Source of the DNA: a virus
Taxonomy: Duplodnaviria; Caudoviricetes
Length of the DNA stretch: 64,000 nucleotides
Virus record (IMG/VR): IMGVR_UViG_3300033120_000864
Coordinates: 1 to 64,000 of that record
Strand: one strand, 5' to 3'
Position 1 is the stretch's first letter, and every line of letters starts with the position of its first letter. Made by a program: the position numbers and the translations under genes. Below the pieces are notes generated by a model. That model ran no database searches. It worked only from the letters and a program-made list of their open reading frames with translations, and had not been told where the DNA came from. Below, piece by piece: positions 1 through 64,000 of this stretch.

Positions 1-57
1 TAGAATTCTTGCTTGTGATGCGAGAGGTCATGGGTTCAACTCCCATCATACACCCCA
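1..57 (+). tRNA. tRNA-His(GTG), 5'-truncated by window edge
   Basis: Anticodon arm cttgc-ttGTGat-gcgag, T-arm atggg-ttcaact-cccat, encoded CCA at 55-57. Confidence 0.85.
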
Positions 58-182
58 TTAAATTTTTCTAATCATTCCTCTCAAAAAACCTACTAAGAAG
101 CTTCAAAACTTACTAGGCTTTAGACTTTCTATCATCGCAGATAGTTTTTTCTATTTTTTTTTTACACTTTTAAACTGATCAA

Positions 183-1280
183 ATGAAATATAAGAAAGGC
201 GATAAGGTGTTAATGACATCAGAACAATATCCAAAGAATTGGAACAGAGAAAAAATGGATCCTTTTAAAGGGACAACTCAAGAAATAGAAAAAGCATTAG
301 ACTATTGCTATTATTTCGTTAATAAAAAATTAACAGATACTGGTTGTAGTTGGACTGATGATCATATTGAGAAATTAGTTTCTTCTGGACAAAGACTATT
401 TCAAACTGGAGATGTAGTAGAAATTACTGCAAAGTATATTGCTCCAGGACATAGTTTTAATATAGGAGATATTGGACAAATATATAGTAATTGGGGACCT
501 AAATATGATGGTAACTTTGCTTATAATGTTAAAGTAGCTGGTTCAATACAAGTAGTAAATGAAAATGCTTTAAAGCTTTCTACTAAAGTCATTTCTGGAG
601 ATTTTAAAAGAGGAGATAAATTAGTCTATTTCCAAAAGAAAGAAGGTTTTTACTGTGGATTTTATGAAGGACAAGAAGTAAACTTCAGTCATTATGCAGA
701 TCATGAATCTTGTCATTGTATGTCTTTAGATGGTAAAACTCCTCAATTAGTTTATAACAGCTGTTTAAAAAGAGTTGTTGAAAAAACATATAGATATAAT
801 CAATCTAATATGTTTGGAATGAAAATTCAATTTGGAGGTGATACTATCTATGAAATAGTAAAAGCATCCAAAAATGCAGATTTTGATTTAAAAGCTGTTC
901 GTACTGGAAGTGTATATGATAATCATTATACTTTAGAAAAGCTTAATACATATCTGGAAAATAGTTCTTGGACTGTAATATCTCTTCCTTCTCAAAATCC
1001 ATGTAGAGAAGTACCATTAAATGATGCACAGACGAAAAGATATGAGAAGTATGATAAGTACTATGAAACACATGACTATGATGGTGATGATTTTGATGAT
1101 GAAGAGGAGTATTATGAAGAAGATGAAGAAGAATTTTCTTCTACAGATCATTCAGTACAAATTACACCTCTTGTAGATAAGAAAAAGAAAAAACAGAAAG
1201 AAATTCTCATCTTACCACCAGAACCATTAGCTCTTGTATCTAAACCTACAAAAACAAAAAAAGATATTTTAATTTTTTAA
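183..1280 (+). CDS. hypothetical protein with repeated KOW/SH3-like 'K.GD.V' units and acidic C-terminal tract
   Basis: Long ORF; KKGDKV, FQTGDVV, FKRGDKL repeats. Confidence 0.6.
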   Translation: MKYKKGDKVLMTSEQYPKNWNREKMDPFKGTTQEIEKALDYCYYFVNKKLTDTGCSWTDDHIEKLVSSGQRLFQTGDVVEITAKYIAPGHSFNIGDIGQIYSNWGPKYDGNFAYNVKVAGSIQVVNENALKLSTKVISGDFKRGDKLVYFQKKEGFYCGFYEGQEVNFSHYADHESCHCMSLDGKTPQLVYNSCLKRVVEKTYRYNQSNMFGMKIQFGGDTIYEIVKASKNADFDLKAVRTGSVYDNHYTLEKLNTYLENSSWTVISLPSQNPCREVPLNDAQTKRYEKYDKYYETHDYDGDDFDDEEEYYEEDEEEFSSTDHSVQITPLVDKKKKKQKEILILPPEPLALVSKPTKTKKDILIF

Positions 1281-1302
1281 TCATTCATAAACCAAACATC
1301 AA

Positions 1303-1653
1303 ATGAATAAGTTTGAACAAAGGGTAGCAAGTCTCCTTAATGACGATGCAAAAAAGACACAACCTGAAAGGACTTTCAAAGCTGTACAAGCACATCTGAA
1401 AGTACAAAATGCTCAACTGGAAGCTAAGAAGCAAGAAGATGAGCAAGCTGTAGAAGCAGCAAAGGATGCCTATGAGGCTGCTAAGTATGTCACATCTTTT
1501 GACAAGTACTCATACCTACCTAACCTGCTCAGGGCCAAGAAAAATGTAGAAGAAGCTGAGGCCACTCTGCAACAGACTACAGACAGCATCACTCTGTATA
1601 CAGCACTCCTCACAGAGTTTGCTACAGAAGATGCTGCACCAGTCCAGGCTTAA
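1303..1653 (+). CDS. hypothetical coiled-coil protein
   Basis: ORF with A-rich leader, followed by terminator. Confidence 0.65.
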   Translation: MNKFEQRVASLLNDDAKKTQPERTFKAVQAHLKVQNAQLEAKKQEDEQAVEAAKDAYEAAKYVTSFDKYSYLPNLLRAKKNVEEAEATLQQTTDSITLYTALLTEFATEDAAPVQA

Positions 1654-1668
1654 GTAAAGATCATGAAG

Positions 1669-1704
1669 ATAGAAGGAGTATAGTAATATATTCCTTCTAT
1701 TTTT
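1669..1704 (+). terminator. intrinsic terminator
   Basis: atagaaggagtata-gtaa-tatattccttctat hairpin plus T-run. Confidence 0.7.
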
Positions 1705-1717
1705 AAAAAAAGAAACA

Positions 1718-2155
1718 ATGGCAAATCAATTAGCAAAAGCAATATTCATTGCATGCACAGGCTTCTTAGGTAAAGTGGATAAAGGAGGTCATCCTTATAT
1801 TCTACATTGTCTAAGAGTAATGCATAAACTACATACAGATGATGAAGATTTGAACATCATTGCTGTATTACATGACTTAGTAGAAGACTGTCCAGAAGAA
1901 TGGAGTTTTCCTAAGTTACAGGCTGAAGGATTTAGTAAGAGAGTATTGAATGCTCTTGTTTTATTAACTCATGATAAGGAAGTACCTTATGATGATTATA
2001 TAAAAGCTATTTCTCATAACCACGATGCTACTATGGTGAAGATGGCAGACTTAAGAGATAATTCCAATATAACAAGATTAAAAGGCTTAACGAAGTCTGA
2101 TTTTGATAGAATGGAAAAGTATCAAAGAGCCTATACATACTTATCTAAACTCTAA
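1718..2155 (+). CDS. RelA/SpoT-type HD hydrolase (small alarmone hydrolase/MESH1-like)
   Basis: PYILH, AVLHDLVED, VKMADLRDN motifs. Confidence 0.8.
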   Translation: MANQLAKAIFIACTGFLGKVDKGGHPYILHCLRVMHKLHTDDEDLNIIAVLHDLVEDCPEEWSFPKLQAEGFSKRVLNALVLLTHDKEVPYDDYIKAISHNHDATMVKMADLRDNSNITRLKGLTKSDFDRMEKYQRAYTYLSKL

Positions 2156-2163
2156 TCTTAGAG

Positions 2164-2198
2164 GCCTTCATGGTGGAACTGGTAGAAATCATGAAGGA
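2164..2198 (+). pseudogene. internally deleted tRNA-Leu-like relic (acceptor stem plus D-loop only)
   Basis: GCCTTCA-TG-GTGGAACTGGTAGA joined almost directly to complementary TGAAGG. Confidence 0.45.
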
Positions 2199-2201
2199 TA
2201 T

Positions 2202-2287
2202 GCAGGAGTGATGAAACTGGTAGCACATGAAACACTTAAAATGTTTTGGGACAAAATCCCGTGGGAGTTCGAGTCTCCTCTCCTGTA
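2202..2287 (+). tRNA. tRNA-Leu(TAA)
   Basis: Acceptor gcaggag/ctcctgt, anticodon arm aaaca-ctTAAaa-tgttt, long variable arm, T-loop ttcgagt; followed by CTA, not CCA. Confidence 0.9.
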
Positions 2288-2764
2288 CTATTTACCTATA
2301 TTTTTACCCCTATAATTATCAGTATAACTATGACAATTAGGACATAACAATTGTAGATTTTCTAATCTATTATCATTTCTAATTCCATTTATATGATGTA
2401 GTTCTAAGCTTATAGGTTTATCTAACCAACAAGTATTTAAACAATTCTCACATTGATGTTTCTTTATTCCTTCTTTAATAAGTCTTTTATTAAGCTTATA
2501 AGAAGAATAATAAGCTCCTGTAGAATAGTTTGAATCTACTATTAACAAATCTTGAATAGATTTTTTAGAAGTAAAAGTTTTATTCTTATTGGAAGCTTGT
2601 CCAGTAAAATGGGAAATATCTAATTTGAATTGTTTTATTCTAATTTTAATATTAGAGTAATTACCACCAGCCTCTTTAAGATTTAGTTTATTAAGAACTT
2701 GTCTAAAAGAAGTAGAATTTTTTACAATCTCTTCAAGATTTTCTTTTGTGTATTTTTTATTCAT
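2288..2764 (-). CDS. HNH homing endonuclease
   Basis: CENC...LELHHINGIRNDNRLENLQLLCPNCH. Confidence 0.9.
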   Translation of the reverse strand: MNKKYTKENLEEIVKNSTSFRQVLNKLNLKEAGGNYSNIKIRIKQFKLDISHFTGQASNKNKTFTSKKSIQDLLIVDSNYSTGAYYSSYKLNKRLIKEGIKKHQCENCLNTCWLDKPISLELHHINGIRNDNRLENLQLLCPNCHSYTDNYRGKNIGK

Positions 2765-2782
2765 ATTTAGTATTTAATATGG

Positions 2783-2814
2783 TAAAGATATAACAAAATT
2801 TTCACATTTCCAAA
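2783..2814 (-). promoter_or_regulatory. Bacteroidota sigma-A-type promoter
   Basis: TTTG-N20-TATCTTTA upstream of HNH start. Confidence 0.65.
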
Positions 2815-2839
2815 TTCATCACTAAAATAAGTTAATTTA

Positions 2840-3202
2840 ATGAAACACACCATTAAAGTTAAAAAAACAAGAGGAGCTGCTTACTCAGAAAAAGAGGTAG
2901 AACTTATCAAGTATTGTGTCAAGCAAAATCCACAAAGCTTAATAAAAGCTTTTAATAATGCAAGAGCTGCTATTTCTATTAATTTAGGAGTAACTAGAAC
3001 TTTAAATAGTATTGAAAATAAATACTATAATGACATAAGAAAAGGAGAAAAACTATTTTCTATAAAAGAGGGTAGCAAGAATGTAAAGAATTCATCAAAA
3101 AAGATCATATGTATAGCTAAATCTCAAACAATTGTAATAAACAACGGAAGAATTGAGATAGGAGATACTAAGATATTTGGAGATTTTCAAATCACACTCT
3201 AA
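2840..3202 (+). CDS. hypothetical protein, possible Myb/HTH-like DNA binder
   Basis: YSEKEVELI...RTLNSIENKYY pattern. Confidence 0.5.
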   Translation: MKHTIKVKKTRGAAYSEKEVELIKYCVKQNPQSLIKAFNNARAAISINLGVTRTLNSIENKYYNDIRKGEKLFSIKEGSKNVKNSSKKIICIAKSQTIVINNGRIEIGDTKIFGDFQITL

Positions 3203-3213
3203 ACAACCAACAA

Positions 3214-3381
3214 ATGACAATTTTTATTTTTTATTATCTTTTCTGCATTCTCTTTACAATAGGAGGATCACTTAAAGATTGGAAAAGCTATCCATGGTGG
3301 GGAATTGCTCTAGGAGCAATATTATCTCCTATAACCACACCAGTTGTAATAGGACTAACAGTTGCTGTAATATTAGACTAA
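3214..3381 (+). CDS. small membrane protein (55 aa, below ORF-track cutoff)
   Basis: MTIFIFYYLFC...VAVILD*, two hydrophobic segments. Confidence 0.55.
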   Translation: MTIFIFYYLFCILFTIGGSLKDWKSYPWWGIALGAILSPITTPVVIGLTVAVILD

Positions 3382-3382
3382 T

Positions 3383-3568
3383 ATGACAAAGGGAGAAAAA
3401 AATGTTAGATGCTTTGTTATATTATTAATGCTTATTATGTTTGTATTACCTTTTGTATTAATGCCCACTGGTTGGAAAGAAGATACAATATTGGCAATAT
3501 GGATGTCATCATTAGTAATATTTTTATTATCAACATTAAGTTTTGTAATAATAAGTAGCAGATCATGA
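3383..3568 (+). CDS. small membrane protein
   Basis: Two TM-like segments; ATGA overlap with next gene. Confidence 0.55.
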   Translation: MTKGEKNVRCFVILLMLIMFVLPFVLMPTGWKEDTILAIWMSSLVIFLLSTLSFVIISSRS

Positions 3569-3810
3569 TAACAGCAAAAGAAGCAAAAGAAATTTTTGAA
3601 AATTCAGGAATAGAAGATAAAGCAAAAGCTATTATTCCTAAGATGGAAGCAGGTATAAGATCTGCAGCATCAAATTCTAAAACAACATATTTACACGATG
3701 TCCCAAGTGGAACAACTGAAGCTGTTGTAAAAGAAGTAATAAAGCAACTTACACTTCTTGGTTATAAAGATGTGTCTGCCACTGGATCATATTTTCATAT
3801 ACATTGGTAA
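3565..3810 (+). CDS. hypothetical protein (paralog of 11359-11589)
   Basis: MITAKEAK...GY...IHW versus MISAKEAR...GY...ISW. Confidence 0.65.
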   Translation: MITAKEAKEIFENSGIEDKAKAIIPKMEAGIRSAASNSKTTYLHDVPSGTTEAVVKEVIKQLTLLGYKDVSATGSYFHIHW

Positions 3811-3820
3811 AACATATCTT

Positions 3821-4006
3821 ATGAGCAAACCACGCAAAATTTTCAGATTTTATCTAATTTTAGGAGTAGTCCTATTTATAGGCATTCCTAGCACATGTGG
3901 AATTTTAGAAGTAGCTAAACCATTATTTGAAAATATATGCATTGTAATAGGTGCTATATATTTATTTAGGCAACTCAGTCTTATAATCACCCCTACTTCA
4001 ATATGA
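3821..4006 (+). CDS. small membrane protein
   Basis: Probable start at MSKPRK; two hydrophobic segments. Confidence 0.45.
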   Translation: MSKPRKIFRFYLILGVVLFIGIPSTCGILEVAKPLFENICIVIGAIYLFRQLSLIITPTSI

Positions 4007-4146
4007 GGGTTGGGGTGTACTCCCTGGAGTCTTAAATAAGTAATTTATAATCCATTCAGGATAGGTGTTTCTAAGACTGAGTTGCCATATAATTGTGAAT
4101 AACAATTATATGAATATGTTTTTCCACATACTATATACAGAAAATG

Positions 4147-4237
4147 TGTAGGGATAGAGTTCATAGAAACTACGGGGCTTTATTCCATCAAACATTGCTA
4201 TGAATGCACTAAACACCAATAGTGCCTCTTCCCTACA
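4147..4237 (+). ncRNA. putative three-way-junction RNA
   Basis: tgtaggga-t-agag/ctct-tccctaca closing stem; inner stems ttcatag/ctatgaa and gcacta/tagtgc. Confidence 0.4.
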
Positions 4238-4260
4238 TCATCAAATCTAAATATAAAGTC

Positions 4261-4458
4261 ATGGAAAAACTACAAACAGAAATTTTTGGAAAGGAGAAGA
4301 ATGCTATTAGTCTAATAGAAAAAACTCTATCAGCTAATAGTACTTACAGTGGTAAAATTTCAGTCATTAGACACATTCTAAAGAAGTTTGACAACAGTGT
4401 AGATGAATTAGTGTCAGAATGTGTTCTAAGTGCTGAGAGTAGAGATTTACCCTTTTAG
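4261..4458 (+). CDS. hypothetical protein
   Basis: Likely start MEKLQ; ends DLPF; terminator follows. Confidence 0.55.
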   Translation: MEKLQTEIFGKEKNAISLIEKTLSANSTYSGKISVIRHILKKFDNSVDELVSECVLSAESRDLPF

Positions 4459-4467
4459 AGAATCAAC

Positions 4468-4500
4468 GAGAGATGCAAATAATATTGTGTCTCTCCTTTT
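4468..4500 (+). terminator. intrinsic terminator
   Basis: gagagatgcaa/ttgtgtctctc hairpin plus tttt. Confidence 0.6.
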
Positions 4501-4592
4501 ACCTTTCTCAATATTCAGAAAATATGTTAACAGTTAAAATATAATATTTTAAGAAACGGTTTATGTATTAATTGGGTTCTACTAAAGCCATA

Positions 4593-5006
4593 TCAATGGA
4601 CTTTAGATATTTCAAATGCATATTTTCCTACTTCATCGAGATATGATAATTTGATCTTCAACGTATTTCCAGTATCAGAATATAGAGTCCATTCTTTCTC
4701 TGAAACTATTACATAGTTCTTATTGAAGAATTTAACCCATGATTGGGTAGCATCTCTATCACTTGGAGATATAATAGTTCTGATTATTTCATCGTAGGTA
4801 TTGAACATTACAAGAACTAAGGAAGAGTTTGGTTTATCAAACCATGTCAAGGTTTTAGCTTTAGTATCTCCTAGCTTTATATAGTCCTTAACAATCTCTC
4901 CATCTATCACCTCTCTAATTTGCTTCTCTGACTGTCCTAGATAGTACTGAGAATAACCTGAAATTGAGAAATAGAGAGAGAAAACTAGGAATAAAAGATA
5001 CTTCAT
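4593..5006 (-). CDS. secreted Bacteroidota-type hypothetical protein (IS passenger)
   Basis: Signal peptide MKYLLFLVFSLYFSISGYS followed by Q. Confidence 0.7.
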   Translation of the reverse strand: MKYLLFLVFSLYFSISGYSQYYLGQSEKQIREVIDGEIVKDYIKLGDTKAKTLTWFDKPNSSLVLVMFNTYDEIIRTIISPSDRDATQSWVKFFNKNYVIVSEKEWTLYSDTGNTLKIKLSYLDEVGKYAFEISKVH

Positions 5007-5027
5007 ATTACATGTTTGACGTTACAT

Positions 5028-5170
5028 AAAAAGGCGTGAGATAATTGTCATACTTGTAGTCTGAGGCTCTCGATTGCCCATAAAACAGAATATAACAAGT
5101 CTCACGCTGAACGTGTACCTGCATTTATATTCCCTGTTTTATTATGAAGTTTTCGAGATTTCAGACTACA
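5028..5170 (-). promoter_or_regulatory. structured 5' leader with two crossing helices
   Basis: gcgtgaga(5034)/tctcacgc(5100) and tgtagtctgaggctctcga(5056)/tcgagatttcagactaca(5153); U-tract after last helix on minus strand. Confidence 0.5.
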
Positions 5171-5242
5171 GAGATATACCTGGGGTATATGAATATGATG
5201 TTAGCTTTCGCCTATAGATGTAGCTTTAGTTAGTTAATAGCA

Positions 5243-5272
5243 CAAAATTAACTATATTGAAAGTAAATCAAA
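5243..5272 (-). promoter_or_regulatory. Bacteroidota sigma-A-type promoter for passenger gene
   Basis: TTTG-N18-TAATTTTG. Confidence 0.55.
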
Positions 5273-5279
5273 GTTTATT

Positions 5280-5417
5280 TTGCCTGAGAAGAAAAGACAA
5301 TACAAGTCTATAGATGAGCTTACTAAAGGCTTTGATAAATTCATTAAGAAAGAAAAAATCAAAGAAGCTGATAAGGAGCTAAAGAAGCTCATTAAAAGGC
5401 CTAAGCAATCAAAGTGA
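5280..5417 (+). CDS. small basic protein (45 aa, TTG start) convergent with transposase
   Basis: MPEKKRQYKSIDELTKGFDKFIKKE...; TTGAAAGTAA motif upstream. Confidence 0.4.
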   Translation: MPEKKRQYKSIDELTKGFDKFIKKEKIKEADKELKKLIKRPKQSK

Positions 5418-6282
5418 CCAGAGTATTAAATATCTGTTTATTACTTCGGTTATTGAATCTAAATGTTACCTCATCAGCATAGAGTTGTAAATACTTTGGA
5501 GAGACGTGTATGTAAGAACCTTTAATAGTTCTCTTAAACACAGACCAAAAATTTTCTACATGATTAGTTGTAACATTTCCATTACTATACTCGCCTCTAC
5601 AGTGATATACAATATCATGCTTGTAGTTTTTAGAAGTGCTTGAGTAGGCTCCCCATTCATCAGACATGACATGCGAGTTCTTAGCCACTTTAGAAAGGAT
5701 TATAGGCATTATTGAGCTTGCTTTGGTATCTGACATCACTTTAGTGTAAACTTTGCCTGTAGACCTGCTAAAAACTCCAAATACAGGAGTTTTATCCTTA
5801 AATGATCTACCTTGTGAGTTTTCTACTTTCTTATCTCTATGTCTGTTTATGTTCTTACCACCTACAAAGGTTTCATCGCATTCAACTATACCAGTAAATA
5901 GGGTCTTATCTTCTACAAGAAGTCTTCTAATCTGCATGAGCATACGCCAGCAGGTTTTATAAGTGCAGCCTATTTGCCTTTGTAGTTCACATGCTGATAA
6001 GCCATTCTTTGAGGAAGTGAATAGAAACATAGCATAGAACCAATAAGAAAGAGGTGTAGAACTCCTATAGAAGATAGTGCCTACCATCGGATGTATTTGA
6101 TTATAACATTTAGGACAATAATAACATGTCCTATCTTTTACTCTTTTATATCCATTAGTACTATTGCACTTAGGACAGATTTTAAGTTCACCAAATCTGA
6201 GCTTGAATAACCTATCAAGACAAACACTATCTGAGCTATATTCTGCCTTAAAATCCCTTATTGTATATCCTTTAATCTTCAT
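5401..6282 (-). CDS. IS1595-family DDE transposase
   Basis: Zn ribbon CPKC...CPKC, HTH, DETFVGGK, SDEW, NHVENFW; start at 6282 just after TATATTTG. Confidence 0.92.
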   Translation of the reverse strand: MKIKGYTIRDFKAEYSSDSVCLDRLFKLRFGELKICPKCNSTNGYKRVKDRTCYYCPKCYNQIHPMVGTIFYRSSTPLSYWFYAMFLFTSSKNGLSACELQRQIGCTYKTCWRMLMQIRRLLVEDKTLFTGIVECDETFVGGKNINRHRDKKVENSQGRSFKDKTPVFGVFSRSTGKVYTKVMSDTKASSIMPIILSKVAKNSHVMSDEWGAYSSTSKNYKHDIVYHCRGEYSNGNVTTNHVENFWSVFKRTIKGSYIHVSPKYLQLYADEVTFRFNNRSNKQIFNTLVTLIA

Positions 6283-6419
6283 ACACAAATATATGAATAA
6301 TATTTGTAATATGAAAGAAATTAATGTTAATTTTTTAGTTAAAAAATGAGTGATAGTAAAGGTTTAATAGGGTTTGAGAGTTTACATTACATAGTATATT
6401 TTTAACCAGAAAAAATAAA

Positions 6420-6444
6420 AAGTCTCAGGGTTTAGCTGAGACTT
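6420..6444. terminator. hairpin terminator, probably for minus-strand ORF
   Basis: aagtctcag/ctgagactt with A-run on left. Confidence 0.55.
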
Positions 6445-6452
6445 CCATCAAA

Positions 6453-6665
6453 TTATCTTTTGATTAAGGTGTAGATATATTTACTACACCAAACAATGAA
6501 ACAAGTACATAGCCCAGCAGATAATTGGACTATGAAGGACCTAATTAGTTCTTCTTGCACAGAATTGATTAAATTACCTTCAATAAAGGAAATAGAGTAT
6601 TTCTCTCTATTCTCCAATATTGAAAAGATAAAAAACAGAATTGAATTTAATAACCCCTTATACAC
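6453..6665 (-). CDS. small hydrophobic hypothetical protein
   Basis: ORF ends at minus-strand terminator. Confidence 0.35.
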   Translation of the reverse strand: MYKGLLNSILFFIFSILENREKYSISFIEGNLINSVQEELIRSFIVQLSAGLCTCFIVWCSKYIYTLIKR

Positions 6666-6770
6666 ATATTAATTATATTAAATTAATTGGGTTGAAGGGA
6701 TGAATGCCTTTATTTATATTGGCAGTAGTATTCGTATTTCACAGTTAACAAATTTAAACATCAAAACACA

Positions 6771-7550
6771 ATGAGTATTGAATTAAAAAAAACACCCTTA
6801 GATGATAAGTATGAAGGATTTATGCTTGCCCTGGATAATCCAGACAAATCAGCATTGATTGATCTCACTTTTCAACTAAGCCCTAACAATGTAAACAAAC
6901 TCCTATCTGAAAAGAAGAGTTTGGAACTCGAAAGGGCACAAATGTCAAAAACTTTCAAAGGAAAGCACAAAGTGTTTACTCTGGAAGAAGTGAAAGAAGA
7001 ATGTTTGCAATATAACAGAGCTTTCACGAGAGCTTCTAGGTTTGAAGGAGAGTATTCTCTAGAACTTATGGCTAAGATCAAGGCATTTATAACTGAGTTT
7101 GATCTCAATAACCCAGGCAACTTTGAATACACATTCTATTGCATGGGAGAAATGGACAACACAGCAGACAATGTCAAGATCAAAGACTGTGCAAAAGATC
7201 CTTTGTTCTTCTACAGAACAAGAAATGATAGTGGAGGAAGAGACTTTTTCATTCTACTTGATGGAGATACAAACTATGTAACTCTGACTAATCTTATCAA
7301 TGGCTTTGAACAAAAACATGAGCTGTGTAAGATAGTGGGTAGCCTGGTGAAGATCATACTTCCATCAATAGCTGCAGTATTTCTCATCAATCTCTTATTC
7401 CATGGAAGTTGTCTATGGTGGGGTTGTATGCTTATTGGCACATTCTTTGGAGCAATAGCTACGCTATTCTACATGATGGCTGTCAATAAAGGAGACTCAT
7501 ACTACAATATGAAGAAGTATCAATATTATACAAATGCAATGCAAAGATGA
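6771..7550 (+). CDS. hypothetical membrane protein
   Basis: Two C-terminal TM segments. Confidence 0.7.
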   Translation: MSIELKKTPLDDKYEGFMLALDNPDKSALIDLTFQLSPNNVNKLLSEKKSLELERAQMSKTFKGKHKVFTLEEVKEECLQYNRAFTRASRFEGEYSLELMAKIKAFITEFDLNNPGNFEYTFYCMGEMDNTADNVKIKDCAKDPLFFYRTRNDSGGRDFFILLDGDTNYVTLTNLINGFEQKHELCKIVGSLVKIILPSIAAVFLINLLFHGSCLWWGCMLIGTFFGAIATLFYMMAVNKGDSYYNMKKYQYYTNAMQR

Positions 7551-8308
7551 TACCAGGAATAATAATCGTAATTTTATTTATTTTATTTACAAAATATCTA
7601 CTGACAAATGATACAGATATAAGGATATCCATCCTGAAGTCTTATCTACTAGAGAATCAGTATAATGAAACCTTTACAATATGGTTTCTCTCTCTACTAT
7701 TTCCAATAACATTGGTACAATACATATTTATCAAAAAAATCAACATGAAAAACATACTCACAGCAATCGTACTAATTGCACTGGCTTCAGCATTAGTATA
7801 TGGAGGTACGCAGCTAACAGGAAAAGTAATAGATTTCTCTAATACAGAGATCAATGTCAAAAATAACTACAATTCTGAAGTAACAAACAGGACAGCTATC
7901 TATGACAAGATGTACAAGGAAATCAGTGCTAACACTGAACTATCTCTCAAAGTAGACTCTTCTTTCAAGGAAGTAGTAGCTATTGTAATGAGCAATAGGC
8001 AAGATGGGCCAAACCTTACATGGAAATGGCTTCAAGAATCTAATCCTACAGCTACATATGCACAAGTAGCAGCTTTCTACAGAGATCTTTCTGTTGTAAT
8101 AAACAATAACAGAGAAGAATTTTTGGCACAAGATAAGCTTTTATCAAGCATCAATAAGCAACATGAAGATCTAATAGGTACTTTTCCCAATAGTCTGTAT
8201 AATACAGTGCTAAAAAGGAAGTCTTTTGACTACATACCTATCACCTCTACAAGAGCTGAAGAAGTGAACAAAACTCACAAAGATGATGATGTAAAAGTCT
8301 TCAAATAA
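7547..8308 (+). CDS. LemA-like membrane-anchored protein (alternative start 7745)
   Basis: TM anchor plus helical domain with WLQESNP and FPN motifs. Confidence 0.55.
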   Translation: MIPGIIIVILFILFTKYLLTNDTDIRISILKSYLLENQYNETFTIWFLSLLFPITLVQYIFIKKINMKNILTAIVLIALASALVYGGTQLTGKVIDFSNTEINVKNNYNSEVTNRTAIYDKMYKEISANTELSLKVDSSFKEVVAIVMSNRQDGPNLTWKWLQESNPTATYAQVAAFYRDLSVVINNNREEFLAQDKLLSSINKQHEDLIGTFPNSLYNTVLKRKSFDYIPITSTRAEEVNKTHKDDDVKVFK

Positions 8309-8314
8309 TATTTA

Positions 8315-8406
8315 TAATGTCGCCCCTTATTGTTTAATACAATGAAGCTGCCTATGATCTAGCAGTGATTTACCATGTACATTAGGTAATAAAGGGGGCG
8401 ACATTA
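8315..8406 (+). ncRNA. putative cloverleaf (four-way junction) RNA
   Basis: taatgtcgcccc/ggggcgacatta closing stem enclosing three hairpins: attgt/acaat, ctgc/gcag, ttacc/ggtaa. Confidence 0.5.
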
Positions 8407-8436
8407 ATTTTCTAATATCTTAACACTTAAACACAA

Positions 8437-8778
8437 ATGTCAAAACACACAGCTATTCCATATGTTAGAACATATGAAGTAAAAGATGATGGATCTAGGG
8501 GAAATCAAACCAATAAGATCACAAAAAATGATCCATATCTTCATATTGAGGATGCTCTTTCAAGATCTGAAAGAAGAGGTCATGTAAAGAAAGATGTACT
8601 CAACGGAGAAATAGTATACTACAGGAAGCTCAGAAATGGTAACTTCATGAGTAACTCTGGTCATCAAGTGAACAGAAACTATTTTTTCAGTAAAGCATAT
8701 CTGAATAAATTTGTACCTGAAGATCAGCCAGCTGAAGAAGTGGTAGCTGAAGAAGTACCAGTAGAAGAAGCTGCATAA
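8437..8778 (+). CDS. hypothetical protein with acidic AEEV tail
   Basis: ORF with A-rich leader. Confidence 0.65.
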   Translation: MSKHTAIPYVRTYEVKDDGSRGNQTNKITKNDPYLHIEDALSRSERRGHVKKDVLNGEIVYYRKLRNGNFMSNSGHQVNRNYFFSKAYLNKFVPEDQPAEEVVAEEVPVEEAA

Positions 8779-8782
8779 TATT

Positions 8783-8860
8783 GAGAAAGAAGGTGCCAGA
8801 AATAGTGGTAAAGCTAGGATGTCAGGAATGTAACCCTTCTAGCTATGAGCGAAATTTCTC
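8783..8860 (+). ncRNA. putative three-way-junction RNA
   Basis: gagaaa/tttctc closing; tgcca/tggta and agctagga/ttctagct hairpins; T-run after. Confidence 0.35.
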
Positions 8861-8883
8861 TTTTTATTAACAACAAACAAGCA

Positions 8884-9318
8884 ATGAAAGAAACTAAATC
8901 AAATCTATTTGTTACAAAAGAAATAGTATTACCTAATTGGGCTAAAGTCCCAAGTGGTACTAAATTTGTAGCAAGACTGAGATCAAGAGCAAAGCTCACT
9001 ACAGGCCGAATTTTTAAATCAGGAAAAACTATATTTTTATGTCAAGAAGATATAGATGGATCATCTTGTTCTAATAAACTAGGATATAAATATTCTTATT
9101 CATTATCTGATGGATCTGAAAAAAATCTTAGGGAACAAAATGTTGAGATAATCAGCTTAGAACTTGATCCTAAATTTAAAATTCCTGAAGTAATAAAAAT
9201 CAGGGACTGGACAGTGGTAATTACTCCGCTGAACATAAAAGTTGGTTGTACAACTGTAACACTTCCCACTATTACTAAAATAATAGGTGAAATGGGATAT
9301 AAACTCGTCAAAAAGTAA
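8884..9318 (+). CDS. hypothetical protein
   Basis: Likely start MKETK after A-rich leader. Confidence 0.6.
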   Translation: MKETKSNLFVTKEIVLPNWAKVPSGTKFVARLRSRAKLTTGRIFKSGKTIFLCQEDIDGSSCSNKLGYKYSYSLSDGSEKNLREQNVEIISLELDPKFKIPEVIKIRDWTVVITPLNIKVGCTTVTLPTITKIIGEMGYKLVKK

Positions 9319-9319
9319 A

Positions 9320-10402
9320 ATGAACATACTAAAAAAAGAAGGTAAGCTATTTGTTTCTAATGAAGCAGTTAGTTGTTTTGAAAAACTTCCAATAGGAGTT
9401 TATATGTTGGATCAAGATCCAAGAACAAGTGAATTCTTTCTAATTGAAAAAGAAACATTTACATTACCTAAGAAATTGTATGGTGATTTTGCTTGTGTAG
9501 ACAGATGGTTAACAGCATACAATAGTGCAGAGAAGAATATGGGAATCATTCTCTCTGGTTTAAAAGGTTCAGGCAAGACCATAACAGCTGAAAAGCTTTG
9601 CCTAGATTCCAAAATGCCTGTAATCATTATTAGTAATGCATTTTCAGGTGTAAATTTTATAAACTTCATTACATGTCCTGTAATTCAAAATAGTATCATC
9701 TTCATTGATGAATATGAAAAGATTTACAAGGCAGACTTTAGAGATGTTGAAAAAGACATTTTAAGTATTATGGATGGAGCTTATAAGACAAGACTGATGT
9801 TTCTGTTAACATGTAACAACTTTACCATCTCAGAATATCTAATCAACAGACCTAGTAGGATAAAATACAGGAAGGATTATGATAATCTTGAGCCAGAGAT
9901 AGTTGAAGCAGTGATAGAAGATCTACTTGATAATAAGGATAACAAACAAAGCATCTATGAATTCTTTGGAAAAATAGGTATTGTAACCTTTGACCTACTG
10001 GTAACAGTAATAAAGGAAATGAACCTCTTCAAAGAAAATGCTATTGAATGTGGAAAACACCTTAATCTTCAGGTGTCAAGTAATCACTATGATGTATATG
10101 AGATAATCAATGATAAGGAATATCCTTGTTATAGTATTCAAAGTACTCTTGATTCTGACATTAGAATTGAGAGAAAAATGGATCACTATAAATCTCTAAA
10201 CAAAGTAGTATCAAGACCAGTATCTTCTGAAACAGATGAAGATGATCTTTATGAAGAACCTAAGTACAGCTATGAAATAGAGATTGAGAAAACAGATATG
10301 CAACTTGATAAGGTATCAAGCAGTATAATCATGCTCACTGACACTAAAGATGGCTTTGTATTTAAATTGATCAAAAAACCAATTAGTAAATTGGTATTCT
10401 AA
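9320..10402 (+). CDS. AAA+ ATPase
   Basis: Walker A GLKGSGKT, Walker B IFIDEYEK, NRPSR arginine finger. Confidence 0.85.
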   Translation: MNILKKEGKLFVSNEAVSCFEKLPIGVYMLDQDPRTSEFFLIEKETFTLPKKLYGDFACVDRWLTAYNSAEKNMGIILSGLKGSGKTITAEKLCLDSKMPVIIISNAFSGVNFINFITCPVIQNSIIFIDEYEKIYKADFRDVEKDILSIMDGAYKTRLMFLLTCNNFTISEYLINRPSRIKYRKDYDNLEPEIVEAVIEDLLDNKDNKQSIYEFFGKIGIVTFDLLVTVIKEMNLFKENAIECGKHLNLQVSSNHYDVYEIINDKEYPCYSIQSTLDSDIRIERKMDHYKSLNKVVSRPVSSETDEDDLYEEPKYSYEIEIEKTDMQLDKVSSSIIMLTDTKDGFVFKLIKKPISKLVF

Positions 10403-10420
10403 AACAATCAAAAAACAACA

Positions 10421-10960
10421 ATGAAGAAATATTTTCTCGGAATAATAATGCTAGTAGTATCACTATCCTCACAAGCATTCTCTGTAGACTCAACAGCAGC
10501 TTCTGTAAAGAAGTCTGTAGTAGAAACTGTAGACAGTACTAAGAAAGCTATTGTGGAAACAGCTAATGCTGTAGATACATCAAGGCTCTCAAAGCAAGTG
10601 TATGGAGATGTAAAACAAGCCCTTGTAGGCATAGCTTCAGCTCTTAAAGTAGGAGTTGAACATGTATATAAAGTGCTTGTAGTACAACAGATAGTTAAGT
10701 CTATCACATGGTTTATACTTCTTCTTATACCAACAATACTCTTTGTAATATTCAAAAAGAGATGTTATGACTGGTGTAAGGAAAACTCAGATGATAGTGA
10801 TGGTATTTCCTGGCTTGTATATGCAGGTATATGGATAGCATGGCTAGTATCATCAGGAGTAGGTATAGGTCATCTAGATACTATAGTAACAGGATTTGTA
10901 AATCCTGAATATGGTGCTCTACAAGATATACTCAACTTTATCCAAACAGTAAAGAAATAA
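10421..10960 (+). CDS. signal-peptide membrane protein
   Basis: Signal peptide, two TM segments, NPEYGA. Confidence 0.7.
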   Translation: MKKYFLGIIMLVVSLSSQAFSVDSTAASVKKSVVETVDSTKKAIVETANAVDTSRLSKQVYGDVKQALVGIASALKVGVEHVYKVLVVQQIVKSITWFILLLIPTILFVIFKKRCYDWCKENSDDSDGISWLVYAGIWIAWLVSSGVGIGHLDTIVTGFVNPEYGALQDILNFIQTVKK

Positions 10961-10964
10961 TACC

Positions 10965-11357
10965 ATGGGAAAAATTATAGGCTTTGGTATTTTAGCTTTC
11001 GTTTTTCTAACAGGACTTATAACATTAGCTATGTGGGGATTTCCACAATATAATGTATATTCTGCTAGAAAAGAAGGAGAAGTATTACTGGCACATGCAA
11101 GAAGTTCTAAAGAAGTAGCTGTACAAGAAGCAAAAGCAAAGATGGAATCAGCTTCAATGCTTGCTGCTGCAGATACTATTAGAGCTCAAGGTGTAGCAAC
11201 ATCTAATAAGATTATTGGACAGTCTCTTAAAGATAATCAGGAATATCTTACATGGTTATGGGTAGATAATATGGACAAGACACAAAATCAAGTCATATAT
11301 ATACCAACAGAATCAGGTGTTCCAATTATGGAGGCTGGCAGATTTAAACATCAATAA
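10965..11357 (+). CDS. SPFH/band-7-like short membrane protein
   Basis: TM plus Ala-rich coiled coil, YLTWLW, VIYIPTE. Confidence 0.6.
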   Translation: MGKIIGFGILAFVFLTGLITLAMWGFPQYNVYSARKEGEVLLAHARSSKEVAVQEAKAKMESASMLAAADTIRAQGVATSNKIIGQSLKDNQEYLTWLWVDNMDKTQNQVIYIPTESGVPIMEAGRFKHQ

Positions 11358-11358
11358 T

Positions 11359-11589
11359 ATGATAAGTGCTAAAGAAGCAAGAAACACTATAAATCTTCAA
11401 TTAGACGCCAGACTAAGAAGAGACTTACTCACAGTTGAATCACAAATTGAAACTGCTATTAGTGCAGGAAATGCATATATTTATATAGCAAAAGGTGGAT
11501 TTCAAGATCTAGCTAGAGTAAAGAGTAAGTTAACAGATGCAGGCTATTCAACATCAGAAGATGGTGCATGGCTAAAAATAAGCTGGTAA
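11359..11589 (+). CDS. hypothetical protein (paralog of 3565-3810)
   Basis: MISAKEAR start, C-terminal ISW. Confidence 0.65.
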   Translation: MISAKEARNTINLQLDARLRRDLLTVESQIETAISAGNAYIYIAKGGFQDLARVKSKLTDAGYSTSEDGAWLKISW

Positions 11590-11601
11590 CAAAAAAAAAA
11601 C

Positions 11602-11630
11602 AAGGGTGATGGAGAAATCTGTCACCCTTT
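11602..11630 (+). terminator. intrinsic terminator
   Basis: aagggtgatgga-gaaa-tctgtcaccctt. Confidence 0.65.
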
Positions 11631-11642
11631 AAAAGAAAAATA

Positions 11643-11713
11643 GGAAATACTATAGTTTAAGGAAAGAATAGTTATTAATAAAAGGTGGAGTTCAATTCTC
11701 CAAAAGTATTTCC
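11643..11713 (+). ncRNA. tRNA-like RNA with collapsed anticodon arm
   Basis: ggaaatact/agtatttcc acceptor, D-arm tagtttaaggaaagaat, T-arm tggag-ttcaatt-ctcca; no proper anticodon stem-loop. Confidence 0.55.
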
Positions 11714-11727
11714 TTTTTAATTTATAT

Positions 11728-12180
11728 GGGGGTGTATATGTATTGATTGGCGGAGAACGATAGATAATTAGGAGAGTGAATGATATAACCACTCTAAAAA
11801 ATGTATCAAAAATAGAAATGACAATAATAACGTTTCAACAACTGAAGATTTATCTTCAACAACTGTAGATGATATATTTGCCTTCATAGATATGACAGGT
11901 GAAGAAGATATCAGAGTAACTGAACAGCCTGAAAAGGTTGAGATGGTACTTGTAGAAGAAGACTATGTCTAATTTTCCTACACTAGAATTCTAACTAGAT
12001 AAAATGAAATAATGCTTTTGAATATTTTACTTAGAAAATATTCTGGTGGATAGTCGCTAGGCATACCTAGCTGCCCTATTATTTTGGAGAGATGAATAAG
12101 ATTAAATCTCTATCCTAATCCTATAAATAAATTATTTGTAAGTTACTGAACAAGACCACGCGTCGCTGCGTGCACCTCCA
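11728..12180 (+). ncRNA. ssrA: tmRNA
   Basis: GGGGGTG/CACCTCC-A acceptor with G3:U pair; pk1 agagtg/cactct plus tgatata/tgtatca; tag ORF 11820-11972; 3' GAC then T-arm. Confidence 0.88.
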
Positions 12181-12184
12181 CTTA

Positions 12185-12733
12185 TTATGAATTAACAGAT
12201 GTATTAATTAATAAACTAATAAATTCTTTGGTTTGTTCCTTAGTATATCTGTTTTTCATAAGATTTATCGGAAGAGAAATGAATTCAATATTTCCTTTAA
12301 CATAACCCTTAGTAGAATCAATTCTGTCTACTGATGCATATAAATACCAATCAAGTTCCTTATTAACTGCACCATCACTATGACATCTAAGTTTTAATTT
12401 AAAGTTTGTATATGGACAAATTCCTTCTTGTAATTCCCATTGATCTTTTAAATCCTGAAGTGTTACATTTTTATCTTTTAATCTATTGGAATTTTTAATA
12501 GATTTAAGATATATTTTAAACATCTTAAATGGATTTTCTTTTTGATTATTTCTATTATATTCAGTAAGATTAAAAGTACCTCTCAATTCTTTAGGTATTT
12601 TATTAATATCAGCTGCACATTTAATTGAGCAAAAAGATTCTCTATTCTTTTTAATATTCCTTAAGTATTCAGATTCGTCTTTATAATATTCTTTATTACA
12701 TTTAGGACAAGTAAGCTTAGTTTGTTTTCTCAT
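12185..12733 (-). CDS. HNH-like homing endonuclease
   Basis: CPKC, FCSIKC, CPYT, SVDRIDSTKGYVKGN. Confidence 0.85.
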   Translation of the reverse strand: MRKQTKLTCPKCNKEYYKDESEYLRNIKKNRESFCSIKCAADINKIPKELRGTFNLTEYNRNNQKENPFKMFKIYLKSIKNSNRLKDKNVTLQDLKDQWELQEGICPYTNFKLKLRCHSDGAVNKELDWYLYASVDRIDSTKGYVKGNIEFISLPINLMKNRYTKEQTKEFISLLINTSVNS

Positions 12734-12746
12734 AGTAAAATTTTTC

Positions 12747-12778
12747 TAAAGATAAGAAATAAATATGAAAAAAGCAAA
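12747..12778 (-). promoter_or_regulatory. Bacteroidota sigma-A-type promoter
   Basis: TTTG-N20-TATCTTTA. Confidence 0.65.
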
Positions 12779-12831
12779 TCTATAATCAAATTAAGTGAAT
12801 TTGATGAGATTCTCATCACATCCACACATAA

Positions 12832-12905
12832 CTTCCTGTAACTCAGCTGCATAGAGTGTCAAATTTCTAATTTGAAAGTCCCAGGTTGGAATCCTGGCAG
12901 GAAGA
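12832..12905 (+). tRNA. tRNA-Arg(TCT)
   Basis: cttcctg/caggaag acceptor; tcaaa-ttTCTaa-tttga; atypical T-loop ttggaat; followed by CTA. Confidence 0.88.
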
Positions 12906-13229
12906 CTAAACTCATTTAAATCACAAAACAACCAAAACAAAATGAAAGACAAACTTTACATTAGGGTGCAAGACTCTTTTGGAATAATCCATCTTGTAGA
13001 AAGTAACTATTTTTACACCAAGTTCAATATAAACGAACTACCTTAAATCTATAAGAATGGAAAGAATATTTAAAGCACTTGGATGTACATTAGTAATAAT
13101 AGCTGCAATAGGAATAGGTACAATACCTTTTAATATTCCTAAAATAGGCGAATATTGCTTTGCTGCATTTGTTGGTGTAATAGCCATTGGTCTAATAGCA
13201 GGAATTTGTACAGCTAAAAGTAGTGAAAA

Positions 13230-13604
13230 ATGAAGAAAAGAGAAGAATGGAACTCCCAAGAGGTCATTGATCAAATGGAGAGAGATAAGAAGATAGTAGC
13301 TGCTTATTTCGCTAAAATAGACTCCTCAAGAAGTAGAAAGATAGATTTTCAACTTACTTTAGATGACTATATCAAACTTCGTAAAAAGAAAAAGTGTTAT
13401 TATACAGGAGTAGTATTGGATGAAGAACATCCAGGAGCTCCTAATGGTTTTACTTTAGATAGAATAGACTCTACTAAAGGATATACCTATGAAAACACTG
13501 TCCCATGTGCTAATAAAGTCAATCAAATAAAAGCTGTCTTTGAGAAAGACTTTGAGATGGCTCAACAAATTATTAAGAAAATCACAAAACCAAAAACAAA
13601 ATGA
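13230..13604 (+). CDS. HNH-like endonuclease
   Basis: CYYTG, TLDRIDSTKGYTYENTVPC; same motif as 12185-12733. Confidence 0.75.
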   Translation: MKKREEWNSQEVIDQMERDKKIVAAYFAKIDSSRSRKIDFQLTLDDYIKLRKKKKCYYTGVVLDEEHPGAPNGFTLDRIDSTKGYTYENTVPCANKVNQIKAVFEKDFEMAQQIIKKITKPKTK

Positions 13605-14095
13605 AACTAACTAAAAATTCATGGCATTACAACTGGTGGATGCTCAACTTTTCAGAATACAGTAAAGAACCTAACAAAAACTTCTGTGACTATTTCTGGG
13701 CTCTTGTACTATCTGTTGTACTTTTCCCAATCACAGCTCCAAGTCTTCTAATAAAGAAGATTGCTAAAAGTGATACAAACATCAAAGAACATGTAGGTAT
13801 TACTTTGGTATTATACCTTGTAACTTTACTCATTTTTGCTGTAGTAAAACTTTCTACTCAACAACCTATAGTAATGCTTATAATTGTTGCAGCTATTGCA
13901 GCTGTTGCATTAATGTGGTTACTTCTTCACTATTTTGTAGATGTATTTCCTAACACTAAGTTTGCAAATAACTTATCTGAAATAGGAGACATAGGTAAAG
14001 AAGGATGGCTTGCTTTCAAAGGAAAATATTGTCCTAAAGTAGAATGGCAGGCAGCTCCTATTTCTGAGCAACCATCTACACTCAATCATGAGTAA
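13601..14095 (+). CDS. membrane protein
   Basis: SWHY, NFCDYFW, three TM segments, KYCP. Confidence 0.7.
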   Translation: MKLTKNSWHYNWWMLNFSEYSKEPNKNFCDYFWALVLSVVLFPITAPSLLIKKIAKSDTNIKEHVGITLVLYLVTLLIFAVVKLSTQQPIVMLIIVAAIAAVALMWLLLHYFVDVFPNTKFANNLSEIGDIGKEGWLAFKGKYCPKVEWQAAPISEQPSTLNHE

Positions 14096-14259
14096 AACTA
14101 TTTATATATCAGAAAAAGCTAAACTAACTAATGCTATTAGACTCTTGGAGAAATCCAGGAGTCTATTTAGTAAAAGAAGACAATCTGGTAAAGCTTCTGC
14201 TACAGAACTGAATATAGAAGAAAAGATAACAGAATTTCTAACAGACATAAAAGGGTAAT

Positions 14260-14598
14260 ATGAAATTTATATCCAGAGCAAAACTTGCTATATATAATTT
14301 CTTTATTAAATCAGATATAGATGTAGTTGAAAGACTTGCTATATACGAAAAACTAAAGAAAACATTAGAAGAGCAACAAGGAGGAAGCTATGGCTTCTGT
14401 CACATACTTGGTGTCCTTTATCATAAAGGTGAAACACCAAAAATCTACCATGTATCTCAATTTCCAGAACTAATGTTATATAGACCATATAAACTATTGT
14501 GGACTGGATATTGGTTTGTTCCTGGAGATAAGAAGATAAGAATTAGTATCTTAGACAAAGAAATACTTTTCCTTAAAAACTTATTATATGTTAAGTAA
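14260..14598 (+). CDS. hypothetical protein
   Basis: GFC, FPEL, YWF motifs. Confidence 0.55.
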   Translation: MKFISRAKLAIYNFFIKSDIDVVERLAIYEKLKKTLEEQQGGSYGFCHILGVLYHKGETPKIYHVSQFPELMLYRPYKLLWTGYWFVPGDKKIRISILDKEILFLKNLLYVK

Positions 14599-14733
14599 GC
14601 AGGAATATGAGACAATAGAGAAATGTATAAAAGAGCTTGGAAGTATTTCTGGATTAATAAGAGCATCAGCTCTATTATCTAGATCTTACCAAGAACTTAT
14701 GGATCTCTATTATTCAGATGAAACAGTAATAGT

Positions 14734-15015
14734 ATGAAACCAATCATTATACATGGTAAGGAATATTATTATCAAGTATTCTTAGATACAAGTGATCTTG
14801 ATGAAACAAGCTTTTACAAAAAAGAAATAGTAACAAGAAAAAAATACTATCTCTGGGGTGAAAAAATAAAAGTAGATGAATACAATCGAGTATTTAGAGT
14901 TTCTTTTAATATAGAATCACCATACATTTCTAAAGAATACATCAGGAAAGAAATAGATAAGGAATTAGCTATTTTAAAAAGGGCTGAAGAAATCAAAAGA
15001 GGAGAAATCCTTTAA
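14734..15015 (+). CDS. hypothetical protein
   Basis: ORF in co-directional array. Confidence 0.55.
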   Translation: MKPIIIHGKEYYYQVFLDTSDLDETSFYKKEIVTRKKYYLWGEKIKVDEYNRVFRVSFNIESPYISKEYIRKEIDKELAILKRAEEIKRGEIL

Positions 15016-15037
15016 CACTAAAACGAAAAAACACTCA

Positions 15038-15229
15038 ATGAAAAATTTAACAGCTTTCGTAAGACATGCAAATCCTAAATTTAGAACTAAGGTAGTGGTA
15101 TCACTACATCCTAGTTTCTTTGTTCTGGATAGCTATGATAAAAGAAGATTTGGTAATCTCGCAGGTAAGATTAATTCTGTGGCCACAGAGTTAGCTGGAG
15201 GCAGATTACACCACTATACATTAGCATAA
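15038..15229 (+). CDS. hypothetical protein
   Basis: ORF with A-rich leader. Confidence 0.5.
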   Translation: MKNLTAFVRHANPKFRTKVVVSLHPSFFVLDSYDKRRFGNLAGKINSVATELAGGRLHHYTLA

Positions 15230-15365
15230 TGCTAATAAACTAAGGAGCCTTGCCATGAGTTATTCAAGAAGGACTTGATTTTAGAGCGAGGTAGGAACAT
15301 TTTTAAATGTTCTAAGTGTTTAGGAAACACATGTAATTTAGTAATAACGTAACAAAGTAAAAAAA

Positions 15366-15752
15366 ATGACAATTGTAAGAGTTGGTGCCTTTACTGGTAC
15401 TGGTAAAACTGATAAGAATGGAAAATCTCCAGTTTATTTAACATATATTTCTGGTGATGCACTTCCAGAGAACGCAAGGGTACAATCTGGTACTATTGCA
15501 GAAAACTCAGGTCTTGAAATAGGTAATTCCTATATGGTGAATGTGAACCCTGCTGAAGCTTATGAAGGTAAGGCACAGTTTAATGTAACAGTAGTAGCTC
15601 CAGTGTCTGGTGCTGATCTGATTGCATTATTCTCTACACAACTTTCTAAGCAAGTAAAGTTTAGTACTGGTACTACTTCTACTACTTCTAGTGAAGCTAC
15701 AGGTGCGCAAGCAACTGCTGCAGCAACTCCAAGTACTGAAGCTGCACAGTAA
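15366..15752 (+). CDS. hypothetical protein with Thr/Ala-rich tail
   Basis: A-rich leader; terminator-like hairpin at 15768-15788. Confidence 0.7.
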   Translation: MTIVRVGAFTGTGKTDKNGKSPVYLTYISGDALPENARVQSGTIAENSGLEIGNSYMVNVNPAEAYEGKAQFNVTVVAPVSGADLIALFSTQLSKQVKFSTGTTSTTSSEATGAQATAAATPSTEAAQ

Positions 15753-15847
15753 GTTATATATACAAAGAGAGCCCGTAAGCTCTTTTTTAAGAAACCTACC
15801 CTAGCAAATATCTCTGTTCAAAGGAGGTATAGGATATGAGTTTCTTT

Positions 15848-15924
15848 GGATCCTTAGTTTAACTGGCAAAACTGCTTATTCAGAGAGGGATAAGTGTTTT
15901 TGGGTTCGAGTCCCAGGGGATCCT
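15848..15924 (+). ncRNA. tRNA-like RNA with non-canonical anticodon arm
   Basis: ggatcct/gggatcc acceptor, D-arm gttt-aactggca-aaac, T-arm ttggg-ttcgagt-cccag; extended stem gcttattc/ggataagt with purine loop agagag and no U33. Confidence 0.65.
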
Positions 15925-15943
15925 CTAATTAAAATCAAAAAAC

Positions 15944-16186
15944 ATGACAATACCCATAGTATTATTAATTTATTTTACAGGTCTTATAGTTTCCTTCTTT
16001 ATAGTTGGAGCAATAAATGACCAATCAAAAACTGAAAAGGAAAAATTTGGATTTGGTTTTGTTATACTTAGTTGGATAGGACTAGCATTTCTTTTATTTT
16101 TAACTATTATTTTCTTATGTGTTGCAGATGATGCTCCAAAACCAGGTTTAAAAACAATAACAAAACTCCTAAAAAAAGAGAAATAA
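15944..16186 (+). CDS. small membrane protein
   Basis: Two TM segments, LSWIG. Confidence 0.6.
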   Translation: MTIPIVLLIYFTGLIVSFFIVGAINDQSKTEKEKFGFGFVILSWIGLAFLLFLTIIFLCVADDAPKPGLKTITKLLKKEK

Positions 16187-16959
16187 TGGATTTAAAAAAA
16201 CTAAACATAATCAACTTTAGTGATGGTCATAGACACCTAAAGCTTACAAAGGAAGATGAATATAAATTATTCAATTCCAACTATGATCAAATAAAGATGT
16301 CAATTACATCTTTCGATGATTTGTTTCTTTTAGCTCAGCTAAAACAAATACTTCCACAAATAAAGAATTTGAGAATTGATTATCTTCTTGGAGCAAGATG
16401 TGATAGAAGATTTTCTGATCTGGAAGCTTTAGACCTTAAGATAATCTCAAATTTTATCAATGATTTAGGCTTCAAAAAAGTCTATATACATCATCCACAT
16501 TCTGAAATATCTCTAGCTTTAATAGATAACTCACAGGCTTTCTATAGAACTAAAGATTTGTTTCAACTTTGTGTAATGGAACAAAAGTGTACTAACTATA
16601 GTGTACTAGCTCCAGATGCAGGCGCAGGAAAATGGATTGAAAAGGTTTTAGGAAGATATGATGTGATTCATTGTTCTAAAATCAGAGATGTAGATACAGG
16701 AGAAGTTATAGGAGTAAAAATTCCTGATGATGTCAATGAAGATTGTATCTTTGTAGATGATTTATGTGATGGAGGTAGGACATTTATAGAACTTGCTATA
16801 GAAGCAAAGAAAAAAGGTGCCAAGAGAATATTTCTTATAATAAGTCATGCTATGTTTAGCAAAGGATTTAGAGTGTTTGATGGGCTAATAGATCATATCT
16901 ATTGTACTAATTCATTCTCTGATCTTGAAGACACTATTTTAACTCAAATAAAAATATGA
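16186..16959 (+). CDS. PRPP-synthetase-like protein, probable ADPR-PP synthetase (NARP1 Adps)
   Basis: FSDG, YLLGARCDRRF, HPHS, APDAGA, VDDLCDGGRTF; clustered with Nampt homolog. Confidence 0.85.
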   Translation: MDLKKLNIINFSDGHRHLKLTKEDEYKLFNSNYDQIKMSITSFDDLFLLAQLKQILPQIKNLRIDYLLGARCDRRFSDLEALDLKIISNFINDLGFKKVYIHHPHSEISLALIDNSQAFYRTKDLFQLCVMEQKCTNYSVLAPDAGAGKWIEKVLGRYDVIHCSKIRDVDTGEVIGVKIPDDVNEDCIFVDDLCDGGRTFIELAIEAKKKGAKRIFLIISHAMFSKGFRVFDGLIDHIYCTNSFSDLEDTILTQIKI

Positions 16960-17663
16960 GTTACAAGTACAAATTATATGGAGCTATTTTAGGAGATTTA
17001 TGTGGTCAACCTTTTGAGTTTGATAAATCTAAAAATCCTATAATAATTCATAATCCAGAATCACATTTTACAGATGATACTTTAATGACATTAGCTGTTG
17101 CTAAGTCTATAATAGAAGGATCAAATGTAGAATATGAATTTAAGGATATGGGAAATAGATACCAAGGTGATTACTATGGTAAAAATTTCAAAGCTTGGCT
17201 TACAACTCCATTAGGAACTAAAGGTGACTCTTGGGGAAATGGATGTATAATGAGAATTAGTCCTTATATGTATATTCAACAATCTCTTCCACAAATTTTA
17301 GAAGCAACTTTATGTTCACATTTCAATCAAAGAAGTGTAGAAAGTGTAATAAGATTATATAATTATTACAAAGGAGAAATAGAATGGACTGAAACTCCCA
17401 TAAAACCTTTTGAGAGATTTGTAGTAGAGTGTGATGCAACACTAGATTTTTGTATAAATGTAGTATGTCAAACATATAGTACTCATGAAGGAATCCTTAC
17501 TGCTGTAAAAGCAAAAGGAGATACAGACACAAATGCATCAATAATAGGAGAATTTAATAACTATATCTATAAAGATTTAACACAAGAAGATGTTAAATAT
17601 GTAGAAAGTAAATTAGATCCTTATCTATTATCTATTTTAAAAAACTTTAATGACAAGTATTAA
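16956..17663 (+). CDS. ADP-ribosylglycohydrolase (ARH/DraG family)
   Basis: GAILGD, FTDDT, GNGCIMR, GDTDTNASI. Confidence 0.88.
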   Translation: MSYKYKLYGAILGDLCGQPFEFDKSKNPIIIHNPESHFTDDTLMTLAVAKSIIEGSNVEYEFKDMGNRYQGDYYGKNFKAWLTTPLGTKGDSWGNGCIMRISPYMYIQQSLPQILEATLCSHFNQRSVESVIRLYNYYKGEIEWTETPIKPFERFVVECDATLDFCINVVCQTYSTHEGILTAVKAKGDTDTNASIIGEFNNYIYKDLTQEDVKYVESKLDPYLLSILKNFNDKY

Positions 17664-18061
17664 TGGATGAATATTTAGTTCCTAATGCTCAAATTGAAAG
17701 ACTAATAAAAGAATATTTGAAATATGATAGTCTTGTAATAGCTTTTGATTTTGACAATACAGTGTATGACTTTCATAAGAAAGGACATACCTATACCAAA
17801 GTAATAGAACTCTTGAGAAGACTCAAGGATGAATTACATTGCACACTTATCTGTTTTACAGGTAATGAAGATGAAGCTTTTGTTTGGAAATACTGTGAGG
17901 ATAATGGTATCCCTATTGATAAGCTAAATGAAAACTGTGACTTCTTCAAATCAACAAGTAGAAAGATATACTATAATGCTTTCCTAGATGATAGGGCAGG
18001 ATTAATACAAGTGTATCAAGAACTTGATTTACTAATCAAAATTGTAAAAGCTGATGTTTAA
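17663..18061 (+). CDS. HAD-superfamily phosphatase (capless)
   Basis: AFDFDNT, FTG, FLDDRA. Confidence 0.8.
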   Translation: MDEYLVPNAQIERLIKEYLKYDSLVIAFDFDNTVYDFHKKGHTYTKVIELLRRLKDELHCTLICFTGNEDEAFVWKYCEDNGIPIDKLNENCDFFKSTSRKIYYNAFLDDRAGLIQVYQELDLLIKIVKADV

Positions 18062-18212
18062 ACTTAAAAGATATAAACATATATCTTCAGGAGCTATTGC
18101 TGAAAGTAATAACTATGACAAAACTTATTATGTTACTTTAAACAATACTTCCAAGGGATATTGGGATCCTATTTTTATTGAAAATACTCAAGATTGGATA
18201 TTAATAAGTTAA
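18054..18212 (+). CDS. small hypothetical protein (52 aa)
   Basis: MFKLKRYK...DWILIS*, overlaps upstream stop. Confidence 0.4.
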   Translation: MFKLKRYKHISSGAIAESNNYDKTYYVTLNNTSKGYWDPIFIENTQDWILIS

Positions 18213-18256
18213 AAATATACTAATAAAGTATTTTTAACAGACATTTCAGTAATAAA

Positions 18257-18288
18257 TTTGGAGATGTCAGTTATTTTTCTTATATTTG
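18257..18288 (+). promoter_or_regulatory. Bacteroidota sigma-A-type promoter
   Basis: TTTG-N20-TATATTTG. Confidence 0.7.
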
Positions 18289-18302
18289 TAAAAAATACAA
18301 AT

Positions 18303-18797
18303 ATGAAAGAGATAACAGAAAGACATTGCAAACATTGTAATAGTGTAAAACCTATTCAACAGTTTACTAAAGACAGACATGCCAAATCAGGATATACTTA
18401 TACCTGTACTAAATGTAGAGGTATTCAACACAGAGAGTATTACAAAAATAATCCTGAGAAACAGAAGATTAAAAATGACAAACAAAAGGAAAATAGAAAA
18501 AAATTCTATAACACCCCTGAAGGTATCATTTCATCTAGAAAAGCTCATCTAAAGAAAATGTACAATATAACTTTAGAAGAATATGATATTTTACTTGAAA
18601 AACAAAATGGAGTTTGTGCAATCTGTTTTGGTAAAGAAACTTCTTATAGAAATGAAGTATTATCAGTTGATCATAATCATGAAACTGGTAAAATAAGAGG
18701 ATTGTTATGTAATACTTGTAATAGAGCTATTGGATTATTAAAAGATGATCCAAAGCTATTAATTAATGCTGTAAATTATTTAACTAAAAATGTTTAA
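18303..18797 (+). CDS. endonuclease VII-like HNH homing endonuclease
   Basis: CAIC, VDHNHETGKIRGLLCNTCN. Confidence 0.9.
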   Translation: MKEITERHCKHCNSVKPIQQFTKDRHAKSGYTYTCTKCRGIQHREYYKNNPEKQKIKNDKQKENRKKFYNTPEGIISSRKAHLKKMYNITLEEYDILLEKQNGVCAICFGKETSYRNEVLSVDHNHETGKIRGLLCNTCNRAIGLLKDDPKLLINAVNYLTKNV

Positions 18798-20325
18798 ACA
18801 AAATCCCTTAAAGCGCACAGACGGGTACAAAATTTGTCACCCTCGCATGCTTGCTCCAGGAACAACAAAACTTTATGGTCAATGGATACCACGAAGTGTA
18901 AAATATGCACCAAAAGGTGTAACCAAAATCCTTTCATTTGGTCATCAAATGACTTGGAAATGGATCCATGATGAATTTTTTGAATATTTCTTTAGTCTTC
19001 CAATACAAGAAGCTGTAGGAAAAGTTGCAAAAGATTTTACTTTATATTTAGGTATGGAATATGATGCTTCTCATTTTGAAGCTCTTCATAATCTTGGATA
19101 TCTTCCAATAAGAGTGAAAGCTCTTCCAGAAGGTATTGAGACTAAGCCTAATATTCCACACATGACTTTTATCAATACTGTTAATGGATTTGCATGGCTT
19201 CCTCTTTATTTGGAAACAATAATCAGTAAGCTTGCATGGAAACCTTCTACTTCTGCTACAACTGCTTTAGCCTATAAAAGGTTAATAAAATTGTGGCTTG
19301 AGAAGACAGATCCTGATGCAATGGGTCTACTAGAATATTTAGCTCATGATTTTAGTTCTAGAGGACTAGATGTATGGAGCTGTGTTAGTAGTGGACTTGG
19401 TCATGCTTCTTCTTTTAGAGGAAGTGATACTTTAGATGTCATAGACGCTGCAAGGTATTTCTATGGAGAATCTGAAGATGAAGTGGTAATCAATTCTGTA
19501 AATGCTTCTGAACACTCTGTATCTACCACTTGTATATTTACAATGGGTGAAAAGGAAATGTTAAAATACTTTATGAAACAATTTCCTAAAGGAATTCTTT
19601 CTGTAGTAGCTGACACATTTGATCTTTGGACTCTTATTACTAAATATCTTCCTGAAATAAAAGAAGAAATTCTAGCAAGAGATGGAAAGATAGTGATAAG
19701 ACCTGATAGTGGTGATCCAGTAGATATTATTTGTGGATGGGATACTCGTACTGCTAATTATAGCTCATATCCAGGAACATCTACACCAAGAACTTGTAAA
19801 CACCCAGCAGAAGTAGAAGGAGTTATAGAAACTCTTTGGAATATTTTTGGGGGTACTATTAATAAACAAGGTTATAAAGTTTTAGACAGTCATATAGGCG
19901 CTATTTATGGGGATTCTATAACTCTTGAGAGAGCTGAACAAATATATGAAAGACTTGAAGCAAAGGGATTTGCATCATCTAACATAGTATTTGGTGTAGG
20001 TTCTTTTACTTATCAGTATAACACAAGAGATACTTTTGGTTTTGCTGCTAAGGGAGGATGGTTTGAGACTAAGGAAGAATATCCTGATCATACAGATACT
20101 AAATCTTTTGCTATCTATAAAGATCCTATCACAGATGATGGTACTAAGAAATCTCCTAAGGGTTTGCTTAGAGTAGATCTTGTAGATGGTGAATATGTTC
20201 TTAAACAAGAATGTACTCCAGAAGAAGAATCAGGAGGCGTATTACAAGTAATATACGAAGATGGAAAATTCTTTAATACTATAACACTTACTCAGATCAG
20301 AGAACTGATAAACAAAAATGTATAA
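18790..20325 (+). CDS. nicotinamide phosphoribosyltransferase-like protein, probable Namat (NARP1)
   Basis: TDGYK, HDFSSRG, GSDT, ASEHS, IRPDSGDP, IYGDSI, KKSPKG. Confidence 0.9.
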   Translation: MFKQNPLKRTDGYKICHPRMLAPGTTKLYGQWIPRSVKYAPKGVTKILSFGHQMTWKWIHDEFFEYFFSLPIQEAVGKVAKDFTLYLGMEYDASHFEALHNLGYLPIRVKALPEGIETKPNIPHMTFINTVNGFAWLPLYLETIISKLAWKPSTSATTALAYKRLIKLWLEKTDPDAMGLLEYLAHDFSSRGLDVWSCVSSGLGHASSFRGSDTLDVIDAARYFYGESEDEVVINSVNASEHSVSTTCIFTMGEKEMLKYFMKQFPKGILSVVADTFDLWTLITKYLPEIKEEILARDGKIVIRPDSGDPVDIICGWDTRTANYSSYPGTSTPRTCKHPAEVEGVIETLWNIFGGTINKQGYKVLDSHIGAIYGDSITLERAEQIYERLEAKGFASSNIVFGVGSFTYQYNTRDTFGFAAKGGWFETKEEYPDHTDTKSFAIYKDPITDDGTKKSPKGLLRVDLVDGEYVLKQECTPEEESGGVLQVIYEDGKFFNTITLTQIRELINKNV

Positions 20326-20334
20326 TACTAAATA

Positions 20335-20359
20335 GGGGAGAGAAATCTCCCTCTTTTTT
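20335..20359 (+). terminator. intrinsic terminator closing NAD operon
   Basis: gggaga-gaaa-tctccc plus T-run. Confidence 0.7.
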
Positions 20360-20380
20360 CAAATTTTAAAACACAAAAAT

Positions 20381-20788
20381 ATGCCTTGTAATAGTAATTA
20401 TTTAAATCCCACAAATCTAGAATCTGAAACTAGAAAAGTTATAGATATGTATCTTTGGTTAGAAAGTAATTTTAAAGGAATTCCTGATAGAAAAGCTTCT
20501 AAAGTAGAAAAGAATAGTACAATATATTTTTCTAAGTCAGAATCTGATTATTTTATAAATCTTCTATGTAAAAGATGTACAGAATTAGCTAAAAGAAATC
20601 AACTAGATTCTTTATTAAATAAAGCTAATAGAATGTCAAGAAATCTGGCTAATTGGTGGGAAGATCATCAAGAAGCTGATGAAATAAGAAAAGATTTAGA
20701 AAAAAAGAAAAAACAAGATGAAAAGTTGAAAAAATCAGCTCTTTCTAAACTCTCAAATAAAGAGAAAAAAATACTAGGTCTTAATTAA
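20381..20788 (+). CDS. hypothetical protein
   Basis: MPC start, WWEDHQEAD, ALSKLS..EKKILGL. Confidence 0.65.
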   Translation: MPCNSNYLNPTNLESETRKVIDMYLWLESNFKGIPDRKASKVEKNSTIYFSKSESDYFINLLCKRCTELAKRNQLDSLLNKANRMSRNLANWWEDHQEADEIRKDLEKKKKQDEKLKKSALSKLSNKEKKILGLN

Positions 20789-20804
20789 AAACACAAAAAA
20801 CAAA

Positions 20805-21425
20805 ATGGCTAACAAAACAATTGGAGTTCCAGGATGGACAGACAAAGAAAGATTTGGCGTAGGTATGCAATATCTTGAATGGTTGTCTGGATATGGAAAT
20901 CCTAGAATAATAATGAACTGGGAAGAGTTCGTTGATGTGGACATGTTATTTCTTCCAGGAGGTCCAGACTTGGCTCCAGGAAGCTATGGAGAAGCTCCAG
21001 GCTTTTACACAGGAAATCCATGTGCATTCAGACAATTTTTCTTTGAACATAGACTCAAAAACTATGTTGATGCTCGTACACCTATTTTTGGTACCTGTCT
21101 TGGTATGCAAATGATAAATGTTCATTTTGGTGGAACTCTTAACCAAAATATGAAATACTATCATGCAGATGGAGATGGTGAACATAAAATTATCTACACA
21201 GCATCAGACAAAAAGACATACAAAGAAACTGTCACTTCATCACATCACCAATGTGTAAAGAAGCTTGGCGAAAATCTTTTAGTCATAGCAACTGCTGATG
21301 ACTCTAAAAAGACAGTGGAAGCCATTTGTCATAATGAACTCCCTATTTGTGGTGTACAATTTCACCCAGAAAGGCTTTATTCAGACTTGGCAAACACAAT
21401 GATACACAAACTTCTTAAATCATAA
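20805..21425 (+). CDS. class I glutamine amidotransferase (peptidase C26-like)
   Basis: PGGPD, GTCLGMQ, SHHQ, QFHPE triad. Confidence 0.88.
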   Translation: MANKTIGVPGWTDKERFGVGMQYLEWLSGYGNPRIIMNWEEFVDVDMLFLPGGPDLAPGSYGEAPGFYTGNPCAFRQFFFEHRLKNYVDARTPIFGTCLGMQMINVHFGGTLNQNMKYYHADGDGEHKIIYTASDKKTYKETVTSSHHQCVKKLGENLLVIATADDSKKTVEAICHNELPICGVQFHPERLYSDLANTMIHKLLKS

Positions 21426-21427
21426 TC

Positions 21428-21637
21428 ATGGAAAAAACTGTAATAAAAAAATGTACTTGTAAGGATGAAGATCAAGACAAGTTATATGGACAAGGTAATA
21501 GGCTTCATAATGTTTCCTCTCTTCCAGGAAGAAAAGAATGCTATTGCACTGTTTGTAGTCCTTCACAAAGGAAACTAAGAATTGGCGCAACTCAGTATCC
21601 TGTTCCTCATCACTTGAGGAAATCAAAGCCTCTGTAA
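21428..21637 (+). CDS. small Cys-rich protein
   Basis: CTC, QDKLYG, RLHN, CTVC. Confidence 0.6.
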   Translation: MEKTVIKKCTCKDEDQDKLYGQGNRLHNVSSLPGRKECYCTVCSPSQRKLRIGATQYPVPHHLRKSKPL

Positions 21638-21653
21638 TAATAACGAAAAAAGA

Positions 21654-22505
21654 TTGAAAATGGTAAAAGTAATAATGTTAGGCACAGATCCTGAATTCTT
21701 CCTACAAAAGGATGGAAAACATGTTTGTGCAATTCCTTTTGTAGGTATGGGTACTAAAGATAATCCTATGCCAATGGTAGATGAGAATGGTGTGGTAAAG
21801 GAAGGTTATTCCTTTATGCATGATAGAGCTTCAGTAGAATTTAATGTGCCCCCTACTATAGACTTCGAGGAGTTTAAGAAGAGCATTGAATTTGCTATGG
21901 CATATATCATGACCGTAGTTAATGGTGACTACAACAAAGCTAAAGTAACTGCTTCAGATAAGGCTTCTGTATGGTTTGAATGGAGTGAACTTCAAGATCC
22001 TAAATCTATGGAGATTGGATGTCAACCTTCATGGAATGCTTATACTTTGGAACAAAACGAAGCTCCAGATGTAAGTGATATTCCTCTTCAAACAGCTGCT
22101 TTTCACTTTCACATACAAGTGGATTTTGGTGATTTGGATAAATATGACACCACTATTGCATTTGTAAAAGCTCTTGACTTATTCTTAGGTCTCCCTTCTC
22201 TTCTTCTTGACAAAGATACTGAAAGGAGAAAACTCTATGGAAAAGCAGGAGAGTTTAGAGAGCATCTTGATGATGACAGGTTTGAATATAGGGTTATATC
22301 TAATTTCCTTTTATTTAATCCAGAAGCACTTGAATTTATGTGGAATCAGATATTCAAAGCAGCTGAGTTTATTAGTGAAAATAAACTATCTGAATCAGAT
22401 GAAGAAAAGATCAGAATGGCAATAAACACTTCAGATGTAGAACTGGCAACCAGTCTTTGTGAACAATTTAAGATTGAAGTACCATGTATAAAACAACTTT
22501 CCTAG
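21654..22505 (+). CDS. phiEco32-like COOH-NH2 ligase type 2
   Basis: LGTDPEFFL, VEFNVPP, GCQP, HFH, RRKLYGKAGEFR, EYR. Confidence 0.85.
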   Translation: MKMVKVIMLGTDPEFFLQKDGKHVCAIPFVGMGTKDNPMPMVDENGVVKEGYSFMHDRASVEFNVPPTIDFEEFKKSIEFAMAYIMTVVNGDYNKAKVTASDKASVWFEWSELQDPKSMEIGCQPSWNAYTLEQNEAPDVSDIPLQTAAFHFHIQVDFGDLDKYDTTIAFVKALDLFLGLPSLLLDKDTERRKLYGKAGEFREHLDDDRFEYRVISNFLLFNPEALEFMWNQIFKAAEFISENKLSESDEEKIRMAINTSDVELATSLCEQFKIEVPCIKQLS

Positions 22506-22625
22506 TACTCGTAATAATAGGATGTATTTGTGTTTTATACCCAGATTTAAGTAAGACTCCAAGTGTAAAACACTGGCTTACTTTTATTATATTAGAAATT
22601 TCAGCTCAACTACTAATAACAAGAC

Positions 22626-23537
22626 ATGGCAATAACAGTTAAACACAATGGAGAAGATAAGTACAGGGATTGGACAGAGTGTTGTTCAATAGTACATTCT
22701 ACTCCTGTTACTCAAGTAATCATAAAATTAGAGCAAGCTGCTCAATTATATGGGCCTGAGGTTACAAAAAGATGGCTTAAGATAATAGCCTTAATAGACA
22801 AAAATATTATCTGGAAGGAAGAAAACAATGCGTTCACAATAGAACTCTATTCCAAAAACTATGCTAATAATGTTGATTTATATACAACATTTATTATGGT
22901 TAGATGGCTCTGGAGATTTAGAGGACTTATTCCACAAGTTTTCAAAATAAGGGAAGAAACTAAACTTATCTGGTTTAAATGTATCCAAGCAGCTCACTTG
23001 TTTAAAGTGAATGAGGATAACAAAGATGAACAAGGTAAGCCAATTCTTGTAGGTGGTTATCATAACTTCTTTGATGGTTTCAAAGATGGTGGATATAGAA
23101 GAGAACTTCTCACTTATAAAGAGTTTTTAGCTCTTCCAAAAACAGCAGGATACATTAACAAAACATGGAATAAATTCTTTGTTTGGGATGGAACAATAGC
23201 AGATCTTACAAATGATGTAAACATCGAAGACACTATTGAAATATCTCAGGCTAATTATGACAAAATTGAATCAATTATACATAACTTTACAGATAAGAAT
23301 GTATATATTTTGTTACAACCATGGGATGCAAATGTTGCTTTAAACTCAATTTGGTTAAAACCAAATAATGTTGGAACTAGTAATCTTAAGAGAATGATAG
23401 AAAATAATAGCTCAATGAGAAGTTATGACTATCAAACTGCTGTAAAAGATGAAAAAGGAAATGCAGCTGGACATGGCGTACCTGATAATAGGTGTGCAAT
23501 TATTGATTTTAGTAAAATAAAAGTAAAAAAACAATGA
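22626..23537 (+). CDS. hypothetical protein, paralog of 38058 and 38740
   Basis: Shared CCS/CDS, I.L..K.Y, VR, IP.V, AH..GYH pattern. Confidence 0.6.
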   Translation: MAITVKHNGEDKYRDWTECCSIVHSTPVTQVIIKLEQAAQLYGPEVTKRWLKIIALIDKNIIWKEENNAFTIELYSKNYANNVDLYTTFIMVRWLWRFRGLIPQVFKIREETKLIWFKCIQAAHLFKVNEDNKDEQGKPILVGGYHNFFDGFKDGGYRRELLTYKEFLALPKTAGYINKTWNKFFVWDGTIADLTNDVNIEDTIEISQANYDKIESIIHNFTDKNVYILLQPWDANVALNSIWLKPNNVGTSNLKRMIENNSSMRSYDYQTAVKDEKGNAAGHGVPDNRCAIIDFSKIKVKKQ

Positions 23538-23788
23538 ATATTTCAAGAGAAAGAGCCTTAGAATTAATAGAAGGCAACAAAGGTAAGTTCATCACAGTAA
23601 CTTTCACAAAGAAAGGTGGTGACACAAGAGTACTTAATGGACAATATGTATCTACAACCAGGCTTGGCTATGTCAAGATGAAGGATACAGTGAAGTCTAG
23701 AAGGTCAGGTAAGGATTGTATAAGAAATGTGAATCTTCAAACGATCACAGCTCTTAAGTGTCAAAAACAATCACACAAAGTAGGATAA
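23534..23788 (+). CDS. SH3/WYL_2-like small protein
   Basis: VTFTKKGGDTRVL. Confidence 0.6.
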   Translation: MNISRERALELIEGNKGKFITVTFTKKGGDTRVLNGQYVSTTRLGYVKMKDTVKSRRSGKDCIRNVNLQTITALKCQKQSHKVG

Positions 23789-23789
23789 T

Positions 23790-24236
23790 ATGAACATGGA
23801 AGAATGTGTAAGTCTTATAATGAACAAAACTATAGAATATACAGGAAACTACTCAGATGATGAGCTTAAGTTAGCTGTAAATTTCCCTAGTGTGTTTCTT
23901 CATTATTGTAGACTACTAAAAACAGGATTGAGTGATAGGAGGATTACTTATGGTAATCTGGCATTTCTAAAGTCTAAGTATCTTGATTTTGGTATTCAAA
24001 ATAAGAAGATACAGTATATAAGATTTGTGCACCATGACTCCTATACTGATGAACTCAGAATGAAACTGAATGAAGCAATTAAGCTTTACTTAGATGGTGT
24101 AGAATGGGATGATGAATTTGCAAGGAAAGTTGATACTGCCTATGCTTATTCTCCATCTACTCCTACTAAGAAAGTTGAACCAGCTTCTATAGGTTTATCA
24201 TTAGATTTAACAATATTAGATAAATTCAAATTTTAA
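23790..24236 (+). CDS. hypothetical protein
   Basis: Tightly packed ORF. Confidence 0.6.
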   Translation: MNMEECVSLIMNKTIEYTGNYSDDELKLAVNFPSVFLHYCRLLKTGLSDRRITYGNLAFLKSKYLDFGIQNKKIQYIRFVHHDSYTDELRMKLNEAIKLYLDGVEWDDEFARKVDTAYAYSPSTPTKKVEPASIGLSLDLTILDKFKF

Positions 24237-24241
24237 AAAAA

Positions 24242-24679
24242 ATGGCTGATCAAGAAAATCAACAACAAGGAGAAGACAGTAACAAAGTAGCTAAGAAGTA
24301 CGAAGATAACATCAAAAAGCTTACAGCTCTTTTAGGTGGTACAGCTGCTCTCAAGAAGACTAAGGTGCCTAATGACACTGTTGGTGAATTAGTAACTGAA
24401 CTTCTTCAAGAAGATCAAGAGGCTGCAGGCAAAGTACTTAAGGAAAAGATCAAAGGTCTTGTAACTAAGTATATTTCTTTTAACAAGGAAGCTGCTAAAC
24501 TCAGAAAAGAACTGGAAGGTAAAATTTCTGCTGGACAAAAGGATTTTAATGCTGCTGTACAAGAAGTATTCAATGAAATAGAAAACATTGGTGCTATTGA
24601 ACAGAACTATTATAATACTTTAAGAGCTGTAGCAAATACAACACCTTCAACTGAAACTCCTGCTACTGAAGCAGAATAA
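24242..24679 (+). CDS. hypothetical coiled-coil protein
   Basis: Tightly packed ORF. Confidence 0.65.
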   Translation: MADQENQQQGEDSNKVAKKYEDNIKKLTALLGGTAALKKTKVPNDTVGELVTELLQEDQEAAGKVLKEKIKGLVTKYISFNKEAAKLRKELEGKISAGQKDFNAAVQEVFNEIENIGAIEQNYYNTLRAVANTTPSTETPATEAE

Positions 24680-24684
24680 GAAGA

Positions 24685-24696
24685 TTGAAAGTAATT
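24685..24696 (+). promoter_or_regulatory. TTGAAAGTRA motif upstream of PolB
   Basis: Recurs at 5257, 28101, 49137, 57945, 60642; hexamer lies 17-20 nt before start codons. Confidence 0.55.
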
Positions 24697-24708
24697 TAAC
24701 CAATCTTA

Positions 24709-26511
24709 TTGGAAAAATGGATCTATGATATAGAGACATACAAGAACTTTTTCTGCTGCACATGTCTTTCTGTAGACTCAGATGATAAACATGTGTTTAT
24801 TATTGATGAAAATAGAAATGATATTGGTGGTATGAGGAAGTTCTTTTTTAAAAAATGGATGATAGGATATAATTCCTTAGCATTTGATAATATAGTTGTT
24901 AATTGGATACTTGCTGAGAATGTCTCAAGTGCAGAAAAGATTGCTGAATTTAGTAACACTATTATTCAGACAAAAGATAACTATGAAATTGTTAAGTATT
25001 ATAAGTATAACAATAACTACAAGAGTATAGACTTAATGACTCATTTATTTTCTAAAGCACTTAGAGTTGGACTCAAGGAATTAGAAGTGACAATGAATTA
25101 TGAGAATGTACAAGAACTACCTATACATTATACTAAAACTCTTACAGAGGAAGAAAAATTAGAAGTGTTAGATTATAATCTTAATGATTGTAAAGCAACT
25201 AAACTTTTATGTCAAAAATGTAAAGAGTCTTTGAATTTAAGAACAGCAATCCTTAAGGAATTTGGATTAGAATGTTATTCAAAGGATGGTGTAAGGACAG
25301 GGGTAGATTTATTGTTAAAATTGTATTGTGAGAGAACAGGGGAAGATCAAAGGGAGGTGAAAGACCAACGAACTTTTCATCCCTACATTGTTTTTAATAA
25401 GATAATAGATAAGAGAATAAGTTTCCAATCAAAGGAATTTAGTCAATTATTGAAAAAACTTAAAGAAACTGTAATTACAAAGACAAAAGGAGCTTTGGAT
25501 TATAAGGTGTACTATAAAGGTGTTCTTTTTCAATTTGGTACAGGAGGATTGCACACGAAGGATGCTCCAAAGTTAATTATTCCTAAGGAAAATGAAATTC
25601 TGTTGGATTGTGATGTAGCCAGTCTATATCCCAGTATTTTGATCAATTTAGGCTTTAAACCAGCCCATTTAAGATCAGAATTTCTTGAAGTGTACAAACA
25701 TGTCAAGGATGATAGAATAAGGGCTAAGAATGCAGGAGAAAAGCTTAAATCAGAGACCTATAAGCTTAGCTTAAATGGGTTGTATGGTAATTTGATTAAT
25801 TCTTATTCTTGGGCCTTTGACTCAGAAGCTGCAATGGGTATTACAATTAATGGTCAATTATTTTTGTCAATGTTGGCAGAAAAACTATTAAATGCTGATA
25901 TTCAAGTACAATCTGTCAATACAGATGGTATTACAGTGTTGATAGACAAAAATCAACAGGAAAAATACTATGAAATCTGTAAAGAATGGGAAAAATTAAC
26001 TAATTTAGAGCTTGAATATGTAGAATATCTAAAAATATTCAGAAGAAATGTTAATACATATTTCGCTCATTTAAAAAATGGGAAGATAAAAGAGAAAGGA
26101 GAATTTCTTACACAACCAGTGTTAGGAAAAGGATATTCTGCTTTTATTATTCCAATTGCTTTAAAAGAGTTTTTTATCAATAAAACACCTGTAGAAGAAA
26201 CTATAAGGAACCATACAGATATTTTTAATTTTTGTATGATGCAAAAAGTTGATAAGAAATTTCAAGTGATGTGGAATGGTGAAAAACAGCAAAGAATTAA
26301 CAGATATTATGTTTGTAACAGAGGAGCCTATCTATATAAAGTAGAAGGAGCCAAAACTATAAATTTATTAGCTGGTTATGCTGTTAAAATCTTTAATAAG
26401 TATGAGTCTAAAGAGGATTTTAGTGAGTATAATATCAATTATAATTACTACATCTCTGAAGCTAATAAAATTATTGAAGAAATCGTTTCTAGTCAGAGCA
26501 GTTTATTCTAA
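24709..26511 (+). CDS. polB: family B DNA polymerase
   Basis: Exo YDIET, GYNSLAFD, YNLND; pol DVASLYPS, KLSLNGLYG, NTDG. Confidence 0.92.
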   Translation: MEKWIYDIETYKNFFCCTCLSVDSDDKHVFIIDENRNDIGGMRKFFFKKWMIGYNSLAFDNIVVNWILAENVSSAEKIAEFSNTIIQTKDNYEIVKYYKYNNNYKSIDLMTHLFSKALRVGLKELEVTMNYENVQELPIHYTKTLTEEEKLEVLDYNLNDCKATKLLCQKCKESLNLRTAILKEFGLECYSKDGVRTGVDLLLKLYCERTGEDQREVKDQRTFHPYIVFNKIIDKRISFQSKEFSQLLKKLKETVITKTKGALDYKVYYKGVLFQFGTGGLHTKDAPKLIIPKENEILLDCDVASLYPSILINLGFKPAHLRSEFLEVYKHVKDDRIRAKNAGEKLKSETYKLSLNGLYGNLINSYSWAFDSEAAMGITINGQLFLSMLAEKLLNADIQVQSVNTDGITVLIDKNQQEKYYEICKEWEKLTNLELEYVEYLKIFRRNVNTYFAHLKNGKIKEKGEFLTQPVLGKGYSAFIIPIALKEFFINKTPVEETIRNHTDIFNFCMMQKVDKKFQVMWNGEKQQRINRYYVCNRGAYLYKVEGAKTINLLAGYAVKIFNKYESKEDFSEYNINYNYYISEANKIIEEIVSSQSSLF

Positions 26512-26522
26512 AAAATAGAGCT

Positions 26523-27059
26523 ATGAATAGTAAATGTTGTAATGCTGAAATTCACAAAGATCAGTATGGACACAAAAGATGCTCTCATTGCCTTTTGGTT
26601 AGTGAGAGCAAACTAAGTTTCAGAATAATAATTATATTGCTGCTAATGAATATAATTATAATGGGATCTAGTATAAAGACTTCAGATGGTAAGCTTACTA
26701 CGTATGCTACAACTGCTGAAGCACCTGTTGATACCTGTGATGTAGAGTTATCTGACAGTTGTTTGTTAAAGGAGCTTATAAAAGATAGTGTAATACTACC
26801 TAATATAGCTTTAGCACAAGCTAAAATAGAATCTGATTATTATAGGAGCTATAAATGTGTACATCACAAGAATTTGTTTGGAATAAAGCCTCATAAGTGT
26901 GACTTAGTAAAAGGGGAATACTTGTACCAAGCAACTTACGCTTCCTATAAAGATTGCATTAAATGTTACTCTCACATTCAAAGATTTTATCTAAAGTCTA
27001 TTGATGGACATTATGCACAGAGTCCAGCTTATGTTGATTTGATTAAACAGATGAAATGA
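26523..27059 (+). CDS. GH73-like glucosaminidase/muramidase with TM anchor
   Basis: AQAKIES, NLFGIK, YAQSPAY. Confidence 0.75.
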   Translation: MNSKCCNAEIHKDQYGHKRCSHCLLVSESKLSFRIIIILLLMNIIIMGSSIKTSDGKLTTYATTAEAPVDTCDVELSDSCLLKELIKDSVILPNIALAQAKIESDYYRSYKCVHHKNLFGIKPHKCDLVKGEYLYQATYASYKDCIKCYSHIQRFYLKSIDGHYAQSPAYVDLIKQMK

Positions 27060-27331
27060 ATAACGTAGAGATAGACAAACTAATAAGCTTCTTAGGTAAG
27101 CTTAAAATAGAATCTTCTTTAGACCCTCTTTTTCCTAATATAGTGTTTACACATGAAAATAAGAAAGTGAGTGTGGCCTTGAGAATATTTTATCGAGAAT
27201 CTGGTATTGTAAATATTAGGAGAGCAGGTAAACATGAGAATGAGGTTGAAGTTGTTGAAGTAGATGATAATATGTTTTATCAATCTTATATGAAACAAAT
27301 TATACTCTATCATTTTAAAAAAGAATCATGA
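27056..27331 (+). CDS. hypothetical protein
   Basis: ATGA-coupled ORF. Confidence 0.55.
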   Translation: MNNVEIDKLISFLGKLKIESSLDPLFPNIVFTHENKKVSVALRIFYRESGIVNIRRAGKHENEVEVVEVDDNMFYQSYMKQIILYHFKKES

Positions 27332-27500
27332 GTTATTTAGATTCCTTAGTAGAAGCAAAACAAGCCAGAGAAAAGTACGAAGAAGGTGTACAAAAACTAA
27401 AAGAAATTGTTGTAGAAATAGAAGAAATGCATAATCTCCATAATGGAGACTTTCTTTCAGATTTACAAGAATTCATTAATAATTACAAAAAACGAAAAAA

Positions 27501-27842
27501 ATGATTACAGTTAATGTAAATGGTATTAATTACAAAATGGAATGGAGACATGCTGTTATTCCTGCCACAAAGAAAAAGGACTTGGGCAAGATTAAGACTA
27601 CATGTACCATTAGTGAAGTGATAGTACCAAAGGAAGAATTTCAAGTGCTTAATTATGGTGAAGCTATAAAAGGAAAGGAAGACAATTTCTGTAAAGAAAC
27701 TGCAAGAAAACTTTCTTTAAGAAGGGCCCTCTCAGGTCTTTTTGAAGACAAAACTGTAAGAAGAGCTTTCTGGAATGCTTATTTCAGTAGAACTATAAAA
27801 GTTCAAAATGAAGCTACTGTGCAGGTTGGGGCTGCACTTTGA
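27501..27842 (+). CDS. hypothetical phage protein
   Basis: DNFCKETARKLSLRRAL motif. Confidence 0.65.
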   Translation: MITVNVNGINYKMEWRHAVIPATKKKDLGKIKTTCTISEVIVPKEEFQVLNYGEAIKGKEDNFCKETARKLSLRRALSGLFEDKTVRRAFWNAYFSRTIKVQNEATVQVGAAL

Positions 27843-28124
27843 TTGCAGTTGGCCAGCCATAAAAACTAAATTATCATTTAAAAAAATGAAGTTTAGACAA
27901 AAAAAGTGTAATTGTTGTAAAAAAGTGTATCAATGGAAGACAAATACTTGGGTGTAGACCCATATTTAGTGGCTGAAAGAGAGATTGAGGAAAGAAAATT
28001 GCTTAGAAGTGTAAAAGATCTAACTGTTTTTAAAGAAAACAGACGCTACATAGCAATTCCTCGAAGGAACAAAAAGATATTATTTAGAAAAACTAAATGA
28101 TTGAAAGTAATGAAACGTATGTAA

Positions 28125-28763
28125 TTGCTAAAAAAGATCAAAGACCAGATATTAGACAAGTATAATATTTCTGCTGATCAACTCCTAATTATAGAACTTC
28201 TATTCTTTAAAGAATATTCAGATTTAGAAATCTATATACAAAGAGTTAACATTAATTATGAGGTGATAATGCAGAATCTTTTTAGAAGAGACTTTATTAA
28301 GTATTATAATGATGATTGTCCTGGTTTCAAAGAGGTAAGGAACTTATACCTCACCCTTAAGGGGGAAAATGTAATTAAAGCTTTAAGAGATGTTAATCTT
28401 CAAGATGATGAATCTCCTGTTGTAATAACTGTAGAAACTTATTTCAATGAATTTTGGGATACTTTTCCAATTTCTGATAAATGGGGTAAATTCCCTGCCA
28501 CTAGAAGCTTAAGAAGTGATAAAAGTGGATGTAATAAGAAATATGTCAAACTGTTATTAGAAGAAGGATATAAACATGAAGATATTATTAAGGCTTTGAA
28601 ATATCAAGTGAGTTTATTTAAGAAAAATACTACTCTGGTGGACAACAAAATGAAGTTCTTCCAGAATAGTTCAACATGGTTAAACCAAAAGACATTTACC
28701 AGCTACTTAGAGCTCATGAATGACAATATTGAAGATGATGAACCAAAAGGACTCATACTTTGA
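28125..28763 (+). CDS. replication initiator/replisome organiser-like protein
   Basis: wHTH-like N-terminus, FNEFWDTFP, STWLNQ; directly upstream of helicase. Confidence 0.65.
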   Translation: MLKKIKDQILDKYNISADQLLIIELLFFKEYSDLEIYIQRVNINYEVIMQNLFRRDFIKYYNDDCPGFKEVRNLYLTLKGENVIKALRDVNLQDDESPVVITVETYFNEFWDTFPISDKWGKFPATRSLRSDKSGCNKKYVKLLLEEGYKHEDIIKALKYQVSLFKKNTTLVDNKMKFFQNSSTWLNQKTFTSYLELMNDNIEDDEPKGLIL

Positions 28764-29971
28764 TAAGTTATTTTCAAGAAGCAAAAGATCTGGTAATGAA
28801 GGGCAAAGATGGAAAAGCTCAATATATACCTTTAACCAAAAGTCCACTAAGTGATGAATTATCCAAGTTGGGTAAACAGCTTAGTATTGGTAAAGGTCAA
28901 TATATTTTGTTTGGAGGAATGCCTGGGTCTGGTAAAACAGCCATAGTTGATAGTCAGTTTGTGCTCAATGTTTATTTCTGGTACAAGAGAAATAAAGAAA
29001 TAGCCAATCTGAAGCCATATTTCATTTATAGAAGTATGGAAAGGCCTGTTAAGTATAAAATACTGAAGTGGATAGCTTATTTAATGTATGTAGAACATAG
29101 TATTCTTACAGATACTAGTATTCTAGCAGGTAAGCCTAATAGAAGAAGGGATATAACACAAAGAGAACTTGTCTTATTAGATGAATATGAAAAATTCTTC
29201 GATGAGTTTTTCAACTATATGGAGATCTTTAATGGAAGTGAAAACCCAACAGGAATTAGGAATGCTGCATATAAGATAGCTAAAGAGAAAGGTAAATTTA
29301 TATATAGCAGGGAAGATGGTATATACATCAACGACGTAAAAGTTAGTGATTATCATAACACATCTTCAAAAATCAAAAGAGAAAAGCTATACGCTGATAT
29401 AACAATAAATGATGAACCATATAGACATTATGAATTTACTAAAAAGTACATATCAAATGATCCAAAAGAAATTGTTTTTCATATTACAGATCACTGTGGT
29501 AAGATTACAGCTGAAAGAGGAATGAATGATAAACAGGTGTTAGATAAACATTCTGAGTACATGGGTGAATTTAGAGATGTTTTTGAATGGAATATTATTG
29601 ATATTCAGCAACTAAACAGAGGAGTCACTGATGTTTATAGGAAAGTCAATACAGAACTGGACATTGGCCCAGAAGATTTTAAAGGTACATCAGATACATA
29701 TGAAAATGCAGATGTGGCAATAGGCCTAATGAATCCATATAAATTAGATGTATTTGACTATGACAAGTATAAGATCAAGGACATGATGTCTCCAACAGGA
29801 GAAAACAGGTTTAGAGGCCTTAAGGTAATAAAAAGTTCTGATGGCATTGATGATTTCAGGATTGGCTACATGTTTGTAGGTGAGAATGGATATATGCAGG
29901 AATTACCAAGAAGTCAAGAACTGGCTGAAGGAGATTATCAAAGAATAAGAGAAGCAAAGTTTGTTATGTAA
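28760..29971 (+). CDS. DnaB-like replicative helicase
   Basis: GMPGSGKT, SMER, TDH, QQLNR, ENADV. Confidence 0.8.
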   Translation: MISYFQEAKDLVMKGKDGKAQYIPLTKSPLSDELSKLGKQLSIGKGQYILFGGMPGSGKTAIVDSQFVLNVYFWYKRNKEIANLKPYFIYRSMERPVKYKILKWIAYLMYVEHSILTDTSILAGKPNRRRDITQRELVLLDEYEKFFDEFFNYMEIFNGSENPTGIRNAAYKIAKEKGKFIYSREDGIYINDVKVSDYHNTSSKIKREKLYADITINDEPYRHYEFTKKYISNDPKEIVFHITDHCGKITAERGMNDKQVLDKHSEYMGEFRDVFEWNIIDIQQLNRGVTDVYRKVNTELDIGPEDFKGTSDTYENADVAIGLMNPYKLDVFDYDKYKIKDMMSPTGENRFRGLKVIKSSDGIDDFRIGYMFVGENGYMQELPRSQELAEGDYQRIREAKFVM

Positions 29972-30141
29972 ATATTGTATCGGTAACTGTACTAACAACC
30001 CATAAGTGAATGTGCATGAAAGGGTGACAATGTGAAATAGGTGAATCTTGACATTTATGTCTAGTACATTCTATGTAAACGAGGAAAGTACAATAACATA
30101 GCAGATGAGAATGATTGATTGTGATGTAAATGTGTTAAAAA

Positions 30142-30474
30142 ATGTTCTTTGACAATAAGGCGGCAGCCTATGAAAAAATAGATAATATTATTAAATCTGG
30201 TAATATTATGTGTATGCGTGAAGTCAACAACAGAGGAGTTGTTGGAAAGATTATGGGAGTTTCTTATACTGAGGAAGGACTTCGTGGACAGGCTAATAAA
30301 TCTGGTAGATATATCTACTCTGGAGCTACAAATATAAAGGATGCTTTAAAAGCACCTAAAGCTCCAAATGTAAAAGTAGAGAAGTTTATTCCTTCTACAA
30401 GACCTACTAAAGAAGAGATTCTTTGGATAGATAAATCTTACAGATTATTGAATGTATATGAAAACAACAGATAA
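30142..30474 (+). CDS. hypothetical protein
   Basis: ORF in replication array. Confidence 0.55.
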   Translation: MFFDNKAAAYEKIDNIIKSGNIMCMREVNNRGVVGKIMGVSYTEEGLRGQANKSGRYIYSGATNIKDALKAPKAPNVKVEKFIPSTRPTKEEILWIDKSYRLLNVYENNR

Positions 30475-31173
30475 GTGGCAAACTTAATCGCAATTGTAGG
30501 CAAACCTGGTGCTGGGAAATCAACTTCAGTGATGCCAAATTTAGAAGCAAATATTAAAGGACTTGATCCTAATTCAACTGTTATAATTAACGTAGCAGCT
30601 AAACCTCTTCCAATAAAGGGAGCAAATAAACTTTTTCCTGTAGGAAAAATATCAGAAGGAGGTAGACAGATAATGACTAGTGATCCTAATTTAATATGTG
30701 CAGTGCTAAAACAGATAGACGAGAAACATCCAGAAATTAAAAATGTAGTTGTAGATGACACTGGTTATTTACAAAGCTTTTTATTTATGGATAAAGTAAA
30801 GGACAAAGGATATGATAAATTTAACGAGATTGCAGAAGCAGCTTATAAACCATTAAGAGCAGCTAAAGACCTGAAAAGACAAGATCTCAATGTAGTTTTT
30901 ATTTATCATGAGGAAGATGCTAAGGATGGAGGAAAGAAGATTAGAACAGCAGGTCAAATGACAGATCAGTATATAACTCTGGAAGGATTATTTACTGTAG
31001 TGTTATTTGCAAAATCTGTATTTGATCATTTCTCTAAAAAAGCTAAGTATTATTTTATAACAAACAGTGATGGCAATAATACAGCTAAAAGTCCTATAGG
31101 AATGTTCTCTCAACAAGAAATACCTAATGATTTAGGCGTAGTGCTAGACACTGTAAATAACTACTATAACTAA
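30475..31173 (+). CDS. Sak4/AAA_24-like ATPase (recombination)
   Basis: GKPGAGKST, VVDD, TAKSP. Confidence 0.8.
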   Translation: MANLIAIVGKPGAGKSTSVMPNLEANIKGLDPNSTVIINVAAKPLPIKGANKLFPVGKISEGGRQIMTSDPNLICAVLKQIDEKHPEIKNVVVDDTGYLQSFLFMDKVKDKGYDKFNEIAEAAYKPLRAAKDLKRQDLNVVFIYHEEDAKDGGKKIRTAGQMTDQYITLEGLFTVVLFAKSVFDHFSKKAKYYFITNSDGNNTAKSPIGMFSQQEIPNDLGVVLDTVNNYYN

Positions 31174-31175
31174 TA

Positions 31176-32093
31176 ATGAGTGGTGAAGAAATAGTAACGT
31201 ACTTAGAAAATAAGTATGTTGGAAAAAGAATTGTAATTTGCTGTGATCTTCAAAAGTCAAGTAATAAAAACATAGGCAAGCAAGGTACTGTTCACTCTAT
31301 TTATAGAGAGGATGGTGCTAAGACTGTTGTCACTGTTTTATTTGATGATGGAAATAGTAGACAATTCTATTTAGGAGAGATTGAACTTGCTGAAAGGGAA
31401 AATGTCTCTTATAAAGAAGTGAAGATTGAGTTCTCAAAAAAGACTATAGAAGAAGTGGATGAATTTGGTAATAGTTATATTTTACAACTGTTGCCACCAG
31501 AAGAAAAATTCATTTATCTTTCTTCAGCTTTAAGAACTCTTCTAAACATCAAGGATGGTGATTATATTAACTTTGCATTTGACAAAGGAAGTAGAAGTTA
31601 TTACATCTGTAAAGAAACTGATTCTACAAATGGCTATTTGGTACAAGCTAACAAAATAGAAAGTGTAGTTGAATGGAGGAATCTATACAATACATTTAAT
31701 TTTGAGACTACTAAAATAGAAGACGCAAAACTTAAGTTTCATGTAAGTCATTATGAAAGAGAACAACAAGAATATCCTGAGTATTCTTTATTTCTAATTA
31801 ATGAACCATGGATCGAAGTTAAGAAAGAGAAAAAGGTTAAAGAAACACAAAAAAGAGAAGCTCCAACTATACAAGAGTATGGAAATACTTATTATAATGA
31901 TTATATGAAAAGTGTTGAAGCTTTAACTGGAAGTATTGGACAACGTGATCTGACCAGAGTAGTAGGTTTTGATGAAAACCCTGTACAAGAAGTTCCTCAA
32001 GGAGGAGGCTTCCATTTTGATCCCCCTGTTGAGTTCAAAAGAGGAATAGACGCTAATGGTAGAGAATACATAGCAAAAAAAGTCAGCAGATAA
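31176..32093 (+). CDS. hypothetical protein with N-terminal SH3-like domain
   Basis: GKQGTV...VLFDDG. Confidence 0.6.
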   Translation: MSGEEIVTYLENKYVGKRIVICCDLQKSSNKNIGKQGTVHSIYREDGAKTVVTVLFDDGNSRQFYLGEIELAERENVSYKEVKIEFSKKTIEEVDEFGNSYILQLLPPEEKFIYLSSALRTLLNIKDGDYINFAFDKGSRSYYICKETDSTNGYLVQANKIESVVEWRNLYNTFNFETTKIEDAKLKFHVSHYEREQQEYPEYSLFLINEPWIEVKKEKKVKETQKREAPTIQEYGNTYYNDYMKSVEALTGSIGQRDLTRVVGFDENPVQEVPQGGGFHFDPPVEFKRGIDANGREYIAKKVSR

Positions 32094-32120
32094 TTTGATA
32101 GTGTTTAAAAACAAAAAAAG

Positions 32121-32705
32121 ATGAATTTTAGTACAAGTAATGTAACAAGTGAAGTAAAGATTTCTCCTAAGTTTAACGTAGGTTGGAATCAGTGTAAGAT
32201 TGAAGGTATTGACATTAAAGAGGCCTCTACAGGCTCAAAACAACTAAAGTTTAGAGTGTATGGCCCCCCTATTACTGTACCAGGATTTAAGGCTTTTAAA
32301 AAGGCTGATGGAGTGACTCCATATCATGGTCAAATAGGTATAGTTCAAACAAGCTATATTAAGACTGACAATGAACAACAAGTTCAAGACTTATTTAGGA
32401 GGGTAATTAATCCACTTGCAATTGCTTTTGGTATTAAGCCACAAGTTGATGCAATTAGTGCTGACTCTTTAGAAGCATTTATTGCTGCAGTAACACCTTT
32501 GTTCACAGATGAATCTCTTCCATACATTTGGATGAATTTTAATGGACAAGAGTATGAAAAACCAGGTTCTTCTTATCCAGGATATACACTGAGTTTCAGG
32601 AATATCACAAATAACGAAGACTTTAAAGAAAAGACCACTGTTGGAACTATGAAAAAGCTTCCTGTAAAGGAGGATTCAACACCAAGTGGAGACTTAGTAT
32701 TCTAA
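32121..32705 (+). CDS. putative single-stranded DNA-binding protein
   Basis: Between Sak4-like ATPase and primase; C-terminal DLVF tail. Confidence 0.55.
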   Translation: MNFSTSNVTSEVKISPKFNVGWNQCKIEGIDIKEASTGSKQLKFRVYGPPITVPGFKAFKKADGVTPYHGQIGIVQTSYIKTDNEQQVQDLFRRVINPLAIAFGIKPQVDAISADSLEAFIAAVTPLFTDESLPYIWMNFNGQEYEKPGSSYPGYTLSFRNITNNEDFKEKTTVGTMKKLPVKEDSTPSGDLVF

Positions 32706-32712
32706 TTAGACA

Positions 32713-33714
32713 ATGAAATTTACTACAAAAAACACAGAATCTCTGCACAATGAAATATACAAGTTAGTCAAACCAAAAGACATATTCATGTACTATTTCC
32801 CCTTTGAAGAGAGGAAAATGTATAATTCTCCTTTCAGAAAAGATCCAGATCCAAGTTTCAATATAGTCAACAAAGACGGAAATTGGTTCTTTAATGATTT
32901 TGGATATAGGGGTGGAGATGCTGTGAAATTTGTAGAATTATTGTTTGGTTTAAACTACTATGGTGCTTGCAACAAGATCAAAAAGGATTTTGGTTTGAGT
33001 GATGTTAAAATAGATGAGCTCCAACAAATTGATTCCTCTATCGAGATAGAGAAAGAAAAAAAGGAATTTAACATTACATTCACTCCAAGACCTTTTACAG
33101 ATCTTGAACTTGACTACTGGAAACAGTTTGATATTTCTAAAGCAGATTTAGAGAAAGAAGAGATTTTTGCTGCTAAGAAGCTTTGGTATAATGATAAAGA
33201 AGTTTATCTATCAGACAAAATTTTAAGATTTATATATAGATACACAAATGATGGAGAAAATTTTAAAAAAAAGATATATACTCCAGAGAGTGAAGATTTT
33301 AAGTGGATTGGTTCAATTTCTCAAAAACATATTGAAGGAATAAATCAATTACCATTTAAAAATGAATCTGTTATTATTCAAAAATCTAGAAAAGATAGAG
33401 TTGTAATGAAAAAAATACATGAAGATGTTATTAATACTCAAAATGAGAATTTTAAGTGTATAACACCAGAACTTACAAGGTTTTTAGATAAACATTATAG
33501 GTATAAGTATATTTTTTGGGATTCTGATTCTGTAGGAGTAGAAGAATGTAAAAAACTTAATGAAAAAGGTTATTTATACTTAAATATTCCTAAAAAGATT
33601 TATGAAGAAACAGGATGTAAAGATGTATCTGATATTATAAAACATTTTGGTACTGAAGAAGGATATGCTATAATAGCATTAGAAATGATGAAAAAAGGTA
33701 TCTCACTAAATTAA
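32713..33714 (+). CDS. DNA primase (TOPRIM)
   Basis: SPFRKDPDPSF, DFG..GGD, WDSDSVG, KDVSD. Confidence 0.8.
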   Translation: MKFTTKNTESLHNEIYKLVKPKDIFMYYFPFEERKMYNSPFRKDPDPSFNIVNKDGNWFFNDFGYRGGDAVKFVELLFGLNYYGACNKIKKDFGLSDVKIDELQQIDSSIEIEKEKKEFNITFTPRPFTDLELDYWKQFDISKADLEKEEIFAAKKLWYNDKEVYLSDKILRFIYRYTNDGENFKKKIYTPESEDFKWIGSISQKHIEGINQLPFKNESVIIQKSRKDRVVMKKIHEDVINTQNENFKCITPELTRFLDKHYRYKYIFWDSDSVGVEECKKLNEKGYLYLNIPKKIYEETGCKDVSDIIKHFGTEEGYAIIALEMMKKGISLN

Positions 33715-33731
33715 TCTAATTTGATGATAGA

Positions 33732-33763
33732 TTTGGAGAATTCAATAATTTATTCTATCTTTA
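33732..33763 (+). promoter_or_regulatory. Bacteroidota sigma-A-type promoter
   Basis: TTTG-N20-TATCTTTA. Confidence 0.65.
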
Positions 33764-33782
33764 CTAGACTAAAAGTAAAAAT

Positions 33783-34379
33783 ATGGAAAAATCAGGAATT
33801 TATCAAATTATTAATCTTCAAACTAGAAAATCCTATATAGGAAGTAGTAAAAATTTACAAACTAGAAAATATCAACATTGGTATAGATTAAAAGCTAATA
33901 TTCATCCAAATCAACATTTACAAAATGCTTGGAATAAGTATACTAAAAATAGTTTTATCTTTATAATACTTGAACAATGTGATATTAATAGTCTATTAAA
34001 TAAAGAACAATACTATATAGATATTTTAAAACCTGAATTTAATATAAGAAAAGAATGTATAAATAATAAAGGGTTTAAACATTCTGAAATTACTAAAATA
34101 GAAATATCTAATACTTCTAAAAAAAGATGGAATGAAAATAGAGAAAAAATGACTGAATGTCTTTATAAACCAATTTTATGTTACAATAAAAAAGGAGAAT
34201 TTATAAAAGAATATAAATCAGTAAAAGAAGCATCTTTAGATATTAAAACTTTTAGTACTAATATAAGCCAAGTTTTAAAAGACAAAAATATATTTGTGAA
34301 AGGATTTCATTTTAAGTATAAAATCAATAATGAGATTATAAAACAAATAGTAATAAGAAGAAAAAGAAAAAGGAATTAA
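33783..34379 (+). CDS. GIY-YIG homing endonuclease with NUMOD domains
   Basis: GIYQI...YIGSS, LQNAWNKY, HSEITK. Confidence 0.92.
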   Translation: MEKSGIYQIINLQTRKSYIGSSKNLQTRKYQHWYRLKANIHPNQHLQNAWNKYTKNSFIFIILEQCDINSLLNKEQYYIDILKPEFNIRKECINNKGFKHSEITKIEISNTSKKRWNENREKMTECLYKPILCYNKKGEFIKEYKSVKEASLDIKTFSTNISQVLKDKNIFVKGFHFKYKINNEIIKQIVIRRKRKRN

Positions 34380-34401
34380 AAAACAAAGGAATACTCATAT
34401 A

Positions 34402-34695
34402 ATGAAAAGGAATTTCGGTTTAAATCAAGTGAAGAATACTTGTTCAATGAGAGAATTGACTAGTATGAATCCTGTTATACTTGATGATGATAAGTATACA
34501 GAGAAAGACTTCATGGATGAAGTAAATGCCTACAAGAAAAAGTATAGATTTGATCCTTTTAAGACTATTATTTACAACACTACTTTCTCTGCTGGTCAGA
34601 GAAGGGAACTTGTAAAGAAATTTAGTTTTAAAGAGATTAGCTCATATGTAGGTAATCATCACAGCACTGTTTACATCATGCAAAAAAATGTATAA
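34402..34695 (+). CDS. hypothetical protein (paralog of 34996; possibly GNAT-like)
   Basis: TCSMREL, IIYNTTF, FKEISSY. Confidence 0.6.
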   Translation: MKRNFGLNQVKNTCSMRELTSMNPVILDDDKYTEKDFMDEVNAYKKKYRFDPFKTIIYNTTFSAGQRRELVKKFSFKEISSYVGNHHSTVYIMQKNV

Positions 34696-34994
34696 TGAAG
34701 AAAGTACTAATAATAGCATTAATTATGCTATCAACAACGATTATACAAGCGAGAACTCTTTATATTCTCAAACTTAATCTAAGACAAATTAGTTATAGTT
34801 TATCTTTATCTAAACAATTTAGAGACTATAGTAATCAAATAGATTTTGAAATTCCAGTGGATAAAGATTATTATGATAAAATGTCTGTTGGCAATGATGT
34901 AACAGATAACTTTAGAATAGGTAGTTTAATATTCAAAGGAAGTTTTGGAAGTTGGAGAATAAAAGTGAAGGAAAAATACACAAAAGAAATATAA
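34695..34994 (+). CDS. secreted hypothetical protein
   Basis: Signal peptide; IPVDKDYY. Confidence 0.6.
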   Translation: MKKVLIIALIMLSTTIIQARTLYILKLNLRQISYSLSLSKQFRDYSNQIDFEIPVDKDYYDKMSVGNDVTDNFRIGSLIFKGSFGSWRIKVKEKYTKEI

Positions 34995-34995
34995 C

Positions 34996-35298
34996 ATGGA
35001 AGTAGATGAAGTGGCTCACACCTGTTCAATGGCAGAACTAGGAGGAGGCCTTTCTATTGATGATTTTACTTCTCTTGGAGAAAGAGATTTAGATGTCACT
35101 ATAAAAGAAGAAATTTTGTGTAGAAATATAAATATAGATCCTCGAAAGATAAGATGTATTTTATATAACACTAAATTTACCTTCTTACAAAGGCTTTATA
35201 TTCGTATCTTCCATGGTTTTAAGACTATAGGAAGTTATAAAAACAAAAATAATGAAAAGATTTTCATAACAATAAAAAAAGTAAAGTGGGAGGAATGA
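34996..35298 (+). CDS. hypothetical protein (paralog of 34402)
   Basis: TCSMAEL, ILYNTKF, GFKTIGSY. Confidence 0.6.
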   Translation: MEVDEVAHTCSMAELGGGLSIDDFTSLGERDLDVTIKEEILCRNINIDPRKIRCILYNTKFTFLQRLYIRIFHGFKTIGSYKNKNNEKIFITIKKVKWEE

Positions 35299-35675
35299 TC
35301 AAACACAACGTAGCAGTATATGGTACACTTCTATCTGGACTATGGAATCATGGTTTATTAGAAGGTTCTAAGTTAATAACTCCAGGACAAACTGCAGAGA
35401 AAATGAAAATGACTGTTAATGTCATTCCTTATGTCTCAAAAAAAGAAGAGATTTCCAGTATTAAAGTGGAAGTATATGAGGTGAATGACTCTATTTTAAG
35501 TGGTTTAGATCACTTAGAAGGACATCCTACTTTTTACAAAAGAGAAAAGGTTGATGTACTAGGAGAAGATGGCAATATTCATAAATGCTGGATTTATTTA
35601 TGTGATGCTTCTACTGATAATATAGTAGAAGATGGTGACTATAAAGGATACAGAACAAAAAAAGGACTAAAATAA
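35295..35675 (+). CDS. gamma-glutamylcyclotransferase (AIG2/BtrG-like)
   Basis: VYGTL, EVYEV, LDHLEG..FYKR. Confidence 0.88.
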   Translation: MIKHNVAVYGTLLSGLWNHGLLEGSKLITPGQTAEKMKMTVNVIPYVSKKEEISSIKVEVYEVNDSILSGLDHLEGHPTFYKREKVDVLGEDGNIHKCWIYLCDASTDNIVEDGDYKGYRTKKGLK

Positions 35676-36019
35676 TGACAGCACCAGTATTAGTAGAAGA
35701 AAAATTAGATGCAGCATTATTTAGGACTATTATTGATAAAGCTGCTGATAGGGGATTTATGTTTCCTAGAAAAAGCATATTCTTTCTAATAGTATATATT
35801 AGAAGTTGGCTTGAAAGTATAGATATTCATATATCTATAAGAAAAGTTACTATGGGTATTTACAGTGGCAGGTATCAATATGAAGTGAGAAAAGATGGAA
35901 GACCTGTTTATTTAACAAGTCAATATTATTTAACTTCAAAAGATGCTGAAAGAGCTGCTGTTCATGCTATATTGATAGATGAACACAAAAGTTTTTGGAA
36001 TGGTGAAAGAAAAGCTTAA
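35675..36019 (+). CDS. hypothetical protein
   Basis: Coupled ORF. Confidence 0.55.
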   Translation: MTAPVLVEEKLDAALFRTIIDKAADRGFMFPRKSIFFLIVYIRSWLESIDIHISIRKVTMGIYSGRYQYEVRKDGRPVYLTSQYYLTSKDAERAAVHAILIDEHKSFWNGERKA

Positions 36020-36695
36020 ACCTTATGTTGAGGAAAGATGGCTTAATTTTATAGCACCAATCTTAGAGTCTTCAAAAATATTACCAACTTTAACAGAAAG
36101 AAAGAGAGTTGCAACAATAGTACCCAAACAGGTAGATATGTTCAATTGCTTTAAGTACACTCCTTTTGATAAAGTTAAAGTGGTTATATTAGGTCAAACT
36201 CCATATCATAGTTTGGTAAATGGAGAACCTGAAGCTCATGGACTTGCTTTTAGTTATAGAAAAAAAGAATTAGATTTTCATGTTCCCCAAAGTTTGGCTG
36301 TCATCAGAAATGAGATAGAAACAGATGTGTATAATGGAGAAATGATAACATTTGATCCTAATCTAGAAAGATGGGCAAAACAAGGTGTTTTATTATTAAA
36401 TACAGCACTGACAACAGAGTTAGGAAGTAAAGATGCTCATATCGAGCTCTGGCAACCTTTCACTGAAGAAGTGATAAAGACATTAAATGAACTTAATTCT
36501 GGTTTGATATTTTGCCTATGGGGTAATCATGCTAAAGGATATGCTCATTTAATAAACAAAAACAATCATATTCTTTCTGCAGGACATCCTGCAAGTGAGT
36601 TATATGGAGGTAAAGGAAGTTTTTATGGATGTAAGCATTTTTCTGCTGTAAACAACATTTTAAAGGGATACAAACAAGAAGAAATAGAATGGTAA
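35979..36695 (+). CDS. ung: family 1 uracil-DNA glycosylase with GQTPY variant motif
   Basis: VKVVILGQTPYH, GLAFS, WAKQGVLLLN, LWG, HPAS. Confidence 0.88.
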   Translation: MNTKVFGMVKEKLKPYVEERWLNFIAPILESSKILPTLTERKRVATIVPKQVDMFNCFKYTPFDKVKVVILGQTPYHSLVNGEPEAHGLAFSYRKKELDFHVPQSLAVIRNEIETDVYNGEMITFDPNLERWAKQGVLLLNTALTTELGSKDAHIELWQPFTEEVIKTLNELNSGLIFCLWGNHAKGYAHLINKNNHILSAGHPASELYGGKGSFYGCKHFSAVNNILKGYKQEEIEW

Positions 36696-37408
36696 CAGTT
36701 GAGAATAAAAGTGAAGCATTTACTAAAATATATTTACCTCATATACAAAAGACTATTGATAAAGTAAAAGATTTAGAAATCTTTAAAGATGCTAAATGGA
36801 ATATTCATCATTATTCTAATGTAGGAGGACTATATTTTACTAACAATGAAGATTACTTTAGTTGCAAAGTAAAATTATTTAATGCAATTGAAGATGATTC
36901 AATCTTTTCCAGATTTAACTCAGAATTAGGAGCTTTTACAATATCATGTTTTCCACATTGTTGTGGTGCATGTATTATAACAGCTGATTATGGTTCTTTT
37001 GGTAGATATGGTAAAGATAGAAAATGTGTAGAAGGAGAACCATTCCTTCTATTAGCAATGCATATTGCTGCAAGATATTATAGAAATGCTTTCAATGCAG
37101 ATAGTGAAAGAAATGCTAGTAATCTTAAAGCATATGAAAAATGTGGTTTTACAGTGCTAAATAAATTTGAAGGTAGGCATCAAGCTTCCTTATTTTTAGC
37201 AGGTACACCATTGGTACAAGATGAGAATTATTATTTAAACAAATTGATAAGCCTTTATGGAAAAGAAGAGAGTGGTAGGACAGAAACTCCTACACAGGAT
37301 CAGAATCAGGAGCAGGCATCCCAGCCATCAGAGCCTGAGGAAGTTATTAGCGAGAGTGAAAGTACCAACAGTTTTCAGGTTGGGATCTACAACGCCTTGC
37401 GAAGCTAA
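36689..37408 (+). CDS. hypothetical protein, possibly GNAT-fold
   Basis: FPHCCG, N...AYEKCGF motif-B-like segment. Confidence 0.5.
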   Translation: MVTVENKSEAFTKIYLPHIQKTIDKVKDLEIFKDAKWNIHHYSNVGGLYFTNNEDYFSCKVKLFNAIEDDSIFSRFNSELGAFTISCFPHCCGACIITADYGSFGRYGKDRKCVEGEPFLLLAMHIAARYYRNAFNADSERNASNLKAYEKCGFTVLNKFEGRHQASLFLAGTPLVQDENYYLNKLISLYGKEESGRTETPTQDQNQEQASQPSEPEEVISESESTNSFQVGIYNALRS

Positions 37409-38057
37409 AGTAGAAATAAATTCTATTGAAGCTGTACAGAATAGTTCTTCAAAAATGAGAATGAAAAAATGTTTTGCAGAAGGAAAAGTTCGTACTGCTG
37501 AATACTTTACAGCTAAAGATGTTAAGGAATTAACAACTCAAGCTGCTAAGATAACAGGAGGATGGAAAAGCAAACTTGTTTGTAAAAGCTTTTTTGGTTC
37601 AAGAGGTAGAGGTAATTATCTTATAGATAATGAGGCTAAACTTATTGAGTGGACTAAGGGTAAGGACTTATCAGGATATGTATATGAAAGGTTTTATAAT
37701 TTTACAAAAGAATATAGACTTCATGTTACAGAAGATGGTTGTTTTTACACATGTAGAAAACTTCTTAAGGAGGGTACTCCTGAACAAAATAAATGGTATA
37801 GAAATGATTCCAACTGTGTTTGGATATTAGAAGAGAATCCCTCTTTCGATAAACCAAAGAATTGGAAAGATATAGAAACAGAATGTGTAAAAGCATTAAA
37901 AGCTGTAAAGCTTGATGTTGGTGCATGTGATGTAAAAGTTTCTAAAGATGGTGAGTTTATTGTGATTGAAATTAATTCTGCTCCTTCTTTAGGAGAAATA
38001 ACCTTACAAAAATATTTGGAGACTATACCTAAATTAGTTAACAAAAAAGTAGGGTAA
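37257..38057 (+). CDS. ATP-grasp ligase (RimK/YheCD-like)
   Basis: GSRGRG, EYRLHV, GACDV, EINSAPS. Confidence 0.85.
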   Translation: MEKKRVVGQKLLHRIRIRSRHPSHQSLRKLLARVKVPTVFRLGSTTPCEAKVEINSIEAVQNSSSKMRMKKCFAEGKVRTAEYFTAKDVKELTTQAAKITGGWKSKLVCKSFFGSRGRGNYLIDNEAKLIEWTKGKDLSGYVYERFYNFTKEYRLHVTEDGCFYTCRKLLKEGTPEQNKWYRNDSNCVWILEENPSFDKPKNWKDIETECVKALKAVKLDVGACDVKVSKDGEFIVIEINSAPSLGEITLQKYLETIPKLVNKKVG

Positions 38058-38753
38058 ATGGGGCATAGAGTTCACGCAGATTTATATAACAAAGATGGTA
38101 AAGTAATTACTTCTGTAAGAAATGGAGCTTGTGATAGTGGAATAAATCCATTTAGACATCATGCAGCAGTAAAATGGGTAAGATATATCGAAGTAAAGAA
38201 TTGTAAATACTCAGCTAAAGAAGTTAAAGCTTGGGTAGATTTTTGTACAAGATGTGGTTTTAAATCTTATCTTAGCCTAAAAGAACAGGAAGTAAAAACA
38301 GGATATGGTGGAAGAGCTGATTCCAAATGTTATAGTATCACTCTACTGAGAAAAGATTATAAAAATGATTTACATCTTTTTATAGCTGGTACTTTAATAA
38401 GAATGATTAGTTATGATATATATCCTTGTTACCAGGAAATTCCAAAGGTTGTTTTTAATATGAAAGATTTAAAGAAGGCAACTTCTTTAGAAAAACTCAT
38501 ATTAGCACATTATGGAATAAAGCAAAATGTACATGGATACCATGGATTATTCTATACAGGAGCTGGTTATAATGTTTGGAAATTACAAAAGTTTTCAGAT
38601 TTAAAATTAACTGGTGGTAGTATTAATGCAGTATTTCAGGTTCCTTTAAAAGGTATTACTAATAAAAAAGTAAGAGCTTTAATGGATACTAAAAAGTACA
38701 AAGAAGCTTATGCATTATTAAAATCAAAAGAAAAAGAAGATGCAAAAGGTTGA
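38058..38753 (+). CDS. hypothetical protein (tandem paralog 1)
   Basis: KDGKV, CD, KWVRY, CKY, TRCGFK, CY.ITL shared with 38740. Confidence 0.7.
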   Translation: MGHRVHADLYNKDGKVITSVRNGACDSGINPFRHHAAVKWVRYIEVKNCKYSAKEVKAWVDFCTRCGFKSYLSLKEQEVKTGYGGRADSKCYSITLLRKDYKNDLHLFIAGTLIRMISYDIYPCYQEIPKVVFNMKDLKKATSLEKLILAHYGIKQNVHGYHGLFYTGAGYNVWKLQKFSDLKLTGGSINAVFQVPLKGITNKKVRALMDTKKYKEAYALLKSKEKEDAKG

Positions 38754-39420
38754 TTTAGACATAGTTGACAAAGATGGAAAAGTTTTAAGAGAAATCAGAT
38801 ATGATGTTTGTGATGCTAGAGCTAGACTTTCTCAATATCCATTAGGATATAAATGGGTCAGATATGTTATAATCAAAGACTGTAAGTATAACGATGATGA
38901 AATTAGGAGATGGTGTAATTTTGTTACTAGATGTGGCTTCAAATGTCATTTTAGTAATGAAATAGTTAGACCACAAGTGTTTTCTAGTTTTGGAAAAAAT
39001 GAAGCAACAGATTGTTATACTATTACATTATATCCTAAAGATTATAATAATAACGATATGCATTTCTTAATAGGAAATACAGTTGTTAGAATGATTAATT
39101 TTGATGAATGTTTAGAAAACATTCCTAAAATAGTTGAAGAGATTAACATAAGAATGAATCCTCTTCAAAAATTATTGTTAGCTTGTTATACTCTACCATC
39201 TTCAAATCATGCACCTGCTAATAAAAATTTATATAATTATGATATACATAGATATGAAACTCGTCCTTATAAACTACTAAAAACTAAAGAGTTTGTAATA
39301 AAGGATGGAGTACAGAAATCAATGTCTATACCATTATTAGGTAAAAATTTAGAAACAGTGATGAAATCAATAAACGAAAAAGATTACAAAACAGCGTACA
39401 ATTATTTAAATGGAAAGTAA
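38740..39420 (+). CDS. hypothetical protein (tandem paralog 2)
   Basis: Same motifs as 38058. Confidence 0.7.
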   Translation: MQKVDLDIVDKDGKVLREIRYDVCDARARLSQYPLGYKWVRYVIIKDCKYNDDEIRRWCNFVTRCGFKCHFSNEIVRPQVFSSFGKNEATDCYTITLYPKDYNNNDMHFLIGNTVVRMINFDECLENIPKIVEEINIRMNPLQKLLLACYTLPSSNHAPANKNLYNYDIHRYETRPYKLLKTKEFVIKDGVQKSMSIPLLGKNLETVMKSINEKDYKTAYNYLNGK

Positions 39421-40048
39421 GAAAGTATATGTAGTGGGAGGAAGTAATGGCTACGCAAATTGGCTAATTGAAATGGGTATGGAACTAACAAAAGTCCCAG
39501 AAGAAGCTGATATTGCAATGTTCACAGGAGGTGCAGATATCAACCCTGCTATATATGGAGAAAAACCAGGTAGTAGAACATACTTCTATGATACTAGAGA
39601 TAGAATGGAATTAGAAGCCTATAGAACCTTTAGGGAGCTCGAAACTCCTATGATAGGTATCTGTAGAGGTGGACAACTTTTTACTGCCTTAAATGGTCAT
39701 AAATTAGTTCAACATAGTAGCCATCCATACAGCCACAATGTGGTAACAAACAGAGGAGAACTGTACAGTATAAACTCAATGCATCACCAACAATTTCTTC
39801 TTGATGAAGATAACAAGAATTATGAGTTGATTGCATGGGCTGAAAACATATCAGATGTCCATTTAGATGGAGATGATGTGGACTATAATTTCCCAAAAAC
39901 ATACAAAGAACCAGAAGTGGTGTATTATCCAGAAACAATGTGTTTAGCAATACAATGTCATCCTGAAGCAATTCATAATGTCAGGACAATGGATTACTTC
40001 AAGAGTCTGGTAAATCAATATTTAATAAAAGAAAAAATAACAGCTTAA
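39410..40048 (+). CDS. class I glutamine amidotransferase (peptidase C26-like)
   Basis: TGGAD, GICRGGQ, SMHHQ, QCHPE. Confidence 0.88.
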   Translation: MESKKVYVVGGSNGYANWLIEMGMELTKVPEEADIAMFTGGADINPAIYGEKPGSRTYFYDTRDRMELEAYRTFRELETPMIGICRGGQLFTALNGHKLVQHSSHPYSHNVVTNRGELYSINSMHHQQFLLDEDNKNYELIAWAENISDVHLDGDDVDYNFPKTYKEPEVVYYPETMCLAIQCHPEAIHNVRTMDYFKSLVNQYLIKEKITA

Positions 40049-40050
40049 AA

Positions 40051-41919
40051 ATGGATTTATTTGAAATAGGAAATTATATAATAGGTTTCGTACTACTTAT
40101 GTATGCCTTTAATACCACATTACAAATGATGTTTGGATTGACACCAGACAGAAGTAATTTTTATTGTGGTTTATATGGCTTTAATGGAGCCAAAGCTCCA
40201 AATGAGGACAAACTCAAAATATTAGGTATGTATAACCTACCAAGAGGAGATGATTCTTGTGGAATTTATTGGGATGGTAAACTCTACAAAGGAGTAAACC
40301 TTGAATCAAATGTACTTCGTTTCTATGAAAAAAATACATTTAAGCCAATAAAGGAAAAATTCACTGTCATTGGACATAATAGAAAATCAACAGTTGGAAA
40401 GAATGAAATTGACAATTGCCATCCCTTTGGATATTGGTTAGATGGGGATACATCTAAGATTCCTTATGCAGTTGGTGCTCATAATGGTACAATTAGAAAT
40501 AGAGAAGAACTAAAAAAGAAGTATGATGCAACTCCACATGTTGTGGATTCTGCAGAAATACTTGAAATCATTATTAATAGCAAATCTAAACCTAAAAATA
40601 TAAGTGTTCTTGAAGAATATGAAGGTTTTGGTGCATTTATGTGGAGTTTTCCTGAAACAGATGATTTATATATCTTTAGAGGTAAATCTGAACAAGGTGA
40701 AGACCTTACAGGAGAAAGACCTTTATTCTATTGGAAGAAGGCTGGAGAAGATATGGTATATATTTCTTCAATAAAAGACTCTCTTTTAGCTATATGTGAT
40801 GATGATGAAAAAATAATAAGAGAGTTTGAACCAAACAGAATACATCATATTAAAGCAGGTAAGATGATGACTTACAAAAAAGAATATGATAGATCTGCAA
40901 GGAATAAGACTACTACATATGCTTCTAGTAGTTCATCTTCTACAACAAGTTCTGTTGCAACAACTTCAAATGTAGGAAATGGTATTGCCACCACATTTGG
41001 ACCAAAGAAAAAGGGAGCTTCGGAGATCTTCCTAAATTTCCCGAAGTCAGCTCTAGAAAAGTACGAAAAAAAAAGTCATCCAAGGGAAAACAATGGGGAC
41101 GCTTTTCTAGAAACTGAACCTTATATTGATGTTAATGAACTTATTAGAATAACTAATAATAAGGACTTTAAAGGCAAAATCATTTATTGTGGAGGACAGT
41201 ATAGAAAGAATGGTCACATCTTAGGTGCTAAATTGAAAGAAGGTGAAGTTCTTAAGATTGATGCTAATGGATATTTAGCAGGTCATAAGAACTATGATAA
41301 TAAGACTAGCAAAGAATTCTATTTCTGGAATGGTTGGACATGTCTTTCTCATGAAAGTATGACAAAGGTGATAAAAATGTTTAAGGATGGAAGTATATTT
41401 GATGAGCATGTTAAAACAAGATTTTGCTTATATAAATTACAACCTTTCTTTGATTGTATCATCTTTAATCCTGGTGTTCCTAATGGACATTATTCTATGG
41501 GAAGACAAATGGGAGGCAATCCTCAACCTTATCATACTGGTAAGTTTGAACCTTTATTTAATCAAGGCAAAATTTATTTCTTTAATAATGGATATTTTAA
41601 ATCTGTAGTTCTTCAATTAGAACCATTTATGAAATTAGATCCTAGTAAAGCATTAGTAGAAATAAGTGCAGCTGAGATAGAAAAAAAGGAAAAGAAGGAA
41701 GCATCTGAAGCTGAGAAAGAAACATTACAGGCTTTTTATAACGATGCTATGGAAAACCTTAATGTTAGCAAAGGAATGTTTGAAGAACCAGTGGAGTTCA
41801 AATCAAACGAAGCAACAAGAATAAAAATGTACAAATGGCTTAATGAGAGCTACATTTATTTGAAGGATCATTATGAACATTTGACAAAGAAAAAATTACC
41901 TGAAGAAATATTATATTGA
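40051..41919 (+). CDS. class II (Ntn) glutamine amidotransferase with N-terminal extension
   Basis: CGLYG, RGDDSCG, GHNRKST, HPF, HNGTI, VDS. Confidence 0.85.
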   Translation: MDLFEIGNYIIGFVLLMYAFNTTLQMMFGLTPDRSNFYCGLYGFNGAKAPNEDKLKILGMYNLPRGDDSCGIYWDGKLYKGVNLESNVLRFYEKNTFKPIKEKFTVIGHNRKSTVGKNEIDNCHPFGYWLDGDTSKIPYAVGAHNGTIRNREELKKKYDATPHVVDSAEILEIIINSKSKPKNISVLEEYEGFGAFMWSFPETDDLYIFRGKSEQGEDLTGERPLFYWKKAGEDMVYISSIKDSLLAICDDDEKIIREFEPNRIHHIKAGKMMTYKKEYDRSARNKTTTYASSSSSSTTSSVATTSNVGNGIATTFGPKKKGASEIFLNFPKSALEKYEKKSHPRENNGDAFLETEPYIDVNELIRITNNKDFKGKIIYCGGQYRKNGHILGAKLKEGEVLKIDANGYLAGHKNYDNKTSKEFYFWNGWTCLSHESMTKVIKMFKDGSIFDEHVKTRFCLYKLQPFFDCIIFNPGVPNGHYSMGRQMGGNPQPYHTGKFEPLFNQGKIYFFNNGYFKSVVLQLEPFMKLDPSKALVEISAAEIEKKEKKEASEAEKETLQAFYNDAMENLNVSKGMFEEPVEFKSNEATRIKMYKWLNESYIYLKDHYEHLTKKKLPEEILY

Positions 41920-43505
41920 AAATGATTGAAATTAGTGGAAAATTATTAATGGTAACTACTATAACAGGTGATACAGTGCTAAGAAAAGACTGTATACAAA
42001 ATAAAGAGACAGGAAAGTATTATCAAAAGAATGTATCAGCTTTTTTAGTAGAGCTTGAAGATGGTAGACAAAAGTGGCAGAGGATAGATAATGGAAGAGT
42101 GGCCTTCAATTGGGATAGAAAAGAATGGGATCTCATTAAAAGACTTGAAGTGTCAGGCTTAACCAAGGGTATCTTTGAAGCTGGAAAACCAGCTGGCTAT
42201 TTTACCATGAATGATGATACAGTACTTCTGAAAGAGAAGATAGGAACCTCACAAGGAACTCCTTGTATCAATGCTAAAGTGGCTACAGAATCTGGATATA
42301 TTCCTTCTATCTGGGATGATTGTTTCTATAATAAGAGAAATCTTAATAGAGATGATTTAGAGTATTTAAGAACTCCTCAGATAGTAAAGTATAGGAATCT
42401 TGACTTTAGGTATAATGCTGCTGCTGATAACAGCTCATTTCTTAAAATAAGAGGTTTTTATGATAAGTTTCAACCTGCTGTACCTATGAGAACTCAAGAA
42501 GTATCAAAATTACTTTTTGGAAAATCATTTGGTATAGAATTTGAAACAAGAGGTGGTACAATTCCAGAAAAATTCCTTGGTAAACTTGGTATAGTTCCAT
42601 TGAAAGATGGATCTTTAAGACTTCCTGATGGAAAGGAGCCTTATGAATATACTACAGTGCCATTTTATGGTGCTAAAGGATTGGAAACTGTTAAATACAT
42701 TTGTGAAGAATTAAATAAAAGATGTATATTTGATGATAATTGCTCTTTACATGTGCACTTAGGAAATGTAAAATTTGATAAATTGTCTATTATTGCATAT
42801 TATATTCTTATTCAAAATATTCAAGAGGAATTATATTCTATATTTCCTCAGTATAAGAGAGATGAAGTGAAGTATTTAAATAAGCCAAAAGCTTATAATG
42901 CTCCTCTTCCAAATATAGGTCTATTAACAAATAGTATCTATAAGAAAAAGTATACATCACATCATGAATTTAATGCTGAAGTAGACTCTTCTTTCTCTAA
43001 AATTATAGAATATTTAACTAAGGGAGGTACTAAAGAATGGCCAGGTTGGGATTCTGATAGACCAACACATCCTCTTGGTAATACAAAATGGAATCTTAAC
43101 AGATACTTTCTTGTAAATATAAATAGTTTAGTATTTAGTTCTACACGTACTATTGAATTTAGGCTTTCAAGTCCAACATTTAATTTTACTAAAGTAACTA
43201 ACTGGCTTTTTATATGTGCTGCTATAATTACCTATGCTGAAAAGTATAGTAAAGAAATCATAAGTAGAAAAGCAAAACCAACTCTGAAGGATATTCTTTC
43301 AGAACTGAAAACACACTTTGGTTATTATGAGTTTGAAGATGTGGTAGGTAGTGAAATATCTTCATATCTGTGTGACTATGTTGACTATAGAAAAGAACTA
43401 ATTGCAAAAGCCACAAAAAATGGTGATGTATTAGCTAATAATATAGAATTCAAAGCAGACAAAGACTTCAGATTCCAGAGTAGAAACATGTCAACTATCT
43501 ACTAA
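41916..43505 (+). CDS. putative amidoligase (Amidoligase_2, glutamine-synthetase-like fold)
   Basis: FGIEFE, DGSL, CSLHVH, TIEFR. Confidence 0.85.
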   Translation: MKMIEISGKLLMVTTITGDTVLRKDCIQNKETGKYYQKNVSAFLVELEDGRQKWQRIDNGRVAFNWDRKEWDLIKRLEVSGLTKGIFEAGKPAGYFTMNDDTVLLKEKIGTSQGTPCINAKVATESGYIPSIWDDCFYNKRNLNRDDLEYLRTPQIVKYRNLDFRYNAAADNSSFLKIRGFYDKFQPAVPMRTQEVSKLLFGKSFGIEFETRGGTIPEKFLGKLGIVPLKDGSLRLPDGKEPYEYTTVPFYGAKGLETVKYICEELNKRCIFDDNCSLHVHLGNVKFDKLSIIAYYILIQNIQEELYSIFPQYKRDEVKYLNKPKAYNAPLPNIGLLTNSIYKKKYTSHHEFNAEVDSSFSKIIEYLTKGGTKEWPGWDSDRPTHPLGNTKWNLNRYFLVNINSLVFSSTRTIEFRLSSPTFNFTKVTNWLFICAAIITYAEKYSKEIISRKAKPTLKDILSELKTHFGYYEFEDVVGSEISSYLCDYVDYRKELIAKATKNGDVLANNIEFKADKDFRFQSRNMSTIY

Positions 43506-43533
43506 GAAATTGAACTTGATTTAATACAACAAT

Positions 43534-43941
43534 TTGTCTCAAAAAAAGACGAAACAAAAAAAAGCTGCTGTGCTAAAGCCTTATAATAGTGGAACTATGA
43601 CTAAAGCAGCGTTCTTTGGGAAGATTAGGAGTGGGCTTAGGAATACCTTCAGATATTGGAAACCAATGTATGAAGCTCTTAAGCTTGCTTCTAGGCCTTC
43701 TCAGAGTAATAATAAAAGGCTAAAAACAGAATATAAGTGTGCTCATTGTAAAAAATGGTCTAAAAGAGCAGATGTTCAGATAGATCATATTATAGAATGT
43801 GGCAGTTTGAAAGATTGGGATGATGTGGTGCCATTTATTCAGAGACTAACAGTTGAAGATGTAAATAGCTACCAGGTATTGTGTAAGAAATGCCATGTTA
43901 TCAAGACAAAAAAGTATAAGGAGGAAAAGAACAATGAATAA
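43534..43941 (+). CDS. HNH nuclease
   Basis: CAHC, IDHIIECG, QVLCKKCH. Confidence 0.8.
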   Translation: MSQKKTKQKKAAVLKPYNSGTMTKAAFFGKIRSGLRNTFRYWKPMYEALKLASRPSQSNNKRLKTEYKCAHCKKWSKRADVQIDHIIECGSLKDWDDVVPFIQRLTVEDVNSYQVLCKKCHVIKTKKYKEEKNNE

Positions 43942-44917
43942 CTTTGATAATAGATCTCTGTCATTTTCTACACTAAAATATCTACAAGAAGGGCCATCTT
44001 TATTTAGAGCTATGCTCAATAAGAAATTTGAGAGTGAAGGACTAACTATTGGTAGTATTGTGGATGTGTTACTAACAGATCCAGAAAGATTTGCAACAGA
44101 TTTTCTTTTGAAAAAAGGAGTTGCTCCAACAGGCATGATGGAAAAGTATGTTTACTATCTAATTAATGTTTGTGTTTCAAGAGGAGATAGCACTTTAACA
44201 GATGAAGATTTTAACAAGGCTTATAACTATTCTGCTTTTAAAATTTCTAAGGATACTATAAAAGAAAGATTTGAGAAGGAATTCTCAGATTATCACAAGG
44301 AAATTGTAGAACAGAAAAAAGGAAAAAAGACACTATATACTCAAGAAGATTATGATATTGCTATAAGAGTTGTGGACTCACTTAATAGTAATCCACATAT
44401 ATCTCAATGCTTTAGAAAAGAAGGTAATCAAGATGTGTTTCAGCAATTAAAAATTGAATGGGTATATAAAGGACTAAATCTAAAATCAATTTTAGACTTA
44501 GTCAAAATAGACTATGACAAGAAAACAGTTGTTATCTATGATATAAAGACTACAGGATACTCTGTAAATTCCTTCAAGGATTCTATAGAAAAGTATCAAT
44601 ATTGGCTTCAAATGGTAATGTATGGAATGGCAGTTTATTCTTATTTTAAGACTGAAGTGCCTGATATAGAAAGTTATGATGTCAAGTTTAAGTGGATTGT
44701 AGAATCTACTAAATATCCAGGAAGTCCTTGTATTTATACAATGTCTAAAAAGGATGAAGAGGCAGGACTTAATGGTGGTAAAATTGGCAATAAGTATTAT
44801 AAAGGTTTTATAGAACTTATTGATGATTACTTGTGGTATGTAGAGAATAACGAGTGGAATACTAGAAAAGATATAGTGACGAATAACTTTGAAGTTGATA
44901 TAAGTATATTCAATTGA
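43934..44917 (+). CDS. PD-(D/E)XK exonuclease (RecB/ExoVIII-like)
   Basis: LSFS, KSILD, DIKTT, YWLQ..MY. Confidence 0.8.
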   Translation: MNNFDNRSLSFSTLKYLQEGPSLFRAMLNKKFESEGLTIGSIVDVLLTDPERFATDFLLKKGVAPTGMMEKYVYYLINVCVSRGDSTLTDEDFNKAYNYSAFKISKDTIKERFEKEFSDYHKEIVEQKKGKKTLYTQEDYDIAIRVVDSLNSNPHISQCFRKEGNQDVFQQLKIEWVYKGLNLKSILDLVKIDYDKKTVVIYDIKTTGYSVNSFKDSIEKYQYWLQMVMYGMAVYSYFKTEVPDIESYDVKFKWIVESTKYPGSPCIYTMSKKDEEAGLNGGKIGNKYYKGFIELIDDYLWYVENNEWNTRKDIVTNNFEVDISIFN

Positions 44918-45510
44918 CTGAAGTAGAAAAAATCAAGTTTAATAACACCACTGGATTTGTGCTGCCTATATTATTTAAGGATGATACTTTCAACAATCTA
45001 ATAAAAAAGTTAGTGGGAATAACATTATTTGACTACCTACTAATTAATGGGTTTAGAAATGCTTACTTAAATGATTACAATTATCCTATGGATGGTTGTA
45101 TTTATTGTGTATTTAAGCCTCAAGAGTTTACTGATAAGTTTAGACAACTTACAGAAATTTTAGAGCAACATAGTTTATACAAATCAACATATGATATAGA
45201 AGGAGGAGTTGTTTTTATATTTAACATTAGTGATGTCTTCAAAAAAGATATTGAGCTTATAAAAGATGGTAAGTATAGTAAGACAAGTCCTGAATATAAA
45301 AGGTTATTTCCCCAAACTGTGAGAGACAAAAAAGGAAATAAAGTGCTATTTTCTAATTGGATGATATTACATAAACATCCTCAATTTAAAAAGAGGATGG
45401 AAGAATATGTAGGACAATCTATAGAAGATGATGCTGAGTTGTGGGATCCCTTTAACCCTAAGTACGAGGTACTTAATTACAACCAAGAACATTTAGACAT
45501 TTCTTGGTAA
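44914..45510 (+). CDS. hypothetical phage protein
   Basis: NAYL, GKYSK.S..YK. Confidence 0.65.
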   Translation: MTEVEKIKFNNTTGFVLPILFKDDTFNNLIKKLVGITLFDYLLINGFRNAYLNDYNYPMDGCIYCVFKPQEFTDKFRQLTEILEQHSLYKSTYDIEGGVVFIFNISDVFKKDIELIKDGKYSKTSPEYKRLFPQTVRDKKGNKVLFSNWMILHKHPQFKKRMEEYVGQSIEDDAELWDPFNPKYEVLNYNQEHLDISW

Positions 45511-45533
45511 AATAACAAAAGAAAAATTACAAA

Positions 45534-46202
45534 ATGACATTAGAAGCTTATTTAAGAAGCAAATATACACCTAGTTTCTCTTCCACTAGTAGTAGCACTA
45601 ACTATGGATATGCTCATGGAGGTCATGCTAAGTCATCTGCTGACTATTATGAAGACTATTATGCTCAATATTATGAAGGAGGTGGAGTTGCTGCAGGTGC
45701 CTGTAGTAACTTATGCCTTCCTTTTGAGCCTGGTTATAGTAGCAAAAAAGATGAAGAAGACATAAAAGAAGCATCTAGACCTGATGCAGCTGCTAGTAGA
45801 AATGGTGAGACTGTGACAGAAAGTGTAGATCCTAATGATGATGGTTCTACAGTCCATTTTAGTCATGATTTATATTGGAGAGAGTATAAGAGTAAGGAAA
45901 AAACTTCTTATATAACTTTATATTCATTGACTAAGGGAGATAGAGATGATATATTATTTAATATCAAGAAAAAGGATGTTATTAGTATATCACCTACAGA
46001 GGAATGGGCTGTTTCAGATATATGTTATTATGATACAAGAAGAAGTGTAACATCAAGTTGTACTCTTTTTACAATCAAAAATATACATCAACCTTCTGAA
46101 ATACACCATTTATACTCATCAGAATTTTTTGACTTTTTAAAGAATCAACATGTACCAGATACAAACAATAGAGACCTCGGAAGTGAATGGAACAACTGCT
46201 AA
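45534..46202 (+). CDS. hypothetical protein with low-complexity N-terminus
   Basis: ORF with A-rich leader. Confidence 0.6.
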   Translation: MTLEAYLRSKYTPSFSSTSSSTNYGYAHGGHAKSSADYYEDYYAQYYEGGGVAAGACSNLCLPFEPGYSSKKDEEDIKEASRPDAAASRNGETVTESVDPNDDGSTVHFSHDLYWREYKSKEKTSYITLYSLTKGDRDDILFNIKKKDVISISPTEEWAVSDICYYDTRRSVTSSCTLFTIKNIHQPSEIHHLYSSEFFDFLKNQHVPDTNNRDLGSEWNNC

Positions 46203-46386
46203 GTTCAGAGGAATCTTTAGAGATATGGAACTGACTAGTTTAAAAGTATATTTTGATTTATCTGCTGAAGTAGTAGGAAACAGAGAAATGTATAAACTAG
46301 ATTTGTTAACAGAGGTTCCTTATGAATACGAGGACTATGTATCTAGAAAAATTTTAGACAACGTAGAAGAATTGAATTTAGTTTAA
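46150..46386 (+). CDS. hypothetical protein
   Basis: Fills gap before RNR. Confidence 0.5.
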   Translation: MYQIQTIETSEVNGTTAKFRGIFRDMELTSLKVYFDLSAEVVGNREMYKLDLLTEVPYEYEDYVSRKILDNVEELNLV

Positions 46387-46396
46387 CTAAGAATAA

Positions 46397-48349
46397 TTGG
46401 ATTTTAAATTAGATGCTGGCTTTATAAAGCAGTATGAGAGTAAGAAAGTGAATTTTGGTTTTAATGGGCTTGGTGAGATAACTTACTATAGAACCTATTC
46501 AAGACTAAAAGAAGATGGAACAAATGAAAAGTGGTTTGAGACAGTCGCAAGAGTTGTCAATGGTATATACAATATACAGAAAACCCATATTGAAAAGAAT
46601 GATTTAGGATGGAATGAGAGAAAGGCTCAGGTCTCTGCACAGGAAATGTATGATAGGATATTTACTTTTAAATTCCTACCACCTGGCAGAGGACTTTGGG
46701 CATGTGGAACAGACATTATAAAGAAGGGACTTGGAGCAGCAATGAATAATTGTGGATTTATCAGTACAGAAAATATTGATAAAGACTTTGCTAAGCCTTT
46801 CTGTTTTATGATGGATATGTCCATGTTAGGAGTTGGTATTGGATTTGATTTAAAAGGTGAAGGAAAAATAGTTGTGGCTGAAAAGTCACCTATGTGTAAT
46901 ACAATTATATATACAATTCCTGATACAAGAGAAGGATGGGTGGAGAGCTTAAAACTTCTTCTTGATTCATACCTTAGTTCTGATTGTAATAATGTAGATT
47001 TTGACTATTCTTTAGTCAGAAAAGCAGGAGAACCAATCAAGACTTTTGGTGGAATCTCATCAGGCCCAGAACCTTTAATCAAACTTCATCAACAAATAAG
47101 AGAAAAACTAAATGGCATTGCAGGAAAAGCAATTACAGGAAGAGTGATTGCTGATATTATGAATATGGTGGGTGTATGTGTTGTTTCTGGTAATGTCAGA
47201 AGAAGTGCACAAATCATGTTTGGTGATTCAAATAACAATGAATATTTAGATCTCAAAAACTACAATGTAAATCCTGAAAGAGCTAACTATGGATGGACTT
47301 CTAATAATAGTGTATTCTGTGATGAACATACAGATTATTTAGGAGCTGCACAAAGAACTGCTATAAATGGAGAACCTGGATATTTCTGGCTTAATAATGC
47401 TAGAAAATATGGTAGGTTTGTAGATCCAGTGAATAATAAGGATTATAAAGCAATGGGATGTAATCCTTGTGCTGAACAAACCTTAGAAAACTATGAATTA
47501 TGTTGCTTAGTAGAAACATTCCCAGATAACCATGATTCTCTTGAGGATTATCTTAAGACACTGAAATATGCTTACTTGTATGGTAAGTCTGTCACTCTAT
47601 TAAAAACACACTGGAAGGAAACTAACAAGGTGTTATTAAAGAATAGAAGAATAGGACTTAGTCAAACAGGTATTGCTCAGTTTCTAGAAAGACATTCCCT
47701 TGAAGAATATAGGGTTTGGTGTAATGAAGGATATAAAACAGTACAGAAATATGATGAAATATATTCTAACTGGTTTTGTATTCCTAAGTCTATTAAAACA
47801 ACATCAATTAAACCTTCAGGATCTATTAGCCTTTTAGCAGGAGCCACTCCAGGTATGCATTATCCAGAGAATAATTATTACATTAGAAGAATAAGAATAG
47901 GAAAGAATTCTCCTATATTGAAAGCTTGTCAAGAAGCTGGATATGTAGTGGAAGTTGATGCTTATGACTCTTCTTCATATTGTGTAGAAATTCCTGTAGA
48001 AATTAATTGTCGTACTGTGGATGATGTTTCAATATGGGAACAAGTACAACTTGCAGCTTTCATCCAAAATTGGTGGGCTGACAATCAAGTGTCATGTACT
48101 GTTACCTTCAAACCAGAAGAGAAGAAAGAAATCTTACCCATACTAAAATATGGAAAGTACAATCTAAAAGCTATTAGCTTCTTGCCAAAAGCAGAAGTTG
48201 GAGCTTACAAACAAATGCCATATGAAGCCATAACTCGTCAGAGATATGAGGAAATAGTAAGAGCAATAACCCCTTTGAATATGGAGAATATTTCACAAGA
48301 CTCTAAACCAGAGCTTTATTGTGATAGTGTTAGCTGCGAAATAAAATAA
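46397..48349 (+). CDS. nrdJ: class II (B12-dependent) monomeric ribonucleotide reductase
   Basis: RTYSR, PPGRGLW, NNC, GNVRRSA, NPCAEQ, IKPSG, C-terminal CDSVSC. Confidence 0.92.
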   Translation: MDFKLDAGFIKQYESKKVNFGFNGLGEITYYRTYSRLKEDGTNEKWFETVARVVNGIYNIQKTHIEKNDLGWNERKAQVSAQEMYDRIFTFKFLPPGRGLWACGTDIIKKGLGAAMNNCGFISTENIDKDFAKPFCFMMDMSMLGVGIGFDLKGEGKIVVAEKSPMCNTIIYTIPDTREGWVESLKLLLDSYLSSDCNNVDFDYSLVRKAGEPIKTFGGISSGPEPLIKLHQQIREKLNGIAGKAITGRVIADIMNMVGVCVVSGNVRRSAQIMFGDSNNNEYLDLKNYNVNPERANYGWTSNNSVFCDEHTDYLGAAQRTAINGEPGYFWLNNARKYGRFVDPVNNKDYKAMGCNPCAEQTLENYELCCLVETFPDNHDSLEDYLKTLKYAYLYGKSVTLLKTHWKETNKVLLKNRRIGLSQTGIAQFLERHSLEEYRVWCNEGYKTVQKYDEIYSNWFCIPKSIKTTSIKPSGSISLLAGATPGMHYPENNYYIRRIRIGKNSPILKACQEAGYVVEVDAYDSSSYCVEIPVEINCRTVDDVSIWEQVQLAAFIQNWWADNQVSCTVTFKPEEKKEILPILKYGKYNLKAISFLPKAEVGAYKQMPYEAITRQRYEEIVRAITPLNMENISQDSKPELYCDSVSCEIK

Positions 48350-48350
48350 G

Positions 48351-48689
48351 ATGCAAAAAGACAAAGTACTAGAGCTAGTTGACCAAAAAGTTAATCAATA
48401 CAAGATCATTAAGAAGATGCAAGAGCAGAATGATCCTAAATATAATCTCATTAAGGCTTGTGAAGAACTAGCTGAGCTTTCTGAAAAACTACTTAAGAAG
48501 GTAGTTAAAGAAGGTACTGATAAGTGTCCCTCAGATGATGATATTATAGAAGAAATAGGAGATGTTCAGATCAGACTTGATCTTTTGGGCCTTATCTTTG
48601 GACAAGATAAAGTTGAGAAAAGAATACAATATAAACTATCAAAATTTGAAGGTTATATGAAAGAAGGAAAGTTTGGGGGAAGAATATAA
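48351..48689 (+). CDS. MazG-like NTP pyrophosphohydrolase
   Basis: EELAEL...EEIGDV. Confidence 0.75.
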   Translation: MQKDKVLELVDQKVNQYKIIKKMQEQNDPKYNLIKACEELAELSEKLLKKVVKEGTDKCPSDDDIIEEIGDVQIRLDLLGLIFGQDKVEKRIQYKLSKFEGYMKEGKFGGRI

Positions 48690-48941
48690 GAAACTTGCTC
48701 AAAAAACCAAAGAATTCTGTGATGAAGAATCATTTAGTGAAGAGGAAACTTTTATAATGAGTGGTGATGAATTAAATGATATGAAATTCAACTATTACTA
48801 TGAAGGTATGGAGGCTATGCTTAAGGACCCTGATTTATCAGAGTTCTTAGCAGATACCATTCAATACAAAAAATGTACTAGTAGAATGGGTTTTATGAGA
48901 GAAGTAGAATTAGCTTTAGAAACTTACTTAAAACAAACACG

Positions 48942-49136
48942 ATGATGAAAAAGAAACAAATAGTAAAGTTTCTAAAAACTTTAGGAATTGATTATAATGG
49001 ATCTTACAAAATAAGTCCAGGAGAATTTCTAACTATGTATGATAAGTTTTTAGAAAAGGAAAGTAAGAAGAAAGTAAAGGTTAAAAAAACCAATACTAAA
49101 GCTAAAGAGGTAAATGAATATCTCTATTGGGTTTAA
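48942..49136 (+). CDS. small basic hypothetical protein
   Basis: Coupled ORF. Confidence 0.5.
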   Translation: MMKKKQIVKFLKTLGIDYNGSYKISPGEFLTMYDKFLEKESKKKVKVKKTNTKAKEVNEYLYWV

Positions 49137-49162
49137 TTGAAAGTGATTTATACAAATCATAA

Positions 49163-49489
49163 ATGGATTTAAATGAATACCAGATAAAATCTGCTGAAAG
49201 AGCAATATATGGTAATGATATGAAAATTATCTATCCTGCATTAGGACTTGCAAATGAAGCTGGAGAAGTATTAGGTAAAATAAAGAAAGTGCTTAGAGAT
49301 AATAAAGGAGTTTACACTGCTGAATTAAAAGAAGCAATTGCTTTTGAACTTGGAGATACTCTTTGGTATTGTGCTGTTTTAGCTAGAGACATAGATTATG
49401 ATCTAGATACAGTGGCACAAATGAATGTGAACAAACTTGAAGATAGAAGAAAACGTAATGTAATTCATGGATCAGGGGATAATAGATAA
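49163..49489 (+). CDS. MazG-like NTP pyrophosphohydrolase
   Basis: GLANEAGEV, ELGDTLWY, GSGDNR. Confidence 0.88.
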   Translation: MDLNEYQIKSAERAIYGNDMKIIYPALGLANEAGEVLGKIKKVLRDNKGVYTAELKEAIAFELGDTLWYCAVLARDIDYDLDTVAQMNVNKLEDRRKRNVIHGSGDNR

Positions 49490-49781
49490 ACTTATACCAA
49501 TTGCTGGAACAAACAACAGAGTGGTAATCAAAAGAGATGTTACTGAGGAAAAAACTGGTCTTATAATCCTAGCTGAAGGAGCAAAACAGGCTCCTAATAC
49601 AGGAATAGTAATATCAGTGAGTGAGAAAGATGCAGATGGATATCTTCCAACTGTAAAGAAAGGAGATAGAGTAATGTTTAATCCTGCACAATATATAGGA
49701 ATTCCTCTTCTCAAAAACAAAGACGTAGACATTTTTACAACAATAGAAAAGGATATTTTCTTAAAATTTCCAAATGAGTAA
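49467..49781 (+). CDS. groES: GroES-like co-chaperonin
   Basis: NRVVIKR, mobile loop KTGLIIL, VKKGDRVMF, EKDI. Confidence 0.75.
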   Translation: MDQGIIDKLIPIAGTNNRVVIKRDVTEEKTGLIILAEGAKQAPNTGIVISVSEKDADGYLPTVKKGDRVMFNPAQYIGIPLLKNKDVDIFTTIEKDIFLKFPNE

Positions 49782-50350
49782 AGCAGAAAAAAGTACAGAG
49801 CTTCTTCAAAAAGTATTAATGGATGAACTTCCAGAAATAGAGAGAGATGAAGAAATCTACAATTATCTTAAAGACAAAGATCAGGTACCAGAAAATTTCA
49901 TCCCTTATTGGGAAGAAGATGATGATGACTTTAACATAAAAGAACAACTATAAGATGGAAGAAAAAAACACATGGGAGAGTAATACTGCTCTCCCACAAA
50001 GGAATAGATGTAAAGAATGTGGCAGATTTGTAAAAGGAGGAATGTATAATATATTAATGCATGAATCCACTGTACATAATATGCACTATTATCCTTCAAA
50101 ATACATTACAAGAGATAGACTAGTTGAACATATTAGACATATATTTTGGAATGAATGAAGAAGATAAGAAGCTTTTGAAAGCTTACATGAAAGGTTTTAA
50201 TGATTATAGTGTAGATATTCCTAAGTTTAAGTATTTTAATCAAAGAATGCAAAAAGCTTATAATTTAGGAGTACAACATTTTATAATAGGAGATGATGTG
50301 AGAAGTGTAGATTACCTTTCAGATGAGCAAATTTTAAAACTAATAAAAGA

Positions 50351-51052
50351 ATGAAAATACTAGCAATTAGTGATACTCATGGTCAACATAAGAATTTTGC
50401 TAAAGAATACTTTGAAGGAATAGATATGATAATTCATGCAGGAGATGAAAGTAACTTTAGGGAATTAGCTTTTAATGAAAGAGAGTGGTTTGACTTTCTT
50501 GAATGGTATAGCGAACTCAATGTTAAATACAAAGTATTAATTGCAGGAAATCATTCAGCTTATTTAAGTAAATTTGGTAGGAGAATTAAGGAAGATTTAT
50601 ATAGGGATAATAATATAGTTTATCTTGAACATGAATCAACAAAAATAGAAGGAATTAACATTTTTGGTAGTCCTTATACTCCAACTTTTGGTCAATGGCA
50701 TTTTATGAAAGATAGAAGTAAATTAGATGATTATTGGAAGCAAGTACCTGATGATACAGATATACTTGTTACACATGGTCCACCAAAAACTATTTTAGAT
50801 TTATCTTTATCTAGAGATCGTGAGTTAGAGTTTTGTGGTGATGCTGCATTACTTAGACACATAACAGAAAGAATTAAACCAGCTTATAGTATATTTGGTC
50901 ACATTCATAATGTGGAGAATATAGTAAATGCAGGAACAAAAACAATGGCAGGATTAGACACTACATTTATGAATGTTTCTTGTGTTACAGATGGTAAGTT
51001 TAACATGGGACTTAGTTCTCATGGACAAAAATTTGAATATAATAAACAATAA
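50351..51052 (+). CDS. calcineurin-like metallophosphoesterase
   Basis: DTH, HAGD, GNH, THGPP, FGHIH. Confidence 0.88.
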   Translation: MKILAISDTHGQHKNFAKEYFEGIDMIIHAGDESNFRELAFNEREWFDFLEWYSELNVKYKVLIAGNHSAYLSKFGRRIKEDLYRDNNIVYLEHESTKIEGINIFGSPYTPTFGQWHFMKDRSKLDDYWKQVPDDTDILVTHGPPKTILDLSLSRDRELEFCGDAALLRHITERIKPAYSIFGHIHNVENIVNAGTKTMAGLDTTFMNVSCVTDGKFNMGLSSHGQKFEYNKQ

Positions 51053-51057
51053 AAAGT

Positions 51058-51879
51058 TTGTTAGATACTAAAGAAGAAAAAGGCATTAGATTTGATGATG
51101 GTAAGGTCAGACATGATCTCCTCTCATCTAATGCAATCAATGAATTATCAAAAGTACTCACTTTTGGAGCTCAAAAATATGCTGCTCATAATTGGAGAAA
51201 GGGTATGGCTTGGAGTAGAGTGATTGGTAGTTTAAAAAGGCATTTAAATGCTATTGAAAGAGGAGAAGATTTTGATCATGAAACAGGAGTGTTACATGCA
51301 GCACATGTTATGTGTAATGCAATGTTCCTTACTGATTATTACAAAATTTATCCTGAAGGAGATGACAGACCTCATGAATATCTTACCTACAAAAGAATAG
51401 GACTTGATATTGATGAAGTGTTATGTGATTTTACACAAGGATGGGGAGATTTATACAATTCTAATCCAAGACCAAATTCATGGTACTTTGATAGACAAAT
51501 GTTAGAGAAGTTTAAAGAATTAGAAGAAAAGGGAGAATTGGAATCATTCTATCTCAATCTTAAGCCTAAAACTTTAGCTAAAGATCTTCCATTTGAACCT
51601 CATTGTTATGTAACATCAAGACCAGTTCCAACAGCAGTAACTGAAAAATGGTTGGACATGCATGGTTTTCCTACAAGAAAAGTTATAACTGTGGATATTA
51701 ATACATCTAAAGTTGATGTATTAAAGCAGGAAAATGTGGATATATTTGTTGATGATAGATATGAGAACTTTGTAGAATTAAATAAGGCTGGTATTTGTAC
51801 CTTCTTATTTGATGCAGCTCATAATCACAAATATGAAGTGGGTTACAAAAGAATTAAGAGTTTAAAAGAATTAGTGTAA
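51058..51879 (+). CDS. dATP/dGTP diphosphohydrolase-like (DUF5664) domain fused to HAD 5'-nucleotidase-like domain
   Basis: FGAQKYAAHNWRKG, RH, HAAH; DIDEV, TSR, VDD. Confidence 0.8.
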   Translation: MLDTKEEKGIRFDDGKVRHDLLSSNAINELSKVLTFGAQKYAAHNWRKGMAWSRVIGSLKRHLNAIERGEDFDHETGVLHAAHVMCNAMFLTDYYKIYPEGDDRPHEYLTYKRIGLDIDEVLCDFTQGWGDLYNSNPRPNSWYFDRQMLEKFKELEEKGELESFYLNLKPKTLAKDLPFEPHCYVTSRPVPTAVTEKWLDMHGFPTRKVITVDINTSKVDVLKQENVDIFVDDRYENFVELNKAGICTFLFDAAHNHKYEVGYKRIKSLKELV

Positions 51880-51922
51880 TACAATTTAAAGAAGAAGATT
51901 ATTTGTTAATATTTATTAATAG

Positions 51923-51954
51923 TTTGTTATTCTAATTTATTTTTATTATCTTTG
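51923..51954 (+). promoter_or_regulatory. Bacteroidota sigma-A-type promoter
   Basis: TTTG-N20-TATCTTTG. Confidence 0.7.
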
Positions 51955-51960
51955 TATTAT

Positions 51961-52584
51961 ATGAATACAGGTATATATACAATAACTTCTATTATTGATA
52001 ATAAAGTATATGTTGGACATGCTAAAAATATTAAACTGCGATGGAATGGACATATAAGTCGCTTAAGAAATAATAGACATGAAAATAAACATCTTCAAAG
52101 TGCTTTTAATCTCTATAAAGAAAATAATTTTAAGTTTGAAATATTATGGGAATGTGAAGAAAAATATTTATATTCAGAAGAACATTATTGGTGTAATTTA
52201 TTAAACGTCAATAATCCAAAATTTGGATATAATATAGCTCAAACTAATCCTAATGGTACATGGGGATTTTCAGAAGAAACTAGAAAAAAAATGTCTGAAA
52301 GTAGAAAAAATACTACTATGTCTGAAATTAGTAAAAAAAAATTATCTATAACCATGAGTAGAAAAAGGGCTAATGGAGAAATAAAACTTTCTGAACAAGG
52401 ACGTGAAAATTTAAGATTAGCTCAAAAAAATAGAGTTAAAAAAATTTTAAATATAAAAACAGGAGAAATTTTTAATTCTGGTAAAGAATTAGCAGAATGT
52501 TTAAATGTACCATATCAAACAATAAATTCTAGAATGCATAGAAAAAGTAAAATATTTCAAAATTATAAATATGTAGAAAAATGA
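51961..52584 (+). CDS. GIY-YIG homing endonuclease
   Basis: GIYTI...YVG, HLQSAFN, GYN, SEETRKKMS. Confidence 0.9.
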   Translation: MNTGIYTITSIIDNKVYVGHAKNIKLRWNGHISRLRNNRHENKHLQSAFNLYKENNFKFEILWECEEKYLYSEEHYWCNLLNVNNPKFGYNIAQTNPNGTWGFSEETRKKMSESRKNTTMSEISKKKLSITMSRKRANGEIKLSEQGRENLRLAQKNRVKKILNIKTGEIFNSGKELAECLNVPYQTINSRMHRKSKIFQNYKYVEK

Positions 52585-53693
52585 CTTTTAAAGAAGAAGA
52601 TTTAGATGTAATATACAAAGTTAAGGTTGGAAGTCATGCTTATGGAACTAATATTCCTGAAAGTGATGAAGACTTTAAAATGATATATTTACAAAAACCC
52701 ATGGATGTTTTAAACTATGGGTATCAAGAGCAAGTAAATCTTACTAAAGATTGTACAGCTTATGAACTCAAGAGATTTATAGAACTATGTTGTACAGGAA
52801 ATCCTACAATGTTAGAACTTCTATATTCTCCTGAAGATTGTGTAGTATATAAACATCCTATTTTTGATCTAATTCTTGAAAACAAAGAGAAATTTCTTTC
52901 TAAATCTTGTAGATGGAGTTTTGGTGGATATGCTGTTTCTCAAATAGAAAAAGCTAAGGGGCTTAATAAGAAAATAAATTGGGAAAAAGAAAAAATAACC
53001 AGAAAAACTCCTATTGATTTTTGCTATGTTGTACTAGATCCTTGGACTAAGGTTCAAGCAAAAGAAGGTAGACAAGTAAGTATCAAACAAGGTGTATATC
53101 CTTTAAAAGATTGGCTTAAAAGAAAACACTTATCCTCAAAAGATGTAGTGCTAACTAAATTAAACCATTCTAAAGAAGGATATCAACTTTATCAATTTAA
53201 AGGTAGAGGAATAGAAGTGGATGGATCTAATAATCTTAGAACTTCAGAAACTCCTAAAAATATACTACCTATAGCTACAGTACTCTTTAATCCTGATGTC
53301 TATTCAAGGCATTGTAGGGAATATAAAGAGTATCAGGAATGGATGAAAGAAAGAAATGTTCAACGATATGTAGATATCAATGAACATGGACAAAAGATAG
53401 ATGGTAAAAATATGCTACATTGTGTTAGACTTCTGGAAACAGGAATAGAGCTAGCCAAAGAACATAAAATAAAGGTAAGAAGAGAAAATGCTGAATATCT
53501 TATATCAATAAGAAAAGGTAAAGTAGATTTAAATACATTATTAGAAAATTGTCAAAGTGCACTCACTGATTTGGACAAAGCTTATAATGAATCTACTCTT
53601 CCTGATAAAGCAGATAGAGCATTCTTTTTAACATTATTACCAGTAATAAGAAAACAATATCAAATTTCAAAAGGAACAAAAGATGGACTTTAA
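52581..53693 (+). CDS. RlaP-like Pol-beta nucleotidyltransferase
   Basis: GSHAYGT...SDED, NPTMLELL, KNMLHCVRL, LISIRKG. Confidence 0.85.
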   Translation: MTFKEEDLDVIYKVKVGSHAYGTNIPESDEDFKMIYLQKPMDVLNYGYQEQVNLTKDCTAYELKRFIELCCTGNPTMLELLYSPEDCVVYKHPIFDLILENKEKFLSKSCRWSFGGYAVSQIEKAKGLNKKINWEKEKITRKTPIDFCYVVLDPWTKVQAKEGRQVSIKQGVYPLKDWLKRKHLSSKDVVLTKLNHSKEGYQLYQFKGRGIEVDGSNNLRTSETPKNILPIATVLFNPDVYSRHCREYKEYQEWMKERNVQRYVDINEHGQKIDGKNMLHCVRLLETGIELAKEHKIKVRRENAEYLISIRKGKVDLNTLLENCQSALTDLDKAYNESTLPDKADRAFFLTLLPVIRKQYQISKGTKDGL

Positions 53694-54222
53694 AGGTGAT
53701 ATAATCATTACAGATCCTTGTTATATAATGGGGAAAGATAGTGATTGGGATAAGTGTGGGAATGGAGATAATATGGAAGCCTTAGGGATAACACATTATC
53801 TCTGTGCTGACACAGAATATGGAGATTGGGGATGTGTTACAATAAAAGATGTTCCTAATGCTCCATATATTTTAGGTAAACTTAGTATGAATTATGCTGA
53901 ACTATGGGATAAATCCAATAGTATAAAAAAGGATGAGACAGCTATTAAAACCTTAACAGAAAAAAGAGATAAGATAATTAATGAAAGTGGAATTATTCTA
54001 GGAAGATTTTGTGCAGATGCAGGCTTAGTTGCTGTGTTTTTGTTAGATGAAGTACTAAAATATAATCCAAAGTTTGATTATCATATAACAAGGCCTCATA
54101 CCACAACTCTTATCAAAGACTTTGATGGTGATATTGAAATAACACACAGAGGAGATGATAATGAAGTAAGTGTTATAGGTGAAGGAAATATTAGCTTCTA
54201 TACAACACAAACAGAATTATAA
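53683..54222 (+). CDS. hypothetical phage protein
   Basis: ITDPCY, YGDWG, FCADAG. Confidence 0.65.
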   Translation: MDFKGDIIITDPCYIMGKDSDWDKCGNGDNMEALGITHYLCADTEYGDWGCVTIKDVPNAPYILGKLSMNYAELWDKSNSIKKDETAIKTLTEKRDKIINESGIILGRFCADAGLVAVFLLDEVLKYNPKFDYHITRPHTTTLIKDFDGDIEITHRGDDNEVSVIGEGNISFYTTQTEL

Positions 54223-55598
54223 TGAAATTAACAGTAAAAGAAAACAGTAAGAACTATTTATGTGCTGTAGTGGAGATAAAGGAATTATTTCCAATTGAAG
54301 GAGCAGATAGGATAGTTAGAACCGTAATATTTGGAAATAATGTTATTGTATCTAAAGATGTAAAGATTGGAGATAAGATGTTATATTTTGTCTCTGGTAC
54401 AAAACTAAATCCTGACTTCTGCAAATGGAATGATTTACTTACTGATGCAGATCAAAATAGGAACAAAAAGGTTGGATATATTTCCTACAAACAGTTTAGA
54501 GTGAAAGCTATTAAGCTTAAAGGAGTTATATCTGATGGTATGCTTCTCCCTATAAATAGTTTAGAATTTCTTTCAGGAAATCATCAAATAGTATCTTCTT
54601 TAAAAGTGGGTGATGAGTTCACTGATATAGATGATATTTCTATTTGTGAGAAGTATATTATTCCTAGTAACCAAAGAGGAGGTGGTAATGGTACTCCTAG
54701 ACAAAAATCAGCTAAGATTAGTAGGCTTGTAGAAAATCAATTTTATTTTCATAATGATACAGATAATTTCAGAAAGAATACTCACAAGGTAGATCCTAAT
54801 GATATTATAGGTGTTCATTATAAAAAACATGGTACTTCTGTAGTTATAGGAAACGTTCTTGTAAAGAAAACACTTAGTTGGTATGAAAAGCTATTACAAA
54901 AGTTTGGTATCAATATAGTGAATATAGAATATGATATTATCTATAGCTCTAGAAAGGTTGTAAAGAATGGATTTCTAGAAACTCCTAATGCTAAGTCCTA
55001 TTATAAAACTGATATTTGGGGAGATGTAAAAGAAGAAATAAAAGATAAGATTCCAAAGAATTTTACCATTTATGGAGAAATATTAGGTTACACTAGTGAT
55101 GGAGCATTTATTCAGCATTCATATGACTATGGATGTGACTACAAGACTCATAAGTTTTATGTCTATAGGATTACATGTGTAAACCCTGATGGTAAAACAA
55201 TAGAACTTACAGACAAACAGATTGAAGAATTTTGTGAAAAACATGGACTTTTATACAAAGATACATTTATATTTTATGGAAAAGCTAGAGACTTGTTCAA
55301 TAAGCTTAACTTAAAACATAAATTTTGGTTGAGTCCTGATTTAGATAATTTTAGAGACTGGCAAGAGAATTTTACAAAACTTCTAGAAATGGAGTATAAT
55401 GAGAAAGATTGTTATATGTGTAAGACTAAGGTTCCTGAAGAAGGAATTGTAATCAGAAAAGAAGCACTTGATCATTATGAAGCCTATAAGCTTAAAAGCA
55501 GAAGGTTTCTACTTCAAGAGTCAGATCTTCAAGAAAAAGAAATGACTAATCTAGAAGATAATCAAGAAACAGAAGAGAATAATGAATCGACAGATTAA
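54222..55598 (+). CDS. ATP-dependent RNA ligase (DRB0094/Rnl2-like with N-terminal tRNA-binding OB-like domain)
   Basis: PIEGADRI, KLKGVISDG; KKHGT, YGE, FYVY, EEGIVIR, YKLK. Confidence 0.85.
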   Translation: MKLTVKENSKNYLCAVVEIKELFPIEGADRIVRTVIFGNNVIVSKDVKIGDKMLYFVSGTKLNPDFCKWNDLLTDADQNRNKKVGYISYKQFRVKAIKLKGVISDGMLLPINSLEFLSGNHQIVSSLKVGDEFTDIDDISICEKYIIPSNQRGGGNGTPRQKSAKISRLVENQFYFHNDTDNFRKNTHKVDPNDIIGVHYKKHGTSVVIGNVLVKKTLSWYEKLLQKFGINIVNIEYDIIYSSRKVVKNGFLETPNAKSYYKTDIWGDVKEEIKDKIPKNFTIYGEILGYTSDGAFIQHSYDYGCDYKTHKFYVYRITCVNPDGKTIELTDKQIEEFCEKHGLLYKDTFIFYGKARDLFNKLNLKHKFWLSPDLDNFRDWQENFTKLLEMEYNEKDCYMCKTKVPEEGIVIRKEALDHYEAYKLKSRRFLLQESDLQEKEMTNLEDNQETEENNESTD

Positions 55599-56538
55599 AG
55601 TATTAGTTGGAGTTAGTGGTTCAGGTAAAACTACCTGGGCTACTAAATTCATAAACGAGAACCCTAAATGGGTTAGAGTATCAAGAGATGATATTAGAAG
55701 ACAACTAGTGGGAACGTTAGATTAAACCTACTATAAAAGAAAGGATTTAAACTCTCTTGAGAAGCAAGTAACGGCTTTATTGTTCTCTAACATTAGACAC
55801 TTATTACAACAAGAGTTTAACATAATTGTAGACAATACTCACTTAAAAGAAAGTTATATTAATGAACTCGTAGTAGAGTTTAATCATTTAGCTGATATTG
55901 AAATTGAGTTTATAGGAATTGAAGAATCTCTAGCTACACTTAAGAGGAGAATAGAAGAAAGAGAAGACAAAAGAGTATGGTGGAAAAAGTTATTTTCTTC
56001 TGAAGTAAACACAAGTTATTTGAATAAACAATTCAAAGAATTTAATAGTTTACATAAGAAGGGAATACAAACTAAATTCCCTATTTTAGTCAGAAAAGTA
56101 AATCAGAATTACAAGTTACCTAATACAATAATTTGTGATTTAGATGGAACTCTTGCTTTATTTGGAGATAGAAATCCTTATGATAGGGATTTTGAAAATG
56201 ATATGTTTAGTCCACCAGTATTATTTGTATTAAAGAGTTGGATTCATGATAATCCAGATTGTAAGATACATTTTTTTAGTGGTAGAGCTGAGAAAGAAAG
56301 AGGAGAGACTACAAGATTCCTCTTAAGAGAATTTACTGAAGATCAGTTTATTCTTGAAATGAGGAAAAATAAAGATGTTAGAAATGACTCTTTAGTCAAG
56401 GAAGATATGTTTAACACTTATATTAAAGATAAGTTGTTTGTTCACTTTGTGATTGATGATAGATTGAGAGTGTGTAGGTTATGGAACAAATTAGGCTTAT
56501 TTTTATTTAATGTTAACCAAGATTTAAGTGAATTTTAA
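55582..56538 (+). pseudogene. T4 PseT-like polynucleotide kinase/3'-phosphatase with in-frame TAA at 55723-55725
   Basis: GVSGSGKTTW and SRDDIR before the stop; same frame continues to VDNTH, DLDGT, SGR, DDR. Confidence 0.85.
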
Positions 56539-56649
56539 CTGATAACTAAAGTTCTTCTACTAGTCAGTATTTTGGCAGTACTGATTCTACCAGAGTTTAG
56601 CACTAATCATATTTTATCTGTAGAGCAAAATAGGATTTAAAATAACAAA

Positions 56650-57051
56650 ATGAAAAAGAAAGTAGTAAGTAAAGGATATACTTTAGAAGTAGTATCATGG
56701 GAGAATGATGGTGATAATTATAATACTAAACAGTTTACAACAGAAAGTAAAGAAGAAGCTGAAAAGCTTTATAAAATATGTACAGTATTATTTAAATCTC
56801 ATAATAATAAACAAGGAGGTGTTGGAAACTCTATGGATGGTAAATGTAAAAAAACTATATTAGAGTATATTGAAGACAATAAAAAAGACTTTTCTGACCT
56901 TATAGATGAAGATGATATAATGGATTATTTTTATAATATAGGTTATGAATTAATGGGAGGTTCAGAATACTATGATTTTAGAGTTTGTGAATCTTGTATA
57001 GTAATTTTTTCAGAAGAAGATATTTACTTAGAACAAATAGAGTTTAAATAA
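56650..57051 (+). CDS. hypothetical phage protein
   Basis: SWENDGDNY, RVCE. Confidence 0.65.
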   Translation: MKKKVVSKGYTLEVVSWENDGDNYNTKQFTTESKEEAEKLYKICTVLFKSHNNKQGGVGNSMDGKCKKTILEYIEDNKKDFSDLIDEDDIMDYFYNIGYELMGGSEYYDFRVCESCIVIFSEEDIYLEQIEFK

Positions 57052-57482
57052 TGAAAAAAGAATTAAAAAAAGTAACAGTCTGGTATTCTATCCAAAATGG
57101 AGGAGATGGTTCAGCCCATCCAGCCTGGTTTTTGACAGAAGAAGAGACAGAATATGACCAAGAAAATGCAGATGAAGGATGGGGAGAAACATGTAATGGA
57201 TCAGTTGAAACCTTTGAAGGATCTGATATACATGAAAGAGCTAAGGAAAACTCTAAAGAGCAGCAAGAAGAAAGAGATGAAGAAGATGGTAAATTATCTC
57301 ATGATGACTTCTATGAGACTAGGGGAGTTGGAACAAAAGCAAGATCTGATAAACAATGCTTTACGTGTGGCAAGCTTATTAAGATGGGCACTCCACATGA
57401 CATGCATCACTTTTACCCTGAATTTGTTGCCTATCCAACCCATAAAGAGTGCACTGATGAGTTCATGGGTAATTTGAAATAA
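57051..57482 (+). CDS. hypothetical protein with C-terminal Zn-binding motif
   Basis: NGGDGSA, WGE, CFTCG, HKEC. Confidence 0.65.
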   Translation: MKKELKKVTVWYSIQNGGDGSAHPAWFLTEEETEYDQENADEGWGETCNGSVETFEGSDIHERAKENSKEQQEERDEEDGKLSHDDFYETRGVGTKARSDKQCFTCGKLIKMGTPHDMHHFYPEFVAYPTHKECTDEFMGNLK

Positions 57483-57503
57483 TTGTTAATAAAGTAGGTA
57501 ATT

Positions 57504-57535
57504 TTTGCTAGTCTCGATAATTTTTGTTATATTTG
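57504..57535 (+). promoter_or_regulatory. Bacteroidota sigma-A-type promoter
   Basis: TTTG-N20-TATATTTG. Confidence 0.7.
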
Positions 57536-57549
57536 TATATACAAAAAAA

Positions 57550-57948
57550 ATGAGAACAAAAGAAGAAAGCTTAGAAGAACACTTATTACATAAAGAGTTT
57601 ATAAAAGAGAAAAAAAGTAATAAACATAAAAAGAAAGAAAAAATAAAAACTTTTTTTAACAATTGTAAACCAGGAACAAAGGAGTACAGAAGAAGAAATT
57701 TATTAAGATATTATTTTAATATAACTCTAGAAGAATATAACAAATTACTAGAATCTCAGAACTATTCTTGTAGTATATGTAAGAGACATATGAGTACTTT
57801 TAAGAAAAACTTAGGAGTAGATCACTGTCATAAAACAGGTGTTATTAGAGGAATATTATGTAATAATTGCAATAATGGATTAGGAAATTTTAAAGATAAT
57901 ATTGATTTCTTAAAAGAAGCAATTACTTATCTTGATAAAAAATATTGA
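57550..57948 (+). CDS. endonuclease VII-like HNH homing endonuclease
   Basis: CSIC, VDHCHKTGVIRGILCNNCN. Confidence 0.9.
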   Translation: MRTKEESLEEHLLHKEFIKEKKSNKHKKKEKIKTFFNNCKPGTKEYRRRNLLRYYFNITLEEYNKLLESQNYSCSICKRHMSTFKKNLGVDHCHKTGVIRGILCNNCNNGLGNFKDNIDFLKEAITYLDKKY

Positions 57949-57968
57949 AAGTAATTTATATTACTTAA

Positions 57969-59765
57969 TTGGAACTTAAAGACAAAGAAAAAGTCAAAAT
58001 TTTGGCAGTGGATTCAGATAACTCTGGATCTAAATATCACAGAATTACCCTTCCTTGGAAGAGAATGAATGGTAAAACAATAGATGTAGGAGAAAACACT
58101 CTACCTATTTCTGTAGATATTAAAAAATGTGAAGCAAACAAAGTATCTTTAACAGAAGATGATTTTAAGAATTATGACATTGTAGTAGTCCATTGGACTT
58201 ACTTAAATGCACTTCCTGATGTAGCACAATGGGCATCAAGACATAAAACTAGAATTATTCAGGATGTTGATGATTTTTGGGAACTTCCACAAGATCATAT
58301 TGATAGTAAGGGATCATATAGCAAGATAGTACCTCAAGTTGTAATGGCTGATGTGGTAACTTGTAGTACAGAAAGACTTAGTGCTCATCTTATTCAATTT
58401 AATGATAAGATAAGTATTAGTCCTAATTACCTTCCTATTGGTGAAGAACAGTTTACAGATAAACGTAAAGAAAAAGATGTTGAAAAGCTTTTATCTATGG
58501 GTGCTTCTGTAGCTGTAGAAGTTGATGATAAGATTAATATTGGTATTGTAGGTTCTATTAGCCACTATCATGATTGGATCTCCATCACAAATGTATTTAA
58601 GAAGCTTGCAGGGGATGATGAAATAAGAAAGAGATGTAGGTTTGTATATGGTGGATATACAGAAGGTTTTAGATATTGTGAAGGTATTCTTAGAATGCTT
58701 AAAAACTCTCATAAAGATATGGAAGTAATCACTGTGCCTGCTACTTCTGTAAATGACTATATGAATATCTATGATTCTGTAGATATTATGTTAGCTCCTT
58801 TAACAGATAATGAGTTTAATAGATGTAAATCTTCATTAAAGATTATAGAAGCTGGACTCAAAGGAATACCTGTAGTGGGAAATCCTTTATATCTGCATAA
58901 GGAAGTACCTTGTGTTCTTCATGCAACCACTCCTAAAGAGCATTTTGAGCTTATTAAAGACCTTATTAAGGATGATAAGTACATCAGACTAGGAATGGAG
59001 ACAAGAGAGGCTGTAAAGCAGCTTAATCACTTTGAACAGAGGCTTGAAAACTTAGGAAGTATATGTGAATATCTTCTTAATGAAGAAGTGGAAGTTGTTC
59101 CTGAAAACTTAAAGGTTTTTGGAATTACATATTCCCCAGAGCAATCTACAGAGTACACACAGTATGATAATAGTGCTATAAGAAGTCCTGAACAAAAGAG
59201 CTACTTATTTGAGTATAATCCAATTATAGACATAATGGATAAAAATACTTTTAATGAAAATGATTATATAGGAATATTTAGTCATAAATTTAGTAGGAAA
59301 ACAAATGTTCCTAAAAAAGTGTTAAACAAAATGTTTTTGGAAGTAACAAATGAGGAATCTCCAGATATTATTGGTCTTGCTCCTTCATTCCTTAAAGGCA
59401 ACTATTTGGAATGGACTGAGAATCAACATCCTAATTTTATAAAGGTGTTTACACTTTTATGTACAAAACTAGGACTTAAGGTGGCAGAACCAAAAAATAT
59501 TGTTTATTCAAACTTCTTCTTAGCAAAGGCTCCTATTTATAAGAAATTCGTAGATGAGGTGATTAAGCCTGCTATAGAAGTTCTTGAAGGAGACCTAGAA
59601 CCTTTTGCTTGGCAAAATGCTAAGTATGAGGCAGGACTTAATTCTAAAGACTTGAAAGAAGTGAGTGGATTGGAATACTATCCATTACATACTTTCCTAT
59701 TAGAAAGACTTTTAAGTATATGGGTTGAGAATAATCCAGAAATAAAATTTAAACAAATACTATAA
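57969..59765 (+). CDS. two-domain glycosyltransferase (GT-B plus second GT-like domain)
   Basis: YHRI..P, DVDD, FNRCKSSLKIIEAG..G.PV; C-terminal NFFLA, FLLERL. Confidence 0.75.
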   Translation: MELKDKEKVKILAVDSDNSGSKYHRITLPWKRMNGKTIDVGENTLPISVDIKKCEANKVSLTEDDFKNYDIVVVHWTYLNALPDVAQWASRHKTRIIQDVDDFWELPQDHIDSKGSYSKIVPQVVMADVVTCSTERLSAHLIQFNDKISISPNYLPIGEEQFTDKRKEKDVEKLLSMGASVAVEVDDKINIGIVGSISHYHDWISITNVFKKLAGDDEIRKRCRFVYGGYTEGFRYCEGILRMLKNSHKDMEVITVPATSVNDYMNIYDSVDIMLAPLTDNEFNRCKSSLKIIEAGLKGIPVVGNPLYLHKEVPCVLHATTPKEHFELIKDLIKDDKYIRLGMETREAVKQLNHFEQRLENLGSICEYLLNEEVEVVPENLKVFGITYSPEQSTEYTQYDNSAIRSPEQKSYLFEYNPIIDIMDKNTFNENDYIGIFSHKFSRKTNVPKKVLNKMFLEVTNEESPDIIGLAPSFLKGNYLEWTENQHPNFIKVFTLLCTKLGLKVAEPKNIVYSNFFLAKAPIYKKFVDEVIKPAIEVLEGDLEPFAWQNAKYEAGLNSKDLKEVSGLEYYPLHTFLLERLLSIWVENNPEIKFKQIL

Positions 59766-60019
59766 TGAGTAATAACCTAAATGATGCAGATGAGGAAGAA
59801 ACTAAACCTCTGTTTTGTGAAACTATAAATATGAAGTACGGAGAGTTTAAGAATAGAGAAAAACTATTTAAACTTCTTAAGAATTCTATTATAGCAGATC
59901 TAGAAGAAAAATATGATGCATTAGATGCTTCAAGAGCAAATGATGAGTATTCCTTCTGTCATTTAGAAGGATATGCTACATGTTTAAAAGATGTAATTGA
60001 ATTAATAAAAGAAAAGTAA
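59765..60019 (+). CDS. hypothetical protein
   Basis: Coupled ORF. Confidence 0.5.
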   Translation: MSNNLNDADEEETKPLFCETINMKYGEFKNREKLFKLLKNSIIADLEEKYDALDASRANDEYSFCHLEGYATCLKDVIELIKEK

Positions 60020-60513
60020 TGGAAGAAAAATATTATTTTATCAGTAGATCTAGAGACTATGCTGATGAATTCGATACTCATGGTTGTGGTGTTATGACTC
60101 AGGCTGAATATACTAAAGCTAAAGAAATAACAGATGAAACATTAGACAAATTCTTTAATAGGCAAAAAGTATCTGATCTTACTGAAGAAGAATTTAATAA
60201 GGTTAAGGCACAATATCCATTTAGTAGTGAATATTTTCACAATGAACTTGGAGAAAAGTTTCGCTATAAATATTTAAGTGATCTTAACTATTGCCATTAC
60301 CTTGAACACAAAGAAGCTGTAGAAAAGAAGATTAGACAATGCTCTAGAGAACTTGAAGTTGGTTTTGGTACTAATGAGTCTCATGAGTATAGATCTATTG
60401 AAGATTACTACAGTGATTTGATTGTGAAAGAAATTGATAGTACTGAATATGAAGTACTAAAAAAATTCTTTCCAAGAAAGTTTGGAATACTACAATTCCC
60501 TTTATCACATTAA
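60019..60513 (+). CDS. hypothetical protein
   Basis: DYADEFD, FGTNE. Confidence 0.6.
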   Translation: MEEKYYFISRSRDYADEFDTHGCGVMTQAEYTKAKEITDETLDKFFNRQKVSDLTEEEFNKVKAQYPFSSEYFHNELGEKFRYKYLSDLNYCHYLEHKEAVEKKIRQCSRELEVGFGTNESHEYRSIEDYYSDLIVKEIDSTEYEVLKKFFPRKFGILQFPLSH

Positions 60514-60667
60514 AATGATGAAATGGATTTGTAAATTGTTTGGTCATGATTGGAAGTATAATTTTAAATCAATAGCAGACAAAAGAACTTGTAGAAGATG
60601 TGGAGTTGTTTATAAATTAAACACTCCCTCTCTACAGTATATTGAAAGTAAGTAATAAGTTTACTTA

Positions 60668-61711
60668 ATGTCGAACAAAATATCTGCTAGAATTATAGCA
60701 GACAGTGAAAATATAGAAACAGGAGATAGAATTACAACATTTGTATGTGTATTTCCTAGAATAATTTTAGCTGAGTTAAATACTCATAGAGCCTTCTCAA
60801 GAAATAGTGCAAGTAGTAGGGCTATTCCATTTAAAAGGATGGTAGAAATGGTACAACAAGATCCTTTTATTCCTATTGCATGGCAAAAAGATCATAAAGG
60901 AATGCAAGGTACTGAATATATTACAGATGAAAAGGATGCTAGTTTTATGGAATATAGTTGGAGACTAGCTAGAATTCAAGCCATAAAGAGTGCCGAGCTT
61001 ATGAATGGTAGAGGATGTACTAAACAACTTTGTAATAGAATTCTAGAACCTTTTATGTGGCATACAGCTATCATAACAGCTACAGAATTTGAGAATTTCT
61101 TTAAATTAAGATGTCCTAGATATAAATATACTTATTCTCAGGGAGTAAGAGATATTAATTATTGTGAGGAGATTATACATTTTAATAGTAAAAAAGACTG
61201 GTTAAGATTTAAAAATTCTTTATCTACAGAAGCAGAATGTTATAAAAATCATCCTACTCCAACTAATGATATAGAATGGTTAAAGATTAATGAAGGACAA
61301 GGAGAAATTCATATAATGGCTTTAGCTGAGGCTATGTGGGATACTCTTAATGAATCTAGTCCTAAAAGACTTTTAAGTGGACAATGGCATATTCCTTTTG
61401 GAGATAATATTGAAACAAGAAGAGTTTTTACAGATATTCTTAAAAAGGATATTGATCATTCTGATAGTAGTAAGTATAGCAAAGAAGCTGATGAAGCTAA
61501 AGCAAAAATTGCCACTGCAAGATGTGCTAGAGTGAGTTATTTAAATTTTGAAGGTAAGGATGATTATGAAGCTGATATAAAGCTACATGATATATTATTG
61601 AGTAGTGGACATATGTCACCATTTGAACACTGTGCAAGAACCATGGATGAATCTAGAAGAAGTGGAAACTTTAAAGGATTTCTCCAATATAGAAAAATGG
61701 TAGAAGTATAA
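60668..61711 (+). CDS. thyX: flavin-dependent thymidylate synthase-like protein
   Basis: ELNTHRAFSRNSASSR, KQLCNR, ARVSY, GHMSPFEH. Confidence 0.8.
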   Translation: MSNKISARIIADSENIETGDRITTFVCVFPRIILAELNTHRAFSRNSASSRAIPFKRMVEMVQQDPFIPIAWQKDHKGMQGTEYITDEKDASFMEYSWRLARIQAIKSAELMNGRGCTKQLCNRILEPFMWHTAIITATEFENFFKLRCPRYKYTYSQGVRDINYCEEIIHFNSKKDWLRFKNSLSTEAECYKNHPTPTNDIEWLKINEGQGEIHIMALAEAMWDTLNESSPKRLLSGQWHIPFGDNIETRRVFTDILKKDIDHSDSSKYSKEADEAKAKIATARCARVSYLNFEGKDDYEADIKLHDILLSSGHMSPFEHCARTMDESRRSGNFKGFLQYRKMVEV

Positions 61712-62259
61712 TGGAGCATAACACCTTATTTGTTAATTTGTTTGCTGGACTAGGATGTGGAAAATCAACTCATGCTGCTGGAGTATTTTATGAGCTTAAA
61801 AAACAAAATGCTAAAGCAGAATATATTCAAGAATATGCAAAAGATGCAACTTGGAGAGAAGATTTTTTCACATTAGGTTGTCAACCTTATATAACAGGAA
61901 AACAGCTATTTAGACAATACAGAGTTAATGGTAAAGTCGATATAGCAATTACAGATAGTCCTTTGTTAATAGGACTCGCTTATTCTGGTTTTGGAGTTAC
62001 AGATAGCTATAGAAAATGGCTAGTTGAGGCTCAAGCATTATTCAATAACTTGAATATTCTACTTATAAGAAATACAGATGTTCATCCATATCAGCCATAT
62101 GGAAGAAATCAAAGTGAAGAACAGGCTAAAAAAATAGATGGAGCTATTAAGATAATGTTAGATGACTATGGTATAGAATATCATGTCATTCAAGTAGGAG
62201 ATAACTCTCTTAATGAAATATTATCTCTAATAGAGAAGAACAAATTATTAAAACAATAA
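61711..62259 (+). CDS. NadR/AAA_28-like P-loop kinase
   Basis: AGLGCGKST, EYAK, TDSP, GRNQ. Confidence 0.7.
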   Translation: MEHNTLFVNLFAGLGCGKSTHAAGVFYELKKQNAKAEYIQEYAKDATWREDFFTLGCQPYITGKQLFRQYRVNGKVDIAITDSPLLIGLAYSGFGVTDSYRKWLVEAQALFNNLNILLIRNTDVHPYQPYGRNQSEEQAKKIDGAIKIMLDDYGIEYHVIQVGDNSLNEILSLIEKNKLLKQ

Positions 62260-62266
62260 TTTTAAT

Positions 62267-62635
62267 ATGGAAGTTAAAGTGGTATTAGCTTTGCTATTCT
62301 TACACTGGGTTGCAGATTTTCTTCTGCAGACAGATTGGCAAGCTAAAAATAAAAGTAAGAATAATAACGCATTACTAAGACATACAGCTATATATTCTTT
62401 AGTATTTACAATAGCAGCTACAATATATGGTATATACACAGTGAATGATTTTTTTGGACTAAGCTTTGGTTTTATTACCTTTGTTTGCCATACAATCACT
62501 GACTATATAACTAGTAGAATAAACACCTATTTGTATGCTAAAGGAGATGTACACAATTTCTTTGTTAGTGTGGGATTTGATCAGTTTTTGCATTTTGCAC
62601 AATTATTAATAACATTTAAACTTTTACATGGATAA
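62267..62635 (+). CDS. DUF3307-like membrane protein
   Basis: HWVADFLLQ, H..TD, DQFLH. Confidence 0.75.
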   Translation: MEVKVVLALLFLHWVADFLLQTDWQAKNKSKNNNALLRHTAIYSLVFTIAATIYGIYTVNDFFGLSFGFITFVCHTITDYITSRINTYLYAKGDVHNFFVSVGFDQFLHFAQLLITFKLLHG

Positions 62636-63032
62636 TAAATATGCTTTATTTTTGGATGCTAAAAGGTTTCCTGGAGACGCTAGAGTGGAAACAGGGAATC
62701 CAGATTATAGTAGAGCATGGATAGTTGTAAAAAGCTATTCTCAATTTATTAATGCTGTCAAGAGTAGAGGGTTACCTGAATTGGTATCCTTTGATCATGA
62801 TATAAGTGATAAGAGAACATGGTTTACTACTAAGTATCCTGACGCAGAATTAACAGGACATGATTGCGCTAAATGGTTAATAGAATACTGTATCATAAAT
62901 AGAAGAAGATTTCCTGACTTTCTTGTACATTGTAGAGATGACGATGAAGCCATGGAACTAAACTTCTTATTGAATGGATATAAAACAAATGAAGATGCCT
63001 ACATACAAAGTAGCGATATGTGCTATTGTTAA
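62628..63032 (+). CDS. cyclic-phosphate-processing receiver-like (cREC) domain protein
   Basis: LFLD..R, SFDHD, TGHDCAKWL. Confidence 0.7.
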   Translation: MDNKYALFLDAKRFPGDARVETGNPDYSRAWIVVKSYSQFINAVKSRGLPELVSFDHDISDKRTWFTTKYPDAELTGHDCAKWLIEYCIINRRRFPDFLVHCRDDDEAMELNFLLNGYKTNEDAYIQSSDMCYC

Positions 63033-63726
63033 GAATGAAGGAGAATATTTAGAGGAATGGTACTTGCATCATAATAGATTAGGAATTAACCATTTCTTTA
63101 TCTATGACAATAATAGTACTGTTCCAATAAAGAATAACTTTTTGAGAGATAGAGATAATGTCTCTATTACGTTTTGGAAAGATGATAAGCATGGAAGTCA
63201 AAATAGAGCTTATAAACATTGTTGTGAAACTCACTCAGACTATGACTATATATTATTTATAGATATAGATGAGTTTCTAATGTTTAGTAAAAAGTACACT
63301 AATATTAATGATTTCCTAGAAGCTTATGTAGCTAAGGTTGGTAAATTTAATGGACTAGGAATATCTTGGAGAATGTATGGAAAAAGAATGCCATATTTTC
63401 AAATAAGACAACCAATGGAATCTTATACTCAGTATTTTGATAATGAGCATATTAAATCATTGGTTTCTCCTAAAGCAGTGATACATTTTCCTGATCCACA
63501 CTGTCCTGTATTAACAGGAAAGTATATGAATGAAAATGGAAACTCTATTAAAGGACCTCTTAATCCTCATACATCCACTGATATTTGGATCAAACATGTT
63601 TGGACCAGATCTTTAAGTGAATTTAAAGAAAAGATTGAGAGAGGAGATGCCAACTTAAGAGTTAAAAATAGGAGGATAGAAGATTTTGAAAATCATAATG
63701 ATCAATGTAAAAAAGATGACATTTAA
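62989..63726 (+). CDS. GT2/GT92-like glycosyltransferase
   Basis: CAIVKNE..YLEEW, YDNNS, FIDIDEF. Confidence 0.85.
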   Translation: MKMPTYKVAICAIVKNEGEYLEEWYLHHNRLGINHFFIYDNNSTVPIKNNFLRDRDNVSITFWKDDKHGSQNRAYKHCCETHSDYDYILFIDIDEFLMFSKKYTNINDFLEAYVAKVGKFNGLGISWRMYGKRMPYFQIRQPMESYTQYFDNEHIKSLVSPKAVIHFPDPHCPVLTGKYMNENGNSIKGPLNPHTSTDIWIKHVWTRSLSEFKEKIERGDANLRVKNRRIEDFENHNDQCKKDDI

Positions 63727-64000
63727 TGTATTTAGTATTCAAGATGAGAATAAAGGGCCTTATAGACTGGTAGAAATAAACTTTGGACCAGAGGAAGCAT
63801 TTGATGAAAGTTATTATGATGATTCAGAACCATTACAAATAGCTATTGGACTTATGATTGAAATCCTAGAAGCTAAAGGTATAAAAGACCAAGTAGACTC
63901 TGTGGAAAGGAATCTTATAAGATATATAGATGGATCATATTCAGCTGTAGTATTTTATGAGAAAATAAAGGAATTCTTTGAAGAATTAGAAGAGGAGACA
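63716..64000 (+). CDS. hypothetical protein, 3'-truncated by window edge
   Basis: Open frame MTFNVFSIQD... to window end. Confidence 0.5.
   Translation, partial: MTFNVFSIQDENKGPYRLVEINFGPEEAFDESYYDDSEPLQIAIGLMIEILEAKGIKDQVDSVERNLIRYIDGSYSAVVFYEKIKEFFEELEEET

Follow-up and report, generated by a model that had tools for sequence, protein, structure and literature searches.

A highly diverged phage tmRNA gene with a predicted 50-codon acidic tag, missed by standard finders

The locus and its surroundings

The IMG/VR phage record IMGVR_UViG_3300033120_000864 comprises 129,807 bp with a GC content of ~31%, and its first 64 kb (64,000 nucleotides, referred to here as the window) were analysed. 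The phage likely infects Bacteroidota. Between position 11589, where a gene ends and a terminator-like hairpin follows, and position 12185, at which the minus-strand gene for an HNH endonuclease terminates, the plus strand contains no open reading frame of at least 40 aa; the sole ORF listed in this gap is a GTG-initiated one of 56 aa on the minus strand (11622-11792). Comparison with related RNAs confirms that the plus strand of the gap holds, at 11728-12180, a real, highly diverged tmRNA that standard finders miss. It would be transcribed within an RNA island in which a tRNA-like element, the tmRNA, the HNH gene on the opposite strand and a tRNA-Arg follow one another. The features of the locus are listed below; G001 is a related phage and L033 a locus of a further lineage, both described in the next section.

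11643-11713, plus strand: tRNA-like element, ending 14 nt before the tmRNA; its fold shows an acceptor-like stem of 9 bp and a canonical T-arm, but no anticodon arm
11728-12180, plus strand: whole tmRNA gene, 453 nt up to the discriminator A, with CCA to be added post-transcriptionally
11728-11734, plus strand: 5' strand of the acceptor stem, GGGGGTG; 7/7 pairs with 12173-12179, including G3:U70
11735-11749, plus strand: D-loop analogue (10 nt, no GG), then the 5' strand of P2a, aligned with GAUUAG in G001 and GACAG in L033
11760-11773, plus strand: 5' strands of P2b and P2c, pairing with 12131-12139 and 12119-12123
11774-11808, plus strand: PK1, a clean H-type pseudoknot; S1 of 5 bp (11774-78/11790-94), S2 of 7 bp (11781-87/11802-08)
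11820-11972, plus strand: tag frame without a start codon; resume codon GAC, 50 codons, TAA stop at 11970-72
11952-11981, plus strand: P5-like helix, 8/9 pairs, with the last codons and the stop in its loop; predicted for the window sequence only
12020-12043, plus strand: 9-bp hairpin with loop ACUUAG; read by hand, G001 has the same loop and 4 compensatory stem changes, while the pair table, in which the G001 coordinates are off by one, gives 5/8 pairs and 2 compensatory columns
12086-12118, plus strand: last hairpin and UAUCCUAA motif (12111-12118); the hairpin stem is fully paired (5/5) in all five lineages although its sequence differs
12119-12155, plus strand: 3' strands of P2c, P2b and P2a; the last letters ahead of the T-arm are AAGAC
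12157-12172, plus strand: T-arm with a CACGC/GCGTG stem (12157-12161/12168-12172) and a 6-nt loop, GUCGCU
12173-12180, plus strand: 3' strand of the acceptor stem, CACCTCC, and discriminator A (12180), followed by CTT, not CCA
12185-12733, minus strand: HNH endonuclease gene with PHROG endonuclease and HNH matches; its stop codon lies 5 nt past the tmRNA 3' end

An element comparable to the upstream tRNA-like one, likewise with a 9-bp stem, lies directly after the tmRNA CCA in G001 (L024 1865-1935). The inner parts of the two elements differ, and both may help RNase P/Z to process the ends of the tmRNA. On the other flank of the window tmRNA, a minus-strand scan picks out the T-arm hairpin as a terminator-like structure for the adjacent HNH gene. 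Insertion of that gene may have removed an encoded CCA; a second HNH gene is located at 13230-13604.

Just upstream of the RNA island, a gene at 10965-11357 encodes a 130-aa membrane protein of a family that is very widespread in phages and Bacteroidota and that some sources annotate as an HflC/stomatin-like regulator of protease activity; in G001 the gene is not linked to the tmRNA, and a functional tie is unsupported. The flanking ATPase and this 130-aa SPFH-like protein have homologues whose surroundings were inspected at 21 loci, and neither a tmRNA nor similarity or synteny was found there; both proteins are widespread and are no markers of kinship. Elsewhere in the genome, ARAGORN reports a tRNA-SeC(tca) at 15848-15925 of the window and a tRNA whose anticodon has four bases (taac) at genome positions 124104-124197, which may be suppressor or non-decoding tRNA-like genes. 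Stop codon usage in long ORFs is TAA 100, TGA 21 and TAG 5.

Relatives and shared architecture

With default settings, ARAGORN finds three tRNAs and no tmRNA in the window. The Rfam tmRNA model RF00023 gives no match at its gathering threshold (47 bits) and none at E up to 10 on a 900-nt region, and a search of the phage's own genome is likewise negative. The check by ARAGORN or Rfam that the sequence-only reading had suggested is thus negative at standard thresholds. At a threshold of 80%, ARAGORN reports exactly 11728-12181 with the identical frame and stop, a call that is weak on its own because five other sites in the genome are reported as well. The 453-nt RNA folds better than 100/100 shuffles (z = -3.7), and an nhmmer profile built from G001, L033 and L034, with the window left out, has a single match in the 130-kb genome, at 11737-11840 (E 1.8e-5).

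Five lineages were compared, the relatives coming from other uncultured phages, with one close relative, G001. This phage was the one true relative that emerged from a search with the large terminase (TerL 68% identical), and blastn of the window RNA against it gives collinear matches. Its homologue (L024 1469-1865, 397 nt) runs from GGGGGTG to CACCTCC, followed by an encoded ACCA, and scores 13.7 bits on the Rfam tmRNA model, aligned over its full length. About 40% of positions differ between the two RNAs; PK1 is nearly the same in both, and the T-stem differs in sequence yet pairs. There is no HNH gene at the tmRNA 3' end of G001, where the CCA is encoded.

A pattern derived from PK1 led to a third lineage, represented by L033 in IMG/VR and by L034 and L037 in metagenomes. 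The L033 tmRNA (12057-12468, minus strand) reaches 76 bits on the Rfam tmRNA model (E 2e-28); its tRNA-like domain is of textbook form, with a loop of 7 nt (UUCGAAU) and an encoded ACCA. Default ARAGORN reports neither this tmRNA nor that of L024; the miss of L033 is perhaps due to its 38-codon tag. A 3'-domain pattern led to two further Rfam-positive phage groups, B (L086, L092, L093) and C (L099, L100, L091, L088). Rfam scores of the L033 group and groups B and C range from 65 to 126 bits; default ARAGORN finds groups B and C, except for the truncated copy L088, and misses the L033 group. All three share with the window RNA the 3' signature UGGA...UAUCCUAA...GCNCCUCCA, the geometry of P2c and the last hairpin, and long tags (17-38 aa), to which L033 adds the PK1 sequence. 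Unlike the window RNA, they have canonical T-loops and pass Rfam, and the tags of two groups end in MAA and those of one in TVA.

Upstream of the L033 tmRNA (~12470-12500, minus strand), a terminator-like hairpin is followed by TATTTTTG, located ~10 nt before the mature 5' end. The -7 promoter motif of Bacteroidota is TAnnTTTG, which TATTTTTG matches; the promoter-like match hints at a Bacteroidota host and at an independent promoter for the L033 tmRNA.

In the viral, metagenome and genome collections searched, the PK1 sequence signature of the window RNA recurs only in phages G001 and G002. Among 32 million bacterial and archaeal genome contigs, neither the PK1 nor the 3'-domain pattern occurs in a tmRNA context; across genome contigs and metagenomes, the PK1 pattern gave, beyond L034 and L037, only chance matches in coding sequence, and the pattern TTTACTTAGAAA..TGGTGGA likewise matched only coding sequence by chance. 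A blastn search of 50,697 GenBank phages returned no match for the window RNA and none for L033, and the exact 27-nt 3'-end pattern has no match in IMG/VR. As a reference, 32 tmRNAs were drawn from across the phylum to which a Puia genome belongs (Bacteroidota, the presumed host phylum). When the phage tmRNAs were compared with these 32 by nhmmer, nothing was found beyond the tRNA-like end of L033, and nothing for the window RNA.

Particular features are shared with Bacteroidota tmRNAs (RF00023) all the same: the GGGGGUG/CACCUCC acceptor stem with G3:U70 and A73, the GAC before the T-arm, a CUAA..UGUAG-type P2 strand, and a PK1 followed by a start-less, G-initial frame that begins with Asp-Asn-Asn (e.g. 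DNNYSYRLAA). The acceptor stem, starting with GGGGGTG, is identical in 18/32 of the sampled tmRNAs. They differ from the window RNA in their canonical 7-nt T-loops (32/32) and in their short tags of 8-10 aa, ending in LAA, MAA or LVA.

The predicted helices are maintained across the phage lineages. Over nine helices in the window RNA, G001 and L033, 138/142 positions form canonical pairs, against 57-79/142 after displacement of the 3' strand by 1-3 nt. Compensatory changes occur in 22/50 columns (T-stem 4/5, P2b 5/7, P2c 3/5, last hairpin 4/5; P2a-c together 10/15), and PK1 of G001 shows G-C to A-U in S1 and A-U to U-A in S2. Because the helices had partly been picked by eye, the test was repeated with fixed rules: strands were taken at set offsets from CCUCCA and from the UAUCCUAA motif, which is invariant in all phage members, and pairs were counted from these explicit anchor-defined coordinates. 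Each of the five lineages has at nt 41-45, just before PK1, an exact complement of the five nucleotides that follow UAUCCUAA, and in each the T-stem (5/5), the last hairpin (5/5) and the acceptor stem (7/7) pair completely with lineage-specific sequences. The MAFFT alignments (A1-A4) misplace several strands, which makes RNAalifold on A4 uninformative. Since the helices hold in both the pairing and the anchor tests, the predicted order of acceptor stem, D-loop analogue, G.A pairs, P2a-c, PK1, message, hairpins, P2 return and T-arm is the architecture of a tmRNA. The claims of a phage tmRNA and of a well-formed PK1, made from the window alone, are thereby borne out.

The tRNA-like domain combines conserved and aberrant elements. 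The alanine identity elements G3:U70 and A73 are kept in all relatives, with a compensatory change from U-A to C-G in the L033 acceptor stem. Tandem G.A/A.G pairs are retained (11745-46 with 12154-55), followed by UUG pairing with CAA at 12151-12153. The T-loop is atypical, as had been noticed at the outset: its six nucleotides do not match the canonical 7-nt UUCRANY and cannot form the standard T-loop motif. In G001 the loop comprises 9 nt, in L033 and groups B and C the canonical 7 nt; a GG in the D-loop is present in L033 and absent from the window RNA and G001. The canonical T-loop and the D-loop GG would have been lost together in the lineage of the window phage and G001. The absence of an encoded CCA, also recognized early on, contrasts with the ACCA of G001 and L033; group B lacks the CCA as well and is Rfam-positive, so that its absence does not disqualify the window RNA.

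The tag frame and the predicted peptide

Several observations support GAC 11820 as the predicted resume codon. It is located 11 nt after PK1, compared with 10 nt in G001 (GCA) and 9 nt in L033 (GGC); in all three PK1-sharing lineages the open frame starts with a G-initial codon and has an A at -4, and all tmRNAs examined, phage and the 32 of Bacteroidota, resume on a G-initial codon. Only the GAC frame stays open in all lineages, the other two window frames being interrupted there by 5 and 8 stops; under a composition model, the chance of an open frame of this length is P = 0.015. At their beginnings, the frames of the window and L033 can be aligned (Asn-Val ... Ser-Thr), the two being separated by in-frame insertions and deletions, and the sole difference between L033 and L034 within the tag is synonymous. 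At the peptide level, similarity between the window and G001 is marginal (shuffle p 0.047) and not significant for the other pairs, including L033; BLASTP of the tags gave no matches. Conservation is much stronger for the frame than for the peptide. The resume codon of the sequence-only reading is supported by homology, and the tag frame, which that reading wished to see aligned among related phages, is conserved there.

The tag, which that reading had described as long, acidic and without an Ala-Ala degron, is indeed unusual in composition: 15 of its 50 residues are Asp or Glu (30% acidic) and two are Lys or Arg. It ends in Val-Glu-Glu-Asp-Tyr-Val, so that an (L/M)AA degron end is absent and only the last residue is hydrophobic; the claim of an acidic Asp-Asp end was overstated. 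The 32 Bacteroidota tags start with A, D or G, measure 8-10 aa and end in LAA (22), MAA (9) or LVA (1), that is, in LAA or MAA in 31/32. The window tag is about five times longer and shares its Asp-Asn-Asn start with DNNYSYRLAA, which occurs in 8/32. The tags of the phage relatives are 26 codons long in G001 (end Ala-Ala-Ile), 38 in L033 (Met-Ala-Ala), 33 in group B (Met-Ala-Ala) and 17-21 in group C (Thr-Val-Ala); that of Bacillus phage G has 13 residues and ends in Gln-Val-Ala. With the charged alanine, the window tag would amount to 51 residues, above the range of 8-35 residues given in a review for known tmRNA tags (PMC8012679).

Among phage tags, this combination of length, acidity and a non-LAA end has been seen before. 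The tmRNA of mycobacteriophage Bxz1 and its cluster, which Hudson, Lau and Williams 2014 (PMC4131195) include among phage ssrA genes, resembles that of the window in being phage-borne, located among tRNA genes and without a reported phage SmpB; its tag is likewise long (25 aa), 28% acidic and devoid of basic residues, and ends in ALV rather than in a host-type LAA. In contrast to the window RNA, that of Bxz1 is detected by both standard finders (74 bits with Rfam; ARAGORN at default settings); the window RNA differs in its 6-nt T-loop, a tag twice as long and a phage likely of Bacteroidota. The two tags show no significant similarity.

Possible function and alternative explanations

The locus is probably a working, strongly diverged tmRNA of an AT-rich phage, and its mode of action may be pictured in the following manner. 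The transcript would be trimmed to its 5' GGGGG end and to the discriminator A, perhaps with the help of the tRNA-like element, and the host would add the CCA, as its absence from the gene implies. Host AlaRS could then charge the RNA through G3:U70 and A73, both of which are present. The window phage has no SmpB gene (none was found in G000, G001 or G002), which suggests the use of host SmpB; together with EF-Tu, it would deliver the RNA to stalled ribosomes. Translation would resume at GAC 11820, add Ala and 50 residues to the nascent chain, and end at the UAA in the hairpin loop. The tag may have grown from a short Bacteroidota-like one (start DNN...) into a long acidic peptide, losing its (L/M)AA end on the way. 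Given such a tag, the rescue step has probably been kept, and the hand-over of the product to a ClpXP-type route probably weakened or redirected; that the lost (L/M)AA end fits rescue altogether without ClpXP-type degradation is speculative. The tagged products may then be spared, the peptide may be functional and the RNA may compete with host ssrA for SmpB, as the sequence-only reading had proposed.

The most serious alternative is that the tmRNA is decaying or has been repurposed and does not perform trans-translation, acting at most as an SmpB-binding sponge that inhibits host rescue. Such a role has been proposed for mycobacteriophage DS6A, whose TLD-only tmRNA is described by Hudson et al. 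2014, who also cite titration of SmpB by a TLD-like molecule (PMC4131195). The DS6A RNA is, like that of the window, tmRNA-derived and phage-borne, and may act on host trans-translation via SmpB. The non-canonical T-loops of the window RNA and G001, the absence of a D-loop GG and the non-encoded CCA point in the same direction, since together they could mean that aminoacylation or the elbow fold has been lost; the window RNA moreover has no Rfam score, and an HNH gene abuts its 3' end. Yet the message part is missing from DS6A, whereas PK1, a long open frame and the helices further downstream are all retained in the window RNA, and a sponge needs neither the pseudoknot nor the frame. Although ~40% of positions differ between the window RNA and G001, all tested helices are kept through compensatory changes, G3:U70, A73 and the tandem G.A pairs persist in both, and in RNAs of 28-34% GC both long frames have remained open while the other frames are full of stops. 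These compensatory changes and open frames since the divergence of the two phages argue for continued use and leave decay or a sponge as a rather unlikely explanation.

Two further alternatives carry much less weight. Resumption at AUG 11818 would yield a 16-residue peptide, unless that ORF is an ordinary small gene. This frame, which the sequence-only reading had kept as an alternative, draws on the arrangement UAG-AA-AUG, with U and A at -5 and -4, which mimics the UAG-UC-GCA of E. coli (compare Miller et al., PMC2481249), and on an AUG at the same offset in G001. It stops after 3 codons in L033, however, the window and G001 peptides are unrelated, and it is the long frame that aligns at its 5' end with L033 through in-frame insertions and deletions; with G-initial resume codons in every phage and Bacteroidota tmRNA examined, the AUG frame is very improbable. 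Harder still to believe is that there is no tmRNA at all, the GC-rich ends being a chance stem together with the terminator of the convergent HNH gene, and the frame being open by chance or belonging to a small protein gene that has gone unrecognised. The failure of the default finders, the scanning of the T-arm hairpin as a minus-strand terminator and the five additional sites from relaxed ARAGORN are what such a view would expect, but it is already contradicted by the homologous RNA of G001, which ends in ACCA without an HNH neighbour, by the graded series that leads up to Rfam-positive tmRNAs, by the specificity of the profile match to 11737-11840 and by the covariation of the helices.

If the locus is a working tmRNA, a more far-reaching interpretation may be entertained, though a rather unlikely one: this tmRNA lineage would work without the T-loop/D-loop elbow, and a short degron would have been turned into a 50-residue acidic peptide with a function of its own, e.g. 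to preserve rescued fragments in a soluble, undegraded form or to mark them for another partner, while ribosomes are freed on mRNAs cut by host defence nucleases.

ARAGORN, the tmRNA caller of phage annotation pipelines, misses the window RNA, G001 and even the Rfam-positive L033, and Rfam misses the former two, so that tmRNA counts for such phages are too low. The non-canonical T-loops of two phages that keep all other tmRNA features raise the question of how much of the elbow AlaRS, EF-Tu and SmpB need. The tags form a series from 10 aa in the hosts through 17-38 aa in the relatives to 50 aa in the window, with ends changing from MAA via AAI to DYV, and this graded series could be used to test whether phages want ribosome rescue without proteolysis.

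Follow-up and report, generated by a model that had tools for sequence, protein, structure and literature searches.

A predicted phage NARP1 operon with two coupled accessory hydrolases, an ADP-ribosylglycohydrolase and a capless HAD phosphatase

Organization of the locus

The locus belongs to an uncultured phage whose record (129,807 bp, ~130 kb) is 100% complete according to CheckV; the window, i.e. the whole stretch of DNA analyzed, is 64,000 nucleotides long. The genes of an Adps-like (Prs-like) protein, an ADP-ribosylglycohydrolase (ARH), a HAD phosphatase and a Namat-like (Nampt-like) protein form a single overlapping operon at positions 16186-20325 of the plus strand (Table 1). As read from the sequence, the Adps/ARH junction is ATGA and the ARH/HAD junction TAATG, while the HAD/52-aa ORF and HNH/Namat junctions are both ATGTTTAA. 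Translational coupling ties ARH and HAD into the operon, and the end-to-start overlaps as well as the single terminator closing the operon were correctly described in the original prediction. Upstream of the operon, at ~15768-15790, there is another hairpin with its T-run. The operon may begin with the 80-aa ORF, for which Pfam and PHROG searches returned no match.

Table 1. Genes and sequence features of the operon region
Feature	Position	Strand	Remarks
80-aa ORF	15944-16186	+	two hydrophobic segments; stop overlaps the Adps start via TAATG
Prs-like/Adps, 257 aa	16186-16959	+	phrog_619, 1.7e-59
ARH, 235 aa	16956-17663	+	PF03747, 1e-15
HAD, 132 aa	17663-18061	+	phrog_1238, 6e-21; BT0820-type HAD match weak
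52-aa ORF	18054-18212	+	begins at copy 1 of the 10-nt repeat
Direct repeat ATGTTTAAAC, copy 1	18054-18063	+	left edge of the HNH cassette
HNH/EndoVII (endonuclease VII-type homing endonuclease gene)	18258-18797	+	PF02945, 9e-25; phrog_2633, 1e-37
Direct repeat ATGTTTAAAC, copy 2	18790-18799	+	includes the true Namat start codon
Nampt-like/Namat, 511 aa	18790-20325	+	phrog_448, 3e-157
Intrinsic-terminator-like hairpin and T-run	20335-20358	+	directly 3' of the Nampt-like gene; closes the operon

The HNH cassette is 736 bp long, is placed on the old HAD/Namat junction and is bracketed by an exact 10-nt direct repeat, of which 0.26 copies would be expected per 64 kb. The repeat bears out the earlier proposal that the HNH gene is inserted. 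This gene might instead start from the ATG at 18303. In Leptolyngbya phage Lbo-JY46, an HNH protein 59% identical to its product occupies the equivalent site upstream of Namat, and locus L162 also harbors a homolog immediately upstream of Namat. The cassette would have arrived later at the HAD/Namat junction, leaving both genes unbroken. The 52-aa ORF has no homolog among the 22 small ORFs that precede Namat in related loci. Rather than a conserved gene, it probably represents translation from the former start codon of Namat (MFK...) into the inserted cassette. It is the small ORF listed in the original prediction, and probably arose as a side effect of the HNH insertion, not as a gene of the pathway.

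The NARP1 core

NARP1 is a two-enzyme kit, composed of Adps and Namat, that restores NAD+ after bacterial defenses have destroyed it (Osterman et al., bioRxiv 10.1101/2024.02.11.579819; see also PMC12774641 and PMC13586617). Adps would pyrophosphorylate ADP-ribose (ADPR) to ADPR-PP, to which Namat would join nicotinamide to yield NAD+. The locus resembles the NARP1 systems of phages Bas63, SPbetaL1 and ICP1 in that a PRPS-like gene shares its operon with a Nampt-like gene, Namat has its clamp motif and Adps its key residues, and NMNAT is absent. Unlike those systems, two extra hydrolase genes are coupled between the core genes.

The helix forming the adenine selectivity clamp of Namat is described as GSX-Phi-X-Phi-X-Phi-TRD with aromatic residues at the X positions (PMC12774641), and is accompanied by a variable, poorly conserved clamp loop (SCL) that provides an adenine-stacking residue. 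The segment GSFTYQYNTRD at residues 404-414 of the Nampt-like protein fits this pattern and is the most frequent clamp motif among 119 related loci. The best PDB matches of the protein are chains 9w5x/9w5w (E about 1e-107 to 4e-107), which exhibit the identical motif in the alignment, against 1e-40 for true Nampt. The Adps-like protein is 36% identical to ICP1 NrsA/Adps (2e-40). The acceptor and catalytic residues reported for Adps are Arg87, His121, Asp161, Lys185, Asp212, Asp213 and Asp216 (PMC13586617); R71, H105, D144, K165, D191, D192 and D195 are each matched by the same amino acid in the alignment with ICP1 NrsA, although these are common to canonical PRPS too and are therefore not discriminating alone. 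In the characterized Adps, the PP loop (Cys215-Ser220, DDICDxAAS) is remodeled for the ATP donor. The loop found here, DDLCDGGRTF, has the Cys in common but displays GGRT instead of GAAS, a point against the proposed reading of the operon; the inserted homing endonuclease is a further difference from the systems of Bas63, SPbetaL1 and ICP1. The loop is one residue away from DDICDGGRTF, the most frequent variant in Namat-linked Adps (48 of 104 scored; 39 without a pattern match).

NMNAT (PF01467) is absent from the window, as originally noted, and also from the complete record, while the control search matched 14 of 14 genomes. Macro, Nudix (PF00293) and NDT-like genes were likewise searched across the whole 129.8-kb record, and none was found; the genome thus lacks PF01467 and PF00293, the domains of the bifunctional NMNAT/Nudix enzyme that accompanies Nampt in NARP2. 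Because of the clamp motif, the match to clamp-bearing chains, the adjacent Adps-like gene and the absence of NMNAT, the original assignment stands: by its sequence, the operon is a genuine NARP1, predicted to form NAD+ from ADPR, ATP and nicotinamide.

The HAD phosphatase

The 132-aa HAD harbors the motifs that define its superfamily (DxDx[TV]; S/T; K; DD on a Rossmannoid fold) as D29-x-D31-x-T33, T66, K101 and D109-D110, all invariant in 33 homologs. Pfam searches gave no model above threshold. The AF2 model (pLDDT 90.8) is closest, by Foldseek, to BT0820 (2obb), 1xpj and the phosphatase domain of T4 PNKP. Judged by motifs and predicted fold, it is a capless (C0-type) phosphatase, with the same minimal Rossmannoid core and DxDxT, T, K and DD motifs as the BT0820- and T4 PNKP-type enzymes. 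Unlike these, to which sequence similarity is weak (E = 0.003 for 2obb), it belongs by its sequence relationships to a separate family that is mostly viral and linked to NARP1. To note, capless HADs often work on macromolecular phospho-ends, T4 PNKP being an example.

The original prediction made conservation of the HAD beside NARP1 genes a test of itself, and here it fared well: both Adps and Namat lie within 6 kb of the HAD homolog in 34 of 38 IMG/VR loci (identity ≥30%), the HAD usually standing between them. Conversely, 22 of the 80 nearest Namat loci possess it. The arrangement recurs in Bacillus phages, Herelleviridae, crAss-like phages (Crassvirales) and a code-15 phage. A Macro domain occurs in 8 of 43 loci without the HAD versus 1 of 21 with it, and HAD-less loci also have more often a HAD_SAK_2, an acid-phosphatase-B-type HAD or metallophosphatases. 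Between HAD and Macro there is no more than a tendency toward exclusivity (Fisher p = 0.25); the two occur together in one locus and need not, therefore, be redundant.

The ADP-ribosylglycohydrolase

The ARH protein matches PF03747 with 58.6 bits, for a cut-off of 26.2. It displays the features of its family, namely an all-helical fold, a binuclear metal site ([ST]DD plus DTD[ST]) and a conserved Glu. The TDD and DTD metal motifs claimed to be intact are indeed present (T39-D40-D41 and D189-T190-D191, the latter followed by T192) and are invariant in 36 homologs, as are D14, E21 and T42. Profile comparisons match Lmo0067, ARH3 and DraG. Foldseek analysis of the AF2 model (pLDDT 95.8) returned Tri1, MJ1187, Lmo0067, DraG and ARH3 as best matches (TM 0.70-0.76, fold match probability 1.0). 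The fold and metal-binding motifs are shared with Tri1, Lmo0067, DraG and ARH3, whereas the phage protein, at 235 versus 283-366 aa, is smaller by 50-130 residues and just 13-20% identical to them, belongs to a clade essentially restricted to phages, and is encoded in an operon without a partner ADP-ribosyltransferase gene. Among the best structures, Tri1, Lmo0067 and DraG are arginine-ADP-ribose hydrolase immunity proteins, not ribose-ribose glycosidases.

The conservation of ARH beside NARP1 was borne out in part. Of 13 lineages, 5 have the gene next to one from NARP1, in four gene orders, with direct abutment to Adps or Namat in the window and in loci L010/L144, L011/L014, L012/L013 and L021; the binomial probability of at least five such lineages, at 2% per lineage, is ~4e-6. 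However, ARH occurs in just 2 of the 80 nearest Namat loci. Most of its relatives stand elsewhere in the genome, with a Nampt-family gene 10-46 kb away or none found, and one adjoins NADAR instead.

Function of the accessory hydrolases

Two published systems illustrate how accessory enzymes may feed NARP1. In NARP1-AP of Vibrio phage Gary (Adps-Adpp-Namat), Adpp is a Poa1p-like Macro-domain ADPR-1''-phosphate phosphatase (bioRxiv 10.64898/2026.01.28.702374). The operon analyzed here similarly places a phosphatase gene between Adps and Namat, presumably with the same logic of converting phosphorylated ADPR to ADPR, but the phosphatase is a capless HAD, and no Macro domain, of the Adpp type or otherwise, occurs anywhere in the complete genome, the operon included. 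In mycobacteriophage DyoEdafos, the glycosidase RyDEP, located within NARP1, converts 2'/3'cADPR to ADPR for the pathway (bioRxiv 10.64898/2026.05.28.727677). ARH resembles it as a putative hydrolase of glycosidic bonds in ADPR derivatives inside a NARP1 operon, from which ADPR could feed Adps and Namat. Yet RyDEP is a RyR Repeat12 domain, whereas the glycohydrolase of the operon has the all-helical, two-metal ARH fold, with no other gene as candidate for a Repeat12-like glycosidase; cleavage of cyclic-ADPR isomers is only a candidate activity of ARH.

With moderate confidence, we read the locus as a NARP1 operon with two accessory hydrolases that widen the range of recyclable NAD+ breakdown products. 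HAD and ARH probably allow additional forms of ADP-ribose to enter the pathway; we infer their substrates, as well as the channeling of their products into NARP1. The HAD most likely strips the phosphate from a phosphorylated ADPR, either ADPR-1''-phosphate arising from RES-type NAD+ phosphorolysis or 2'-phospho-ADPR arising from NADase cleavage of NADP+. The plain ADPR produced would go to Adps, making the HAD a non-homologous counterpart of Adpp. By analogy, published precedent favors ADPR-1''-phosphate at least as much as the 2'-phospho-ADPR proposed initially. ARH, in turn, most likely hydrolyzes an ADPR conjugate with a 1''-glycosidic bond, which could be a cyclic-ADPR isomer, an immune signal of the His-ADPR type or an ADP-ribosylated macromolecule, the last two having been proposed initially; hydrolysis would free ADPR, and ARH would be the counterpart of the RyDEP glycosidase. 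The accessory-enzyme pathway initially put forward is thus plausible but not a novel concept, since such a supply of ADPR was published in 2026 for Macro Adpp and RyDEP. In the literature searched, these two are described as NARP1-feeding accessory enzymes, and a HAD or an ARH is not.

A separate counter-defense role of ARH is a tentative alternative. The enzyme would de-ADP-ribosylate proteins or nucleic acids, of phage or host, that a bacterial ADP-ribosyltransferase has modified; its adjacency to NARP1 would result only from the clustering of NAD-related counter-defense genes, and the freed ADPR would be negligible for NARP1. The resemblance to arginine-ADP-ribose hydrolase immunity proteins in both fold and sequence points this way, as does the majority of homologs located away from NARP1, including the neighbor of NADAR. 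A 2022 survey also argued that phage ARG/ARH domains favor macromolecular conjugates over small molecules. Set against this are the translational coupling of ARH at both ends, inside the operon between Adps and HAD, the repeated direct abutment to NARP1 genes, and the precedent of RyDEP for a glycosidase feeding the pathway from such a position.

It is unlikely that the HAD serves NARP1 chemistry otherwise than as an ADPR supplier, by hydrolyzing PPi to pull the Namat reaction, by clearing dead-end by-products that derive from ADPR-PP or ADPR-cyclic phosphate, or by acting on another nucleotide phosphate (e.g. NADP+ to NAD+). Its near-obligate linkage to NARP1 is compatible with any role in the core reaction, Adps is reported to give ADPR-cP besides ADPR-PP, and the locus with both HAD and Macro fits as well. 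Inorganic pyrophosphatase is, however, abundant in hosts, the opening of cyclic phosphodiesters is not a usual activity of HAD phosphatases, and the sole experimentally supported role of a phosphatase in a NARP1 operon is the conversion of ADPR-1''-P to ADPR. Finally, the names given by Pfam, NCBIfam and PHROG ("ribose-phosphate pyrophosphokinase" and "nicotinate/nicotinamide phosphoribosyltransferase") would suggest classical, NARP2-like salvage, in which an ordinary PRPP synthetase and a nicotinamide phosphoribosyltransferase make NMN with ARH and HAD as unrelated passengers. This is very improbable given the lack of NMNAT in a complete genome, the Namat-specific clamp with its far better match to clamp-bearing chains than to Nampt, and a Prs-like protein that falls far short of the threshold in all NCBIfam PRPS models. 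As for the two putative ADPR suppliers, the HAD recurs with NARP1 in many phages, and ARH is the rarer of the two.

Organization of the operon

A single plus-strand operon occupies 15.9–20.4 kb of the window, in a record of 129,807 bp that is 100% complete by CheckV. All of its junctions are overlaps (TAATG, ATGA, TAATG, ATGTTTAA and ATGTTTAA). The features of the locus on which the original prediction was built were confirmed in every particular. No phage record matched the locus by Megablast.

Features of the NARP1 operon and its flanks
Feature	Position	Strand
Second hairpin with T-run, upstream of the operon	about 15768-15790	
tRNA, UCA anticodon, opal-suppressor type (ARAGORN label: SeC), just upstream of the operon	15848-15925	+
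80-aa hydrophobic ORF	15944-16186	+
PRPS-like (Adps-like) gene	16186-16959	+
ADP-ribosylglycohydrolase (ARH) gene	16956-17663	+
Small HAD gene	17663-18061	+
52-aa ORF	18054-18212	+
Direct repeat ATGTTTAAAC, first copy	18054-18063	
HNH/endonuclease-VII gene	18258-18797	+
Direct repeat ATGTTTAAAC, second copy	18790-18799	
Nampt-like (Namat) gene	18790-20325	+
Hairpin with T-run after the last operon gene	20335-20358	
Class-I glutamine amidotransferase, just downstream of the operon	20805-21425	+

Two of these genes appear to be latecomers. The 10-nt direct repeat ATGTTTAAAC is exact, its two copies lie 736 bp apart, and 0.26 copies would be expected per 64 kb; the first copy covers the HAD stop, and the second covers the stop codon of the HNH gene together with the Namat start codon. 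The first residues, MFK, are shared between Namat and the 52-aa ORF, and no homolog of this ORF was found when the small ORFs preceding Namat in related loci were compared, for which reason it was rejected as a pathway gene. Because of the repeat, the common MFK and the lack of such homologs, we interpret it as the former start of Namat, now continuing into a homing-endonuclease cassette that was inserted there. Before the insertion, the operon would have been orf80-Adps-ARH-HAD-Namat. In Leptolyngbya phage Lbo-JY46, an HNH 59% identical to that of the window occupies the same position, its Namat being 60% identical, and a further IMG/VR locus (L162) also has an HNH homolog upstream of Namat.

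Shine-Dalgarno sequences are absent at all gene starts of the operon, whose A-rich leaders resemble those of Bacteroidota and their phages (window 15900-20810). The tRNA(UCA) hints at TGA recoding, which was rejected for the window: TGA terminates 14 of 74 long ORFs, and read-through would gain at most about 30 codons and merge no long ORFs. The glutamine amidotransferase was set aside as a member of the module given the setting of its Lbo-JY46 homolog (35% identity), whose neighbours are gamma-glutamyl cyclotransferase (GGCT) and ATP-grasp genes; it is probably part of a separate amidoligase module and not of NAD metabolism.

The NARP1 core

The core of the operon is NARP1, the pair formed by Adps, which converts ADPR to ADPR-PP, and Namat, which joins ADPR-PP and nicotinamide into NAD+. 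Residues 404-414 of the window Namat, GSFTYQYNTRD, are an exact instance of the selectivity-clamp consensus GSX-Phi-X-Phi-X-Phi-TRD, which true Nampt does not possess (PMC12774641). Its closest solved relatives are 9w5x/9w5w (4e-107) and 9ke8 (1e-98), the identical motif being visible in the 9w5x alignment, whereas bona fide Nampt structures match at about 1e-40 and along the N-terminal 310 residues only. Of 119 related phage proteins, 115 possess the clamp motif or close variants; the ICP1 variant is GSYTYQYVTRD.

At 257 aa, the PRPS-like protein is short, and it falls far short of the cut-offs of all NCBIfam PRPS models. It matches NrsA, the Adps homolog of the ICP1 NARP1 pair, with 36% identity (2e-40). 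It keeps the acceptor and catalytic residues named in PMC13586617. Its PP loop, DDLCDGGRT, has the Cys in common with the structurally characterised DDICDGAAS and differs in the later residues; the near-identical DDICDGGRTF is the most frequent variant among Namat-linked homologs. No NMNAT or Nudix gene was found in the complete genome, which excludes NARP2 (Nampt with an NMNAT/Nudix enzyme). A canonical PRPS and Nampt pair was likewise rejected, considering the sub-cut-off PRPS scores, the weaker Nampt match and the lack of an NMNAT.

Variations on this core were met in other phages. In several loci (L044, L049, L053/L054 and L081), the Namat match consists of two tblastn segments about 240-270 bp apart within a continuous ORF (573-624 aa), which points to some 80-90 residues inserted in frame. 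The cultured Tenacibaculum phage PTm1 (L002, AP019524.1) encodes a Namat-like protein 59% identical to that of the window, preceded by a distant HAD (24% identity), with a diverged clamp motif, GSFTLGYQTRD. A search of the whole PTm1 genome revealed no Adps homolog, and this Namat relative may work without one.

The small HAD, a recurrent partner of NARP1

Single-protein scans of IMG/VR for the HAD and for the ARH gave nothing; the loci described here come from alignment-based scans, and gene contexts were drawn from IMG/VR, GTDB genomes and phage records. The genomic context is the decisive result tying the HAD to NARP1. Homologs of both Adps and Namat lie within 6 kb of the HAD homolog in 34 of 43 IMG/VR loci, and in 34 of the 38 in which the HAD identity is at least 30%. 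In most NARP1-linked loci, the HAD is located directly between the two. Bacillus phage Nemo (Herelleviridae), crAss-like phage cr111_1 and the code-15 phage Phass-1 carry the three genes together as well. Seen from the Namat side, the HAD is present in 22 of the 80 IMG/VR loci closest to the window Namat, about a quarter, and it is almost never found away from NARP1.

The seven residues of the four HAD motifs (D29, D31, T33, T66, K101, D109 and D110) are invariant in 33 homologs sharing 55-69% identity. The AlphaFold model (pLDDT 90.8) exhibits a minimal capless Rossmannoid core, the nearest solved structures being BT0820 (2obb), 1xpj and the phosphatase domain of T4 PNKP. A Pfam search of the HAD returned no model over threshold, and nearly all of its look-alikes by language model and structure are “hypothetical proteins” of viruses. 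We regard the PHROG label “phosphoheptose isomerase” as a mis-annotation, since it fits neither the HAD motifs nor the HAD fold.

NARP1 loci that do not carry the window-type HAD more often harbor another phosphatase; Swiss-army-knife-type HADs, acid-phosphatase-B-type HADs and metallophosphatases were identified there. A Macro domain is present in 8 of 43 loci without the HAD and in 1 of 21 with it, a non-significant trend (p = 0.25), and strict mutual exclusivity of HAD and Macro is unsupported.

The compact ADP-ribosylglycohydrolase

The invariant residues of the ARH in 36 homologs of about 240 aa (D14, E21, D40, D41, T42 and G188-D189-T190-D191) comprise the family's Glu and both of its metal-binding motifs. 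Its model is very confident (pLDDT 95.8) and superposes on Tri1, MJ1187, Lmo0067, DraG and ARH3 with query-normalised TM-scores of 0.70-0.76, lacking 50-130 residues that these proteins possess; a profile search returns the same relatives. The clade is essentially phage-only: among 185,579 prokaryotic species, each with one representative genome, the only match is a 3.3-kb Tenacibaculum MAG contig (40% identity). On this contig (CALISK010000157.1, L168:852-2009), likely a binned phage fragment, the ARH relative directly follows a NADAR gene.

Close ARH homologs were collected from 17 IMG/VR loci, grouped into 12 lineages, the window being the 13th. In four of the 12, the ARH directly adjoins a NARP1 gene: Adps-ARH-HAD-orf-Namat, the order of the window (L010/L144), Namat-NDT-like-...-ARH-Adps (L011/L014), Adps-...-AAA-ARH-Namat (L012/L013) and ARH-Adps-HAD-orf-Namat (L021). 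In the last of these, the ARH is broken into two ORFs of 85 and 135 aa (L021:5992-6683), which may reflect gene decay or faulty assembly. Other ARH-bearing phages have a Nampt-family gene 10-46 kb away, or none was found, and only 2 of the 80 loci nearest to the window Namat contain an ARH. The NARP1-linked copies do not form one tight clade in the ARH tree, where they fall in a polytomy with unlinked copies and may have one origin or several. Namat and Adps of Lbo-JY46 have two unannotated genes between them; these were rejected as ARH candidates (hhalign probability below 1%), and a Pfam search gave no match for either.

Possible functions of the accessory enzymes

Two direct precedents have been published for accessory enzymes that feed NARP1. 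Adpp, a Macro phosphatase encoded between Adps and Namat, converts ADPR-1''-P, produced by the aRES defence, to ADPR (bioRxiv 10.64898/2026.01.28.702374), and the RyDEP glycosidase, encoded within a mycobacteriophage NARP1 operon, converts 2'/3'cADPR to ADPR, which the pathway turns into NAD+ (bioRxiv 10.64898/2026.05.28.727677). By its position, coupling and chemistry, the HAD is likely the counterpart of Adpp. Its substrate could be ADPR-1''-P or, as the original prediction proposed, 2'-phospho-ADPR from NADP+; the PNKP-like fold of the model is consistent with a phosphate carried by the adenosine ribose. The ADPR-sensing repressor NrtR also responds to phospho-ADPR (2008 NrtR paper), which may be relevant here.

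The ARH is likely the counterpart of RyDEP or else a de-ADP-ribosylase. Window included, it abuts NARP1 in 5 of 13 lineages, with a chance of about 4e-6 if random abutment is set at 2%. The main rival explanation is that it plays an independent role against ADP-ribosyltransferase defences, as favored by its nearest structural relatives and by the 2022 virus-wide NAD/ADPR survey, which judged phage ARG domains to be macromolecule-directed.

A broader reading is tentative and less likely than not: NARP1 would be a funnel for ADPR derivatives served by interchangeable adaptor enzymes, the HAD being its widespread, hitherto undescribed third enzyme, a non-Macro ADPR-phosphate phosphatase defeating RES-type or NADP-directed depletion, and the compact ARH a novel class of enzyme, by which Thoeris-type ADPR signals would be linearised or defensive ADP-ribosylation undone, the ADPR being returned to NAD+. 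If so, a single operon of four genes would protect the phage against three types of NAD-based immunity.

Among the anti-phage strategies of bacteria, NAD+ depletion and ADPR-based signalling rank with the most common, and the two 2026 preprints show that the range of defences open to a phage to overcome is decided by a single extra enzyme in the NARP1 operon (the Macro Adpp, RyDEP). The authors of the NARP1-AP preprint (10.64898/2026.01.28.702374) also remarked on extra genes in NARP1 operons. No HAD or ARH is mentioned in such an operon in the NARP1 preprint, the NARP1-AP preprint with its Table S1, the RyDEP preprint, the 2022 survey or the 2008 NrtR paper, and a full-text literature search for NARP1 with “haloacid” or “ADP-ribosylglycohydrolase” gave unrelated passages only. 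The concept of accessory enzymes is published; the HAD and ARH families have not been, and operons of the four-gene form are rare. Identification of the HAD substrate would reveal a second, unrelated ADPR-1''-P phosphatase or another defence-generated NAD+ breakdown product, and the ARH is a candidate second way to destroy ADPR-derived signals or to reverse ADP-ribosylation.

The commonest neighbor within the Namat clade of the window (L087-L166) is neither the HAD nor Macro: a ~155-aa nucleoside 2-deoxyribosyltransferase-like protein (PF15891) is encoded in 41 of the 80 loci, often between Adps and Namat, and no description of its link to NARP1 was found in the literature searched. NADAR occurs in 8 of the 80, and PncA, YqeY, Thg1 and T4-type RNA ligase are recurrent. 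This variable cargo (NDT-like, HAD, NADAR, Macro and ARH) offers candidate counter-defence enzymes.
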